Part shown: in pieces, positions 1-64,000 of the stretch | Layout of the letters: each line of letters opens with the position of its first letter | Numbering within the stretch: the stretch's first letter is position 1 | Assembly (NCBI RefSeq): GCF_050320075.1 | Contig: NZ_CP190018.1 | DNA length: 64,000 nucleotides | Reading direction: 5' to 3' (one strand) | From: Escherichia coli | GTDB taxonomy: Bacteria; Pseudomonadota; Gammaproteobacteria; Enterobacterales; Enterobacteriaceae | Position numbers and translations under genes: made by a program | Notes under the pieces: generated by a model | What the model saw: only the letters and a program-made list of their open reading frames with translations | What the model was told of the DNA's origin: nothing | The model's database searches: none

Positions 1-1
1 G

Positions 2-733
2 GATGTGAGCGTCATCTACCCTGACCGTATCCGCCGCCGTCCGCCCGGAACGACCTCCAAAGGTCTTGGAGCGCATACCGACTCCGGGGCACTGGAACGC
101 TGGCTGCTTCCAGCGTATCAGCGCGTTTTCGCCAACGTCTTTAATGGCAATCTGGCGCAATATGATCCCTGGCATGCGGCACATCGTACGGAAGTTGAAG
201 AGTACACGGTGGACAACACCACCAAATGTTCCGTGTTTCGGACATTCCAGGGCTGGACAGCGCTCTCTGATATGCTGCCTGGTCAGGGGCTGCTGCACGT
301 CGTGCCCATTCCTGAAGCCATGGCGTACGTACTGTTACGTCCGCTGCTTGATGATGTGCCGGAGGATGAACTGTGCGGCGTAGCGCCCGGAAGAGTATTG
401 CCGGTATCAGAGCAATGGCATCCACTGTTGATTGAGGCGTTAACCAGCATTCCAAAACTCGAAGCCGGAGACTCCGTCTGGTGGCACTGCGACGTCATCC
501 ATTCCGTTGCCCCCGTTGAAAATCAACAGGGCTGGGGCAACGTGATGTACATTCCTGCGGCACCGATGTGCGAGAAAAATCTTGCCTACGCGCACAAGGT
601 GAAGGCCGCACTGGAAAAAGGCGCATCGCCGGGCGACTTCCCGCGCGAGGACTATGAAACAAACTGGGAAGGACGCTTTACGCTTGCCGACCTCAACATT
701 CACGGTAAGCGAGCGTTGGGAATCGACAGCTGA
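2..733 (+). CDS. ybiU: YbiU-like DUF1479 protein, C-terminal part (N-terminus lies upstream of the window)
   Basis: ORF-track frame open from window edge to stop at 733; translation carries HTDSG...WWHCDVIH motifs that I associate with the DUF1479 / 2OG-oxygenase-like family; position next to ybiT. Confidence 0.7.
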   Translation, partial: DVSVIYPDRIRRRPPGTTSKGLGAHTDSGALERWLLPAYQRVFANVFNGNLAQYDPWHAAHRTEVEEYTVDNTTKCSVFRTFQGWTALSDMLPGQGLLHVVPIPEAMAYVLLRPLLDDVPEDELCGVAPGRVLPVSEQWHPLLIEALTSIPKLEAGDSVWWHCDVIHSVAPVENQQGWGNVMYIPAAPMCEKNLAYAHKVKAALEKGASPGDFPREDYETNWEGRFTLADLNIHGKRALGIDS

Positions 734-1803
734 GTGTCGTACAGCCCTTCCCGTTCCACGGCGGTGTTCCCTTTTCCTGGGCGAACCCGCCGCACTGACT
801 CCCGCACCGCCAATCGTCCGTGCAGCAGCAGCGAGCCCACCGGAGCATCCGGGCGAATCAGCCGCTGTTGCAACATTTGCACCGCTTCATTGCCTAGCTC
901 ATCGCGTGGCACATGCACAGCCGTCAGGGGAACATCCTCGATTGCCGCAAGGTTAAAGCCGTCGATACTCATCACCGAGACATCCTGTGGTACGCGCAGA
1001 CCACGACGATGTAGCGCATTTACCGTTCCCGCCGCCATAAAATCCCCGCCGACCAGAAACGCCGTCGGCAACGTCTTGCCATTGGCGGCATCCAGCCACG
1101 CTCCGACCTTTTCTTCCGCTTCTTTAGCGCTAAAACTGCTGATATTCAGCAAATGACGGTCATGGTGAAAGGCCAGATTATGCTGACGCCATGATTCTTT
1201 AATCCCTGCAAACCGCTGCTCCATAGTGTAGCGGCGCAGGCACATCACATTCATCACCTCCCGGTGACCCATTTCAAACAGATAGCGGGCGGCGAACGCG
1301 CCAATTAACCGATGGTCCGGCGCAATCGCCGGGAGGCGCATTCGTTCATCACGGCAGTTGATCAGCACACAAGGCTTAGCGAGATCGGCGGCCAGATCAT
1401 GGATGTGCGGATCGTCAATCCCCAGCAGGATCGCCGCCTGCGTATCTGCTTCATTCATTCGCGAGAGAAATAGCGCGGGATCGCTGTCAAACTCCTCCAG
1501 CGCGCAGTAACGCAGCCGCACTTCATGCGGCGATAACGCTTTGCTGATGCTCTGGATCACACGGTAATAAAAGATATCAGATCGTTGGTCAAAAGCGCGT
1601 TGCGGCGCGAAAATAATCAGGTTGTTCAGCAACATACGACCTGCTGCCATGCCATCCATCACGCCCAACTCACGCGCGCAGGCCAGCACCTGTTCGCGAG
1701 CGCGTGCACTGGTATTCGCTTTGCCAGCCAGCACCCGCGAAACCGTACTCGGCGATAGCCCGGTACGTGCGGCGATATCGGCGATTTTCAGCTTCTTGTC
1801 CAT
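700..1803 (-). CDS. LacI-family transcriptional regulator (367 aa from ATG at 1803)
   Basis: N-terminal HTH (MDKKLKIADIAARTGLSPSTVSRVLAG) and periplasmic-binding-protein-like sugar-binding body; ATG checked at 1801-1803 (cat on + strand); 34-bp convergent overlap with ybiU. Confidence 0.8.
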   Translation of the reverse strand: MDKKLKIADIAARTGLSPSTVSRVLAGKANTSARAREQVLACARELGVMDGMAAGRMLLNNLIIFAPQRAFDQRSDIFYYRVIQSISKALSPHEVRLRYCALEEFDSDPALFLSRMNEADTQAAILLGIDDPHIHDLAADLAKPCVLINCRDERMRLPAIAPDHRLIGAFAARYLFEMGHREVMNVMCLRRYTMEQRFAGIKESWRQHNLAFHHDRHLLNISSFSAKEAEEKVGAWLDAANGKTLPTAFLVGGDFMAAGTVNALHRRGLRVPQDVSVMSIDGFNLAAIEDVPLTAVHVPRDELGNEAVQMLQQRLIRPDAPVGSLLLHGRLAVRESVRRVRPGKGNTAVEREGLYDTQLSIPNARLP

Positions 1804-2097
1804 TTTGTGATCTGCCTCTAATTCGGAAATGACAGAATTTTCATGAGCAAAAAAGCCCATTCTGTCTGGCATTAAATCCATTTCAGTAATGTATATCAGT
1901 CACTCATGGAAAAACGTGCACAAAACCCGCTTTCTTTCGCTTTTAGGGTCTCTTACTGTGAATTGGTAGAACAACTTCCATACAAAAATAATGGAAAAAC
2001 GAACAATAAAGACTTTATTTATCAAAAAGTTAAAAGTGGTGTGACAACTCCATTCTGACGTTGCCACACAAACCCTATACCATTCTGTGGAGTGCAT

Positions 2098-3399
2098 ATG
2101 AGTCAGGGTATCAATAACGATATGACTGCCAGTAAACCGCGCCATATCGTCAAAAATCTGCGTTGGTGGATACTGGTCCTTTTTTTGCTCGGTGTTACTG
2201 TCAACTACATCACGCGTAACTCGCTGGGTATTCTCGCCCCCGAACTGAAAAGCAACCTGGGGATTACCACCGAACAATATTCCTGGATTGTAGGTGCTTT
2301 CCAGCTCGCCTATACCCTATTCCAACCGTTGTGTGGATGGCTGATTGACGTCATTGGCCTCAAACTGGGCTTTATGATCTGCGCGGGACTGTGGGCGCTG
2401 GCCTGTCTGATGCATGCGGGGGCGGGAAACTGGGTACATCTGGCGCTGTTGCGCTTCTTTATGGGCGGTGCGGAAGCCGCGGCAACCCCAGCAAACGCCA
2501 AAACCATCGGTGAATGGTTTCCAAAATCAGAACGCCCGATCGCCGCAGGCTGGGCAGGCGTCGGTTTTTCCATCGGTGCCATGCTGGCCCCACCGATTAT
2601 CTATTTTGCCCACGCTTCATTCGGCTGGCAGGGTGCATTTATGTTCACTGGCATCCTGGCGATGCTGTGGGTGGTGCTGTGGTGGGCGTTCTATCACAAC
2701 CCGGATAAGCATCCGAACCTCAGCAAAGCCGAGCTGGACTTTATCCGCCAGGATAACGAAGCGCCCCCGATTAAATTACCCTTTCTGACCGCACTGAAAA
2801 CCGTGGGCAAAAATAAACGCTTTTACGGTATCGCTATCCCGGCCTTTATGGCAGAACCGGCGTGGGCGGTGATGAGTTTCTGGGTGCCGCTATACCTGTC
2901 CAAAACCTATGGCATGGACCTGAAGCAGATCGCATTATTCGCCTGGTTGCCGTTCCTCGCCGCTGATCTTGGCAGTATTGCCAGCGGCTATCTGACCAAA
3001 CTTTACACCCGCCTGTTTGGGCTGAGTCGTGTGAACTCCGTTGTCGCATCATCGGTCAGTGGCGCATTCTTGATGGTTTCGCTGGCGGTGATGGCCTTTA
3101 CCAATAACCCGTATATCGCCATCGTCCTTATTTCCATCGGCGGCTTCGGTCACCAGATCATCTCCTGCATGCTGAGCGCACTGGTGGTGGAATCCTTCGA
3201 CAAAGGTCAGATGGCCACTGTTAACGGCATGCGCGGTTCTGCCGCGTGGATCGCAAGTTTCCTGTTCTCCCTGATTATCGGGGTTACCGCTGACAAAATC
3301 GGCTTTAACCCCCTGTTTATCGCCATGGGCTTCTTTGACCTGATTGGCGCTTTCTTCCTGGTCACCTTTATTGCTGAACGTCGCGCAAAACGCGCCTGA
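2098..3399 (+). CDS. MFS transporter, anion:cation symporter (ExuT/GudP-like) family
   Basis: ORF track 2092-3399; multiple TM segments and ExuT-like sequence pattern; ATG at 2098 preceded by GGAG (ORF track starts 2 codons earlier at GTG). Confidence 0.75.
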   Translation: MSQGINNDMTASKPRHIVKNLRWWILVLFLLGVTVNYITRNSLGILAPELKSNLGITTEQYSWIVGAFQLAYTLFQPLCGWLIDVIGLKLGFMICAGLWALACLMHAGAGNWVHLALLRFFMGGAEAAATPANAKTIGEWFPKSERPIAAGWAGVGFSIGAMLAPPIIYFAHASFGWQGAFMFTGILAMLWVVLWWAFYHNPDKHPNLSKAELDFIRQDNEAPPIKLPFLTALKTVGKNKRFYGIAIPAFMAEPAWAVMSFWVPLYLSKTYGMDLKQIALFAWLPFLAADLGSIASGYLTKLYTRLFGLSRVNSVVASSVSGAFLMVSLAVMAFTNNPYIAIVLISIGGFGHQIISCMLSALVVESFDKGQMATVNGMRGSAAWIASFLFSLIIGVTADKIGFNPLFIAMGFFDLIGAFFLVTFIAERRAKRA

Positions 3400-3413
3400 G
3401 AGTGGATGTAAAC

Positions 3414-5777
3414 ATGAAAACGCTGAAAAACTGGACCCTGCACAAACAGTCTGCCCACCACGTTGAACTGCTGGTCGATGGCCAGCATATCCTGTGCCTG
3501 TACGTGCTGGAAGAAAATCTGTTCCGCGTGCTGTTAAAACGCAAAGGCGAGCTGGCGCTGGATCGCACCTGGAGCATTGCTCCGGCGCAGGATGTGCCAT
3601 GGGAAGGGCGCAGCCGCGAAGATCTCAGCGGCTTTAGCCTGCCCGCGTGGACATTGATCCAGCACGACGACACCGTGGTTATCGCCACCGAGTCACTGCG
3701 TGCCACCGTTCACCAGCCGCTGTGGCTGGAGTGGCACTATCGTAACAACGAAGGCGAATGGCTGCCGTTGGTGAATGACCGCCCGACCAGCGCTTATCTG
3801 CTGAATGCCCACGGCGATGGCGTGGCACACTATCAGAGCCGTCGTAAAGATGAACGCTTTTATGGCCTCGGAGATAAAGCCGGCGACCTGCAACGCAACG
3901 GTAAACGTTACGAGATGCGTAACCTCGACGCGATGGGCTACAACGCCGTTAGTACTGACCCGCTGTACAAACACATTCCATTCACCATCACCCGCCGCGA
4001 TGACATTAGCTTCGGCCTGTTTTATGACAACCTCAGCAGCTGCTGGCTGGATCTGGGCAACGAGATCGACAACTACCACACCGCCTATCGCCGCTGGCAG
4101 GCGGAAGCGGGTGATATCGACTACTACCTGTTTACCGGCGAACGCGTACTTGATATCACCAAAGCCTTCGTACGCCTGACCGGCAAAACCCTGTTCGGAC
4201 CGAAATGGAGCCTGGGCTACAGCGGTTCAACTATGCACTACACCGATGCGCCGGACGCACAAAATCAGTTGATGAACTTTATCCGCCTGTGTGAAGAACA
4301 TGCGATTCCCTGCGATTCGTTCCAGCTCTCTTCCGGTTATACCTCAATTAACGGCAAGCGCTATGTGTTCAACTGGAATTACGACAAAGTGCCGCAGCCG
4401 AAAGTGATGAGCCAGGCATTTCACAATGCTGGTTTGCACCTGGCCGCCAATATCAAGCCGTGCCTGTTGCAGGATCACCCACGCTATAACGAAGTGGCAG
4501 AAAGAGGACTGTTCATCCGTGATTCAGAAACAGATGAACCAGAACGTTCCAGCTTCTGGGATGACGAAGGTTCTAACCTCGACTTTACTAATCCGCAGAC
4601 CATCCAGTGGTGGCAGGAAGGCGTGACCACACAGCTTCTGGAGATGGGTATCGACTCCACCTGGAACGACAACAACGAATTCGAAGTATGGGACGGTGAA
4701 GCACGCTGTCACGGCTTTGGTCAGACGATCGCGATCAAACATATTCGCCCGGTGATGCCACTGCTGATGATGCGAGCCTCGATGGAAGCCCAGCAACGTT
4801 TCGCTCCGGAAAAACGTCCGTACTTGATCTCCCGCTCCGGCTGCGCGGGAATGCAGCGCTATGTGCAGACCTGGAGCGGCGATAACCGCACTAGCTGGGA
4901 CACTCTGCGCTACAACACCCGCATGGGTCTGGGGATGAGCCTCTCCGGGCTGTATAACCTCGGTCACGACGTCGGCGGTTTCTCCGGTGATAAGCCGGAC
5001 CCGGAACTGTTTGTACGCTGGGTACAAAACGGCGTGATGCATCCGCGCTTTACGATTCACTCGTGGAACGATGACCATACCGTAAACGAACCGTGGATGT
5101 ATCCGGGCGTCACTCCGGCGATCCGCAGCGCTATTGAGTTGCGCTATCGCCTGCTGCCCTACTTTTATACCCTGATGTGGCAGGCATACGCCGATGATGA
5201 ACCAATGCTGCGTCCGACTTTCCTTGACCACGAGCACGACGTTCAGACTTTTGAAGAGTGTGATGACTTCCTGCTTGGTCGCGATATTTTGGTTGCCAGC
5301 GTCGTAGAGCAAGGCGAGCGCCAGCGCCGTGTATGGCTGCCAGATAACGAAACTGGCTGGTACGATTTCTACAACGGCGAATGGTTCAGTGGCGGTCAGT
5401 GGATCACCCTCGACGCACCGCTGGAGAAACTGCCGCTGATGGTGCGTGCCGGGGCTGGTCTACCGCTCAGCAAACGCATCACCTATGTGAGCGCAGAACA
5501 AGACGATACCCGCGAACTGAAACTGTTCCCGCTGAAAGGTGTGGGCACAACGTCCGGCCTGCTGTTTGAAGACGATGGCGAAAGCTGGGGCTACCAAACT
5601 GGTAATGCGCTTTGGGTGGAATGGGAAATGGTTTGCGATGGGGCGACCATCAACCTGAAAGTCAACGCGCGCGGGGATTATCGACCTGCATGGAGTGCAC
5701 TGAAAGTGTCATTACCAGTGGAAGAAAAACGCACGCTGCTGGTCAATGGTGTTGAAGGGAGTGAATGGATGCGTTAA
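3414..5777 (+). CDS. Glycoside hydrolase family 31 (alpha-glucosidase / alpha-xylosidase-like)
   Basis: ORF track 3402-5777; GH31 nucleophile-region motif MGIDSTWNDNNEF; ATG at 3414 (GTG at 3402 possible); starts 15 bp after MFS stop. Confidence 0.8.
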   Translation: MKTLKNWTLHKQSAHHVELLVDGQHILCLYVLEENLFRVLLKRKGELALDRTWSIAPAQDVPWEGRSREDLSGFSLPAWTLIQHDDTVVIATESLRATVHQPLWLEWHYRNNEGEWLPLVNDRPTSAYLLNAHGDGVAHYQSRRKDERFYGLGDKAGDLQRNGKRYEMRNLDAMGYNAVSTDPLYKHIPFTITRRDDISFGLFYDNLSSCWLDLGNEIDNYHTAYRRWQAEAGDIDYYLFTGERVLDITKAFVRLTGKTLFGPKWSLGYSGSTMHYTDAPDAQNQLMNFIRLCEEHAIPCDSFQLSSGYTSINGKRYVFNWNYDKVPQPKVMSQAFHNAGLHLAANIKPCLLQDHPRYNEVAERGLFIRDSETDEPERSSFWDDEGSNLDFTNPQTIQWWQEGVTTQLLEMGIDSTWNDNNEFEVWDGEARCHGFGQTIAIKHIRPVMPLLMMRASMEAQQRFAPEKRPYLISRSGCAGMQRYVQTWSGDNRTSWDTLRYNTRMGLGMSLSGLYNLGHDVGGFSGDKPDPELFVRWVQNGVMHPRFTIHSWNDDHTVNEPWMYPGVTPAIRSAIELRYRLLPYFYTLMWQAYADDEPMLRPTFLDHEHDVQTFEECDDFLLGRDILVASVVEQGERQRRVWLPDNETGWYDFYNGEWFSGGQWITLDAPLEKLPLMVRAGAGLPLSKRITYVSAEQDDTRELKLFPLKGVGTTSGLLFEDDGESWGYQTGNALWVEWEMVCDGATINLKVNARGDYRPAWSALKVSLPVEEKRTLLVNGVEGSEWMR

Positions 5778-5956
5778 ATCATTACCGGGGCCGGGAGGCG
5801 ACTGCGCCTTACCCGGTCCAGCCATCGAATCCTTTACCTCAGTATTTCACGCTGCAGGAAGGCAGCAAACCTGTAAACCCCGGGAGCTTAAATAAGTAAG
5901 TGACCGGGGTGAACAGGTGAAGCCAATGCATCTGCCGCATGAAAGACGGCGGGAAA

Positions 5957-7552
5957 TTAACCGTCGATCCCTTTACTACGCAGGTAATCTTCGTAATTAC
6001 CGCTAAAGTCGATCACGCGTTCCGGGGTGATTTCCAGAATTCGGGTCGCCAGGGAGCTTACAAACTCACGGTCGTGAGACACAAAGATCAGCGTGCCCTG
6101 ATACAGTTCCAGCGCCATGTTCAGCGACTCAATAGATTCCATATCCAGGTGGTTGGTCGGTTCGTCCATGATCAGAATGTTCGGCTTCTGCATCATTAAC
6201 TTACCAAACAGCATCCGCCCTTTTTCTCCACCGGAAAGCACTTTCGCTGGCTTTTTGATGTCGTCCTGGCTGAACAGCAAACGACCGAGAATGCTGCGTA
6301 CCGCCTGCTCATCATCGCCTTCCTGCTTCCACTGGCTCATCCATTCGAACACGGTCAGATCATTTTCAAACTCATATTCGTGGTCCTGGGCGTAGTAACC
6401 AATGCGTGCGTTTTCAGACCATTTTACGGTGCCGCTGTCCGGTTGCAGATCGCCCACCAGCGTTTTCAGCAGCGTTGATTTACCGACGCCGTTGGTACCC
6501 AGTACAGCCAGTTTTTCACCCACTTCCAGCAGCAGGTTGAGATTTTTAAACAGTGGACCGTTATCAAACCCTTTGGTCAGACCTTCCACTTCCAGCGCGT
6601 TACGGAACAGTTTCTTATCCTGTTCAAAACGGATGAACGGGTTCTGACGGCTGGAGGCTTTCACCTCTTCCAGTTTGATTTTATCAATCTGGCGCGCGCG
6701 CGAAGTTGCCTGGCGAGATTTCGAGGCGTTGGCGCTAAAGCGGCTAACGAAAGATTGCAGCTCAGCAATCTGCGCTTTCTTCTTGGCGTTATCAGCCAGC
6801 AGACGCTCACGCGCCTGGGTCGCCGCCGTCATGTACTCATCGTAGTTACCTGGATAAACGCGCAGCTCGCCGTAATCCAGATCCGCCATGTGGGTACAAA
6901 CCATGTTAAGGAAGTGACGGTCGTGCGAGATGATGATCATGGTGCTGTCACGCTCGTTCAGCACCTGTTCCAGCCAACGAATGGTGTCGATGTCGAGGTT
7001 GTTGGTCGGTTCGTCGAGCAGGAGAATGTCTGGATCAGCAAACAGCGCCTGCGCCAGCAGCACACGCAGCTTCCAGCCAGGAGCAACTTCACTCATCGGG
7101 CCGTAGTGCTGTTCCACTGGAATTCCCACGCCAAGCAACAGTTCACCGGCGCGAGCTTCCGCAGAGTAACCGTCCATTTCGCCGTATTTCACTTCCAGAT
7201 CGGCCACTTTATAGCCGTCTTCTTCACTCATTTCCGGCAAAGCATAGATGCGGTCACGCTCCTGTTTCACTTCCCACAACTCTTTATGCCCCATGATCAC
7301 CGTATCCAACACAGTGAACTCTTCAAAGGCAAACTGATCCTGACGCAGCTTACCAATGCGCTCGTTGGGATCGAGGGAAACGTTACCCAACGTCGGCTCT
7401 AAGTCGCCGCCGAGGATCTTCATAAAGGTGGATTTACCACTACCGTTCGCGCCAATCAGGCCGTAACGGTTGCCGCCGCCAAATTTGACGGAAATGTTTT
7501 CAAACAACGGCTTACTGCCGAACTGCATGGTGACGTTACTGGAAACTAACAC
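5957..7552 (-). CDS. ybiT: ABC-F family ATPase YbiT (two ABC domains)
   Basis: Translation begins [24 protein letters not shown] with two Walker A motifs ([18 protein letters not shown]); apparent GTG start. Confidence 0.9.
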
Positions 7553-7770
7553 AGGCGTATCCTGAAAAGAGATATGACAAACCGCGCATTATGCCATAAG
7601 TCTGAAAGAAGATCCTGCTCCTCGCTTAAGGTCTACACTCAAGCCAAAGGCAAAAAATGTGATTTCGTACACATCTGATTTCACTGTGAGCAGGAATGAA
7701 CTTATAATGCGCTTCCAATACTCTAATATTCTCAACCCAATGGCCTGCCAGGCACAAAATCTCGCTTAAC

Positions 7771-8691
7771 ATGAATATGAAATTGAAAACATTATTCGCA
7801 GCGGCCTTCGCTGTTGTCGGCTTTTGCAGTACCGCCTCTGCGGTAACTTATCCTCTGCCAACCGACGGGAGTCGCCTGGTTGGTCAGAATCAGGTGATCA
7901 CCATTCCTGAAGGTAACACTCAGCCGCTGGAGTATTTTGCCGCCGAGTACCAGATGGGGCTTTCCAATATGATGGAAGCGAACCCGGGTGTGGATACCTT
8001 CCTGCCGAAAGGCGGTACTGTACTGAACATTCCGCAGCAGCTGATCCTGCCGGATACCGTTCATGAAGGCATCGTCATTAACAGTGCAGAGATGCGTCTG
8101 TATTACTATCCGAAAGGAACCAACACCGTTATCGTGCTGCCGATCGGCATTGGTCAGTTAGGCAAAGACACGCCTATCAACTGGACCACCAAAGTTGAGC
8201 GTAAGAAAGCAGGCCCGACCTGGACGCCAACCGCTAAAATGCACGCAGAGTACCGCGCTGCGGGCGAACCGCTTCCGGCTGTCGTTCCGGCAGGTCCGGA
8301 TAACCCGATGGGTCTGTATGCACTCTACATCGGTCGCCTGTACGCTATCCATGGCACCAACGCCAACTTCGGTATCGGCCTGCGCGTAAGTCATGGTTGT
8401 GTGCGCCTGCGTAACGAAGACATCAAATTCCTGTTCGAGAAAGTGCCGGTCGGTACTCGCGTACAGTTTATTGATGAGCCGGTAAAAGCGACCACCGAGC
8501 CAGACGGCAGCCGTTATATTGAAGTCCATAATCCGCTGTCTACCACCGAAGCCCAGTTTGAAGGTCAGGAAATTGTGCCAATTACCCTGACGAAGAGTGT
8601 GCAGACAGTGACCGGTCAGCCTGATGTTGACCAGGTTGTTCTGGATGAAGCGATCAAAAATCGTTCCGGGATGCCGGTTCGTCTGAATTAA
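7771..8691 (+). CDS. ldtB: L,D-transpeptidase LdtB (YbiS)
   Basis: Signal peptide, YkuD-type catalytic region (SHGCVRL); 306 aa. Confidence 0.9.
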
Positions 8692-8709
8692 TCGTCAAAA
8701 CGTAAAACA

Positions 8710-8737
8710 GAGGCGGACTCATCATCCGCCTTTTTTA
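8710..8737. terminator. Hairpin plus T/A runs between convergent ldtB and ybiR (bidirectional terminator)
   Basis: aggcggactcatcatccgcct followed by tttttt on + strand and A-run on the other. Confidence 0.7.
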
Positions 8738-8748
8738 TTTGCCAGATC

Positions 8749-9867
8749 CTACCAGGCCGGGAGCATAACGAATAAAACGTATCCCACCAGCGCCGCCCAC
8801 AACAGCATCGGTATTGAATAGAGATGGAAACGCCACCAGATACGGCGATCGTTCGCCATCCGTAACGCAATCAAATTTGCCAGCGATCCGGGTAATAAAC
8901 CAAAGCCCCCCACGTTTACCGCCCATGCCAGTAATAAAGACGGCGGTACATAATTGAGCAGCAAAATGGTACTCGGCACGTTACTGATCACCTGCGATAA
9001 ACCGATTGCCGTTAACCATAACCCGGGTTCAGATAAATGACTCACGTTACCCAACACACCTTGCAACGCTGGAAGCTGGGTCAGTAAATGGACGTCGATA
9101 AACATCGCCATAAACACCAGCAGCAGCGTCCAGTCCACACTGAGCACCACGCGACGTGCCAGCAGCGCAAAGCCCGCCGCCACAATCACCAGTCCCCACA
9201 GCTCTTGTTTTAACTCCAGCGCCGTCAGAAAGACGATATACAGCCCCAGACAACTCCACACCAGCCGCGGTTTCCACTCCGGAGTTTGCACCCCCGTATG
9301 GTATTGCAGTGCCTTTCCAGGGAAACAACACCAGCACAGGAGCAGGAGCGTCAGCATCATTGCGCCAGCCAGTGGTGCCATTTGGGCAATAAATCCGGCA
9401 AACGAAAGACCAGAACGTCCCCAGATAAGAATATTTTGCGGGTTGCCAATTGGCGTCAGTAGCGAACCAGCGTTGACTGCCAGCGCTTCAAAAATAATCA
9501 GCCGATTAACCGGGATCTCACACAGTCTTTTTAGCGTGATAGTCAGCGGAACAACAATAAACAGCGCGACATCGTTGGTCAGAAAGGTAGAAAGCAGCGC
9601 CGCCGCCAGCACCATAAACATCGCCAGCCGACGCTCCGTAGCAAAGCGGCGCACCATTTTGCGCCCCAGCACATCAAAATAACCGCTTAACTCCACACCT
9701 TTGGTCAGCAGCATCAGGCCGCTTAAGGTGATGATGGTGTGCCAGTCGATAGCAGCAGGCCAGGATTTCGGTGCAAAAGGCACGAAAAAGCTTAATCCGA
9801 TACCAACAAGAATTAATAACTGAAAAAAACGATCGCCTTGCAGCGTGCGTAAAAAAGGCAGGCTCAT
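8749..9867 (-). CDS. ybiR: Putative anion permease YbiR (ArsB/NhaD superfamily)
   Basis: 372-aa polytopic membrane protein, [19 protein letters not shown]-terminus; synteny. Confidence 0.85.
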
Positions 9868-10331
9868 TTGGCACCGTGTTTCTGGGTAAACAAACGAAAA
9901 GCGTCGAGCGTCTCTTCACTAACATGGTGCTCCATGCCTTCCGCGTCGCGACGGGCGATTTCCGGACTGACGCCCAACACCAACAAGAAATTTTCGACTA
10001 TCTGATGTCGCTCGCGGCTTTCCTGCGCCAGCTTCTCTCCTTCTGCCGTTAAAAACACGCCACGCCAGGGGATCATTTCAATCAGCCCCATGGTTGCCAG
10101 TCGCTTAAGCATTTTAGCCACCGTCGGTTGCGAAACTCCCAAACGAGCAGCCATGTCTACCTGACGAGCTTCCCCCACTTCCCTGATCAAGTCAGAAATC
10201 AGCTCAACGTAATCATCAATAAGCTCGCGCCGATGCGCCTCTCTGACCTGGCGGAACCCTTCAACGTGCTCTTCCACGTTCACTAACTGCGTCACTTTTT
10301 TTGCTGTTGGCGTACCTGCGCGACGACTCAT
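9864..10331 (-). CDS. mntR: Manganese-responsive regulator MntR (DtxR family)
   Basis: 155-aa translation [12 protein letters not shown]...; DtxR-like HTH; overlaps ybiR start by 4 bp. Confidence 0.9.
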
Positions 10332-10420
10332 TGTGCTTCCTCATTATGGTGACGCATACATAGCGTTCTCATTTCGTGCGCACATTGTAAACCAGAGTTG
10401 CGAAGGTACAAAAAATTAAC

Positions 10421-10460
10421 GTTTTAGCAATAGCTATATAATATAGCCTGTGCTATATCT
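10421..10460. promoter_or_regulatory. Candidate MntR operator / mntS promoter region
   Basis: AT-rich palindromic segment tagcaatagctatataatatagcctgtgctata with ATAGC/GCTAT half-sites upstream of mntS; assignment by analogy. Confidence 0.4.
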
Positions 10461-10516
10461 GTATGTAATGCAATCATCCCTCAAGGATCGACGGGATTAG
10501 CAAGTCAGGAGGTCTT

Positions 10517-10645
10517 ATGAATGAGTTCAAGAGGTGTATGCGCGTGTTTAGTCATTCTCCCTTTAAAGTACGGTTAATGCTGCTCTCTATGTTGTGCGAT
10601 ATGGTCAACAACAAACCGCAGCAAGATAAACCTTCCGATAAATAG
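10517..10645 (+). CDS. mntS: Small protein MntS (42 aa)
   Basis: Own translation: MNEFKRCMRVFSHSPFKVRLMLLSMLCDMVNNKPQQDKPSDK, strong SD aggagg 8 nt upstream; below ORF-track size cut-off. Confidence 0.8.
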   Translation: MNEFKRCMRVFSHSPFKVRLMLLSMLCDMVNNKPQQDKPSDK

Positions 10646-10916
10646 CGGCGTCACGGTACGCCGCTTCACTCCTGCTTTTATGCAGGCACAACGCGTTTTG
10701 GTCTGAAAAACCCCACTTTTTGTCGGATTTGCAATCCCCTTCGCAAAAGATTTGTTCGTCAGTAGTTGACCTGAACGGCGGCGCGCTCTATCTTCCTGCA
10801 GCCCTGCGTATATTGCGGCTCGCGGATGCGGACCCCTTTCCCCTCTCCACGCACTCTTGCAGGTATTGACCCTTGACGCCAGGGTAAGCACATGGCGTTT
10901 GTTACGATAGTGGCAT

Positions 10917-12500
10917 ATGAATTTAACCCTCAAAGAATCGCTTGTTACCCGTAGCCGGGTATTTAGCCCGTGGACTGCGTTCTACTTTTTACAGTCGCTA
11001 TTAATTAACCTCGGCTTAGGTTATCCCTTCAGTTTGCTCTACACCGCTGCGTTTACGGCTATGTTGCTTTTGCTATGGCGAACATTGCCTCGCGTACAAA
11101 AAGTTCTGGTCGGTGTCAGTTCGCTGGTGGCGGCTTGTTATTTCCCTTTTGCTCAGGCCTACGGCGCGCCTAATTTCAATACATTGCTGGCATTGCACTC
11201 CACCAATATGGAAGAGTCGACCGAAATCCTGACGATTTTTCCGTGGTACAGCTACCTGGTCGGCTTATTTATTTTTGCGCTCGGCTTAATAGCAATCAGG
11301 CGAAAAAAAGAGAATGAAAAAGCGCGCTGGAATACCTTCGACAGCCTGTGTCTGGTATTCAGTGTGGCGACATTTTTTGTTGCTCCCATGCAAAACCTGG
11401 CCTGGGGCGGCGTATTTAAACTGAAAGATACCGGCTATCCGGTATTTCGTTTTGCTAAGGATGTCATCGTCAATAATAACGAGGTGATTGAAGAGCAAGA
11501 ACGGATGGCAAAACTTTCCGGAATGAAAGATACCTGGACGGTCACTGCCGTTAAGCCGAAATATCAGACCTATGTGGTGGTGATCGGTGAAAGCGCGCGT
11601 CGCGATGCCCTCGGTGCCTTTGGCGGTCACTGGGACAATACCCCGTTTGCCAGCAGTGTTAACGGTTTGATATTTGCTGACTACATTGCCGCCAGTGGCT
11701 CCACGCAGAAATCGCTTGGCTTAACGCTCAATCGCGTAGTCGATGGCAAACCACAGTTTCAGGATAACTTTGTCACCCTGGCAAATCGCGCGGGCTTCCA
11801 GACCTGGTGGTTTTCCAACCAGGGCCAAATCGGCGAATACGATACCGCCATCGCCAGCATCGCCAAACGTGCAGATGAAGTGTACTTCCTGAAAGAAGGT
11901 AATTTTGAAGCAGATAAAAACACGAAAGACGAAGCGTTACTGGATATGACCGCTCAAGTGCTGGCACAAGAGCACTCGCAACCGCAGCTGATTGTTTTAC
12001 ATCTGATGGGCTCGCATCCGCAGGCCTGCGACAGGACACAAGGCAAATACGAAACCTTTGTGCAATCGAAAGAAACGTCGTGCTATCTCTATACCATGAC
12101 GCAAACAGACGATTTACTGCGTAAGCTGTACGATCAGTTACGCAACAGCGGCAGCAGCTTCTCGCTGGTTTACTTTTCTGACCACGGTCTGGCCTTTAAA
12201 GAGCGCGGCAAAGACGTGCAATACCTTGCCCATGATGATAAATATCAGCAAAATTTCCAGGTGCCTTTTATGGTCATTTCGAGCGACGATAAAGCGCATC
12301 GGGTGATTAAAGCCCGCCGCTCTGCCAATGACTTCTTAGGCTTTTTCTCCCAGTGGACGGGAATTAAAGCGAAGGAAATTAACATCAAATACCCGTTTAT
12401 ATCTGAGAAGAAAGCCGGGCCGATATACATCACCAACTTCCAGTTACAGAAGGTGGATTACAACCATCTCGGAACCGATATTTTCGACCCGAAACCTTAA
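10917..12500 (+). CDS. opgE: Phosphoethanolamine transferase OpgE (YbiP)
   Basis: 527-aa membrane N-domain plus sulfatase-like domain; synteny. Confidence 0.85.
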   Translation: MNLTLKESLVTRSRVFSPWTAFYFLQSLLINLGLGYPFSLLYTAAFTAMLLLLWRTLPRVQKVLVGVSSLVAACYFPFAQAYGAPNFNTLLALHSTNMEESTEILTIFPWYSYLVGLFIFALGLIAIRRKKENEKARWNTFDSLCLVFSVATFFVAPMQNLAWGGVFKLKDTGYPVFRFAKDVIVNNNEVIEEQERMAKLSGMKDTWTVTAVKPKYQTYVVVIGESARRDALGAFGGHWDNTPFASSVNGLIFADYIAASGSTQKSLGLTLNRVVDGKPQFQDNFVTLANRAGFQTWWFSNQGQIGEYDTAIASIAKRADEVYFLKEGNFEADKNTKDEALLDMTAQVLAQEHSQPQLIVLHLMGSHPQACDRTQGKYETFVQSKETSCYLYTMTQTDDLLRKLYDQLRNSGSSFSLVYFSDHGLAFKERGKDVQYLAHDDKYQQNFQVPFMVISSDDKAHRVIKARRSANDFLGFFSQWTGIKAKEINIKYPFISEKKAGPIYITNFQLQKVDYNHLGTDIFDPKP

Positions 12501-12505
12501 AAACA

Positions 12506-12534
12506 AAAATCCGCCCCGAGAGGCGGATTTTTTA
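12506..12534. terminator. Bidirectional rho-independent terminator between opgE and ompX
   Basis: atccgcc-ccgaga-ggcggat hairpin flanked by A-run and T-run. Confidence 0.75.
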
Positions 12535-12548
12535 TATCACCGAAGTGA

Positions 12549-13064
12549 TTAGAAGCGGTAACCAACACCGGCAATCCAGGTGCCTACGTCAACGCTACGA
12601 ATACGGCTCTGCTCGTAAGAGAAGTCCAGAGCAACGTTTTCCATCGGGTTGAACTGCAGACCAGCACCGTAGGAGAAACCGTAGTCGCTGGTGTCGTGTT
12701 TGTAGGTCGGGTATTCAGTGGTCTGGAATTTACCATAACCCACACCCACTACACCGTAGATGCTTGCCCAGTCGTTAATGCGGTAAGCCGGACCAGCAGT
12801 GATGCCGTAGTACTGGTTTTTGTTGTAGTCACCAGAGCTTGCAGTACGGCTTTTCTCGGTGTAAGTGAAAGAACCGATCACACCCAGCGGGCTGTTGTCT
12901 TCTTCATAGCGGTATTTCAGGTTGAAACCGCCCATTTTGTTCATTTGGCCCTGAGCGTCGCTCTGTGCGTAACCGCCAGTTACGGTAGAAGTTGCAGCTA
13001 CGGAAGTACCTGCGGTGAAAGCCAGAACTGCGGCCAGTGCTGAAAGACATGCAATTTTTTTCAT
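12549..13064 (-). CDS. ompX: Outer membrane protein OmpX
   Basis: Translation MKKIACLSALAAVLAFTAGTSVAATSTVTGGYAQSDAQG...; Ail/Lom family beta-barrel; ATG at 13064. Confidence 0.95.
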   Translation of the reverse strand: MKKIACLSALAAVLAFTAGTSVAATSTVTGGYAQSDAQGQMNKMGGFNLKYRYEEDNSPLGVIGSFTYTEKSRTASSGDYNKNQYYGITAGPAYRINDWASIYGVVGVGYGKFQTTEYPTYKHDTSDYGFSYGAGLQFNPMENVALDFSYEQSRIRSVDVGTWIAGVGYRF

Positions 13065-13416
13065 AACCACCTCAAATGTGATTCAAATAAGTCCTAAGTT
13101 TTAAATATATCAAAAATTAATGGGAAACTCTTCGCGATTTGTGATGTCTAACGGGCCATTTCATGTAACAGAACGTTTCCATACACCGCTATCCATCTAA
13201 ATTTAAATCACTTTTTCAGAGAACTGCGTAAGTATTACGCATGTTTTCCCTGTCATTCATCCAGATTATTCCTAATCACCAGACTAATGATTCCATCAAT
13301 CCTGGCGCATTTTAGTCAAAACGGGGGAAAATTTTTTCAACAAATGCTCAACCAGCATTGGGTATATCCAGTACACTCCACGCTTTACTTAAGTCTAGAT
13401 ATTTGTGGGAGAAAGG

Positions 13417-14304
13417 ATGCCTGGTTCATTACGTAAAATGCCGGTCTGGTTACCAATAGTCATATTGCTCGTTGCCATGGCGTCTATTCAGGGTGGAGCC
13501 TCGTTAGCTAAGTCACTTTTTCCTCTGGTGGGCGCACCGGGTGTCACTGCGCTGCGTCTGGCATTAGGAACGCTGATCCTCATCGCGTTCTTTAAGCCAT
13601 GGCGACTGCGCTTTGCCAAAGAGCAACGGTTACCGCTGTTGTTTTACGGCGTTTCGCTGGGGGGGATGAATTATCTTTTTTATCTTTCTATTCAGACGGT
13701 ACCGCTGGGTATTGCGGTGGCGCTGGAGTTCACCGGACCACTGGCGGTGGCGCTGTTCTCTTCTCGTCGCCCGGTAGATTTCGTCTGGGTTGTGCTGGCG
13801 GTTCTTGGTCTGTGGTTCCTGCTACCGCTGGGGCAAGACGTTTCCCATGTCGATTTAATCGGCTGTGCGCTGGCACTGGGGGCCGGGGCTTGTTGGGCTA
13901 TTTACATTTTAAGTGGGCAACGCGCAGGAGCGGAACATGGCCCTGCGACGGTGGCTATTGGTTCGTTGATTGCAGCGTTAATTTTCGTGCCAATTGGAGC
14001 GCTTCAGGCTGGTGAAGCACTCTGGCACTGGTCGGTTATTCCATTGGGTCTGGCGGTCGCTATTCTCTCGACCGCTCTGCCTTATTCGCTGGAAATGATT
14101 GCCCTCACCCGTTTGCCAACACGGACATTTGGTACGCTGATGAGCATGGAACCGGCGCTGGCTGCCGTTTCCGGGATGATTTTCCTCGGAGAAACACTGA
14201 CACCCATACAGCTGCTGGCGCTCGGCGCTATCATCGCCGCTTCAATGGGGTCTACGCTGACAGTACGCAAAGAGAGCAAAATAAAAGAATTAGACATTAA
14301 TTAA
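13417..14304 (+). CDS. rhtA: Threonine/homoserine exporter RhtA (DMT family)
   Basis: 295 aa from ATG 13417 (MPGSLRKMPVWLPIVILL); 10-TM EamA-type. Confidence 0.9.
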   Translation: MPGSLRKMPVWLPIVILLVAMASIQGGASLAKSLFPLVGAPGVTALRLALGTLILIAFFKPWRLRFAKEQRLPLLFYGVSLGGMNYLFYLSIQTVPLGIAVALEFTGPLAVALFSSRRPVDFVWVVLAVLGLWFLLPLGQDVSHVDLIGCALALGAGACWAIYILSGQRAGAEHGPATVAIGSLIAALIFVPIGALQAGEALWHWSVIPLGLAVAILSTALPYSLEMIALTRLPTRTFGTLMSMEPALAAVSGMIFLGETLTPIQLLALGAIIAASMGSTLTVRKESKIKELDIN

Positions 14305-14316
14305 ATTTACATTTCT

Positions 14317-14344
14317 GCATGGTTATGCATAACCATGCAGAATT
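14317..14344. repeat. 28-bp perfect palindrome tctgcatggttatgcataaccatgcaga
   Basis: Verified by reverse-complementing; lies 13 bp after rhtA stop. Confidence 0.9.
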
Positions 14345-14458
14345 TCTCGCTACTTTTCCTCTACACCGTCTTTATATATCGAATTATGCAAAAGCATATT
14401 TATTCCGAAAATTCCTGGCGAGCCAATAAATAAGAATTGTTCTTATCAATATAACTAA

Positions 14459-15106
<648 letters not shown>

Positions 15107-15147
15107 ATCCATCGTTGATGGTGCAGAACTTTAGTACACGATAAAAG

Positions 15148-15178
15148 CGGCTTCCTGACAGGAGGCCGTTTTGTTTTG
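15148..15178 (+). terminator. dps rho-independent terminator
   Basis: cggcttcc-tgaca-ggaggccg hairpin followed by ttttgtttt. Confidence 0.7.
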
Positions 15179-15336
15179 TAGCCCGCCTCAACGCACTTAT
15201 TTAGTGCATCCATCTGCTATCCCCAGCTGGTTAAGTAAATTTTTTGTATCCACATCATCACACAATCGTTACATAAAGATTGTTTTTTCATCAGGTTTTA
15301 CGCTAAATAATCACTGTGTTGAGTGCACAATTTTAG

Positions 15337-15353
15337 CGCACCAGTTTGGTGCC
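15337..15353. promoter_or_regulatory. NtrC-type binding site upstream of glnH
   Basis: gcaccagtttggtgc palindrome matching the TGCACC-N-GGTGCA pattern. Confidence 0.55.
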
Positions 15354-15439
15354 CCAGAATGGTGCATCTTCAGGGTATTGCCCTATAAATCGTGCATCAC
15401 GTTTTTGCCGCATCTCGAAAAATCAATGAGTTGCAAAAC

Positions 15440-15456
15440 TGGCACGATTTTTTCAT
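15440..15456 (+). promoter_or_regulatory. sigma54-type promoter (glnHp2-like)
   Basis: tggcacgattttttcat: GG and downstream element at -24/-12 spacing, about 55 bp upstream of glnH ATG. Confidence 0.6.
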
Positions 15457-15494
15457 ATATGTGAATGTCACGCAGGGGATCGTCCCGTGGATAG

Positions 15495-16256
<762 letters not shown>

Positions 16257-16288
16257 TAACGCTACGCCTGTAAAGCGCACTGGCAGTT

Positions 16289-16326
16289 CCCTCTCCCCTC
16301 TGGGGAGAGGATTAGGGTGAGGGGCG
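16289..16326. repeat. GC-rich palindromic intergenic repeat (copy 1)
   Basis: ccctctcccctctggggagaggattagggtgaggggcgc; near-identical inverted copy at 47478-47517. Confidence 0.7.
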
Positions 16327-16394
16327 CAAACCCGCTCCGGGGCCATTAATTACCCTGAATTTGATTATTTACACCACGGTAACAGGAACAACAT

Positions 16395-17054
16395 ATGCAG
16401 TTTGACTGGAGTGCCATCTGGCCTGCCATTCCGCTTCTGATTGAAGGTGCCAAAATGACCCTGTGGATTTCGGTCCTCGGTTTGGCTGGCGGTCTGGTGA
16501 TCGGATTGCTGGCAGGTTTTGCACGCACCTTCGGTGGTTGGATAGCCAACCACGTCGCGCTGGTCTTTATTGAAGTGATCCGCGGCACACCTATCGTCGT
16601 CCAGGTGATGTTTATTTATTTCGCCCTGCCGATGGCGTTTAACGACTTACGCATCGACCCGTTTACTGCGGCGGTGGTCACCATCATGATCAACTCCGGC
16701 GCGTACATTGCGGAAATCACGCGTGGTGCGGTGCTGTCTATTCACAAAGGTTTTCGTGAAGCAGGACTGGCGCTCGGTCTTTCACGTTGGGAAACCATTC
16801 GCTACGTCATTTTACCGCTGGCACTGCGTCGTATGCTGCCGCCGCTGGGTAACCAGTGGATCATCAGTATAAAAGATACCTCGCTGTTTATTGTTATCGG
16901 CGTGGCGGAACTGACCCGTCAGGGGCAAGAAATTATTGCCGGTAACTTCCGCGCCCTTGAGATCTGGAGCGCCGTGGCGGTGTTCTATCTGATTATTACC
17001 CTGGTGCTGAGCTTTATTCTGCGTCGTCTGGAAAGAAGGATGAAAATCCTGTGA
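16395..17054 (+). CDS. glnP: Glutamine ABC transporter permease GlnP
   Basis: 219-aa permease translation; synteny. Confidence 0.95.
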
Positions 17055-17773
17055 TTGAATTTAAAAACGTCTCCAAGCATTTTGGTCCAACCCAGGTGCT
17101 GCACAATATCGATTTGAACATTGCTCAGGGCGAAGTCGTGGTGATTATCGGGCCGTCCGGTTCCGGTAAATCGACCCTGCTGCGCTGCATCAACAAACTG
17201 GAAGAAATCACTTCCGGCGATCTGATTGTCGATGGCCTGAAGGTTAACGATCCGAAAGTTGACGAGCGCCTGATTCGCCAGGAAGCAGGTATGGTGTTCC
17301 AGCAGTTTTACCTCTTCCCGCATCTGACGGCGCTGGAAAACGTCATGTTTGGTCCGCTACGCGTGCGTGGCGCGAACAAAGAAGAGGCGGAAAAACTGGC
17401 GCGTGAGCTGCTGGCGAAAGTCGGCCTGGCAGAACGCGCTCACCACTACCCTTCCGAGCTTTCTGGTGGTCAGCAACAGCGTGTGGCGATTGCCCGTGCG
17501 CTGGCGGTAAAACCGAAAATGATGCTGTTCGATGAACCGACTTCCGCTCTTGACCCGGAACTGCGCCATGAAGTGCTGAAGGTTATGCAGGACCTGGCTG
17601 AAGAAGGGATGACGATGGTGATCGTGACCCACGAAATCGGTTTTGCCGAGAAAGTAGCTTCGCGCCTGATCTTTATCGACAAAGGCCGGATTGCGGAAGA
17701 TGGCGATCCGCAGGTGTTAATCAAGAACCCACCGAGCCAGCGCTTGCAGGAATTTTTGCAGCACGTCTCTTAA
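17051..17773 (+). CDS. glnQ: Glutamine ABC transporter ATP-binding protein GlnQ
   Basis: Walker [10 protein letters not shown], signature LSGGQQQR; 240 aa. Confidence 0.95.
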
Positions 17774-17889
17774 CTTCTCAGCCTCCCTTTCCCCCGAAAG
17801 GGAGGCACACCAGATTCCTCTCATTTAAAATCGCCCCTCCCCCAGCATCTATACTTATCTTTTTGCTCTGTTTTCTCACTGGAGGAGTC

Positions 17890-20115
17890 ATGCGGTGGAT
17901 CCTGTTCATCCTCTTCTGCCTGCTGGGCGCACCTGCCCACGCGGTATCCATACCCGGCGTTACAACCACAACGACAACGGACTCAACGACTGAACCGGCC
18001 CCGGAACCGGATATCGAACAAAAAAAAGCGGCCTATGGCGCACTGGCGGATGTGCTGGATAATGACACCTCGCGTAAAGAGTTGATCGACCAGTTGCGCA
18101 CCGTCGCCGCGACGCCCCCTGCGGAACCCGTACCGAAGATCGTGCCGCCGACGCTGGTTGAAGAGCAAACCGTGCTGCAAAAAGTCACCGAAGTCAGCCG
18201 CCATTATGGTGAAGCCCTTTCCGCCCGCTTCGGACAACTTTATCGCAATATCACCGGCTCCCCGCATAAGCCGTTTAATCCACAAACCTTCAGCAATGCG
18301 TTGACCCATTTTTCAATGTTAGCGGTATTAGTGTTTGGTTTTTACTGGCTGATTCGTCTGTGCGCACTGCCGCTGTATCGCAAAATGGGCCAGTGGGCGC
18401 GGCAAAAAAATCGCGAACGCAGCAACTGGTTGCAGCTTCCGGCGATGATTATCGGGGCGTTTATTATCGACCTGCTGTTACTGGCACTGACATTATTTGT
18501 CGGTCAGGTTTTAAGCGACAACCTGAATGCGGGCAGTCGCACCATCGCTTTCCAACAAAGTTTGTTTCTCAGCGCCTTTGCCCTGATTGAATTTTTCAAA
18601 GCCGTACTACGCCTGATTTTTTGCCCAAACGTGGCGGAACTGCGCCCGTTCACGATACAGGACGAGAGCGCCCGTTACTGGAGTCGCCGCCTGAGCTGGT
18701 TAAGCAGTTTGATAGGTTATGGCCTGATTGTGGCCGTGCCGATTATCTCTAATCAGGTGAATGTACAAATTGGCGCGCTGGCGAACGTCATCATTATGCT
18801 GTGCATGACCATCTGGGCGTTGTACCTGATCTTTCGTAATAAAAAAGAGATTACCCAACATTTGCTCAACTTTGCGGAGCATTCGCTGGCCTTTTTCAGC
18901 TTGTTTATCCGCGCCTTTGCGCTGGTGTGGCACTGGCTGGCAAGCGCCTATTTTATCGTGCTGTTTTTCTTTTCGTTGTTCGATCCGGGCAACAGCCTGA
19001 AATTTATGATGGGTGCAACGGTGCGCAGCCTGGCGATTATTGGTATCGCAGCATTTGTTTCCGGTATGTTTTCCCGCTGGCTGGCAAAAACCATCACCCT
19101 CTCGCCACATACTCAGCGTAACTATCCAGAACTGCAAAAACGGTTGAATGGCTGGCTGTCGGCGGCGCTGAAAACGGCGCGTATTCTGACAGTCTGCGTG
19201 GCGGTAATGTTGCTGTTGAGCGCATGGGGATTGTTCGATTTCTGGAACTGGCTGCAAAACGGCGCGGGGCAGAAAACTGTAGATATCCTGATCCGTATCG
19301 CACTCATTCTTTTCTTCTCGGCGGTTGGCTGGACAGTGCTCGCCAGTTTGATCGAAAACCGGCTGGCTTCGGATATTCATGGCCGCCCGCTACCCAGCGC
19401 CCGTACGCGTACCCTGCTGACGCTGTTTCGTAACGCGCTGGCGGTGATTATCAGTACCATCACCATCATGATTGTGTTGTCGGAAATCGGCGTCAATATC
19501 GCGCCATTGCTGGCAGGTGCCGGTGCATTGGGGCTGGCTATCTCTTTTGGTTCGCAAACGCTGGTGAAAGATATTATCACCGGGGTATTTATTCAGTTTG
19601 AAAACGGCATGAACACTGGAGATTTGGTGACTATCGGGCCGTTGACCGGCACTGTGGAACGGATGTCGATTCGCTCCGTGGGCGTGCGTCAGGATACCGG
19701 GGCGTATCACATCATTCCGTGGTCTTCGATTACCACCTTTGCTAACTTTGTCCGCGGCATTGGTTCGGTAGTGGCAAATTACGATGTTGATCGCCATGAA
19801 GATGCTGATAAAGCCAATCAGGCACTGAAAGATGCGGTAACGGAATTGATGGAAAACGAAGATATTCGCGGGCTGATTATTGGTGAACCGAACTTTGCCG
19901 GGATTGTCGGCTTAAGCAATACCGCGTTTACACTGCGTGTTTCGTTCACCACGCTGCCACTCAAACAGTGGACGGTACGCTTTGCCCTCGACAGCCAGGT
20001 GAAAAAACATTTCGACCTGGCGGGCGTTCGCGCGCCAGTGCAGACTTATCAGGTGCTGCCTGCTCCGGGCGCGACCCCGGCTGCACCGCTGCCGCCGGGG
20101 GAGCCAACGCTTTAA
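17890..20115 (+). CDS. ybiO: Mechanosensitive channel YbiO (MscS family)
   Basis: 741 aa from ATG 17890 (SD ggagg); MscS-like C-terminal domain. Confidence 0.9.
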
Positions 20116-21038
20116 CGTTGGCGATTAACAAAACGGCGGCGCTGCTCGTCGTTCATAAAGGTCCAGGCAATAAAGCGACTCTGCTTTTGCCCCTGGGCCA
20201 TCTCTTTTTTAACCACCTTCACCGCGCCCACGTCCGTCAGAGCACGATACAACGGCGGTAAGTTTTCACCACGAGATACCAGCGAGGTAAACCACATCAC
20301 CTGCTTCGCGAAGCCTTTGCTCTCTTCAATCATCTTTTTGATAAAGGCGACTTCACCGCCTTCACACCACAACTCCTGTTGCTGACCACCAAAGTTCAGT
20401 GCATCGTCTTTGTTCAGCCCCAGGTTACGGCGTTTACGCTCACTACCTGCCCGCGCCGCAGCGGCGGAATCGTGGAATGGCGGGTTACACAAGGTCGCGT
20501 CGTATTGCTCGTTTTTATGGATAATGCCGTTAAAAATCGCCCCACTCTCTTTTTGCCGACGCAGACGAATGGCGCGGTTAAGCCCCGGATTAGCACTGAT
20601 GATCGCCTGCACACTGCTTAACGCCTGGCTGCTGGTTTCACTACCGGTAAAACGCCAGCCATATTCATGTACGCCAATCAGCGGATAAATACAGTTCGCA
20701 CCAACGCCGATATCCAGAATGCTGGCATTCGCTGGAATTGTTCCGCTTGCTTCGGCCAGTAAATCGGCAAGGTGATGAATATAATCCGCCCGGCCCGGTA
20801 CTGGTGGGCAGAGAAAACCGTCCGGGATATCCCAGTTCGCTACGGCGTAAAAATGGGCCAGCAACGCCTTATTGAGCGCCTTCACCGCCAGCGGATTGGC
20901 AAAGTCTACGCTTTGCTCCCCGGCGGGTGTAAGCGTGAGGAATTGCCTGAGTTCAGGATTGACCTGACAAAGCGTGGCGAGATCGTAGCGGCTGTGATGA
21001 CGGTTGCGCGGATGCAACCCCGGTTTCTGGGCGGACAT
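20112..21038 (-). CDS. rlmF: 23S rRNA m6A1618 methyltransferase RlmF (YbiN)
   Basis: 308 aa from ATG at 21038 ([19 protein letters not shown]); 4-bp convergent overlap with ybiO stop. Confidence 0.85.
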
Positions 21039-21313
21039 AGCATTCTCCTTTAAGCAGCGGCGTAAGATACCCGCATAACGCGACAGGGTAAATATCTGGC
21101 TGCGTTTATCATTTCTAAAAACCTTCACATGGCTATGGTTTATGGCAATTCACCATAAAAATCATCATCATGCATGTTATTGATTTGTCTTATTTTGTAA
21201 AAATATATCGTTCAAAAAATAAGCGCATCTCTGTCAATTTTTTGCGTCATTTTCATCGCGCAGGCGACCTACACTTATCTGGCACTACCCGTTGTATTTA
21301 TGAGGATGTCATT

Positions 21314-21574
21314 ATGAAAAAGTGCCTCACACTACTGATTGCCACCGTCCTGAGCGGAATCTCTCTCACGGCTTATGCCGCGCAACCGATGAGTAACCTG
21401 GACAGCGGTCAGCTACGGCCCGCCGGTACCGTTTCGGCAACTGGCGCATCAAACCTAAGCGATCTGGAGGATAAACTGGCAGAAAAAGCGCGCGAGCAAG
21501 GCGCGAAAGGTTATGTCATTAATTCCGCAGGCGGAAATGACCAGATGTTCGGTACTGCAACCATCTACAAATAA
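21314..21574 (+). CDS. mcbA: DUF1471 family periplasmic protein McbA (YbiM)
   Basis: 86 aa MKKCLTLLIATVLSGISLTAYA...; paralogous to ybiJ later in the window. Confidence 0.8.
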   Translation: MKKCLTLLIATVLSGISLTAYAAQPMSNLDSGQLRPAGTVSATGASNLSDLEDKLAEKAREQGAKGYVINSAGGNDQMFGTATIYK

Positions 21575-21709
21575 CCCCACCAACGTAACTGCATTCGCCT
21601 CTGGATGCAGTTTTCGCCTGTTTTGTAATCAAAAAACATCAAATATGAACGCAATGTAAATAAATGTATTTCTTTTTCGCGCAATGGGTGATAGAAAATC
21701 GCGCCAAGT

Positions 21710-21734
21710 GATAATGCTTATCAAAATTATTATC
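21710..21734. promoter_or_regulatory. Candidate Fur box upstream of fiu
   Basis: gataatgcttatcaaaattattatc resembles the GATAATGATAATCATTATC consensus. Confidence 0.6.
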
Positions 21735-21838
21735 ACTTGCACGAACACTATCACGAGATTAACAGTGGCATCGCATCCGCAGAGAGGCTTTCTCGTGGCA
21801 GTGAAAATTTCAACATATAAGAAAAAGTCACCTGCAAA

Positions 21839-24121
21839 ATGGAAAACAATCGCAATTTCCCTGCCAGACAATTTCATTCGCTCACGTTCTTTGCCGGTCT
21901 TTGTATTGGTATTACGCCTGTGGCACAGGCACTCGCCGCCGAAGGGCAAGCTAACGCGGATGACACGCTGGTTGTCGAAGCATCAACGCCTTCGCTTTAT
22001 GCGCCACAACAATCTGCAGATCCGAAATTCTCGCGTCCGGTAGCGGATACTACCCGCACGATGACGGTGATTTCTGAACAAGTGATTAAAGATCAGGGCG
22101 CAACCAACCTTACCGACGCACTCAAAAACGTCCCCGGCGTGGGTGCGTTTTTTGCGGGTGAGAACGGTAACTCCACCACTGGCGACGCCATTTATATGCG
22201 CGGTGCTGATACCTCTAACAGTATTTATATTGATGGCATTCGCGATATCGGCAGCGTCTCGCGCGACACCTTCAATACCGAGCAGGTCGAAGTGATTAAA
22301 GGGCCGTCCGGCACCGACTACGGGCGCAGCGCACCGACAGGCTCGATCAATATGATCAGCAAGCAGCCGCGCAATGATTCCGGCATTGACGCCTCCGCCA
22401 GTATTGGTAGCGCCTGGTTCCGCCGCGGCACGCTGGACGTCAATCAGGTCATTGGTGATACCACCGCGGCGCGCCTGAATGTGATGGGCGAAAAAACGCA
22501 CGATGCCGGACGCGACAAAGTCAAAAATGAGCGTTACGGCATCGCCCCTTCTGTCGCTTTTGGCCTTGGTACAGCGAATCGTTTGTATCTTAATTATCTG
22601 CATGTCACCCAGCACAACACGCCAGACGGCGGCATTCCGACCATCGGTTTGCCGGGCTATTCTGCCCCATCTGCGGGAACGGCGGCCCTGAATCATTCCG
22701 GAAAAGTTGATACGCATAACTTTTACGGCACGGATTCCGATTACGACGATTCGACCACCGACACCGCTACCATGCGTTTTGAGCACGACATCAACGATAA
22801 CACCACCATTCGCAATACTACCCGTTGGTCGCGCGTGAAGCAGGATTACCTGATGACGGCGATTATGGGTGGGGCGTCGAATATTACCCAGCCCACCAGC
22901 GATGTGAATAGCTGGACCTGGTCACGCACGGCGAATACTAAAGATGTGAGTAATAAAATTCTCACCAACCAGACCAACCTGACCTCGACGTTCTATACCG
23001 CTTCTATCGGTCATGATGTCAGTACCGGCGTGGAATTTACCCGTGAAACGCAGACTAACTACGGCGTTAATCCGGTGACGTTACCTGCGGTAAATATTTA
23101 TCATCCTGACAGCAGCATTCATCCCGGCGGCCTGACGCGCAACGGCGCAAACGCCAATGGTCAGACGGATACCTTCGCAATTTACGCCTTCGATACGCTG
23201 CAAATCACCCGTGATTTTGAGCTGAACGGCGGGATCCGTCTGGATAATTATCATACTGAATATGACAGTGCCACCGCTTGCGGCGGCAGCGGACGCGGTG
23301 CCATCACCTGCCCAGCTGGTGTGGCAAAAGGTTCTCCGGTCACCACCGTCGACACCGCCAAGTCGGGCAATCTGGTGAACTGGAAAGCCGGGGCGCTGTA
23401 TCACCTGACGGAAAACGGTAATGTCTATATTAACTATGCCGTTTCCCAGCAGCCTCCGGGCGGCAACAACTTCGCCCTTGCGCAGTCTGGCAGCGGTAAC
23501 AGTGCCAACCGCACCGATTTTAAACCGCAAAAAGCCAACACCAGCGAGATTGGCACCAAATGGCAGGTTCTGGATAAACGCCTGTTGCTCACCGCCGCGC
23601 TGTTCCGTACTGATATCGAAAATGAAGTTGAGCAAAATGATGACGGAACTTACTCGCAATACGGTAAGAAACGCGTCGAAGGCTATGAGATATCCGTGGC
23701 CGGGAATATCACTCCCGCGTGGCAGGTGATTGGCGGCTATACCCAGCAAAAAGCAACCATCAAAAACGGCAAAGATGTTGCCCAGGATGGTTCCTCATCG
23801 CTGCCGTATACCCCGGAGCACGCCTTTACCTTATGGAGCCAGTATCAGGCAACCGATGATATTTCCGTTGGTGCGGGCGCACGCTATATCGGCAGTATGC
23901 ATAAAGGTTCTGACGGCGCGGTGGGAACGCCAGCGTTTACCGAAGGTTATTGGGTCGCCGACGCTAAACTGGGGTATCGGGTTAATCGCAATCTCGACTT
24001 CCAGCTAAACGTCTACAACCTGTTTGATACCGATTACGTCGCCTCAATCAACAAGAGCGGCTACCGTTATCACCCGGGCGAGCCAAGAACCTTCTTGCTC
24101 ACGGCCAATATGCATTTCTGA
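21839..24121 (+). CDS. fiu: TonB-dependent catecholate siderophore receptor Fiu
   Basis: 760 aa, ends with aromatic residue (F) typical of OM barrels; synteny. Confidence 0.9.
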
Positions 24122-24162
24122 TTCAGATGTGGGGCGCAGGCCCCACTTTTTGGAGAACTTGT

Positions 24163-24840
24163 ATGATGTACCACATTCCCGGCGTGCTATCGCCAAAGGA
24201 CGTCGCCCGTTTTCGCGAACAACTGGAACAAGCCGAATGGGTGGATGGACGCGTCACCACCGGCGCACAAGGTGCGCAAGTTAAGAACAATCAACAGGTA
24301 GACACCCGCAGCACGTTATACGCCGCCCTGCAAAATGAGGTGCTGAACGCGGTTAACCAACATGCTTTGTTCTTTGCCGCGGCCTTGCCGCGTACCCTTT
24401 CCACGCCGCTGTTTAATCGCTATCAGAACAATGAAACTTATGGTTTTCATGTGGATGGCGCAGTACGCAGTCACCCACAAAACGGCTGGATGCGCACTGA
24501 CCTTTCTGCCACGCTGTTTTTAAGCGATCCACAAAGCTACGATGGCGGCGAACTGGTCGTTAATGACACCTTCGGGCAACATCGGGTAAAACTTCCGGCA
24601 GGCGATCTGGTGTTGTATCCCTCCAGCAGCTTGCATTGCGTGACACCCGTAACCCGCGGCGTACGAGTGGCATCATTTATGTGGATCCAGTCGATGATCC
24701 GTGATGATAAAAAGCGCGCCATGCTGTTTGAACTGGACAACAATATTCAGTCGCTGAAAAGCCGCTACGGCGAAAGTGAAGAGATCCTGTCGCTGCTCAA
24801 TCTTTATCATAATCTGCTGCGGGAATGGTCGGAGATCTGA
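24163..24840 (+). CDS. ybiX: PKHD-type Fe(II)/2OG hydroxylase YbiX
   Basis: 225 aa from ATG 24163 ([30 protein letters not shown]). Confidence 0.85.
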
Positions 24841-24913
24841 CGCTTGAACTGCCCGAGTTCGTCCCTATATTAGCTACACTTAACTGTACAAGTATTGATA
24901 TGGGGAGGACGAT

Positions 24914-25180
24914 ATGGCATCCGGTTGGGCTAACGATGACGCCGTCAACGAACAGATCAACAGTACAATTGAAGATGCGATTGCCCGCGCTCGGGGTGAA
25001 ATTCCGCGTGGCGAAAGCCTGTATGAATGTGAAGAGTGCGGAGCCCCCATCCCGCAAGCCCGTCGGGAAGCCATTCCTGGTGTGCGCTTATGCATTCATT
25101 GTCAGCAGGAGAAAGATTTACAAAAACCAGCTTATACAGGATATAATCGCAGAGGTTCGAAAGACAGCCAGTTACGTTAA
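24914..25180 (+). CDS. ybiI: DksA/TraR-family C4 zinc-finger protein YbiI
   Basis: 88 aa with CxxC...CxxC (CEECG...CIHCQ). Confidence 0.85.
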   Translation: MASGWANDDAVNEQINSTIEDAIARARGEIPRGESLYECEECGAPIPQARREAIPGVRLCIHCQQEKDLQKPAYTGYNRRGSKDSQLR

Positions 25181-25444
25181 CTACAACTGGCGGGATGTAT
25201 AGCGAGTATAATTTGTATTTTGCGTGGCATTCCGTGCCTTTAACGCTGTCGTGACTGCCACGCTGCATAAAACAAGTCCATAAGTTCAACAAATAAATGG
25301 ATTATCAGTATGTTAGATATCAATCAATTTATTTGAACAAGGCGGTCAATTCTCTTCGATTTTATCTCTCGAAAAAAAACGTGATACTCATCACATCGAC
25401 GAAACAACGTCACTTATACAAAAATCACCTGCGAGAGATTAATT

Positions 25445-25705
25445 ATGAAAACTATCAATACTGTTGTTGCTGCTATGGCTCTTTCAACTCTGTCATTTGG
25501 CGTGTTTGCCGCGGAACCGGTAACGGCATCCCAGGCACAGAACATGAATAAAATCGGCGTGGTTTCTGCCGATGGCGCATCCACCCTCGATGCCCTGGAA
25601 GCGAAACTGGCTGAGAAAGCTGCGGCAGCTGGGGCGAGTGGATACAGTATCACTTCTGCCACCAACAACAATAAATTAAGCGGTACTGCGGTAATTTATA
25701 AGTAA
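25445..25705 (+). CDS. ybiJ: DUF1471 family periplasmic protein YbiJ
   Basis: 86 aa, signal peptide, C-terminal ...GTAVIYK like McbA. Confidence 0.85.
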   Translation: MKTINTVVAAMALSTLSFGVFAAEPVTASQAQNMNKIGVVSADGASTLDALEAKLAEKAAAAGASGYSITSATNNNKLSGTAVIYK

Positions 25706-25844
25706 TTCGTAAGCCGGATCAGGCGTTTACGCTACGTCCAGCACAAGTATTTCCCTGTCTGTTTGCCGACAGACGCATATGCTCTAACCCTCATTGATCC
25801 TATGTTACCCTTGTTTGCCCGTCCGCCACTGGACGGGCTTTTTT

Positions 25845-27022
<1,178 letters not shown>

Positions 27023-27023
27023 T

Positions 27024-27065
<42 letters not shown>

Positions 27066-27070
27066 GAAAA

Positions 27071-28033
<963 letters not shown>

Positions 28034-28060
28034 TTACGACTCCTTACCTGACTCACATCA

Positions 28061-30211
28061 TTAACGCCGCCGACGGCGTGGGGATTTCGTTTTTTCTTTC
28101 TTTTTAACTATACCTTCAGGGACTTCCGGTTGCTCTATCGGAAATACCGGTAATGCATCCAGTAGCCGCTTGCCGTAGTTTTTGGTGAGCAAGCGTTTAT
28201 CGTAAATCACCACTTCGCCCCAGCAACCGTGGCTTCGAATCAGTCGCCCAACCTGCTGAATCAGGTTAAACGAGGCGCTCGGCAGGCTTTGCACCTCAAA
28301 CGGATAGCGGTTGAGGCTTTTCAGCCATTCCCCTTCGGTGATCACCACGGGGCTGTCGATGGGCGGAAAAGCGATTTTGTGGATATGCACCTGGCTGAGC
28401 AGATCGCCTTTCAGATCAAGCCCTTCGGCAAATGACTGTAAGCCCACCAGCACGCTGCGCTCACCGTTGCCGACGCGTTTGCGGTGCAGTTCAACTAAAC
28501 GGTAACGCGGCTGATCGCCCTGCACCAGCAACATCAGGCGTAAATCCGTCACATAGTCGAGAAACCGCTGCATCGCCCGTCCGCTGGCAAACAGTACCAA
28601 CATACCGAGATGTTTTTTGCTCTCCACCTGCTCACGGAAAAAGGCTGCCATTTCAGCAATGTGCTGCTCTTCGTTGTCGATGGAAGGCTCAAAGCGCATC
28701 CGGGGAATAACAATTTTGCCCTGTTCGCAGTGGTTAAAGGGCGAATCCAGCGCCACAAAGCGGTCGCCCGCTTTCTCTTTCAGACCACTCATCTCCTGCA
28801 AACGCGAAAAACTGTTCAGCGAACGTAAGGTCGCGGAATTGACAATAATGTGCGGAATACTGCGCCACAGCAGCCTTTCCAGCTGATCGCTGACACGAAT
28901 ACCCACACAGTGAAACCAGAGATGCAGCTGCCCTTCGCGCTCTTCCCGCGTCGCCCATTTGGTCACCGGCGCACCGGAAGATTGCGCCAGAGACGCCAGC
29001 CGCCAGAGTTTGCTTTGCGCCTCGAACATCCCCAGCGCGCGATTCATCTGCAAAATCAACCGATGCAGACGTACAATGTCATGGCTGCCGGTTTTCTCAC
29101 TTAAATCGTTAAGAAATAACTCCGCCAGGCCACGCAGCATCTCGGTGAGTTTTGCCAGCCGCTGGCAGATCTCCAGCACTTCATCTGGCAGTTCGCCCAT
29201 CGCAAAACGGTGCTCTGCCTCCTGCCCGGCAGGCATGTAGAGATTGAGAATGTTGTTTAACGAGGCGATAAGCTCATACAACTCTTCACAATGCGCATTC
29301 AAACGTTCAGGGATCGCCAGCGGCGGGATGGTCTTCGGGCGAAACTGCTCCATGCAGGTAGCGACCAGTTTCGTGAACAAGTCCAACTGTAGTCGATACC
29401 ACGGCGCGGTGATTTCGGCACTCATCTCCAGCGCATCCCGCGCCACATCTGGCAGGTGATGACCTTCGTCCAGCACCAGCAGCAAATTTTTCGGGTCAGG
29501 CAATACGGCTTCGCTTTCCATCGCCGCCATCACCAGCGCATGGTTTGCCACCACCACTTCCGCTTCCTGAATCTCCCGACGAGCGACAAAAAACGGGCAT
29601 TCGCGATAGTAATAACAGTTGCGGTTGAGGCAGCTGGCTTTGTCGGTACTTAAACGACGCCAGAGATCGTCATCTATAGCGATATCAGTATGATCGCGCA
29701 GACCATCCCATTTATAAGTGTCGAGATCGCCCTTCAGCTTCGCACAACGTTTTTGCTCTTCCTGATTATTTGGCGTCAGTTCGTCGTCAAGAAACGCCAG
29801 CAGATCCTGTTGCGTGGGTTCAGTGCTGGCGAGCGCCGTCAGATTACGCGGGCAAACGTAGCGCCCACGCCCAAAAGCGGCAGTGAATTTAAGATCGGGA
29901 ATGATCTTTTTCAGCAGCGGTAAATCTTTGCTGTAGATCTGATCCTGCAATGCCACGTTGGCGGTACTCACCACCAGCGTTTTTTGCTCTTCGCGGGCAA
30001 TGGCGATGCCGGGAATCAAATAAGAGAGCGTTTTCCCAACGCCGGTGGGGGCTTCAATCGCCAGATGCCGCCCTTCTTCTCCGGCCAGCGTTTTGGCGAC
30101 GTCCGCAATCATCTGCCGCTGCGGCGCACGGGGAATAAAGTCGGGGATCTGTTCCTGAAGCGCCTTATACCAGGCGGCAATTTGCGCTTTAAGCGCGGCG
30201 GTTAATGCCAT
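28061..30211 (-). CDS. dinG: ATP-dependent DNA helicase DinG
   Basis: 716 aa; helicase motifs (APTGVGKT, DEGH); ATG confirmed at 30209-30211. Confidence 0.95.
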   Translation of the reverse strand: MALTAALKAQIAAWYKALQEQIPDFIPRAPQRQMIADVAKTLAGEEGRHLAIEAPTGVGKTLSYLIPGIAIAREEQKTLVVSTANVALQDQIYSKDLPLLKKIIPDLKFTAAFGRGRYVCPRNLTALASTEPTQQDLLAFLDDELTPNNQEEQKRCAKLKGDLDTYKWDGLRDHTDIAIDDDLWRRLSTDKASCLNRNCYYYRECPFFVARREIQEAEVVVANHALVMAAMESEAVLPDPKNLLLVLDEGHHLPDVARDALEMSAEITAPWYRLQLDLFTKLVATCMEQFRPKTIPPLAIPERLNAHCEELYELIASLNNILNLYMPAGQEAEHRFAMGELPDEVLEICQRLAKLTEMLRGLAELFLNDLSEKTGSHDIVRLHRLILQMNRALGMFEAQSKLWRLASLAQSSGAPVTKWATREEREGQLHLWFHCVGIRVSDQLERLLWRSIPHIIVNSATLRSLNSFSRLQEMSGLKEKAGDRFVALDSPFNHCEQGKIVIPRMRFEPSIDNEEQHIAEMAAFFREQVESKKHLGMLVLFASGRAMQRFLDYVTDLRLMLLVQGDQPRYRLVELHRKRVGNGERSVLVGLQSFAEGLDLKGDLLSQVHIHKIAFPPIDSPVVITEGEWLKSLNRYPFEVQSLPSASFNLIQQVGRLIRSHGCWGEVVIYDKRLLTKNYGKRLLDALPVFPIEQPEVPEGIVKKKEKTKSPRRRRR

Positions 30212-30225
30212 GAGAAAACCTGAAA

Positions 30226-30241
30226 TACTGTATAAACAGCC
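30226..30241. promoter_or_regulatory. Candidate non-canonical LexA (SOS) box of dinG
   Basis: tactgtataaacagcc (CTGT ... ACAG with shortened spacer) about 15 bp upstream of dinG ATG. Confidence 0.55.
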
Positions 30242-30381
30242 AATATTGTGGCATTTTTCGGTTTTCAGGGGTAATGGTTTTTCTGTTTCTGGAAAGCGGC
30301 TCGCAATAACGTTTTCCGGATGTGAAGTTTTCTCGCGGCAGAAGAAACATCATTGTGCAGCAAAAGACATTGTACATCAGC

Positions 30382-30663
30382 TTATTCCGCTGGCGGCCAT
30401 TGCAGAGCGGTATGTAAAACACGCAGTACCGAGAGCGTATCGCCCTCCACTTGATAGACAAGCACATAATGCGGCCTGACAACGGCTTCATGTGTACCAG
30501 CGACTCGTCCGGCCCGGTACATCTCCGGGCGTTCACAGGCCTGTTCCGCAATGGCTTCAAATTGATTATCAAGGGCTATTGCCGCTAGCGGATTATCTTT
30601 ACTGATGTATTCCATGATTTGCTCCCTGTCAGACAGGGACATTGGCTTCCATTCCAGACGCAT
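30382..30663 (-). CDS. ParE/RelE-superfamily toxin (type II TA)
   Basis: 93 aa; ParE-like pattern (...YISKDNPLAA..., ...VLVYQVEGDTLSVLRVLH...); start shares one nucleotide with upstream ORF stop (TAATG). Confidence 0.7.
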   Translation of the reverse strand: MRLEWKPMSLSDREQIMEYISKDNPLAAIALDNQFEAIAEQACERPEMYRAGRVAGTHEAVVRPHYVLVYQVEGDTLSVLRVLHTALQWPPAE

Positions 30664-31103
30664 TAATCCCCCTTCAGCAAGGCTTTTTTACGGGCAGCAA
30701 ATAGACTTTTGGCCTCTTCATGAGAGAGTGCCGGGCGTGGATCGTCAATGGCGGCCTGCACCTGCTCTCGAAACCAGGCATCATACGCGGCAGCTTCATG
30801 AGCTCGTTTTAATGCCTCAGCCCTGTCTGGTCGGGTCGTTTTCTTCTGACCGTCCGGGTCGTAATTAGAGGCGTCGACTTCAAACCGGGCAATACCAACA
30901 TCTTTCAGGTAGTTGACAACCGTTTCCAGCCGTTTGAACAGGCGGATTTGCCGACTGCGTTGTGCTGCAAGAGGCCGTTCAGTGTGGCCGTATTTCACGG
31001 TCAACGACCAGCCTCCCTGGGTGCCAATAACGTGTGCTGCATCCACTACGCCAGATTCAACCAGTTTATGTAAGGTTGAGTGATCGATCGTTTCTGGTGC
31101 CAT
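30663..31103 (-). CDS. Putative antitoxin, C-terminal PaaA2/ParD-like region with ~90-aa N-terminal extension
   Basis: 146 aa; C-terminal AAYDAWFREQVQAAIDDPRPALSHEEAKSLFAARKKAL resembles PaaA2-type antitoxins as I recall them; translationally coupled to the toxin. Confidence 0.55.
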   Translation of the reverse strand: MAPETIDHSTLHKLVESGVVDAAHVIGTQGGWSLTVKYGHTERPLAAQRSRQIRLFKRLETVVNYLKDVGIARFEVDASNYDPDGQKKTTRPDRAEALKRAHEAAAYDAWFREQVQAAIDDPRPALSHEEAKSLFAARKKALLKGD

Positions 31104-31227
31104 AATGCGCTAACCTCTTTGTATACAGCATGCAATTTATAATTAAAGATAGAGCAATTAATAATAAATTGCAGCACCTTGATCGTAAATTGCCCAGGAT
31201 AAAATTGCGGTAGAAAGAGACTTGTTG

Positions 31228-31250
31228 CGAAGATGCCGGGCATCGCCCGG
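31228..31250 (-). terminator. rhlE terminator hairpin
   Basis: gccgggcatcgcccggc inverted repeat just downstream of rhlE stop, T-run on - strand. Confidence 0.55.
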
Positions 31251-31259
31251 CATAAAAGA

Positions 31260-32624
31260 TTACTGCGCAGCGGCAGGTTTACGCGGACGGCGGCGACGTT
31301 GTTGTTCGCCTGCCGGTTTGGCATCGCCGAGACGACGAGACGGTTTTTCTGCGGGCTTCGCGTTACCAGACTTCGCACCACTTTCCGCACGGCGTGGTTG
31401 CTGTTGACCGCGACCACCACCTTGCCCACGACCGCCGCCGCCACGTTGCTGGCGACCGTTCTGGATCGGTTCGGCTTTGATTGACGGGTCCGGCTCATAA
31501 CCCGGAATCGCAATGCGCGGGATCTCTTTTTTCAGCAGTTTTTCGATATCACGCAGCAGTTTGTGTTCATCAACACACACCAGCGACAACGCTTCACCGG
31601 TAGCAGCCGCACGACCGGTACGCCCGATACGGTGGACATAATCTTCCGGTACGTTTGGCAGTTCATAGTTGACCACGTGCGGCAGCTCTTCAATATCCAG
31701 GCCGCGCGCAGCGATGTCAGTTGCCACCAGTACACGAATATCGCCCGATTTAAAATCAGCCAGCGCACGGGTACGCGCACCTTGCGATTTATTGCCGTGG
31801 ATCGCCGCACTACGGATGCCATCTTTATTGAGCTGTTCAGCCAGATGGTTAGCGCCATGTTTGGTACGGGTAAACACCAGCACCTGCTGCCAGTTCCCTT
31901 TCCCAATCATGTGCGACAACAATTCGCGTTTGCGTTTCTTATCAACAAAGTGAACATGCTGGGTCACCTGATCAGACGCGGTATTGCGGCGTGCCACTTC
32001 GATTTCCAGCGGGTTGTGCAACAGTTTTTCCGCCAGAGCTTTAATATCGTCAGAGAAGGTCGCGGAGAACAACAGGTTCTGGCGCTTCGCAGGTAGTTTT
32101 GTTAACACGCGACGGATATCGTGGATAAAGCCCATGTCGAGCATGCGGTCAGCTTCATCGAGGACGAGGATTTCAACCTGATCCAGCTTCACCGCATTCT
32201 GATGTTCCAGGTCCAGCAGACGTCCCGGCGTTGCAACCAGCACATCAACGCCGCCGCGCAACTTCATCATCTGCGGGTTAATGCTGACACCGCCAAACAC
32301 CACCAGCGAACGAATGTTCAGGTATTTGCTGTAATCACGGACGTTTTCGCCAATCTGCGCCGCCAGTTCACGGGTCGGGGTAAGAATGAGCGCACGTACC
32401 GGACGACGCCCTTTGGCGTGCGGCTGGCGAGTGATCAGGTGTTGCAACAGCGGCAGCGTAAAGCCCGCTGTTTTGCCGGTGCCAGTCTGGGCGCTAGCCA
32501 TCAGGTCGCGGCCTTCCAGCACCGCAGGGATCGCCTGCTGCTGAATAGGGGTGGGTTCACGGTAACCCTGCTCGGCAACGGCGCGCAGGATATCAGGGCT
32601 TAAACCCAAAGAATCGAAAGACAT
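31260..32624 (-). CDS. rhlE: DEAD-box RNA helicase RhlE
   Basis: 454 aa; Q-motif, [12 protein letters not shown] (VLDEAD), basic RGG-rich C-tail. Confidence 0.95.
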
Positions 32625-32852
32625 AACTACTCCGAACCGCCCCGACCGTTACCGGTGTAGTTTTCAGGGAGATACTGAAAAGGAAAATGACAAAAACCAC
32701 AATGTCATGAGGGAGCGGAGTGTAGCAGTTTTTGTGACGCAGCGCATAAATTATCCCTGTGACTGGCGTTGCTAAAATTCTTAGCCATACTGGACAACTC
32801 CCATATGGAGTCATAATCTTAATCAATCATTTGATTAAGAATGGACTGTGCG

Positions 32853-36243
<3,391 letters not shown>

Positions 36244-36251
<8 letters not shown>

Positions 36252-37377
36252 TCCGATCCTGTCCTGGCGTCGCGTGCGGGCGCTGTGCGTCAAAGAGACA
36301 CGGCAGATCGTTCGCGATCCGAGTAGCTGGCTGATTGCGGTAGTGATCCCTCTGCTGCTGCTGTTTATTTTTGGCTACGGCATTAACCTCGACTCCAGCA
36401 AGCTGCGGGTCGGGATATTGCTGGAACAGCGTAGCGAAGCGGCGCTGGATTTCACCCACACCATGACAGGTTCGCCCTACATCGACGCCACCATCAGCGA
36501 TAACCGTCAGGAACTGATCGCCAAAATGCAGGCGGGGAAAATTCGCGGTCTGGTGGTTATTCCGGTGGATTTCGCCGAACAGATGGAGCGCGCCAACGCC
36601 ACCGCACCGATTCAGGTGATCACCGACGGCAGTGAGCCGAATACCGCTAACTTTGTGCAGGGGTATGTCGAAGGGATCTGGCAGATCTGGCAAATGCAGC
36701 GAGCGGAGGACAACGGGCAGACTTTTGAACCGCTTATTGATGTACAAACCCGCTACTGGTTTAACCCGGCGGCGATTAGCCAGCACTTCATTATCCCCGG
36801 TGCGGTGACCATCATCATGACGGTCATCGGCGCGATTCTCACCTCGCTGGTGGTGGCGCGAGAATGGGAACGCGGCACCATGGAGGCTCTGCTCTCTACG
36901 GAGATTACCCGCACGGAACTGCTGCTGTGTAAGCTCATACCCTACTATTTCCTCGGGATGCTGGCGATGTTGCTGTGTATGCTGGTGTCGGTGTTTATTC
37001 TCGGCGTGCCGTATCGCGGGTCGCTGCTGATTCTGTTTTTTATCTCCAGCCTGTTTTTACTCAGTACCCTGGGGATGGGGCTGCTTATTTCCACGATTAC
37101 CCGCAACCAGTTCAATGCCGCTCAGGTCGCCCTGAACGCGGCTTTTCTGCCGTCGATTATGCTTTCCGGCTTTATTTTTCAGATCGACAGTATGCCCGCG
37201 GTGATCCGCGCGGTGACGTACATTATTCCCGCACGTTATTTCGTCAGCACCCTGCAAAGCCTGTTTCTCGCCGGGAATATTCCGGTGGTGCTGGTGGTGA
37301 ACGTACTGTTTTTGATCGCTTCGGCGGTGATGTTTATCGGCCTGACGTGGCTGAAAACCAAACGTCGGCTGGATTAG
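36244..37377 (+). CDS. ybhS: ABC-2 type permease YbhS
   Basis: 377-aa membrane protein; overlaps ybhF stop. Confidence 0.9.
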
Positions 37378-37387
37378 GGAGAAGAGC

Positions 37388-38494
37388 ATGTTTCATCGCT
37401 TATGGACGTTAATCCGCAAAGAGTTGCAGTCGCTGCTGCGCGAACCGCAAACCCGTGCGATTCTTATTTTACCCGTGCTGATTCAGGTGATCCTGTTCCC
37501 GTTCGCCGCCACGCTGGAAGTGACTAACGCCACCATCGCCATCTACGATGAAGATAACGGCGAGCATTCGGTGGAGCTGACCCAACGTTTTGCCCGCGCC
37601 AGCGCCTTTACTCATGTGCTGCTGCTGAAAAGCCCACAGGAGATCCGCCCAACCATCGACACACAAAAGGCGTTACTACTGGTGCGTTTCCCGGCTGACT
37701 TCTCGCGCAAACTGGATACCTTCCAGACCGCGCCGTTGCAGTTGATCCTCGACGGGCGTAACTCCAACAGTGCGCAAATTGCCGCCAACTACCTGCAACA
37801 GATCGTCAAAAATTATCAGCAGGAGCTGCTGGAAGGAAAACCGAAACCTAACAACAGCGAGCTGGTGGTACGCAACTGGTATAACCCGAATCTCGACTAC
37901 AAATGGTTTGTGGTGCCGTCGCTGATCGCCATGATCACCACTATCGGCGTAATGATCGTCACTTCACTTTCTGTTGCCCGCGAACGTGAACAAGGTACGC
38001 TCGATCAGCTACTGGTTTCGCCGCTCACCACCTGGCAGATCTTCATCGGCAAGGCCGTACCGGCATTAATTGTCGCCACCTTCCAGGCCACCATTGTGCT
38101 GGCGATTGGTATCTGGGCGTATCAAATCCCCTTCGCCGGATCGCTGGCGCTGTTCTACTTTACGATGGTGATTTACGGTTTATCGCTGGTGGGATTCGGT
38201 CTGTTGATTTCATCACTCTGCTCGACACAACAGCAGGCGTTTATCGGCGTGTTTGTTTTTATGATGCCCGCCATTCTCCTTTCCGGTTACGTTTCTCCGG
38301 TGGAAAACATGCCAGTATGGCTGCAAAACCTGACGTGGATTAACCCTATTCGCCACTTTACGGACATTACCAAGCAGATTTATTTGAAGGATGCGAGTCT
38401 GGATATTGTGTGGAATAGTTTGTGGCCGCTACTGGTGATAACGGCCACGACAGGGTCAGCGGCGTACGCGATGTTTAGACGTAAGGTGATGTAA
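37388..38494 (+). CDS. ybhR: ABC-2 type permease YbhR
   Basis: 368-aa membrane protein paralogous to YbhS. Confidence 0.9.
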
Positions 38495-38866
38495 CTTCTT
38501 ATCTTTCGCCAGCAAAGACACCACCGCCGGGCCGGCAAGGATTGCCAGCCCTGCAATCGCCAGCAAAAAGTTGTTTTCCAGTACACGGGACAATAGCCAC
38601 AGCACAATCAGCGCTGCGCCAAAATACCAGGTCGTGGTCAGCTCTTCCAGCACGTCTGCCACCTCACGCCAGCGTTGCTCGGGGTGGCGCTGAAACACCA
38701 GCATCATCACTACCGTGACACAATACAGTGCGCATAATCCCACGCCGACGTGAACCAGAGTCTTACTCATCCAGCCCACCACCAGCAGCGCCACTACCAG
38801 TAAATGCAACATAATCTGCCAGCAACTTAGACCCGTTGCGACACGAACACGTTGTTGCCACTTCAT
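38456..38866 (-). CDS. ybhQ: Inner membrane protein YbhQ
   Basis: 136 aa, 4 predicted TM helices; convergent overlap with ybhR 3' end. Confidence 0.8.
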
Positions 38867-38998
38867 GGCTTCTCTCCTGAAGAATTTATCTCTACTTACT
38901 CAGAGTACCGAACTTTACGGAAAATTCCGTAAGACCGCACCTTTTTGTGACGCCGACTACACTATTTCAATGAGATAAGAGGCAAAGACAGGAAAATT

Positions 38999-39760
38999 AT
39001 GCCCGATCAAACACAACAATTTTCGTTCAAGGTGCTCACCATCAATATTCACAAAGGCTTTACCGCGTTTAACCGACGCTTCATTTTGCCGGAACTTCGC
39101 GACGCCGTGCGTACCGTCAGCGCCGATATTGTTTGCCTGCAGGAAGTGATGGGCGCGCACGAAGTTCATCCGCTGCATGTGGAAAACTGGCCCGATACCT
39201 CGCACTACGAGTTTCTCGCCGACACTATGTGGAGCGATTTTGCCTACGGTCGCAATGCCGTATACCCGGAAGGGCATCACGGTAACGCCGTACTGTCGCG
39301 CTATCCCATTGAACATTATGAAAACCGCGATGTTTCGGTCGATGGTGCGGAAAAGCGCGGCGTGCTCTACTGCCGCATTGTGCCGCCGATGACCGGAAAA
39401 GCGATTCATGTAATGTGCGTACATTTGGGCCTGCGTGAGGCGCACCGTCAGGCGCAGCTTGCGATGCTCGCCGAATGGGTGAATGAGCTACCGGACGGCG
39501 AACCGGTATTGGTGGCGGGTGATTTCAATGACTGGCGGCAAAAAGCTAATCATCCGTTAAAAGTGCAGGCCGGACTGGATGAGATTTTTACCCGCGCCCA
39601 CGGACGCCCGGCGCGCACGTTTCCGGTGCAATTTCCTCTACTACGACTGGACAGGATCTACGTCAAAAATGCCAGCGCCAGCGCGCCAACCGCGTTGCCG
39701 CTGCGGACATGGCGACACCTTTCTGATCATGCCCCTTTAAGTGCGGAGATTCATTTATGA
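38999..39760 (+). CDS. ybhP: Endonuclease/exonuclease/phosphatase family protein YbhP
   Basis: 253-aa translation [21 protein letters not shown]... Confidence 0.85.
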
Positions 39761-40998
39761 AATGTAGCTGGCGCGAAGGCAATAAGATCCAGTTGCTGGA
39801 AAACGGCGAGCAATATTATCCCGCGGTGTTTAAGGCGATTGGCGAGGCACAAGAACGCATCATTCTTGAAACGTTTATCTGGTTTGAGGATGACGTCGGC
39901 AAACAACTGCATGCGGCACTACTGGCAGCAGCGCAACGCGGGGTAAAAGCGGAAGTCTTACTTGATGGCTACGGTTCGCCGGATCTCAGCGATGAGTTTG
40001 TCAATGAACTGACGGCCGCTGGCGTGGTGTTCCGCTACTACGATCCCCGCCCTCGCCTTTTTGGTATGCGCACCAATGTGTTTCGCCGGATGCATCGCAA
40101 AATTGTGGTGATCGACGCGCATATCGCCTTTATTGGCGGGCTGAATTACTCCGCCGAGCATATGTCCAGCTACGGTCCAGAGGCTAAACAGGATTACGCG
40201 GTGCGCCTTGAAGGGCCGATTGTCGAAGATATTCTGCAATTTGAACTGGAAAACCTGCCAGGACAGAGCGCGGCACGACGCTGGTGGCGACGTCATCACA
40301 AAGCGGAAGAGAACCGCCAGCCGGGAGAAGCGCAGGTATTGCTGGTCTGGCGCGATAACGAAGAACATCGCGATGATATTGAACGTCACTATCTGAAAAT
40401 GCTCACTCAGGCACGGCGGGAAGTGATTATCGCCAACGCCTACTTCTTCCCCGGCTATCGATTTTTACACGCCTTGCGTAAAGCGGCACGGCGCGGGGTG
40501 CGGATCAAACTGATCATTCAGGGCGAACCGGATATGCCGATTGTCAGAGTCGGCGCGCGCTTGCTGTATAACTATCTGGTTAAAGGCGGCGTTCAGGTTT
40601 TTGAGTATCGCCGCCGCCCGCTCCACGGCAAAGTGGCGTTGATGGACGATCACTGGGCGACGGTAGGGTCCAGTAATCTCGATCCGCTCAGTTTGTCACT
40701 GAATCTCGAAGCAAATGTCATCATCCACGATCGTCATTTTAACCAGACGCTGCGCGATAATCTGAACGGCATTATCGCCGCAGACTGCCAGCAGGTGGAT
40801 GAAACCATGCTGCCGAAACGCACCTGGTGGAATCTGACCAAAAGCGTGCTGGCCTTCCACTTTTTACGCCACTTCCCGGCGCTGGTCGGCTGGCTTCCGG
40901 CACACACACCACGTCTGGCGCAGGTTGACCCGCCCGCTCAGCCGACAATGGAAACGCAGGATCGGGTAGAAACTGAAAACACGGGGGTAAAACCCTGA
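39757..40998 (+). CDS. clsB: Cardiolipin synthase B ClsB (YbhO), PLD family
   Basis: 413 aa; two HxK(x)4D motifs ([16 protein letters not shown]). Confidence 0.9.
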
Positions 40999-41954
40999 TG
41001 AGTAAATCACACCCACGCTGGCGCTTAGCAAAGAAGATCCTCACCTGGCTGTTTTTTATCGCGGTGATAGTGTTGCTGGTGGTCTACGCCAAAAAGGTGG
41101 ACTGGGAAGAGGTCTGGAAGGTCATCCGCGACTACAATCGCGTTGCGTTGCTCAGTGCGGTCGGGCTGGTGGTCGTCAGTTATCTGATTTACGGCTGCTA
41201 TGATCTGCTCGCCCGCTTTTACTGCGGTCACAAACTGGCGAAGCGCCAGGTGATGCTGGTGTCGTTTATCTGCTACGCCTTCAACCTGACGCTCAGTACC
41301 TGGGTCGGCGGCATTGGTATGCGCTATCGTTTGTACTCCCGGCTAGGGTTACCGGGCAGCACTATTACGCGGATTTTCTCGCTCAGTATTACCACCAACT
41401 GGCTGGGCTATATTTTACTGGCAGGGATTATCTTTACCGCAGGCGTGGTGGAGTTGCCGGATCACTGGTATGTCGATCAAACCACGCTGCGTATTCTCGG
41501 CATTGGCTTATTGATGATTATCGCGGTTTATTTGTGGTTTTGCGCTTTCGCGAAGCACCGCCATATGACCATCAAAGGACAAAAGCTGGTGCTGCCTTCA
41601 TGGAAATTTGCCCTCGCCCAGATGCTGATTTCCAGCGTTAACTGGATGGTAATGGGGGCGATTATCTGGCTGTTACTTGGTCAAAGCGTGAACTATTTCT
41701 TTGTACTGGGCGTGTTACTGGTTAGTAGTATTGCTGGCGTCATCGTGCATATTCCGGCGGGGATTGGTGTGCTGGAAGCGGTATTTATCGCGCTACTGGC
41801 TGGGGAGCATACCTCGAAAGGGAGCATTATCGCCGCCCTGCTCGCTTATCGCGTCCTGTATTACTTTATCCCGCTGCTGCTGGCGCTGATCTGTTACCTG
41901 CTACTGGAAAGCCAGGCGAAGAAGCTACGAGCGAAAAATGAAGCGGCGATGTGA
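40998..41954 (+). CDS. ybhN: Inner membrane protein YbhN
   Basis: 318-aa polytopic membrane protein; overlaps clsB stop (operon). Confidence 0.85.
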   Translation: MSKSHPRWRLAKKILTWLFFIAVIVLLVVYAKKVDWEEVWKVIRDYNRVALLSAVGLVVVSYLIYGCYDLLARFYCGHKLAKRQVMLVSFICYAFNLTLSTWVGGIGMRYRLYSRLGLPGSTITRIFSLSITTNWLGYILLAGIIFTAGVVELPDHWYVDQTTLRILGIGLLMIIAVYLWFCAFAKHRHMTIKGQKLVLPSWKFALAQMLISSVNWMVMGAIIWLLLGQSVNYFFVLGVLLVSSIAGVIVHIPAGIGVLEAVFIALLAGEHTSKGSIIAALLAYRVLYYFIPLLLALICYLLLESQAKKLRAKNEAAM

Positions 41955-41989
41955 AGTTTAGTTAAGTTCTTTAGTATGTGCATTTACGA

Positions 41990-42406
41990 CTAATGAAAAA
42001 AACGCGTATGCCTTTGCCAGACAAGCGTTATAGCTATCGCGGCAAGTATCCCAAAGAAGCCGATAAAATAGTAATAGAGTGTTAATGCACCTGTAAAAGC
42101 GCAACGAACCGGACTCCACAACTCTTCGCTATGGCATTTTCCTGCCAGTTCAAGGAGCTTATTTCGTCCATGCGAGATAATGCCTGACCATAACACTATC
42201 ATTAAGCAACTTATTACCCAAACGGGTCGTTCACTCATTAATGCGGCATCCATGATGATCACCAGGGCCAGCTCTGCGGTTGCCACCATACCCAAAGCGG
42301 TAATGAGCCATATACCGTTTAATATCCTGGCCTCGTGCTGAAAATCTAATTTATTGCTGTTTTGCGAGTATGATTCCATTCTTTTAGTTGTCCTTAGAAA
42401 AAACAT
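41990..42406 (-). CDS. Small inner-membrane protein at the ybhM position (129-138 aa)
   Basis: ORF track; 3-4 hydrophobic segments; identity with K-12 YbhM not confirmed (size differs from my recollection). Confidence 0.5.
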   Translation of the reverse strand: MFFLRTTKRMESYSQNSNKLDFQHEARILNGIWLITALGMVATAELALVIIMDAALMSERPVWVISCLMIVLWSGIISHGRNKLLELAGKCHSEELWSPVRCAFTGALTLYYYFIGFFGILAAIAITLVWQRHTRFFH

Positions 42407-42539
42407 TAATATTCACCATCAATAAATTTAAAACCACGCATACAAAATATTTTTGTATTTATGGATACGGAAAACACTTCCGCTCGGCCATAAGGCATAT
42501 TTTATACCTGGTACTTGTTAAGTGTCGTTTTTAGTAAGA

Positions 42540-42568
42540 AAAAAATCCCGACACATGGCCGGGATATT
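42540..42568 (-). terminator. Rho-independent terminator after ybhL
   Basis: On - strand: atcccggccatgtgtcgggat followed by ttttttt. Confidence 0.7.
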
Positions 42569-42583
42569 GATGGTGAAAAAGAA

Positions 42584-43288
42584 TTAACGGCGGTTGCCGA
42601 AGATCCGCAACAACATCAGGAACAAGTTGATGAAGTCCAGATACAAGGTTAACGCGCCAAGAATGGAATATTTGCGCAGGTTCGACGTGTCGCGGGTATC
42701 AATCTGCTCACCCATATTTTTCAATTTCTGAGTGTCATACGCCGTCAATCCGACAAAGACAATCACGCCGATGTAGGTAACTGCCCACATCAATGCTTCG
42801 CTTTTCAGCCAGAAGTTGACCAGCGATGCCAGCACAATGCCGATTAACGCCATAAACAGCATATTGCCAAAGCCGCTTAGATCGCGCTTCGTGGTGTAAC
42901 CGTACAGGCTCATTGCGCCAAACATCCCGGCAGTAACGACGAAAGTACTGGCGATAGAAGCAGCGGTATAGACAATGAAAATACTGGAAAGCGTAAGACC
43001 CGTCAGCGCCGAATAAAGCATAAAGAGCATCGTCGTTACACCTGCGCTCAGCTTTTGAATCATCGCTGATAACACAATAACCAATGCTAATTGCGCGATG
43101 ATCAGACCGATTAAAAAGACACGGTTAGTGAACAACAGCTCCATCACGGCCGCGGAATTAGCCGCATACCAGGCAACAAATGCGGTCAGCAACAAGCCAA
43201 CGGTCATCCAGCCATAGACTTGCGCCATATAAGTTTGCAAGCCAGCCCGGGGTTGTACAATTGAATCAGAACGTGGGAATCTGTCCAT
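42584..43288 (-). CDS. ybhL: BAX inhibitor-1 family inner membrane protein YbhL
   Basis: 234 aa from ATG 43288 (MDRFPRSDSIVQPRAGLQTYMAQVYGWM...), 7 TM. Confidence 0.85.
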   Translation of the reverse strand: MDRFPRSDSIVQPRAGLQTYMAQVYGWMTVGLLLTAFVAWYAANSAAVMELLFTNRVFLIGLIIAQLALVIVLSAMIQKLSAGVTTMLFMLYSALTGLTLSSIFIVYTAASIASTFVVTAGMFGAMSLYGYTTKRDLSGFGNMLFMALIGIVLASLVNFWLKSEALMWAVTYIGVIVFVGLTAYDTQKLKNMGEQIDTRDTSNLRKYSILGALTLYLDFINLFLMLLRIFGNRR

Positions 43289-43424
43289 GACGATCTCCTG
43301 AAGATATAAGGAATATCTTAAGGATACTGCAAAATGATGAGGCTGTGCATCGACGCAGCGTAAACGCATGTACTGAGCGGTGAAATTGCCGGACGCAGCG
43401 GTGCCTTATCCGGCTAACAAAAAA

Positions 43425-43877
43425 CTACCAGCGTTTTGCCGCCTGCTGATCGCTCTCCCGAGCTTCGACCCAGCGGTCGCCTTCCGGCGTGGCTTCGCGC
43501 TTCCAGAACGGTGCGCGGGTTTTGAGATAATCCATAATAAACTGCCCGGCTTCAAACGCACTGCTGCGATGCGCACTGGTGACACCGACAAAAACGATTT
43601 CATCGCCCGGCCATAATTCCCCGATGCGGTGAATCACCGTGACGCGCCCCAGCGGCCAGCGGTTACGCGCTTCATCGACAATTTCTGCCAGTGCTTTTTC
43701 AGTCATCCCCGGATAGTGTTCGAGGGTTAATGCTTTGACGCTGTCGCCAAGGTTATGGTTGCGCACCTTACCGGTAAAGGTGACTACCGCACCGTCTTCA
43801 TCACGCTCCGCCAGCCACGGATACTCTTCTCCTACGCTGAATGGCTGCGGGCCGACAACAATTTTGGTTTCTGCCAT
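43425..43877 (-). CDS. moaE: Molybdopterin synthase catalytic subunit MoaE
   Basis: 150-aa translation MAETKIVVGPQPFSVGEEYPWL... Confidence 0.95.
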   Translation of the reverse strand: MAETKIVVGPQPFSVGEEYPWLAERDEDGAVVTFTGKVRNHNLGDSVKALTLEHYPGMTEKALAEIVDEARNRWPLGRVTVIHRIGELWPGDEIVFVGVTSAHRSSAFEAGQFIMDYLKTRAPFWKREATPEGDRWVEARESDQQAAKRW

Positions 43878-43878
43878 C

Positions 43879-44124
43879 TTAACCTCCGGTTACCGGCGGG
43901 AAGAAAGCCACTTCGTCGCCGTCAGTCAGCGGATGGTCAAGACTCACCAGCGTCTGGTTGACGGCAGCCAGCAATTTGCCATCTTCCAGCGCCAGCGCCC
44001 AGCGATCGCTCTGCGCAGCCAGATGTTGGCGTAACGCTTCAACGGTTGGGAAATCCGCAGCCACTTCGGTTGCATCTGTTCCCACCAACTCGCGCACCTG
44101 GGCGAAAAAAAGAACTTTAATCAT
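43879..44124 (-). CDS. moaD: Molybdopterin synthase sulfur carrier MoaD
   Basis: 81 aa from ATG 44124, C-terminal GG. Confidence 0.9.
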
Positions 44125-44602
44125 CCGCTTCCACCTTAAAGTCACCCGACTTGCCGCCGCTCTTCGCCAGCAAACGTACCGGACCAATTACCATATCTTT
44201 TTGCACCGCTTTGCACATGTCATAAATGGTCAGCGCCGCCACGGAGGCCGCGGTTAACGCTTCCATTTCGACACCGGTTTTCCCGGTCAGGCGGCATAAG
44301 GTTTCTATACGTACCCGATTGTGCTCCGGCTCGGCCTGTAAATTGACTTCAACTTTGCTGAGCATCAGCGGGTGACACAGCGGGATCAGATCCCAGGTGC
44401 GTTTTGCCGCCTGAATACCGGCGATACGCGCAGTGGCAAATACGTCGCCTTTGTGGTGGCGACCATCAATAATCATCGCCAGCGTCTCGCTGCGCATGGT
44501 GACAAAGGCTTCCGCCCGCGCTTCACGCACGGTTTCCGCTTTGGCGGAGACATCCACCATGTGTGCTTCGCCAGCGGCGTTGATATGGGTCAGTTGCGAC
44601 AT
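44117..44602 (-). CDS. moaC: Cyclic pyranopterin monophosphate synthase MoaC
   Basis: 161 aa from ATG 44602. Confidence 0.9.
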
Positions 44603-44604
44603 AC

Positions 44605-45117
44605 TTATTTCTTCAAATGTGGATGGAAATTGCATGGACGTGTACGGGCATCGAGCTGCGGCGCGATGATATTTTCCCACGCGGTGCGGCACGCTTTGGT
44701 CGAACCCGGCATGGCGAAAATCAGCGTTTTGTTAGCGACGCCCGCTACCGCACGAGATTGCAACGTTGAGGTGCCAATCTCTTCAAACGACAACATCCGG
44801 AACACTTCACCAAAACCTTCAACTTCACGGTCGAACAACGGCAGCAGCGCTTCGGGAGCCTGATCACCTTCCGTCAGGCCAGTACCACCCGTAATCAATA
44901 CCACTTGTACATCGTCGCTGGCGATCCACGCAGATACCTGAGCGCGAATAGCGTAGCGGTTTTCTTTCACAATGGCTTTATCGACAACGTGATGGCCCGC
45001 TTCCTGCGCCGAATCGCGCAGATAGTGACCGGAGGTATCGTCTTCTTCACCACGACGATTAGAAACCGTAAGAATAGCAATACGGGTCGGGATAAATTCA
45101 GTGCTTACCTGACTCAT
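44605..45117 (-). CDS. moaB: Molybdenum cofactor biosynthesis protein MoaB
   Basis: 170-aa translation; synteny. Confidence 0.9.
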
Positions 45118-45138
45118 CTGATCTCTCCTTTTGACGTT

Positions 45139-46128
45139 TTAGCCGCCAATGTACGATAAGTTTTGCGTAATACCGGTGTTGTTTTGATGCAGGAAATGGG
45201 TCTGTTTCTTCTCCCGCAGCGCCGCTGAAATACGCGCTTCCAGCGCCTGTTGCTGGGTATCGTCTTCCAGCAGATCGCGCAGGTTAACGCCGCCTTCACC
45301 AAACAGGCAGAGATGGAGTTTACCAATGGAGGAAACGCGCAGGCGGTTGCAAGTGGCGCAGAAGTCTTTTTCATACGGCATGATAAGGCCAATCTCTCCG
45401 GCGTAATCCGGATGACAAAAGACTTGCGCGGGACCGTCGCTGCGTTGACGTAATTGGTGGATCCAGCCGCGACGCAGTAGCTCGTCACGCAGAACCTGAC
45501 CAGAGATGTGATGCTTACGGAAGAGCTCGCTGCCCTCACCCGTTTCCATCAATTCGATGAAACGCAGCTGGATAGGGCGATGCTGGATCCAGTTCAGAAA
45601 GGTGTCGAGCTGATGATGATTAACATCACGCATCAGCACGGTATTGACTTTGACCTTTTCAAAACCGGCCTCAAATGCGGCATCGATCCCTGCCATGACC
45701 TGGTTGAATTTATCCTGCCCGGTAATGGCATGAAACTGGTGAGCGTCAAGGCTATCAACGCTGACGTTGATGCCAGTAAGTCCAGCATCGCGCCAGTTCG
45801 CCACATCGCGTTCCAGACGGTAACCATTGGTGGTGACCGCAATCTGGCGGATAGCGTCGTTTTCCCGCACAGCGGCGATGATATCGGTAAAGTCGCGGCG
45901 TAAAGACGGCTCACCACCTGTCAGACGGACTTTTTCGGTGCCAAGACTGGCGAAGGCGCGCGTAACCCGGCGAATTTCATCGACGGTAAGAAAGCCTTTA
46001 TTGGTGACGCCGCTCGGTTTGTAGCCATCCGGCAGGCAGTAGGTGCAACGAAAGTTACACACATCGGTAATCGACAGGCGCAAGTAGTAAAACTTACGCG
46101 CAAATGCATCAGTCAGTTGTGAAGCCAT
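45139..46128 (-). CDS. moaA: GTP 3',8-cyclase MoaA (radical SAM)
   Basis: 329 aa from ATG 46128; CNFRCTYC radical-SAM cluster motif. Confidence 0.95.
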
Positions 46129-46134
46129 GTACAC

Positions 46135-46290
46135 CTTTCCAGATACGGGAGGCGAAGTCATTTCTTCCTTCGCCCTGGTGGCAATCTTTACGAGCATTGT
46201 CACGGCCAAAGCACCGTATCAGTTGACCCAGGTGCAGAGGCTAGAGTGTTTAGTGGTTAAGCCGATACTAGCGTGTAAATGAGATTTTTA
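46135..46290 (-). ncRNA. moaA leader, expected molybdenum-cofactor (Moco) riboswitch
   Basis: Placed by established knowledge that the E. coli moaABCDE leader carries the Moco RNA motif; conserved motif not verified by alignment here. Confidence 0.45.
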
Positions 46291-46464
46291 CCATCCACAC
46301 TTTCGCTATGTAATCATGTATATAGCGTCATGATCGTGCTATTTCGCTACAGAATAAGGGAAAATGGCGGTTTTACTTTGATATACATCATCAGGAAGGC
46401 ATAGCGTACATCGTCCTTTAGAGGTAGAAGAAAATAGTTTGTATCCTCAATATTGGCAGGTTAA

Positions 46465-47433
<969 letters not shown>

Positions 47434-47477
47434 TGTGGCCGAGATTGCTGACCAGGCTTCTGGTGCAATGCGACCTG

Positions 47478-47517
47478 TCCCCCTCACCCTAACCCTCTCT
47501 CCGGAGGGGCGAGGGGA
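47478..47517. repeat. GC-rich palindromic intergenic repeat (copy 2, inverted relative to copy 1)
   Basis: ccccctcaccctaaccctctctccggaggggcgagggg, reverse-complement match to 16289-16326 with a few substitutions. Confidence 0.7.
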
Positions 47518-47585
47518 CCGTTCGAGCACTTTTTTGACTTGATCGTTAATCTGAGTCGGAAGTACATTCCGGCTTTTTCATCTTG

Positions 47586-49607
47586 TCACGACGCGGCAAT
47601 AAACAGCTCACGCAGCTGATGCAACTGGTCACGAATTTGCGCCGCTTCTTCGAACTCCAGATTCTGCGCGTGTTGCATCATCAACCCTTCCAGTTCATGG
47701 ATCTTCTGCTGCAACGCTTTAGGCGACATATCCATCGGCACATTATCCGGCTCAACAATCGGGCGCGATTTTCCTCTGCCCTTCGCTTTGGTTTTGGCAA
47801 TGTTCTGCCCCAGCGCCAGGATATCGACCACTTTCTTGTTCAAGCCTTGCGGCGTAATGCCGTGTTCCTCGTTGTACTTCTGCTGTTTCTCGCGGCGACG
47901 TTCGGTTTCGCCAATCGCTTTCGCCATTGATGGGGTGATCTTATCGCCGTAGAGAATCGCTTTACCGTTAACGTTACGTGCCGCACGACCAATGGTCTGG
48001 ATCAATGAACGTTCGGAACGCAGGAAGCCTTCTTTGTCAGCGTCGAGGATCGCCACCAGCGACACTTCCGGCATATCCAGACCTTCGCGCAGTAAGTTGA
48101 TCCCTACCAATACGTCGAACTCACCCAGACGCAAGTCGCGGATAATCTCCATACGTTCGACGGTGTCGATATCTGAGTGAAGATAACGCACGCGCTCACC
48201 GTGTTCTTCGAGATATTCAGTGAGATCTTCCGCCATCCGCTTGGTCAGAGTTGTAACCAGTACGCGTTCGTTAATTGCCGCTCGCTGACGAATCTCCGAA
48301 AGAAGATCATCCACCTGTGTTGCTACCGGCCGCACTTCGATAATCGGGTCGAGTAAGCCTGTTGGACGCACCACCTGATCCACCACATCACCACCGGATT
48401 TTTCCAGCTCGTAATTACCCGGCGTCGCCGAAACATAGATGGTTTGCGGCGCTAATGCTTCGAACTCTTCAAATTTCAGCGGACGGTTATCCAGCGCTGA
48501 TGGCAGGCGGAAGCCGTACTCCACCAGAGTCTCTTTACGCGCCCGGTCACCGCGATACATGCCACCAATTTGTGGAATGGTGACGTGAGATTCGTCGACG
48601 ACCAGCAGCCCATCGGCAGGCAGGTAATCAAACAGCGTCGGCGGTGGCTCACCCGGTCCACGACCGGAGAGGAAGCGCGAGTAGTTTTCAATCCCCGAAC
48701 AGTAGCCCAGCTCGTTCATCATCTCCAGATCAAACTGGGTACGCTGGGTCAGCCGCTGCTCTTCCAGCAGTTTGTTGTTTTCCAACAGCACTTTGCGTCT
48801 GGCGGCCAGTTCTTCTTTGATCTCCTCCATCGCCTGTACGATGCGCTCACGTGGCGTGACGTAGTGCGTTTTCGGGTAGATGGTAAAACGTGGAATAGTG
48901 GAAACAATCTGCCCGGTTAGCGGGTCAAATAACGACAATCGTTCCACTTCCTCGTCAAACAGTTCCACGCGAAGTGCAATGTCATCCGATTCTGCCGGGA
49001 AGATATCTATCACCTCACCACGAACGCGGAAAGTACCGCGCTGGAATGCCTGATCATTACGAGCGTATTGCAGCTCCGCCAGTCGGCGCAGGATCGCGCG
49101 CTGATCGATAATCATGCCGACCGTGAGATGGAGCATCATCTTGAGATATAAATCAGGATCGCCCAGACCATAAATCGCGGAAACAGACGCCACCACAACC
49201 ACATCACGCCGCTCCAGCATCGCTTTGGTAGCGGACAAACGCATCTGCTCAATATGTTCGTTTACCGAGGCATCTTTCTCAATGAAGGTGTCGGAACTCG
49301 GTACATAGGCTTCCGGCTGATAGTAGTCGTAGTAGGAGACGAAATATTCCACCGCGTTTTCCGGGAAGAACTCTTTCATTTCGCCGTACAGTTGGGCCGC
49401 CAGCGTTTTGTTGGGCGCCAGTACCATGGTTGGGCGCTGAAGGTCAGCAATGACATTGGCGATGGTGAAGGTTTTCCCGGAGCCAGTTACACCGAGTAAC
49501 GTCTGGTGCGCCAGGCCATCTTCCAGCCCCTCTTCGAGACGTCGAATCGCCTCTGGCTGATCGCCAGAAGGTTTAAAAGCGGAATTCAGTTTGAACGGTT
49601 TACTCAT
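47586..49607 (-). CDS. uvrB: Excinuclease ABC subunit B UvrB
   Basis: 673 aa; GVTGSGKT Walker A; UvrB C-terminal domain. Confidence 0.95.
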
Positions 49608-49681
49608 GAGTCGCTACCTGAAGGAGTTGGGCGGGCAGGTATGTAATTTTACTCGTCGTACTTAATTATGCCAACAAATTA

Positions 49682-49701
49682 TACTGGATAAAAAAACAGT
49701 T
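49682..49701. promoter_or_regulatory. LexA (SOS) box of uvrB
   Basis: tactggataaaaaaacagtt = reverse complement AACTGTTTTTTTATCCAGTA (CTGT-N8-ACAG-like). Confidence 0.75.
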
Positions 49702-50185
49702 TCTCACCATAATATTTCTGTTACAGCGTAAACTCCGCTGTCAATCATGAGCAAAATTTACTCTGTGGCGAGATAAAACTCCGGCCTTACCGGGTTATCC
49801 CCAAAGCAACGGCTTTTTTAACATTTGTCAAGATGAGTGATGACAGTTTTATGGCAAGAGATGCCTCTTCAGTGACTGCCATTGCAATTATCTAACCAGT
49901 TAAAAAATAAAAGATATTTCTTTGAGCCGTCTTTAACGCCAATTCGCGTGCAAGCCGCGTATTCTCTCGCTTGCCTCGTGTTTTCTAACTCTAATACACA
50001 TGGTTATCCACAGGAATAGTGGATAACTGTCTGCAGCCCCTATCCCCCGCCGCCTGGGCAATTCCCACATTCACCGCATGATGCGGAGGTAAAATTTTTT
50101 TCGTGATTTTTTTAGAATTTAATTGGTTAAATTGCAGTCAATCGAAGACGCGATCTCGCTCGCAATTTAACCAAGTACAGGATGA

Positions 50186-50863
50186 CTACATTAAGGCAAG
50201 ATTGATGTACTTTCCGGTTGCCGCATTTTCTGGATTTTCTGCAAGCCAGGGAATTTCGCCCAGCAGCGGCGCGGGAATCATGCGGGTGAGCGTGGTCATA
50301 TATTCAGCGTGACGTTTTCCCGGAGGCGTGACATCGTTCGCCACCCAACCCGCCAGAGTCAGTCCGGCGTGTTGTATTGCCTGTGCCGTCAACATCGCGT
50401 GATTAATACAGCCGAGTTTCACACCAACTACCAGTATCACCGGCAGTTGTTCCTGTGTTACCCAATCCGCAAAAGTGAAAGTGTCAGAAAGCGGCGTAAA
50501 CCAGCCGCCAGCACCTTCCACTAACACCCAGTCAGCCTGTTGTTCAAGCGCGCGTAATCCGGCGCTCATTACCAATGATTCTATCGGCCTGCCCTCTTGT
50601 GCGCTGATGATGTGCGGCGAAGTGGGTTCTGCGAAGGTGTAAGGATTTACCGTTGCGTAATCCAGCTGCAGGCTGCTGTTGCGCTGTAACGCCAGCGCGT
50701 CGCTATTACGTAAGCCTTCCGGGGTCTTTTCGCTGCCAGAGGCGACCGGTTTATAACCTGCCGTCCGGTAGCCTACTGCCTTTGCGGCTTGTAAAAGTGC
50801 ACAACTGGCGACGGTTTTCCCCACTTCGGTATCCGTTCCGGTGACAAAATAACGTTTACTCAC
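50186..50863 (-). CDS. bioD: Dethiobiotin synthetase BioD
   Basis: [17 protein letters not shown]-loop; probable GTG start at 50863 (ORF track extends to TTG at 50869). Confidence 0.9.
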
Positions 50864-51611
50864 GAGCAATCACTCCCAAAAAAAGATGATACGTCAGAGG
50901 ATATCGCCCCTGTTTTTGTGGCCAGGCCAGTTGCAATCGCTGCAACTGCGAACGCGTTAATATCCGCGGGTCGCGCCCTTCATGAAGATGCGTGGCACCG
51001 ATGCCTTTCAGCGAACGCATGGCACTGAGCGCATCATCAAACCACAGCGTGATGGGCTGAATATGATGTTGATAATGCACGCCGTTCAGTGACTGTTCGA
51101 TTTCATCTGGCGGTAAAAAGCGATTAGCATGCGGACGCTCGTCCACCGCCTGCCACGCCTGATGCAGTTCGGGTAACGATCCCTGCACCAGCGTGGTAAA
51201 CGCGACCACGCCTCCGGGGCGCACCACCCGATACAGCTCGCGGAGTGCCGTGGATAAATTACCGCACCACTGCACCGCGAGATTGCTCCATGCAAGATCG
51301 AAGGTTGCAGTCGCTAACGGCAGGGATTCGATATCTCCCGCCAGATAATGGTCTGCGGCATCCTTCTGGCGTGCCTGAACAAGCATTGGCGGCGAGAGAT
51401 CTAACGCCGTCACCTGCGCGTGACGTTCCCGCCAATGACGGCTCATCCAGCCAGGTCCACAACCCGCATCCAGTACGTGGGTGTATTTACGCTGTGGGAG
51501 CATTGCCAGTAAGACGTCAGCACTCTGGCGCTGTAGATCCGCATGTTGCTCATAGTGCGCGGCTGCCCGACCAAATGCCGCTGCAATGGCTTGTTTATTA
51601 ACCGTTGTCAT
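50856..51611 (-). CDS. bioC: Malonyl-ACP O-methyltransferase BioC
   Basis: 251 aa from ATG 51611; SAM-MTase motif LDAGCGPG. Confidence 0.9.
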
Positions 51612-52752
51612 GCAGCACCTCCAGCAGACTATCGATATCCTGCATTTCATGCGCTGCGGTTAGCGTTAAGCGCAGTCGCGCAGTACCAGCGGGTACGGTT
51701 GGCGGGCGAATCGCCGTGACCCAGCAACCTTGCTGGCGCAGTTTTTCTGCCAGTTGTAACGCACGGCTGTTATCACCGACGATCAATGGCTGGATGGCGC
51801 TCCATGAATCAGCAAGCGTAAACGGCAAATCCTGCACTCCGGCACGAAAACGCGTAATGAGTGCCGCCAGTTTTTCGCGCCGTGCATCACCCTCATCACT
51901 GCGAATGACCGCCAGCGACGCACGTAATGCCTGCGCCTGAGCGGGCGGCATACTGGTGCTGTAGATAAGATGGCGGGCGAATTGCAGCAGATAATCCGCC
52001 ACCGTATTGGAGCAAAGCACCGCTGCCCCGCTGACGCCAAATCCTTTGCCAAAAGTCACCACCAGCAATTCTGGTTTTACCTTTTGCAGCCAGCAGCTGC
52101 CACGCCCCTGCTCCCCGATAACGCCCGTGCCGTGGGCGTCATCGACCATCAACCAGCCATCGTGCTGTTGCGTTACCTGCTGGATTTCCTCCAGTGGCGC
52201 ACTATCGCCGTCCATGCTGAACACGCCTTCTGTCACTACCAGTTGCTGCCCCGGACAGGGGGAAGCAAGCAGTCGCGCCAGATGAGTGACATCGTTATGA
52301 GCAAAACGGCGAAGCGGCGACGGGCTTAAACTTGCAGCCTCCAGCAATGAGGCATGGCTAAGCCGGTCGGCAACAATACGGTCCTCTTTCGCCATCATCG
52401 CGGTAATAACTGCCTGGTTAGCGGCAAAACCAGAGATAAACAGCAGTGCCCGCGAATAGCCCAGCCACTCGGCCAGTTCTTCTTCCAGCGCCTGATGCGC
52501 CACGCTATAACCGCTGACGTGACCGGAGCCGCCGCTACCGACGCCAAATTGCTCCGCACTCAGCTTCCAGGCACGGATAATTTGCGGATGATGGCTTAAA
52601 CCTAAATAATCGTTACTGGAAAAGTTCAGATACTGGCGATCGTCCGCCACCAGCCAGCGTCCGGCTCCTTGCGCCACTGGATAACGGCGACGCAGGGCAT
52701 CGGCAGCACGCCGCGCATCGAGCGCCGCGTTGATTTTCTCCTGCCAGCTCAT
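51598..52752 (-). CDS. bioF: 8-amino-7-oxononanoate synthase BioF
   Basis: 384-aa PLP aminotransferase class II translation. Confidence 0.9.
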
Positions 52753-53789
52753 AGTGCTGCCGCGTTGTAATATTCGTCAGTGTCCGGGGTCATCAGCGCC
52801 TGCTCCAGACGCTGCTGTTGTTCGTTATCGCCCGCCAGCACGGCAGTTTGCTGCGGATTTAGCCCCAGTTTGCGGAACAGTTGCAGGTCTTTATCTTCTT
52901 CCGGATTCGGCGTGGTCAGCAGTTTGCAACCGTAGAAAATCGAGTTTGCGCCAGCCATAAAGCACATCGCCTGAGTCTGTTCGTTCATCTGCTCGCGTCC
53001 GGCAGAAAGGCGTACGTAAGAGGTCGGCATCATGATCCGCGCAACTGCAATGGTGCGAATAAAATCAAAGGCATCGACATCATCGTTATCAGCAAGCGGC
53101 GTGCCTTTCACCTTCACCAGCATGTTGATTGGTACGCTTTCCGGCGGCGTTGGCAGGTTTGCCAGTTGCAGCAATAATCCGGCGCGATCTTTTACTGTTT
53201 CGCCTAAGCCCACAATGCCGCCCGAGCAGACTTTGATCCCGGCGTCGCGCACTTTTTCCAGCGTATCGAGGCGTTCCTGATAGGTACGCGTGGTGATGAT
53301 ATTGCCGTAAAACTCCGGCGAGGTGTCGAGGTTGTGGTTGTAGTAATCCAGCCCGGCGTTCGCAAGGCGCTGCGCCTGAGATTCACTCAACGTACCCAGC
53401 GTCATACACGCCTCCAGCCCCATCGCTTTTACTCCCTGCACCATTTGTTCCAGGTAGGGCATATCGCGTTCGTGGGGATTCTTCCACGCCGCGCCCATGC
53501 AGAAGCGCGTCGATCCTGCCGCTTTCGCTTTGCGCGCCGACTCCAGCACCTGTTCAACTTCCATCAACCGCTCGGCTTCCAGCCCGGTTTTGTAGCGCGA
53601 GCTTTGCGGGCAGTATTTGCAATCTTCCGGACAAGCTCCGGTCTTAATCGACAGCAAAGTGCTGACCTGCACCTGACGTGGATCGAAATGCTGACGATGC
53701 ACCTGCTGCGCTTCAAACAGCAGATCCAGCAACGGTTTTTCAAATAATTCTGTGACTTGCGACAATGTCCAGCGTGGGCGGTGAGCCAT
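52749..53789 (-). CDS. bioB: Biotin synthase BioB (radical SAM)
   Basis: 346 aa; CPEDCKYC motif; ATG confirmed at 53787-53789. Confidence 0.95.
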
Positions 53790-53834
53790 AGGGCTTCTCC
53801 AAAACGTGTTTTTTGTTGTTAATTCGGTGTAGAC

Positions 53835-53869
53835 TCGTAAACCTAAATCTTTTCAATTTGGTTTACAAG
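53835..53869. promoter_or_regulatory. bio operator (BirA binding site) in the divergent bioA / bioBFCD control region
   Basis: Imperfect palindrome tcgtaaacctaaatcttttcaatttggtttacaag (gtaaacc ... ggtttac). Confidence 0.7.
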
Positions 53870-53875
53870 TCGATT

Positions 53876-55165
53876 ATGACAACGGACGATCTTGCCTTTG
53901 ACCAACGCCATATCTGGCACCCATACACATCCATGACCTCCCCGCTACCGGTTTATCCAGTGGCGAGCGCCGAGGGTTGCGAGCTAATTTTGTCTGACGG
54001 CAGACGCCTTGTTGACGGTATGTCGTCCTGGTGGGCGGCGATCCACGGTTACAATCACCCGCAGCTTAATGCGGCGATGAAATCGCAAATTGATGCTATG
54101 TCGCATGTGATGTTTGGCGGTATCACCCATGCGCCCGCCATTGAGCTGTGCCGCAAATTGGTGGCAATGACGCCGCAACCGCTGGAGTGCGTTTTTCTCG
54201 CGGACTCCGGCTCCGTAGCGGTAGAAGTGGCGATGAAAATGGCGTTGCAGTACTGGCAGGCCAAAGGCGAAGCGCGCCAGCGTTTTCTGACCTTCCGCAA
54301 TGGTTATCATGGCGATACCTTTGGCGCGATGTCGGTGTGCGATCCGGACAACTCAATGCACAGCCTGTGGAAAGGCTATCTGCCAGAAAACTTGTTTGCT
54401 CCCGCCCCGCAAAGCCGCCTGGATGGTGAATGGGATGAACGCGATATGGTGGGCTTTGCCCGCCTGATGGCGGCGCATCGTCATGAAATCGCCGCAGTGA
54501 TCATTGAACCGATTGTCCAGGGCGCAGGCGGGATGCGCATCTACCATCCGGAATGGTTAAAACGAATCCGCAAAATGTGCGATCGCGAAGGTATCTTGCT
54601 GATTGCCGACGAGATCGCCACCGGATTTGGTCGTACCGGCAAACTGTTTGCCTGTGAACATGCAGAAATCGCGCCGGATATTTTGTGTCTCGGTAAAGCC
54701 TTAACCGGCGGCACAATGACCCTTTCCGCCACGCTCACCACGCGCGAGGTTGCGGAAACCATCAGTAACGGCGAAGCCGGCTGCTTTATGCATGGGCCAA
54801 CTTTTATGGGCAATCCGCTGGCCTGCGCAGCAGCAAACGCCAGCCTGGCGATTCTCGAATCTGGCGACTGGCAGCATCAGGTGGCGGCTATTGAAGGGCA
54901 GCTACGCGAGCAACTTGCCCCCGCCTGTGACGCCGAAATGGTTGCCGATGTGCGCGTACTGGGGGCAATCGGCGTGGTCGAAACCACTCGTCCGGTGAAT
55001 ATGGCAGCGCTGCAAAAATTCTTTGTCGAACAGGGTGTCTGGATCCGGCCTTTTGGCAAACTGATTTACCTGATGCCGCCCTATATTATTCTCCCGCAAC
55101 AGTTGCAGCGTCTGACCGCAGCGGTTAATCGTGCGGTGCAGGATGAAACATTTTTTTGCCAATAA
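53876..55165 (+). CDS. bioA: Adenosylmethionine-8-amino-7-oxononanoate aminotransferase BioA
   Basis: 429 aa from ATG 53876 ([20 protein letters not shown]). Confidence 0.95.
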
Positions 55166-55223
55166 CGGGAAGTTAGCGTGAGGGTTTCTGGCTACACTTT
55201 CTGCAAACAAGAAAGGAGGGCTC

Positions 55224-55700
55224 ATGAAACTCATCAGTAATGATTTACGCGATGGCGATAAGCTGCCGCATCGTCATGTCTTTAACGGCATGGGTTACGA
55301 TGGCGATAATATTTCACCGCATCTGGCGTGGGATGATGTTCCTGTGGGAACGAAAAGTTTTGTTGTCACCTGCTACGACCCGGATGCGCCAACTGGCTCC
55401 GGCTGGTGGCACTGGGTAGTTGTTAATTTACCCGCGGATACCCGCGTATTACCGCAAGGGTTTGGCTCTGGTCTGGTAGCAATGCCAGACGGCGTTTTGC
55501 AGACGCGTACCGACTTTGGTAAAACCGGATACGATGGCGCAGCGCCGCCGAAAGGCGAAACCCATCGCTACATTTTTACCGTTCACGCGCTGGATGTAGA
55601 ACGTATTGATGTCGATGAAGGTGCCAGCGGCGCGATGGTCGGGTTTAACGTTCATTTTCACTCTCTGGCGAGAGCCTCGATTACTGCGATGTTTAGTTAA
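55224..55700 (+). CDS. ybhB: PEBP-family protein YbhB
   Basis: 158-aa translation; last chromosomal gene before the att site. Confidence 0.85.
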   Translation: MKLISNDLRDGDKLPHRHVFNGMGYDGDNISPHLAWDDVPVGTKSFVVTCYDPDAPTGSGWWHWVVVNLPADTRVLPQGFGSGLVAMPDGVLQTRTDFGKTGYDGAAPPKGETHRYIFTVHALDVERIDVDEGASGAMVGFNVHFHSLARASITAMFS

Positions 55701-55789
55701 TCACTCTGCCAGATGGCGCAATGCCATCTGGTATCACTTAAAGGTATTAAAAACAACTTTTTGTCTTTTTACCTTCCCGTTTCGCTCAA

Positions 55790-55804
55790 GTTAGTATAAA
55801 AAAG
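55790..55804. other. Lambda-type att core (attR junction): ttagtataaaaaagc
   Basis: Reverse complement of the 15-bp lambda core GCTTTTTTATACTAA, flanked on the ybhB side by bacterial-arm sequence cgctcaag. Confidence 0.85.
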
Positions 55805-55947
55805 CTGAACGAGAAACGTAAAATGATATAAATATCAATATATTAAATTAGATTTTGCATAAAAAACAGACTACATAATACTGTAAAACACAACATATGC
55901 AGTCACTATGAATCAACTACTTAGATGGTATTAGTGACCTGTAACAG
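55805..55947. promoter_or_regulatory. Lambda attP P-arm (Int arm-type, IHF, Xis, Fis site region)
   Basis: ~140 bp matching, as far as I can recall it, the reverse complement of the lambda P arm (...cgtaaaatgatataaatatcaatatattaaattagattttgcataaaaaacagactacataatactgtaaaacac...ctgtaacaga). Confidence 0.75.
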
Positions 55948-55950
55948 AGC

Positions 55951-55990
55951 ATTAGCGCAAGGTGATTTTTGTCTTCTTGCGCTAATTTTT
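55951..55990 (+). terminator. sib / tI-like intrinsic terminator distal to att
   Basis: ttagcgcaag ... cttgcgctaa hairpin followed by tttttt on + strand, in the position of lambda sib/tI. Confidence 0.6.
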
Positions 55991-56510
55991 TGTCATCAAA
56001 CCTGTCGCACTCCAGAGAAGCACAAAGCCTCGCAATCCAGTGCAAAGCTTTGTGTGCCACCCACTACGGCCCGCATAACCAGTAAGAAGATAGCAGTGAT
56101 GTCAAACGACGCAGCAGTCTTCTTTTCTTTCACACTTTCCCCCACCCAGCATACATACCTTTCTGCCACAGCTGAAATGAATGTCTATTATGAGCAAGGA
56201 GAGGAAATTCGTAATTGTCATCATCAATGGCGATTTGCTGGTACTATCTGTGTTAAGTAATAGGAAAACAAGTAACTGGAGAAAGATTTGATTTACACAC
56301 TATTATAGCAGTTAATAGTTTAAGCTATTGACACTTTAACTATTTTGCATAAAGTTAAACATAACAACCCCATAAATTGATAATGCAAGAGAGTACTGAA
56401 CTAAGTATTTTAGCTCTACCATATTGCCCAGGCAGTATAATATATGATACATTAAAAAATTAGATTTAATTTACTTAAACATCCTAATCACACTAAGAAT
56501 GAAGAAATAA

Positions 56511-57389
56511 ATGCTGTTTAAATATTGTCCTATTAATGAGTATTCAATTAAATCTCTAGTGGAAAACAAACTATATCTTAATCATCTCAACATGATGAAT
56601 GACAGTGCTGAAGGTTTTTGTAAGATAATAAGTGGTTTCCCAGATTATAATGAAAAAACTGAGAGATATGATTTGATAATAAAAACATGGTGTGGAGAGT
56701 CTGGCTGGCTACCTTCTGAATATGAATATAACGAATATATTGATTCAATGAGAGAACTGGAACCAAATGTCCCGCAATTGCTGGACTCTGCAAGGATATC
56801 ATGCTTTACGAATACGGCGTTAAACCCTACAATGTGGGCTCATTATGCTAACAACAGAACAGGTATATGTATAGAATTCGATCAAGACAAAATAAGAGAA
56901 CTAGAGGATATCTATATCTTTGACGTCAAATATAAAGATCGCCCTCCGACTATTGATACTGCAGTACTAACATTAATAGCTGATCAGGTGAACTATAATC
57001 ATGATGCAATTTATGATGATTATCAAGAAAAGTTCAAACATCTTTATGAACAAGCATTTGACGAGGGAAGAAATTTGCTTTTGGAAATTTACAATGGAAT
57101 ATTGGCAACTAAATCTCAAGAATGGTCTTATGAACAAGAAAAACGGCTAATATATATTTTATCCTTCTCACAAGAAGACAAATTGGCAAAAAAATATAAA
57201 ACTGGCATAAACATATCACTCCCTGAAGGATGCATTAAAAGTGTTATCCTAGGTGAGAAGACAAGTGAGCATGATAAAAAACTTATAGTTTCAGCTATAA
57301 AAAAACATTCTAAACACATTAAGTTGAAGAGAGCTACAATAACACAAGGCGAATATTTATTATCTATTCGTGATGAAGTTTTTAGCTGA
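56511..57389 (+). CDS. DUF2971-like protein of unknown function (prophage cargo)
   Basis: 292 aa; N-terminal MLFKY...L.ENKLYL...NDSAEG and central SCFTNTALNPTMWAHYANNRTGICIEF match what I recall as DUF2971 hallmarks; visibly AT-rich by eye. Confidence 0.6.
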   Translation: MLFKYCPINEYSIKSLVENKLYLNHLNMMNDSAEGFCKIISGFPDYNEKTERYDLIIKTWCGESGWLPSEYEYNEYIDSMRELEPNVPQLLDSARISCFTNTALNPTMWAHYANNRTGICIEFDQDKIRELEDIYIFDVKYKDRPPTIDTAVLTLIADQVNYNHDAIYDDYQEKFKHLYEQAFDEGRNLLLEIYNGILATKSQEWSYEQEKRLIYILSFSQEDKLAKKYKTGINISLPEGCIKSVILGEKTSEHDKKLIVSAIKKHSKHIKLKRATITQGEYLLSIRDEVFS

Positions 57390-57451
57390 TGGTATTATAA
57401 TCGAACAGATATTTTCTCCTAAGCGTTGCATTTATCCCACGGTAACATATT

Positions 57452-57490
57452 CATACTCAAATATCCTGCGACATGGAAGATTTGAGTATG
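57452..57490 (+). terminator. Hairpin (11-bp stem, 17-nt loop) downstream of the DUF2971-like ORF
   Basis: catactcaaat ... atttgagtatg inverted repeat 63 bp after stop; weak T tract follows. Confidence 0.4.
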
Positions 57491-57678
57491 GTTGTTCTTC
57501 ATGAGCGAAAAGCAGATGTTCGCGCTAAGGTATAATCAATTGGTTGTTAAATAGTTTAAACACAAGCAATGACTAATAAAACAATGCCACAAACCTTATT
57601 ATTTCTAAACTAGCATTTAGCTTTCAGACAATTTATTGATTGTTAATACATATTTTTAATATTTAATTATCATTTATT

Positions 57679-57689
57679 CCCCCCCCCCC
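57679..57689. repeat. Homopolymeric C11 tract
   Basis: 11 consecutive C at 57679-57689; a second C6 run at 57776-57781. Confidence 0.9.
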
Positions 57690-57882
57690 TCATGCTTATC
57701 AAATACTTCACAACAACGGAATTTTAATCCACATTTGTTATCTGTCTCTATCAGATTCATCCATACCCCCCTCCATTATTATTTAATTTCCAGATAAAAA
57801 TCTTCATCCTGTTATACATATAAAAAAGTGCAATATTTAAATAATGATAACAAATTATTGATTTTGCTCACATAAATTTTAT

Positions 57883-57911
57883 TGACAAGATGATAAGCTG
57901 ATATCTACACA
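57883..57911 (+). promoter_or_regulatory. Candidate sigma70 promoter for the zinc-ribbon ORF
   Basis: TTGACA at 57883-57888, 17-bp spacer, weak -10 tacaca; SD aagagg 5 nt before ATG 57935. Confidence 0.4.
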
Positions 57912-57934
57912 TTGTATTTTCTCAAGAGGAATTT

Positions 57935-58348
57935 ATGGCTGACATTGTCACTGGTTTGACCGCACTCAAAACCGCCTTTGATTTAGCAAAAGATATAAAA
58001 AATGCCACTGGCGCATACAATGATGCAGAAATGAGGCTTAAGTTTAGTGAGCTTTATAGCGCGCTATCTGAAGCCAAAATAGAACTGGCTGATACACAGC
58101 TAGAAATGTATGAACTAAAGCTGAAGATCGAAGAGTTGCAAGCTAAGCTTGATGCATCGGACGAGCTTGAATATAGGGAAAACGTATACTGGAGGGCCTC
58201 ACCTATCAATGGCAAACCAAACGGTCCTTTTTGCCCAAGATGTTATGAAAGTTCAGAGAAGAAGCTATCTTCAATGAGTCAAGTAACGGGGCATGCAACT
58301 ATTGCTGGAAAATACAAATGTAATACTTGTAACGCCTACGTTAGATAA
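57935..58348 (+). CDS. Small coiled-coil protein with C-terminal CxxC...CxxC zinc ribbon (prophage cargo)
   Basis: 137 aa; heptad-like LKFSELYSALSEAKIELADTQLEMYELKLKIEELQAKL; CPRCY ... CNTCNAY; good SD. Confidence 0.6.
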   Translation: MADIVTGLTALKTAFDLAKDIKNATGAYNDAEMRLKFSELYSALSEAKIELADTQLEMYELKLKIEELQAKLDASDELEYRENVYWRASPINGKPNGPFCPRCYESSEKKLSSMSQVTGHATIAGKYKCNTCNAYVR

Positions 58349-58684
58349 AAAGCCGTTATGGGGCTGGGACGGAGGCTCAAATCCTCTCGTGCAAAAATTC
58401 AGCTAAAACTTTTGTTCAGGAGACTCTGAAAGATACCAAGAAGTCTGCTGACGAGTGGTTTATTTACTAATTAGCACGTAAAATCTATTATGGCTGGAAA
58501 TCATTCAATACTCGTACTATCGAAAGTTCGCCAGCCGACAGCAAAACGCTATTGCATGGCAGGGATTGCAGGCCTCTCGATATTCGGTGCTAAGGATGTA
58601 TCAACACGGTTCAGCAGAACCCGATGCGTCTTCAAAACCGCAGCAACGATATCTCTTCCTCCGTTCCATTTACAGCCACCTTTT

Positions 58685-58993
58685 TCACCCTCGATTAACC
58701 AACAACCAGACCAGAAGACACGCTACCACCGGCACAGCAAAATCCATCAGGCTTGCCATATCCCACGCGCGTGGGTCAAAACCGCCCCACCACGGCATAT
58801 TCATTCGCTTGCCATGCCCGAACATTTCGATCCAGCGATATTCTGCCTGGGTGTGTTCACGCGCAATGAAGAACGTACAACCGGCTATCGCCCCGTAAGC
58901 CCAGTTCCCGGTAAAAAGACCAATCAGTAGCTGCGCAGCCACAGCACAAAGCGCATGAAGGAAAGGTGTTATATCCATTTTCATCCCACCCAA
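58685..58993 (-). CDS. Small predicted membrane protein (prophage, unknown function)
   Basis: 102 aa with two hydrophobic segments; several alternative Met starts; lies just downstream of the tail-fibre genes. Confidence 0.5.
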   Translation of the reverse strand: MGGMKMDITPFLHALCAVAAQLLIGLFTGNWAYGAIAGCTFFIAREHTQAEYRWIEMFGHGKRMNMPWWGGFDPRAWDMASLMDFAVPVVACLLVWLLVNRG

Positions 58994-59020
58994 TAAAACG
59001 GGGCGCTCGGCCCCTTAATA

Positions 59021-60061
59021 TTATTTAGACGCAAGCGCCGCATCAATTGCAGATAATCTTTGTCTTAATTCTGCGTTTTCTTCTTCCAGTGCTGTTATTC
59101 TGTCGTCTGACTCTCTGGCTACCTGAACAAGCAAGCCAGTAACACCAGAATAATCTACTGTGTAATAACGTTCACCTTCTTCACCTTCCGATCCGCTCGC
59201 ACCGTCCTGATATTTCATTACGGAACCTACAACTTCTGGGATTGCTTCCAGAGCTTCCTGTGCAATGACACCAGCATAGGGCATACCGTTTTCTTTAAGC
59301 GTGTATGTATAGCCGTTCATTTTACGGATGCGGTCGGTTGCATTATCGATCACCTGAATGTTGTCTTTCAGATCCCGGTCGGAATGCTGGTTAAATGCGG
59401 TGGCATGACATGCACCATTAACGCTTAACATATAGGTGTTATCGGTATTTTTCTGCGCATAGAACATATAAGCGCCACCATCAACACCGACTTCATAAAC
59501 AACAGGACGGCTGGAGTTGCCCCACAATTGAGCAGTAACACCAGCATAAGCGGTTCCCTGTGTGTTTAATGTCATGGTTGACCCATGATTGGCATATTTG
59601 ATCTGTAATGTGTCGGTGTAATCAAATTTAATAAGCGCGTTACTTCCACGCTTGCTGTATGACATAAGGCAGTTACCCATTTTGAGGTATCCGCTGTCAC
59701 CGGGAAAAATCATCGTACCGCCATAAAGGTTGGTAAAGTCCCAGCAAATGTTTGTCCCGTTATCGTTCAGGTTAAGGCGCGCCATTGCGTTACCTGGACT
59801 GTCTATCCATTTTTTGAGGTATAGTTCGCAATATGCATCCTCAACACCTGCCGTCCTGTGAGTTGAGCGGAGTTTTCTCCCAAATATAGCTCCGCTAGTT
59901 GGCAATACCTGCTGATACCATGAAGCAGACCAGTCACCAACGGTTTCATCTTTGCTGTCTACATATGATTTTGTTGCGTAGCTTCCTTGATCGTTTTTTA
60001 ATTTGCTAACGTCGGATTTTAGCGTTTTGATGTCATCAGGAATTACTGTCGATGTAGCCAT
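59021..60061 (-). CDS. Tail fibre / spike-like protein with C-terminal intramolecular chaperone (peptidase S74-like) domain
   Basis: 346 aa; C-terminal SDRDLKDNIQVIDNATDRIRKMNGYTYTLKENGMPYAGVIAQEALEAIPEVV plus terminal coiled coil (ITALEEENAELRQRLSAIDAAL). Confidence 0.65.
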   Translation of the reverse strand: MATSTVIPDDIKTLKSDVSKLKNDQGSYATKSYVDSKDETVGDWSASWYQQVLPTSGAIFGRKLRSTHRTAGVEDAYCELYLKKWIDSPGNAMARLNLNDNGTNICWDFTNLYGGTMIFPGDSGYLKMGNCLMSYSKRGSNALIKFDYTDTLQIKYANHGSTMTLNTQGTAYAGVTAQLWGNSSRPVVYEVGVDGGAYMFYAQKNTDNTYMLSVNGACHATAFNQHSDRDLKDNIQVIDNATDRIRKMNGYTYTLKENGMPYAGVIAQEALEAIPEVVGSVMKYQDGASGSEGEEGERYYTVDYSGVTGLLVQVARESDDRITALEEENAELRQRLSAIDAALASK

Positions 60062-60070
60062 TTTTCTTCC

Positions 60071-60352
60071 TCACATCCAGCCACGAAGTTGATGCTCAAC
60101 AGCAACCACGTATTCATCGAATATTGACGGTGTTTTCACATCATTAATGATGCGCACGTTTACAAAATATCCGTCTTCCTTAACACATACCGGTTCGCCA
60201 TCTTCATTCAGTTCTCCGGTTTCTTTGTACACGTTACCTATCACGTCAATAAGAATATCATCCTGCATCGACTCATCATCATAATAGCCAGTGCTATCCA
60301 TAAAGGCCGAAAAATCGGCCCTGTCGGCAAATTTAAGTGTTAAATCTTTCAT
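60071..60352 (-). CDS. Small acidic protein translationally coupled to stf (possible fibre assembly/accessory protein)
   Basis: 93 aa; ATG overlaps stf stop (ATGA); no family recognised. Confidence 0.5.
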   Translation of the reverse strand: MKDLTLKFADRADFSAFMDSTGYYDDESMQDDILIDVIGNVYKETGELNEDGEPVCVKEDGYFVNVRIINDVKTPSIFDEYVVAVEHQLRGWM

Positions 60353-62748
60353 TTAATACTCTCCCCCATTTGCGCATCAGTTAATTCTTTATGCCAGAGA
60401 CGAAGATTTCTCAAATGGCCGAATAGATGACGTGTCCCTGATGTGGCTTGACCTCCTATTCTAATAAAGGTCCGCGTTTTTACGCCCGTCCATTCCGTTT
60501 CAATGGTTTTAGTAGCCTCACCGTTAGAAACTACTCGTTTAGTACCGTCAGAATAAATATTAAAACCACCAATGAATTTTCGAACATCCGTTCGACCAGT
60601 AAACAAACTAGAAACGTAACTACTTGTCGACGCTTTATAAGTTTGCATATAAAGCTGACCGTAATATCTCTCGGTTGTGTTAAAAGCGTATGTGATTGAC
60701 TCAATAGGCGGCACACCAGAAAAATCAAAAATACGCGGTGCTACATTAGGGGGAATATCGCCCCAATTCCTGTTAACCTCGACCAAACAAGTAAGCGGTC
60801 TGTTATAAATGTTGTTTTCGGTCGGGATCGTAACCATATCACTCGCACGAGTCGCCGCCGTCGCTCCTGATATAATAAAAGATGATACACAAGGCCCATC
60901 TTCTACTTGTGGGGTGGCCAGATAAATATAGTCACCAGATACGGTTGCCCCGCTCTGCTTAGGAGAATACTGTATCTGAGAGCCTATTTTTAACTCCCCA
61001 TCAATTGCCTGAATTGTTGCCTCTGCAAAAATCCATCCGGTAGCTTCGTCCTTTCTGACTCTCGCTGTAATCCTTGAGGCAGCACCGCCTGTCATATTAA
61101 TTTCAAGCGTTTGTGTATCAATATACGCATCACCAAGAAAAGTTGTTGCGCTACCGTCATATTTATCAAACCGGATACGCAACCTTACCTGCAGTTCTGT
61201 TTTAAAACGACATGAGGTTGTCACGTATTTATTATCGCCTGAGACATCAACTGACTTTGTTGCAGCAATTGATGCCATATTAATGGCTGAGGTTTGCCCA
61301 ATCAGAGAATCGTTACAGACAAACTTTCCATAGGTAAAACCAAAACTATCCGTCCCGGTTTCGGGAACATCCATATTTGACGATCGCCCCCAACTGGCAG
61401 GGCTTTCCGAATTGAGCATGTAGTTCGCTCTTTGCCCCTCAATAAGCAGGCCATCACGTTCAAATCGTGGCTCGTCAATGGCAGCCTCTGTCAGCACACC
61501 AGATTTATTAATATAGGTTGCTTTCGATGCGCGTTTAAACTTTACAACCTTATCGCCAGGCATCGTTATTTCATCATCACCAATAACAATCTTTTTATAT
61601 GACGGCGAAAACCCCGTAATCATATCCAGTGAATCGTTAAACGGTATCCACACATCAGGCAACGGCTGCAAAACTTGTTTATACGGCTCCGCTGCCTGGC
61701 TTGCATACTCTCTGGCTGCGTCTTCACTTGCTTTAGCTGCTGTCTGGCTTGCTGCCGATGCTTGCGCCGAGTTCGCCGCTGTAGTCTCGCTCGCCTTTGC
61801 GTTGTCTTCACTGGTTTTTGCAGCTCTTTGACTGTTGGCTGATGCCGTGGCAGAAGCAGCCGCCGCGCTTGCAGAACCAGCTGCGGCACTCTCGCTTTGG
61901 GCCGCTGCATCCTGACTGTTTTTCGCCGCAGTTTCGCTGGCTTTGGCATTCGTTTCGCTGGTCTTCGCTGCAGTCTCGCTTGTCTTTGCGTTGGTTTCAC
62001 TGGTTTTTGCAGCTCTTTGACTGTTGGCTGATGCCGTGGCAGAAGTAGCCGCCGCACTTGCAGAACTGGCTGCCGCTCTCTCGCTTTGGGCTGCTGCATC
62101 CTGACTGTTTTTTGCTGCGGTAGCGGAGTTTGCTGCGGCACTCTGACTCGATTCTGCAGCCACCTCGCTATTTTTCGCATTAGTTTCGCTGGTCTTTGAA
62201 GCTGTCTCACTCGCTTTTGAGTTGTTTTCTGATTTTTTGGCTGCAGTCGCGGAGTTTGCCGATGCAGTCTGTGAGGCCGCTGCCGCCTGTGCGCTGTTAG
62301 CTGCATTCGTTTCTGAGGTTTTCGCCGCGTTCTTCGATGATGCCGCTGCAGTTTCGGATGTCTTTGCCGCCGCTGCGCTCTGAGAGGCGGCTTCAGCGTT
62401 GCGTGCCGCTTCTTCCACCATTTCCTGAAAACGGCGCAATGCCTCCGGCATGACATCATCTTCCGTCATGGCACCGAGAAAATCATTCAGCGTCCCCGGA
62501 CTGGAACCTTCATAGACGGTAATGGTCCCGGCATGTGAAGGCGGAAAACCTTCAACCAGCAGGATGACGCTGTACTGGCCATACTCAACGTCCATACTGT
62601 AACGCCCGGCTTCATCAGGATTTTCAGAGGCCACCGTGTTCACCAGTACCGTGGTGCTGTTACGCTTTGCCTTCAGTTGAATAGTGCAGTTCTGTATTGG
62701 TTTTCCCGCACCATCTTTCAGCACACCTGAGATTTTTACTGCTGCCAT
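60349..62748 (-). CDS. stf: Side tail fibre protein Stf-like (lambda Stf N-terminus, Ala/Ser/Thr-rich repeat shaft, LamG-like distal domain)
   Basis: N-terminus MAAVKISGVLKDGAGKPIQNCTIQLKAKRNSTTV... matches lambda Stf as I recall it; C-terminus ...FGHLRNLRLWHKELTDAQ resembles LamG-domain ends; ATG at 62748. Confidence 0.8.
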   Translation of the reverse strand: MAAVKISGVLKDGAGKPIQNCTIQLKAKRNSTTVLVNTVASENPDEAGRYSMDVEYGQYSVILLVEGFPPSHAGTITVYEGSSPGTLNDFLGAMTEDDVMPEALRRFQEMVEEAARNAEAASQSAAAAKTSETAAASSKNAAKTSETNAANSAQAAAASQTASANSATAAKKSENNSKASETASKTSETNAKNSEVAAESSQSAAANSATAAKNSQDAAAQSERAAASSASAAATSATASANSQRAAKTSETNAKTSETAAKTSETNAKASETAAKNSQDAAAQSESAAAGSASAAAASATASANSQRAAKTSEDNAKASETTAANSAQASAASQTAAKASEDAAREYASQAAEPYKQVLQPLPDVWIPFNDSLDMITGFSPSYKKIVIGDDEITMPGDKVVKFKRASKATYINKSGVLTEAAIDEPRFERDGLLIEGQRANYMLNSESPASWGRSSNMDVPETGTDSFGFTYGKFVCNDSLIGQTSAINMASIAATKSVDVSGDNKYVTTSCRFKTELQVRLRIRFDKYDGSATTFLGDAYIDTQTLEINMTGGAASRITARVRKDEATGWIFAEATIQAIDGELKIGSQIQYSPKQSGATVSGDYIYLATPQVEDGPCVSSFIISGATAATRASDMVTIPTENNIYNRPLTCLVEVNRNWGDIPPNVAPRIFDFSGVPPIESITYAFNTTERYYGQLYMQTYKASTSSYVSSLFTGRTDVRKFIGGFNIYSDGTKRVVSNGEATKTIETEWTGVKTRTFIRIGGQATSGTRHLFGHLRNLRLWHKELTDAQMGESIK
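61809..62122. repeat. Tandem direct repeat (period 189 bp) inside stf
   Basis: cactggtttttgcagctctttgactgttggctgatgccgtggcagaag... occurs at 61809 and again at 61998. Confidence 0.8.
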
Positions 62749-62812
62749 ATCCACTCCACAAAAAAGCCCGCCTGAACCGGCGGGCTGTCATAACACTGTG
62801 TTACCTGGCTAA

Positions 62813-63412
62813 TCAGAATTTATAACCGACACCCACGATGAAACCGTCAGTGTGCCAGTCACCACTGCCGGAGCCTTCATAAGCAAGGTCAATGGCCACG
62901 GATTCGGTCGGGTTAAACTGCACGCCAGCCCCCCACGCCAGAGACGTGTCGCTGTGGCGACCGTCATCACTTCCGTTCAGCACATCGTACGTTTTCCCCT
63001 TATTGTCAGTTACGCGGAGATAATCCCCGGAGAAGGTCGACACACGGCTGTAAGCCACGCCCGCCATCGCATACGCGCTGAACCATTCATTCACGCGTAC
63101 AGACGGCCCCGCCATCATGCTGAACCAGCGGTTACGCACTGAATCTTCATGCCAGCGGGTATCGCTGTAACGGGTAATCTGGCGATTCTTGTCTCCTGCA
63201 TAACTGAATGACGTCACCAGCCCCAGCGTGTCCGTAAATTCATAACGGTATTTCACGTTAATGCCCTTCAGGTCATCACTGCCTGGCATATCAGTATGGG
63301 CCTGAAGATACCCGGCGCTTAGTGTGGACTGATGCTCTGCTGCGCTCGCTGGCGTACCAACGGCAACCAGCCAGACTACTGCGGACAGAATAACAGCACA
63401 TAATTTACGCAT
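62813..63412 (-). CDS. lom: Outer membrane protein Lom (Ail/Lom family)
   Basis: 199 aa, near-identical to lambda Lom as I recall it (MRKL.A.ILSA...[11 protein letters not shown]...GVGYKF). Confidence 0.85.
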
Positions 63413-63479
63413 AATTACCTCTCGCTTTTCTGCAATAAAAAAGGCGTCATTTCTGACGCCCGTATTGGGGTTATAAAAT

Positions 63480-64000
63480 TCAGCTGATACTGATGCCTGC
63501 GGTGGCTTTCTTCATCACCACAACCAGCAAATCGCTGATACTTGCTGTGGGATACCAGTCATTTACCAGCCATGCTGACACCGAAAACTCCAGCGTCATG
63601 TGACCGTGACCGGCAGGCATATCAACAACGCCACTGTAAATCAGCGTATTATCCAGCGCGGTACGGTTATAAATTTCAGCACCGTTTTTCCGCACTATCA
63701 GACGGCATGAGGAGTAAATATCAGTATGCTCTCTCTCATGTTTAGCGCCGCTGAATGCCACCGCCGGAATAACAATCTGCCGGTCAAACGGCTGATCGTC
63801 ATAAACCCTGACGGTAATGGTCCCTGATGGCCACCGTTCCGGTGCACGGGAGTCACGGGGGAAAGCTTTGCCCACTGTTTTAACGAGATCGCCTTCAATC
63901 TGGTTCGCGGACAGTTTTCCCAGAACCCGGCAATTCTCGTTAATCGTGACGTTGTTGAGCGTCCCGGAGTTCGCATTCACGTTACCGCTGATATCGGCAT
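63480..64000 (-). CDS. J: Tail tip host-specificity protein J, C-terminal part (5' end beyond window)
   Basis: - strand frame open from window end to stop at 63480; position upstream of lom as in lambda. Confidence 0.7.

Follow-up and report, generated by a model that had tools for sequence, protein, structure and literature searches.

The window, i.e., the whole 64,000-nucleotide stretch of Escherichia coli DNA analyzed here, has at its right end a lambda-like prophage integrated at attB(lambda), beside bioA/ybhB. Past the att core, plus-strand cargo genes come first and are followed by the minus-strand tail genes, i.e., gpJ, lom, the side tail fibre, the gene for a 93-aa PHROG 1361 protein, and that for a fibre of 346 aa containing a Peptidase_S74 domain (Table 1). 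The short open reading frame (ORF) considered below lies between these two groups. In a preliminary description, it was said to end the late strand in convergence with the cargo, and this is borne out by the gene order: the plus-strand cargo facing it comprises a DinI remnant, a 137-aa Zn-ribbon protein, and a DUF2971 protein.

Table 1. Features at and around the ORF (positions in the window)
Feature	Position	Strand	Basis
bioA	53813-55165		annotated
ybhB	55224-55700		annotated
Lambda att core GCTTTTTTATACTAA, prophage end by ybhB/bioA	55791..55805	-	exact match, 0.01 expected by chance
DinI-like pseudogene fragment, first element on the convergent cargo side	58393..58470	+	RefSeq annotation, identical strain 144 locus
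28-aa remnant of tail-fibre assembly (Tfa) C-terminus, just 3' of the ORF	58549..58635	-	RefSeq annotation
CDS of the 97-aa three-helix membrane protein (PHROG 1443 family), including stop codon	58685..58978	-	ORF list, RefSeq start, PHROG, AF2, dN/dS
5' extension of the mechanical ORF (TTG 58993, ATG 58984), containing SD-like GGGTGGG, probably untranslated	58979..58993	-	sequence, homologue starts
Terminator-like hairpin GGGGCCGAGCGCCCC then GTTTTATT, between fibre stop codon and ORF start	59000..59014	-	consensus scan
Tail fibre, 346 aa, C-terminal Peptidase_S74 intramolecular chaperone domain	59021..60061	-	Pfam PF13884 at 4.7e-14, PHROG 4563
93-aa PHROG 1361 protein, function uncharacterised; direct upstream neighbour of the family gene in phage 21	60071..60352	-	
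Side tail fibre, Stf-like, 801 aa, start of the fibre module	60349..62754	-	ORF; RefSeq 'prophage tail fiber N-terminal domain-containing protein'

Some of the surrounding genes have recognizable features of their own. The 292-aa DUF2971 cargo protein (56511-57389, plus strand), encoded between attR and the tail genes, matches PDC-S31, a candidate defence family of PADLOC (E 9.5e-38), as well as PHROG 1762, so it is likely the product of a prophage-borne anti-phage gene. The 137-aa protein convergent with the ORF (57935-58348, plus strand) combines an N-terminal coiled coil with a C-terminal Zn-ribbon (PHROG 1244, weak match to Zn_ribbon_IS1595). On the tail side, the Ala/Ser/Thr/Glu-rich repeat of stf (…AAKTSETNAK…) yields a 279-aa out-of-frame ORF on the same strand (61620-62459, minus) and several antisense ORFs, all of them artefacts of the repeat composition. 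The DNA homology of the ORF region extends ~75 nt beyond the stop codon (DNA alignment), and a Tfa remnant is also present behind the phage 21 copy, which suggests that the ORF has replaced most of a tfa gene and now moves with the tfa 3' end.

The preliminary description gave the ORF 102 codons at 58685-58993. Such an ORF does exist on the minus strand as a mechanical call from a TTG, and the stretch NMPWWGGFDPRAWDM quoted from it is present, but its likely start is located further downstream. Translation almost certainly begins at the ATG at 58978, which yields a 97-aa protein (MDITPF...), since this codon is the RefSeq-annotated start in the strain 144 locus (100% identical), the homologue in the phage 21 record is annotated from the equivalent start, the PHROG 1443 profile alignment begins at residue 6 of the 102-aa ORF, the N-termini of the homologues read MD(I/L)(T/S)P, a Shine-Dalgarno-like GGGTGGG lies 6 nt upstream, and in a DNA alignment of the window with phage 21 and the P22-like phage Gally, homology starts exactly at this ATG.

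Family, fold, and conserved residues

The ORF matches PHROG 1443, an uncharacterised phage family, over its full length (E 1.2e-58; residues 6-101 of 102 against profile positions 1-96 of 97). A word-seeded search retrieved 575 homologous clusters at 90% identity, and an exhaustive profile search 427 clusters at 50% identity, all of them stand-alone proteins of ~60-145 aa. The family ranges over the Alpha-, Beta-, Gamma-, and Deltaproteobacteria, chromosomal loci included. Of 5426 complete E. coli genomes, 1895 (35%) contain the 294-nt gene, with a median of two and up to seven copies per positive genome (three in strain 144), and every copy in these genomes is annotated as 'hypothetical protein'. 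The median dN/dS over 48 distinct E. coli prophage alleles is 0.13, indicative of purifying selection; variable positions in these alleles make up 7 of 40 in the central loop and 21 of 57 elsewhere. The ORF is hence confirmed as a real gene, conserved far beyond chance. That it might be a non-coding recombination linker or a hitch-hiker is ruled out by the dN/dS value together with the reach of the family into distant bacteria. Many of the E. coli prophage contigs in IMG/VR (L007-L086) end exactly 3 nt past the CDS (e.g., locus length 6294, match 6001-6291), so virus-boundary callers often take it as the last viral gene.

Searches for characterised relatives returned little. The Pfam scan (E up to 0.1) gave only a sub-threshold match to the PhoR N-terminal domain (E 0.049), the NCBIfam and PADLOC scans of the protein nothing above threshold, the comparison with the PDB by sequence and fold no informative match, and the BFVD fold search no match; no sequence or fold link to any enzyme or transporter was found in Pfam, the PDB, or BFVD. 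The source names of the homologues are all 'hypothetical protein', and searches of the literature on exclusion proteins adjacent to receptor-binding proteins (RBPs), phage 21, PHROG 1443, and Kdo/kps in sphingomonads retrieved nothing on the PHROG 1443 family. The earlier statement that nothing in the sequence identifies the ORF holds for Pfam, NCBIfam, PADLOC, the PDB, and BFVD, and no relation to a characterised structural or assembly protein was detected with Pfam, PHROG, NCBIfam, or the PDB. Assignment to the PAP2, BacA/UppP, CAAX/Abi protease, or DgkA enzymes was considered and rejected, as the conserved motif fits none of their signatures.

The AlphaFold2 model (33-sequence alignment, mean pLDDT 94) features a membrane fold with three helices, 4-23, 26-53, and 74-96, and the hydrophobic stretches span residues 4-23, 26-39, and 80-94. 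The ORF was rightly described earlier as encoding a small membrane protein, but the two hydrophobic helices proposed then become three in the model. Helix 2 is predicted to run out of the membrane as REHTQAEYRWIEMF and to continue into the loop GHGKRMNMPWWGGFDPRAWD.

Among the sequences from Enterobacterales, Aeromonas, and Comamonas, 25 positions do not vary. Across 74 sequences with an average identity of 28%, H8, R40, E41, W72, and P83 are invariant, and Q44, A45, E46, R58, and D79 are conserved in at least 90% of the sequences. In the model, the conserved residues form a polar, aromatic-rich site at one membrane interface, a pattern which would fit the binding of an anionic lipid head group or sugar, or else catalysis. 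As to the side of the membrane, the positive-inside count gave conflicting signals: ~6 K/R per 40 residues in the conserved loop would put the loop in the cytoplasm, whereas the acidic N-tails and basic C-tails, as well as lipobox-like or signal-peptide-like N-extensions in a few members (P0157, P0178), would put it in the periplasm. The phage 21 record quotes a TMHMM prediction of '2 TMDs, N-in, C-in'.

Neighbourhoods in phages and in bacterial chromosomes

The gene directly follows a tail-fibre or tailspike gene in sipho-, myo-, and podoviruses, virulent ones included. In phage 21, it comes after stf and the PHROG 1361 gene and before the sitABCD cargo; in Gally, it is situated between the tailspike gene and int; the myovirus Halomonas phiHAP-1 displays the order tail-fibre assembly gene, family gene (overlapping), sheath gene. 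In a P2-like prophage of Leclercia, the S74 fibre stops at 8000 and the gene starts at 8001, a Comamonas prophage harbors GpJ, a 72-aa gene, and then the family gene, and in a metagenomic contig the tailspike gene overlaps it. The gene abuts or overlaps a neighbouring late gene in Leclercia, Sphingobium, Desulfovibrio, phiHAP-1, and Aeromonas phages, and jumbo Aeromonas phages carry it as well.

The commonest upstream partner of the PHROG 1443 family is a fibre terminated by Peptidase_S74. The upstream gene is homologous to the S74 fibre of the window in 64 of 80 E. coli viral contigs; in six others, the fibre C-terminus looks S74-like by eye, without profile support, which makes ~70 of 80 in all. 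An S74-type fibre is found directly upstream also in Leclercia, Sphingobium, Desulfovibrio, and the virulent siphovirus Escherichia phage HC6.

In HC6, a frameshifted and unannotated remnant of the gene (L006 3965-4120) is retained right after the S74-terminated tailspike, and a remnant of this kind is also present in Salmonella phage ST1UNAM and in phages PBM-2 and PBM-3, likewise virulent siphoviruses. Remnants of this type suggest that a single cassette comprising the fibre tip and the small gene is exchanged and decays afterwards.

Two types of the junction between the fibre and the gene prevail in E. coli. The first, to which the window belongs (~33 of 75), has a 5-bp GC hairpin and a T-run 20 nt before the start; the second (~38 loci) reads TAA-AGGAGGAGTA-ATG, with a 10-nt gap, a strong Shine-Dalgarno (SD) sequence, and no hairpin. 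The hairpin of the window folds no better than shuffled sequences (z = -0.9), so a working terminator is not claimed here, and the ~20 nt between it and the ORF start leave no room for a promoter (consensus scan). Since the hairpin is weak and no promoter fits behind it, the gene would most simply be the last cistron of the late transcript; late co-transcription is likewise suggested because the fibre/gene junction is usually tightly coupled. A moron-like layout was encountered only in Gally, where a strong terminator (3798-3818) and a promoter-like site (3835-3864) precede the ORF (consensus scan).

These arrangements bear on the earlier suggestion that the position is typical of conversion or exclusion cargo. 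The positions in Gally (tailspike/int) and phiHAP-1 (tail-fibre assembly/sheath) agree with it, but lysogen-specific expression is not supported. Because of the 10-nt SD junctions lacking a terminator, the overlaps with late genes, and the copies in virulent phages, a late, fibre-coupled function would fit at least as well as lysogenic conversion.

To trace the family in cellular genomes, one genome of each species was scanned for the pattern [TA]QAEYRWI, which gave 80 loci, mostly in Sphingomonadales and Hyphomicrobiales but also in Enterobacterales, Aeromonas, Comamonas/Acidovorax, and Desulfovibrio. The genes in these loci were called and clustered anew, and the clusters were annotated with Pfam. 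In 26 of the 56 alphaproteobacterial loci, genes for KpsS/C (PF05159), OPX (PF02563+SLBB), KdsA, KpsF (SIS+CBS), or KdsB/KpsU are located at most 8 kb away, and in 16 of these 26 a KpsS/C or OPX gene on the same strand precedes the family gene by 21-97 bp; with this crude gene calling, ~30 alphaproteobacterial loci were without kps genes. Other recurring neighbours encode a PhyH dioxygenase, a GT2, a sulfatase-family protein, a fatty-acid hydroxylase, a UDP-sugar dehydrogenase, and an epimerase.

The kps context was confirmed in Aureimonas and Erythrobacter by independent gene calls with precomputed Pfam annotation. In Aureimonas, kpsC, kpsT, kpsM, a gene for a 419-aa protein, and kpsS are divergent from kpsD(OPX)-OMP-X-kdsA-kpsU-kpsF, where X is the family gene; in Erythrobacter, the order OPX-X occurs with PhyH, kdsA, kpsF, kpsU, and Capsule_synth nearby. 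In four metagenomic contigs, KpsF is followed by the family gene. The window protein is 52% identical to an Aureimonas-type alphaproteobacterial protein (P0125). In Aeromonas species, a non-prophage chromosomal copy resides between the pirin and RIO1-kinase genes, 1.2-2.4 kb from two LpxL/M (lipid A acyltransferase) genes. Because of the kps-type alphaproteobacterial loci and the Aeromonas chromosomal copies, the family would seem to possess a phage-independent cellular role, tied by its neighbourhood to the assembly of a Kdo-dependent surface glycolipid or capsule. The copy in the window belongs to a prophage and not to a kps locus, a location within such loci being particular to the alphaproteobacterial homologues.

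Sphingomonadales are generally described as lacking LPS. The loci of this order that harbor the small gene (L176, L112, L128, L132, L138, and others) contain around it kdsA, kpsF, kpsU, KpsS/C, OPX, PhyH, a fatty-acid hydroxylase, and a sulfatase-family membrane protein, and look like an undescribed Kdo-glycolipid or capsule pathway.

Possible role and alternatives

The gene can be classed as an RBP-adjacent, putatively envelope-acting accessory gene of an uncharacterised but very common family. Tentatively, and with considerably less than even confidence, we propose that its product is an inner-membrane accessory to the assembly of lipid-linked surface glycans and that phages would use it for receptor masking. 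The putative site at one membrane face (H8, R40, E41, Q44, E46, R58, W72, D79, and the PWWGGFD loop) would act on or bind a lipid-linked anionic glycan intermediate, e.g., a Kdo-linked capsule or an LPS-type glycolipid. The kps-type capsule loci of Alphaproteobacteria would have the protein as a resident accessory, and phages would have taken up the gene and fused it transcriptionally to receptor-binding genes, typically those of polysaccharide-type fibres ending in S74. The surface glycan displayed by an infected or lysogenic cell would thereby be altered, so that fewer further phages adsorb or less progeny is lost on debris (masking or conversion). What the analysis shows is a real gene with its family, a confident fold, conserved residues, recurring gene contexts, and coupling within the operon; the substrate, the effect on the surface, and the benefit for the phage are inferred.

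Consistent with a role in surface-glycan assembly are the homologues in kps loci, the position beside RBPs in phages, the constraint on the sequence, and the conserved site. RBPs terminated by S74 typically bind capsules or O-antigens (e.g., endosialidases, T5 pb1), and the tailspike-int slot occupied by the family gene in Gally is the one where P22-type phages keep their O-antigen conversion genes. Several points count against this role: no such gene is known from E. coli kps loci, several relatives adjoin lysis genes instead, and a protein that hardly varies beside highly diverse RBPs is not tailored to a single receptor. A more specific version, which we regard as doubtful, holds that the protein is a hitherto unrecognised, minimal (~95 aa, possibly oligomeric) inner-membrane part of the machinery assembling a Kdo-linked capsule or glycolipid. 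It would be an enzyme or else an adaptor, with a His/Arg/Glu/Asp/Trp site at the membrane interface, and would have been captured repeatedly by phages of many morphotypes and coupled to polysaccharide-specific fibres to reprogram the host surface.

The phage seroconversion cassettes beside tailspike genes (P22 gtrABC, Sf6 oac, CUS-3 neuO, and the D3/epsilon15 polymerase inhibitors) occupy the same position by a polysaccharide-specific RBP and have the outcome proposed here for the family gene, i.e., a changed surface glycan masking the receptor. The family gene differs from them in having no sequence relation (no GtrA, acyltransferase, or other Pfam match), in encoding just one protein of 97 aa, which is extremely conserved although its hosts have different glycans, and in probably being co-transcribed with late genes as a rule instead of being expressed divergently; neither a match to the four-TM GtrA (PF04138) nor gtrB/gtrC-like neighbours were found in the window. 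Group 2/ABC-transporter capsule systems (KpsMTED, KpsCS, KpsFU) are related to the family through the alphaproteobacterial homologues residing inside such loci, directly after kpsD-like OPX or kpsS/C-like genes and beside kdsA, kpsU, and kpsF, yet no described Kps component is known to correspond to the protein, and searches of the source names and of the Kdo/kps literature found none.

Like the family gene, Cor (phi80, N15, HK022, T1) and Llp (T5) are small accessories encoded beside receptor-binding or tail-fibre genes, an arrangement with a shared genomic logic. Both are lipobox-bearing lipoproteins of the outer membrane; they block FhuA and guard the infected or lysogenic cell from further adsorption. 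The window protein, in contrast, is predicted to be integral to the membrane, with three helices, and cellular homologues of it are found in capsule loci. It lacks the signal peptide and lipobox of Cor and Llp: its N-terminus (MDITPFLHALCAV...) has no basic n-region, and residues 4-23 form a membrane helix in the AlphaFold2 model.

Alternatively, although we find it unlikely, the protein might be an inner-membrane superinfection exclusion factor, made late or in the lysogen, that blocks genome entry in the manner of T4 Imm, P22 SieA, or HK97 gp15. A small inner-membrane protein ending the tail-fibre module would suit this role, Cor-type exclusion genes also being located there, as would the moron-like layout in Gally (terminator and promoter-like site before the ORF), the very frequent and multi-copy occurrence in E. 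coli prophages, and the presence in virulent phages, which is shared with Imm and Llp. Imm, SieA, and gp15 are likewise small phage inner-membrane proteins lacking an enzymatic domain recognizable from sequence. Still, no similarity to them in sequence or fold was found (Pfam, functional PHROG, PADLOC, BFVD), the protein itself has no PADLOC or Pfam match, and stable chromosomal homologues in capsule/Kdo loci and Aeromonas core regions are hard to explain by exclusion. Those systems are narrow and phage-restricted, whereas the PHROG 1443 family spans four proteobacterial classes and chromosomal loci, and the E. coli prophage protein retains 52% identity to P0125, unlike known narrow exclusion families. 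The cellular homologues in Kdo/capsule export loci would point to surface-glycan assembly and not to a phage-specific injection block. Overall, the evidence favours late, fibre-coupled expression and a surface-glycan link over a lysogen-specific exclusion factor.

A lysis-associated membrane protein, i.e., a holin partner, an antiholin, or a factor conditioning the envelope late in the programme, seems improbable too. The gene shares with holins a small product with at least one transmembrane domain (three predicted helices here), and its coupling to the late operon would accord with such a function. In distant relatives, a holin/antiholin gene of PHROG 126 overlaps its stop codon (L180) or a gene for an Rz-like spanin follows 159 nt downstream (L181); in Comamonas (L089), genes for two multi-TM proteins and an SLT-like PHROG 3108 protein adjoin it, Aeromonas phage 62AhydR11PP has PHROG 3108 and TM-rich PHROG 1544 neighbours, and lysozyme-like genes are located 147-384 nt downstream in Acidovorax and Comamonas. 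This adjacency, however, may simply reflect the seat of the gene where the tail module meets the lysis module. The lysis cassette of lambdoid phages is found elsewhere and is complete without a PHROG 1443 gene, and the window gene is not in a lysis cassette by an endolysin but follows the tail-fibre genes and precedes the cargo. Moreover, the protein ends in ...LLVNRG, three residues past the last helix, without the charged tail typical of holins; it has no holin PHROG or Pfam match, its near-invariant loop is unlike holins, and the capsule-locus homologues have no lysis partners.

The PHROG 3108 proteins themselves (L089 7970-8521, L005 2499-2996), encoded beside multi-TM proteins, contain a GLQES...GFWQFE motif recalling lytic transglycosylases and are probably unannotated endolysins of Comamonas and Aeromonas phages.

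A helper that positions, matures, or releases S74-type fibres at the membrane is highly improbable: an S74-terminated RBP does directly precede the gene in several unrelated phage lineages, often by no more than 0-10 nt, which puts the gene in the usual slot of fibre chaperone genes (tfa), but as intramolecular chaperones S74 domains need no helper, many members of the family come after a non-S74 RBP or have no RBP before them, and no fibre chaperone is known to be an integral membrane protein. The remaining probability goes to some other function.

Overall, roughly one in three complete E. coli genomes carries the gene, frequently in several prophages at once, and no curated family contains it. 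If its product alters capsule or LPS assembly as proposed, it would be a hidden and very widespread factor determining phage susceptibility and surface antigenicity, with a bearing on phage therapy, serotyping, and competition between prophages, and it would add a component to the ABC-transporter-dependent capsule pathway of Alphaproteobacteria. The tight coupling to S74-type fibres offers a simple experimental handle. Under the more specific version given above, it would rank among the commonest uncharacterised surface-modifying genes in E. coli prophages.

Follow-up and report, generated by a model that had tools for sequence, protein, structure and literature searches.

What does this prophage use in place of the lambda side tail fiber and its assembly protein, and how might the resulting fiber be put together? 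The window analyzed here, a 64,000-nucleotide stretch of an Escherichia coli chromosome, carries a lambdoid prophage adjoining bioA and ybhB. At the position where lambda encodes Stf and Tfa, the prophage has an altered stf gene followed by two further open reading frames (ORFs), of 93 and 346 codons. The interpretation favored here, to which we assign a probability of roughly 65%, is that the prophage has a two-part, exchangeable side fiber encoded by a horizontally exchanged three-gene cassette, and that the fiber tip folds by means of its own cleavable chaperone.

All of the genes and elements described below lie on the minus strand, in the order J (C-terminus), lom, stf, the 93-aa ORF, the 346-aa ORF, a gene for a 97-aa protein, and a short relic of tfa. 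Between lom and stf is a terminator-like hairpin (62765-62786), with a GC-rich stem of 8 bp and then a run of T residues, and a terminator is annotated at the matching lom-stf position in phages 21 and mEp460. The stf gene for the proximal side tail fiber (60349-62754) encodes 801 aa if read from the GTG at 62754, and PGAP starts it at the ATG at 62748. The ATG of the 93-aa acidic ORF (60071-60352) overlaps the stf TGA as ATGA. Next comes a 9-nt spacer (60062-60070) carrying a Shine-Dalgarno-like GAGGAAG, which overlaps the stop codon of the 93-aa ORF, and then the ORF for the 346-aa protein (59021-60061), which would be a short, distal fiber with a C-terminal chaperone. Directly past the stop codon of the latter is another terminator-like hairpin (59000-59014), formed by GGGGCCGAGCGCCCC then GTTTTATT. 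These coordinates agree with the layout given in an earlier note on this DNA, which had described stf, an acidic 93-aa ORF with an ATGA overlap, and a 346-aa protein in succession.

The gene for the 97-aa protein (58685-58978) is a PGAP coding sequence that matches phrog_1443 (E 1e-58). In phage 21 the homolog carries the annotation of a two-TM membrane protein, and the gene is a neighbor of the cassette also in phages 21, ev243, 4A7, and Tritos. Phage Tritos has a PinR gene near its cassette as well. The possibility that the locus here is an invertible segment was considered for this reason; no invertase gene was found among the ORFs of the window or among the annotated genes of an E. coli locus identical to it.

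The same note had called the fiber module mosaic relative to lambda, and the DNA comparison supports that description, since similarity is confined to the 5′ part of stf and a 3′ relic of tfa. At the stf end, similarity to the lambda stf-tfa region is found only at 62396-62940 (83%) and over 29 nt at 62300-62328. At the other end, the DNA from 58542 to 58675 has 76% identity to the 3′ end of lambda tfa, and tblastn matches positions 58552-58635 to residues 167-194 of lambda Tfa (68% identity, E 3e-9). These last 28 codons, annotated by PGAP as a 28-aa 'tail fiber assembly protein', are the only tfa-related sequence at the locus. The stf similarity on the 5′ side and the tfa relic on the 3′ side together indicate that the cassette and the 97-aa gene have taken the place of the 3′ portion of stf and the bulk of tfa. 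Thus, the suggestion that the tfa slot holds something else is right as to its content, but the slot was not simply refilled, because the exchange extends well into stf.

The two halves of Stf have different relatives. Its N-terminus corresponds to PF08400 phage_tail_N (residues 5-133, E 2.8e-65), and among solved structures it matches the 'Tail fiber protein' chains 9e7m/9mgh (E 2.5e-49). Lambda orf-401 shares 58% identity with residues 5-275, and beyond residue ~275 no similarity to lambda Stf was detected. The LamG/galectin-like C-terminal region (60352-61689; residues ~356-801) is the part contributed by the cassette, and within it residues 437-637 match the NCBIfam model GTA_spike_fiber (E 6.9e-12). 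The protein over its full length matches phrog_1419. Its last 430 residues have 53% identity to the C-terminus of gp22 from phage IrisVonRoten, which the authors of the BASEL paper describe as a galectin-like domain (PLoS Biol 2025, PMC11990801); the entire BLASTP alignment with gp22 (residues 133-800) is at 46%. Counterparts of these 430 residues in 17 other cassette-bearing phages are 39-78% identical, and the Stf homolog of phage tonn gives a weak, sub-threshold match to Laminin_G_3 (20.3 bits versus a cut-off of 27.6).

For the two smaller cassette proteins, family assignment is straightforward. The 346-aa protein, named 'tail fiber domain-containing protein' by PGAP, aligns over its whole length with phrog_4563 (E 2e-219), and the 93-aa protein falls in phrog_1361 (E 5e-45), both far beyond chance. 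A profile search with the former gave a hit to PF13884 (Peptidase_S74) that spans residues 227-278 and scores 52.8 bits for a cut-off of 22 (E 4.7e-14), in accord with the prior claim of an S74-like intramolecular chaperone domain. The expected motifs are SDRDLKDNI at residues 227-235, GYTYT at 250-254, and AQE at 267-269. Extending to the C-terminal end of the protein (residues 227-346; 59024-59383), the domain follows directly on a beta-structured fiber domain, and PF13884 is present in all listed homologs save a few partial or truncated entries. Both Ser227 (codon 59381-59383) and Lys232 (codon 59366-59368) are invariant in four distant homologs and at least 90% conserved in 43 sequences. 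In K1F endosialidase and T5 pb1, such a Ser-Lys dyad reportedly consists of a serine at the start of the domain and a lysine five residues on, and the S227-D-R-D-L-K232 arrangement has that same spacing. Furthermore, an alignment of the domain to the chaperone portion of gp37 from phage S16 (PDB 6f45) places SDRDLK opposite SDRRIK. The terminal coiled coil that had also been proposed finds some backing in a long helix predicted at residues 304-344, but this helix lies inside the S74 region predicted to be removed by cleavage. The helix is part of the chaperone domain and should be missing from the mature fiber.

Upstream of the chaperone, less can be assigned. Following a predicted helix at residues 9-28, the model is beta-rich over residues 58-214, and the portion spanning residues ~58-128 is a beta-rich region with no recognizable relatives. 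The pre-cleavage domain (residues ~170-226; 59384-59554) is related to one from the C-terminal part of T4 gp34, as judged from a family profile that matches 4uxe, 5nxf, 5nxh, and 9x3r with E values of 1e-8 to 3.5e-8. Model confidence over these residues is acceptable (pLDDT 72-91), whereas the AF2 monomer model as a whole is poor (pLDDT 65.9, pTM 0.36), as is expected for an intertwined trimer. A Foldseek comparison of the monomer model with the PDB gave no match that reached E 0.001. The top matches are the same structures found by the gp34-like profile, and since they are non-significant and come from a low-confidence model, they lend the gp34-like assignment slight additional support.

The N-terminus of the 346-aa protein links it to a much larger set of phages. 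Residues 1-16 (60014-60061) read MATSTVIPDDIKTLKS, a proposed docking element in which MATSTVIPDDIKTLK fits the motif TxIPxDIxxLK, with the 9-nt gap upstream. Positions M1, T3, T5, I7, P8, D10, I11, L14, and K15 are invariant in four phage families, and between families the third protein keeps 50-75% identity over its first 16 aa, compared with 22-42% over the remainder. The common layout is a fiber with a LamG/galectin-like end, an ORF of ~92 aa that overlaps it by 1-4 nt, and a short S74 fiber that begins 2-12 nt further on, whose gene product starts with M-A/V-x-T-x-T-x-I-P-x-D-I-x-x-L-K and ends in the S74 domain. This layout is found in Warwickvirus (T1-like phages tonn, BEBK14, and swan01), in Seuratvirus (VogelGryff), in Nonagvirus (JenP2, with a third gene annotated as 'endosialidase-like'), in Dhillonvirus, where the third gene was recognized by its N-terminal motif alone, and in the T5-like Tequintavirus (IrisVonRoten gp22-24, L6jm, EC122, PMBT29, and ev219). 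By motif check, the S74 domain was not seen in the Tequintavirus third genes of L6jm and EC122. These diverse loci were taken from GenBank phage records; when the small proteins of IrisVonRoten and tonn were used to scan IMG/VR, they yielded 3 and 0 loci, respectively. The overlap of 1-4 nt between a LamG-ended fiber gene and the ~92-aa ORF is present in 21 of the 22 diverse loci, namely those in which the upstream fiber gene is intact.

An instructive comparison is provided by Kuravirus, whose distal fibers have a body in common with IrisVonRoten gp24 and a different start. The distal fiber of phage ManiMatter has no N-terminal motif and no small ORF upstream, and this type of fiber belongs to a class that was modeled on a different proximal fiber in the BASEL study (PMC11990801). 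That pattern fits the view that the LamG end, the small protein, and the motif make up one junction. The C-terminal half of Stf, the gene for the 93-aa protein, and the N-terminal part of the 346-aa gene form a single conserved unit that travels across many phage families. The three genes are one cassette and not chance neighbors.

This distribution also qualifies the suggestion that the locus reveals a different fiber-assembly logic. The arrangement does differ from that of lambda, but the architecture is already widespread, as the conserved unit recurs across many phage families, and it has been described in part for a lytic T5-like phage. The cassette is ordinary in the further sense that RefSeq and sequenced phages already include its proteins, annotated as tail fiber with an S74 domain. 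A 4.2-kb stretch of the locus recurs at 100% identity in several complete E. coli genomes and reaches at least 80% query cover in 373 of 5426 complete genomes. Tritos, HannyBb, and PhiR63_1 are sequenced phages that carry the cassette, and their identity to the 4.2-kb stretch is 94%.

Variation at the locus was assessed in a population sample of 80 related E. coli prophage loci from IMG/VR. A gene with the 346-type N-terminus follows after a 9-nt gap in every locus that has downstream sequence (76/76). Two main alleles occupy this position. An intact allele of exactly 346 aa is present in 31 of the 80 loci, and 34 carry an allele of ~234 aa that is related to tonn gp60 and combines a coiled coil with a short tip and an S74-like end; another five hold shortened copies of the 346-type gene. 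Both alleles have the N-terminal motif in common, and either can be paired with nearly the same 93-aa protein (identity to the one in the window reaches 98.9%), which places the exchange junction just past the shared motif. The 346-aa gene is under purifying selection, with a median dN/dS of 0.22 over 254 allele pairs and a value of 0.13 in the chaperone domain.

According to the two-part fiber interpretation, Stf would be the proximal rod, with its lambda-type N-terminus anchoring it to the tail and its lectin-like end replacing the lambda tip. The 346-aa protein would make a short trimeric fiber, with trimer folding driven by the C-terminal S74 domain. This domain would then cleave itself at Ser227, with Lys232 acting as the base, to leave a mature protein of ~25 kDa. 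Such a self-chaperoned tip would make a Tfa-type chaperone unnecessary for its own folding. The N-terminal ~16 residues are proposed to dock the 346-aa fiber either on the end of Stf or on the 93-aa protein, or on the two together; docking on Stf is suggested by the co-occurrence of these parts and by one published prediction for a homologous module. The middle part of the protein would be the receptor-binding region, and the likely receptor would be a surface glycan such as O-antigen. Autocleavage, presence of the fiber in the virion, and recognition of a receptor of this kind are what we infer from the relationships described above. It is also reasonable to suppose that the receptor specificity would be unlike that of lambda.

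The least certain component of this scheme is the 93-aa protein, which has a pI of 4.09 (21 D+E residues versus 8 K+R) and is 35-94% identical to its homologs, all of which are named 'hypothetical' in the databases. Searches of Pfam, NCBIfam, and PADLOC gave no match, and there was no informative PHROG annotation. An AF2 model predicts a small alpha/beta fold (pLDDT 81.7) for which the structural neighbors are uninformative, with no likeness to known fiber joints. Two possible identities were tried and rejected. The protein is not a recognizable Tfa, given an hhalign probability of just 0.1% against lambda Tfa and no chaperone match in Pfam, NCBIfam, or PHROG. Nor is it a PKD domain. Apparently strong profile hits to giant PKD-repeat proteins were dismissed because they are sums of many weak matches, with per-repeat scores of just 2-17 bits added over 8-14 repeats. 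Moreover, PKD models matched none of 47 members of the 93-aa family even at E 10, and the predicted alpha/beta fold contrasts with the all-beta Ig-like fold expected for PKD.

More can be learned from the company that the small protein keeps. In phages 21, ev243, and 4A7 and in rV5-like phages, a LamG-ended fiber and the small protein are present without a second fiber. The small protein therefore cannot serve only as an adaptor for the second fiber. It is found behind a LamG-ended fiber whether or not a third gene is present, which ties it to that fiber end. A candidate case of the small protein behind an S74-ended fiber in rV5-like phages was discarded, as the upstream fiber of CarlMeissner ends in LamG-like fashion instead. 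These observations suggest that the LamG-ended fiber has a dedicated partner in the 93-aa protein, which would act in assembly or serve as a structural connector.

The assembly-factor option would make the 93-aa protein a non-structural chaperone of the LamG-type end of Stf, analogous to Tfa and absent from virions, with the 346-aa fiber bound to Stf directly. Its gene occupies the position of tfa and is translationally coupled to stf, the protein is small, acidic, and composed of a single domain, and, as just noted, the family persists with the LamG-ended fiber even where the second fiber is lacking. On balance, we rate this option as the stronger candidate for the small protein, at slightly less than even odds. 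The other option is a structural connector or cap at the tip of Stf, to which the second fiber would dock by its N-terminal motif. The long tail fiber of T4 has small joint proteins, which a connector of this type would resemble. Tight coupling of the 93-aa gene on both sides is consistent with a connector, as are the co-occurrence of LamG end, small protein, and motif as a triad and the service of nearly identical small proteins to both distal alleles. However, the small protein is kept in phages that have no second fiber, its model bears no structural resemblance to known fiber joints, and the published model of the homologous module (PMC11990801) describes no role for it. A connector role is a credible but somewhat less probable proposal. 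Its boldest form, which we consider rather doubtful, would be that phrog_1361 is an unrecognized joint that caps LamG-ended fibers and offers a universal socket for TxIPxDIxxLK, into which interchangeable self-folding tips are inserted in at least six siphovirus lineages, lambdoid prophages included.

An alternative of a different kind is that the 346-aa protein is an independent short fiber mounted elsewhere on the tail tip, for example on J or the N-terminal region of Stf, where it would act as a parallel receptor-binding device. The gene does have its own ribosome-binding site and start codon, and a second fiber is optional in some relatives. This explanation is unlikely given that the N-terminal motif is conserved across very different tail tips (lambda-like, T1-like, T5-like, and those of Queuovirinae), that the sole other genes traveling with the motif are those for the LamG-ended fiber and the small protein, and that Kuravirus distal fibers start differently, with no small protein upstream in ManiMatter. 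Least probable by far is the notion that the 346-aa gene is a decaying, non-functional fragment of a longer S74-terminated Stf like that of mEp460, for although such a one-piece Stf with a related C-terminus exists, phrog_6578 matches both Stf and the 346-aa protein, and shortened copies occur in some prophages, the gene keeps its full length in many loci under the low dN/dS values given above, has its own start, ribosome-binding site, and terminator, encodes a specific N-terminus that is conserved across families, and is present in sequenced phages.

It is probably this cassette that determines which primary (glycan) receptor is used by a widespread family of E. coli lambdoid prophages. The plug-in logic, in which a conserved N-terminal adaptor is combined with exchangeable tips of the 346-aa or ~234-aa type, could also be used to retarget lambda-based particles. 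Literature searches returned no paper on the lambdoid version of the cassette, on a role for the small protein, or on virion proteomics that bear on it.

Among known systems, the closest is gp22-gp23-gp24 of the T5-like phage IrisVonRoten (Bas32), which has the same three-gene order, the same 4-nt overlap, and the same 9-nt gap. There, gp24 has been modeled by AlphaFold-Multimer on the proximal fiber gp22, and the T5-like class of tips with a C-terminal intramolecular chaperone has been linked to O-antigen recognition (PMC11990801). The small protein gp23 is 38% identical to the 93-aa protein, whereas the alignment of gp24 with the 346-aa protein is limited to the N-terminal motif and the chaperone domain. 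No similarity was detected between the 346-aa protein and the region of gp24 that the BASEL authors call a T4 gp12-like receptor-binding domain. The systems differ in other respects as well. The proximal fiber here has a lambda-type Stf N-terminus (PF08400) in place of one that binds the T5 collar, the distal protein has 346 aa versus 574 aa for gp24, and the host of the cassette is a temperate lambdoid prophage.

Chaperone-ended fibers of more familiar types, such as K1F endosialidase, the L-shaped fiber pb1 of T5, and S16 gp37, share with the 346-aa protein a C-terminal S74 domain, the Ser...Lys spacing, and a long terminal helix. The 346-aa protein is much shorter than these, with a predicted mature part of only ~226 aa, and it is a separate gene product encoded behind a carrier fiber. 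Its T4 gp34-like pre-cleavage domain gave no match to the tip of T5 pb1. A looser parallel, by analogy only, is offered by the branched lateral fibers LtfA/LtfB of the T5-like phages DT57C and DT571/2 (Viruses 2016, PMC4728585), in which, as summarized in the abstract, a second receptor-binding fiber is borne on the first and widens or changes O-antigen specificity; that abstract does not mention an intervening gene of ~92 aa.

Within the lambdoid phages, the nearest single-gene counterpart is the one-piece Stf of mEp460 (1202 aa), which likewise has no tfa gene and has a related C-terminus (44.5% identity over residues 84-337 of the 346-aa protein). Unlike the cassette fiber, it is made as one chain that lacks a LamG-type end, and no 93-aa gene accompanies it. 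Relative to lambda itself, the locus has the same position after J and lom, a homologous Stf N-terminus, and the tfa relic. The distal half of Stf is unrelated, and Tfa has been supplanted by an unrelated 93-aa protein together with a second fiber that carries its own intramolecular chaperone. At least four solutions are found at this one lambdoid locus: Stf with Tfa, as in lambda; a one-piece Stf with an S74 end, as in mEp460; a LamG-ended Stf with only the small protein, as in phages 21, ev243, and 4A7; and the three-gene form described here.

A second distal-fibre allele of ~234 aa, a relative of gp60 of the Warwickvirus tonn, is carried by related E. coli prophages from IMG/VR (L015, L016, L052, L074, L088 and other loci). 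In these loci its start codon lies 9 nt past the homologue of the 93-aa gene, and the N-terminal ~20 residues are common to this protein and the 346-aa fibre. The two alleles are about equally frequent, with the ~234-aa form found in 34 and the 346-aa form in 31 of the 80 loci. If the shorter protein is cleaved as predicted, a mature product of just ~113 aa would remain, most of it coiled coil. Also, certain prophage loci (L012, L014, L054, L085 and L010) carry 346-type genes shortened to 90, 189, 194 or 299 codons, so a fraction of the population is losing the distal fibre.

In certain giant proteins built of PKD repeats (the metagenomic P0255, P0257, P0258 and P0287, of 1677-3677 aa), each repeat can be aligned, always in the same register, to the profile of the 93-aa family. 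Both share the pattern LtLxFxD ... W ... GYxVxVRxxDD. The match was taken as an artefact because single repeats score only 2-17 bits. The constant register along the repeats is a curious feature.

Gene relics adjoin the cassette in the window, namely the final 28 codons of a lambda-type tfa (58552-58635, minus strand) and a DinI-like fragment (about 58390-58470, plus strand) annotated by PGAP as a pseudogene. These are scars left by past module exchanges. Between ybhB/attR and the fibre module lie two plus-strand genes that look like prophage cargo, possibly with an anti-phage role. The first encodes a DUF2971 protein (56511-57389) that matches PDC-S31, a candidate defence family in PADLOC, with E 9.5e-38. 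After it comes an ORF of 137 aa (57935-58348) with a weak zinc-ribbon match at its C-terminus.

Downstream of the 346-aa gene, past a terminator-like hairpin (59000-59014), is a minus-strand gene for a 97-aa protein (58685-58978) of phrog_1443, a family without known function; for the homologue in phage 21, the annotation lists two TM helices. This gene follows the cassette both in the window and in phage Tritos, and in phages 21, ev243 and 4A7 it comes directly after the ~92-aa gene. In the lambdoid phage 4A7, an insertion sequence with three transposase genes (locus L094, 917-3333) occupies the place expected for the 3' part of stf, just upstream of the ~92-aa gene; the ~92-aa gene and the gene for the 97-aa protein are intact.
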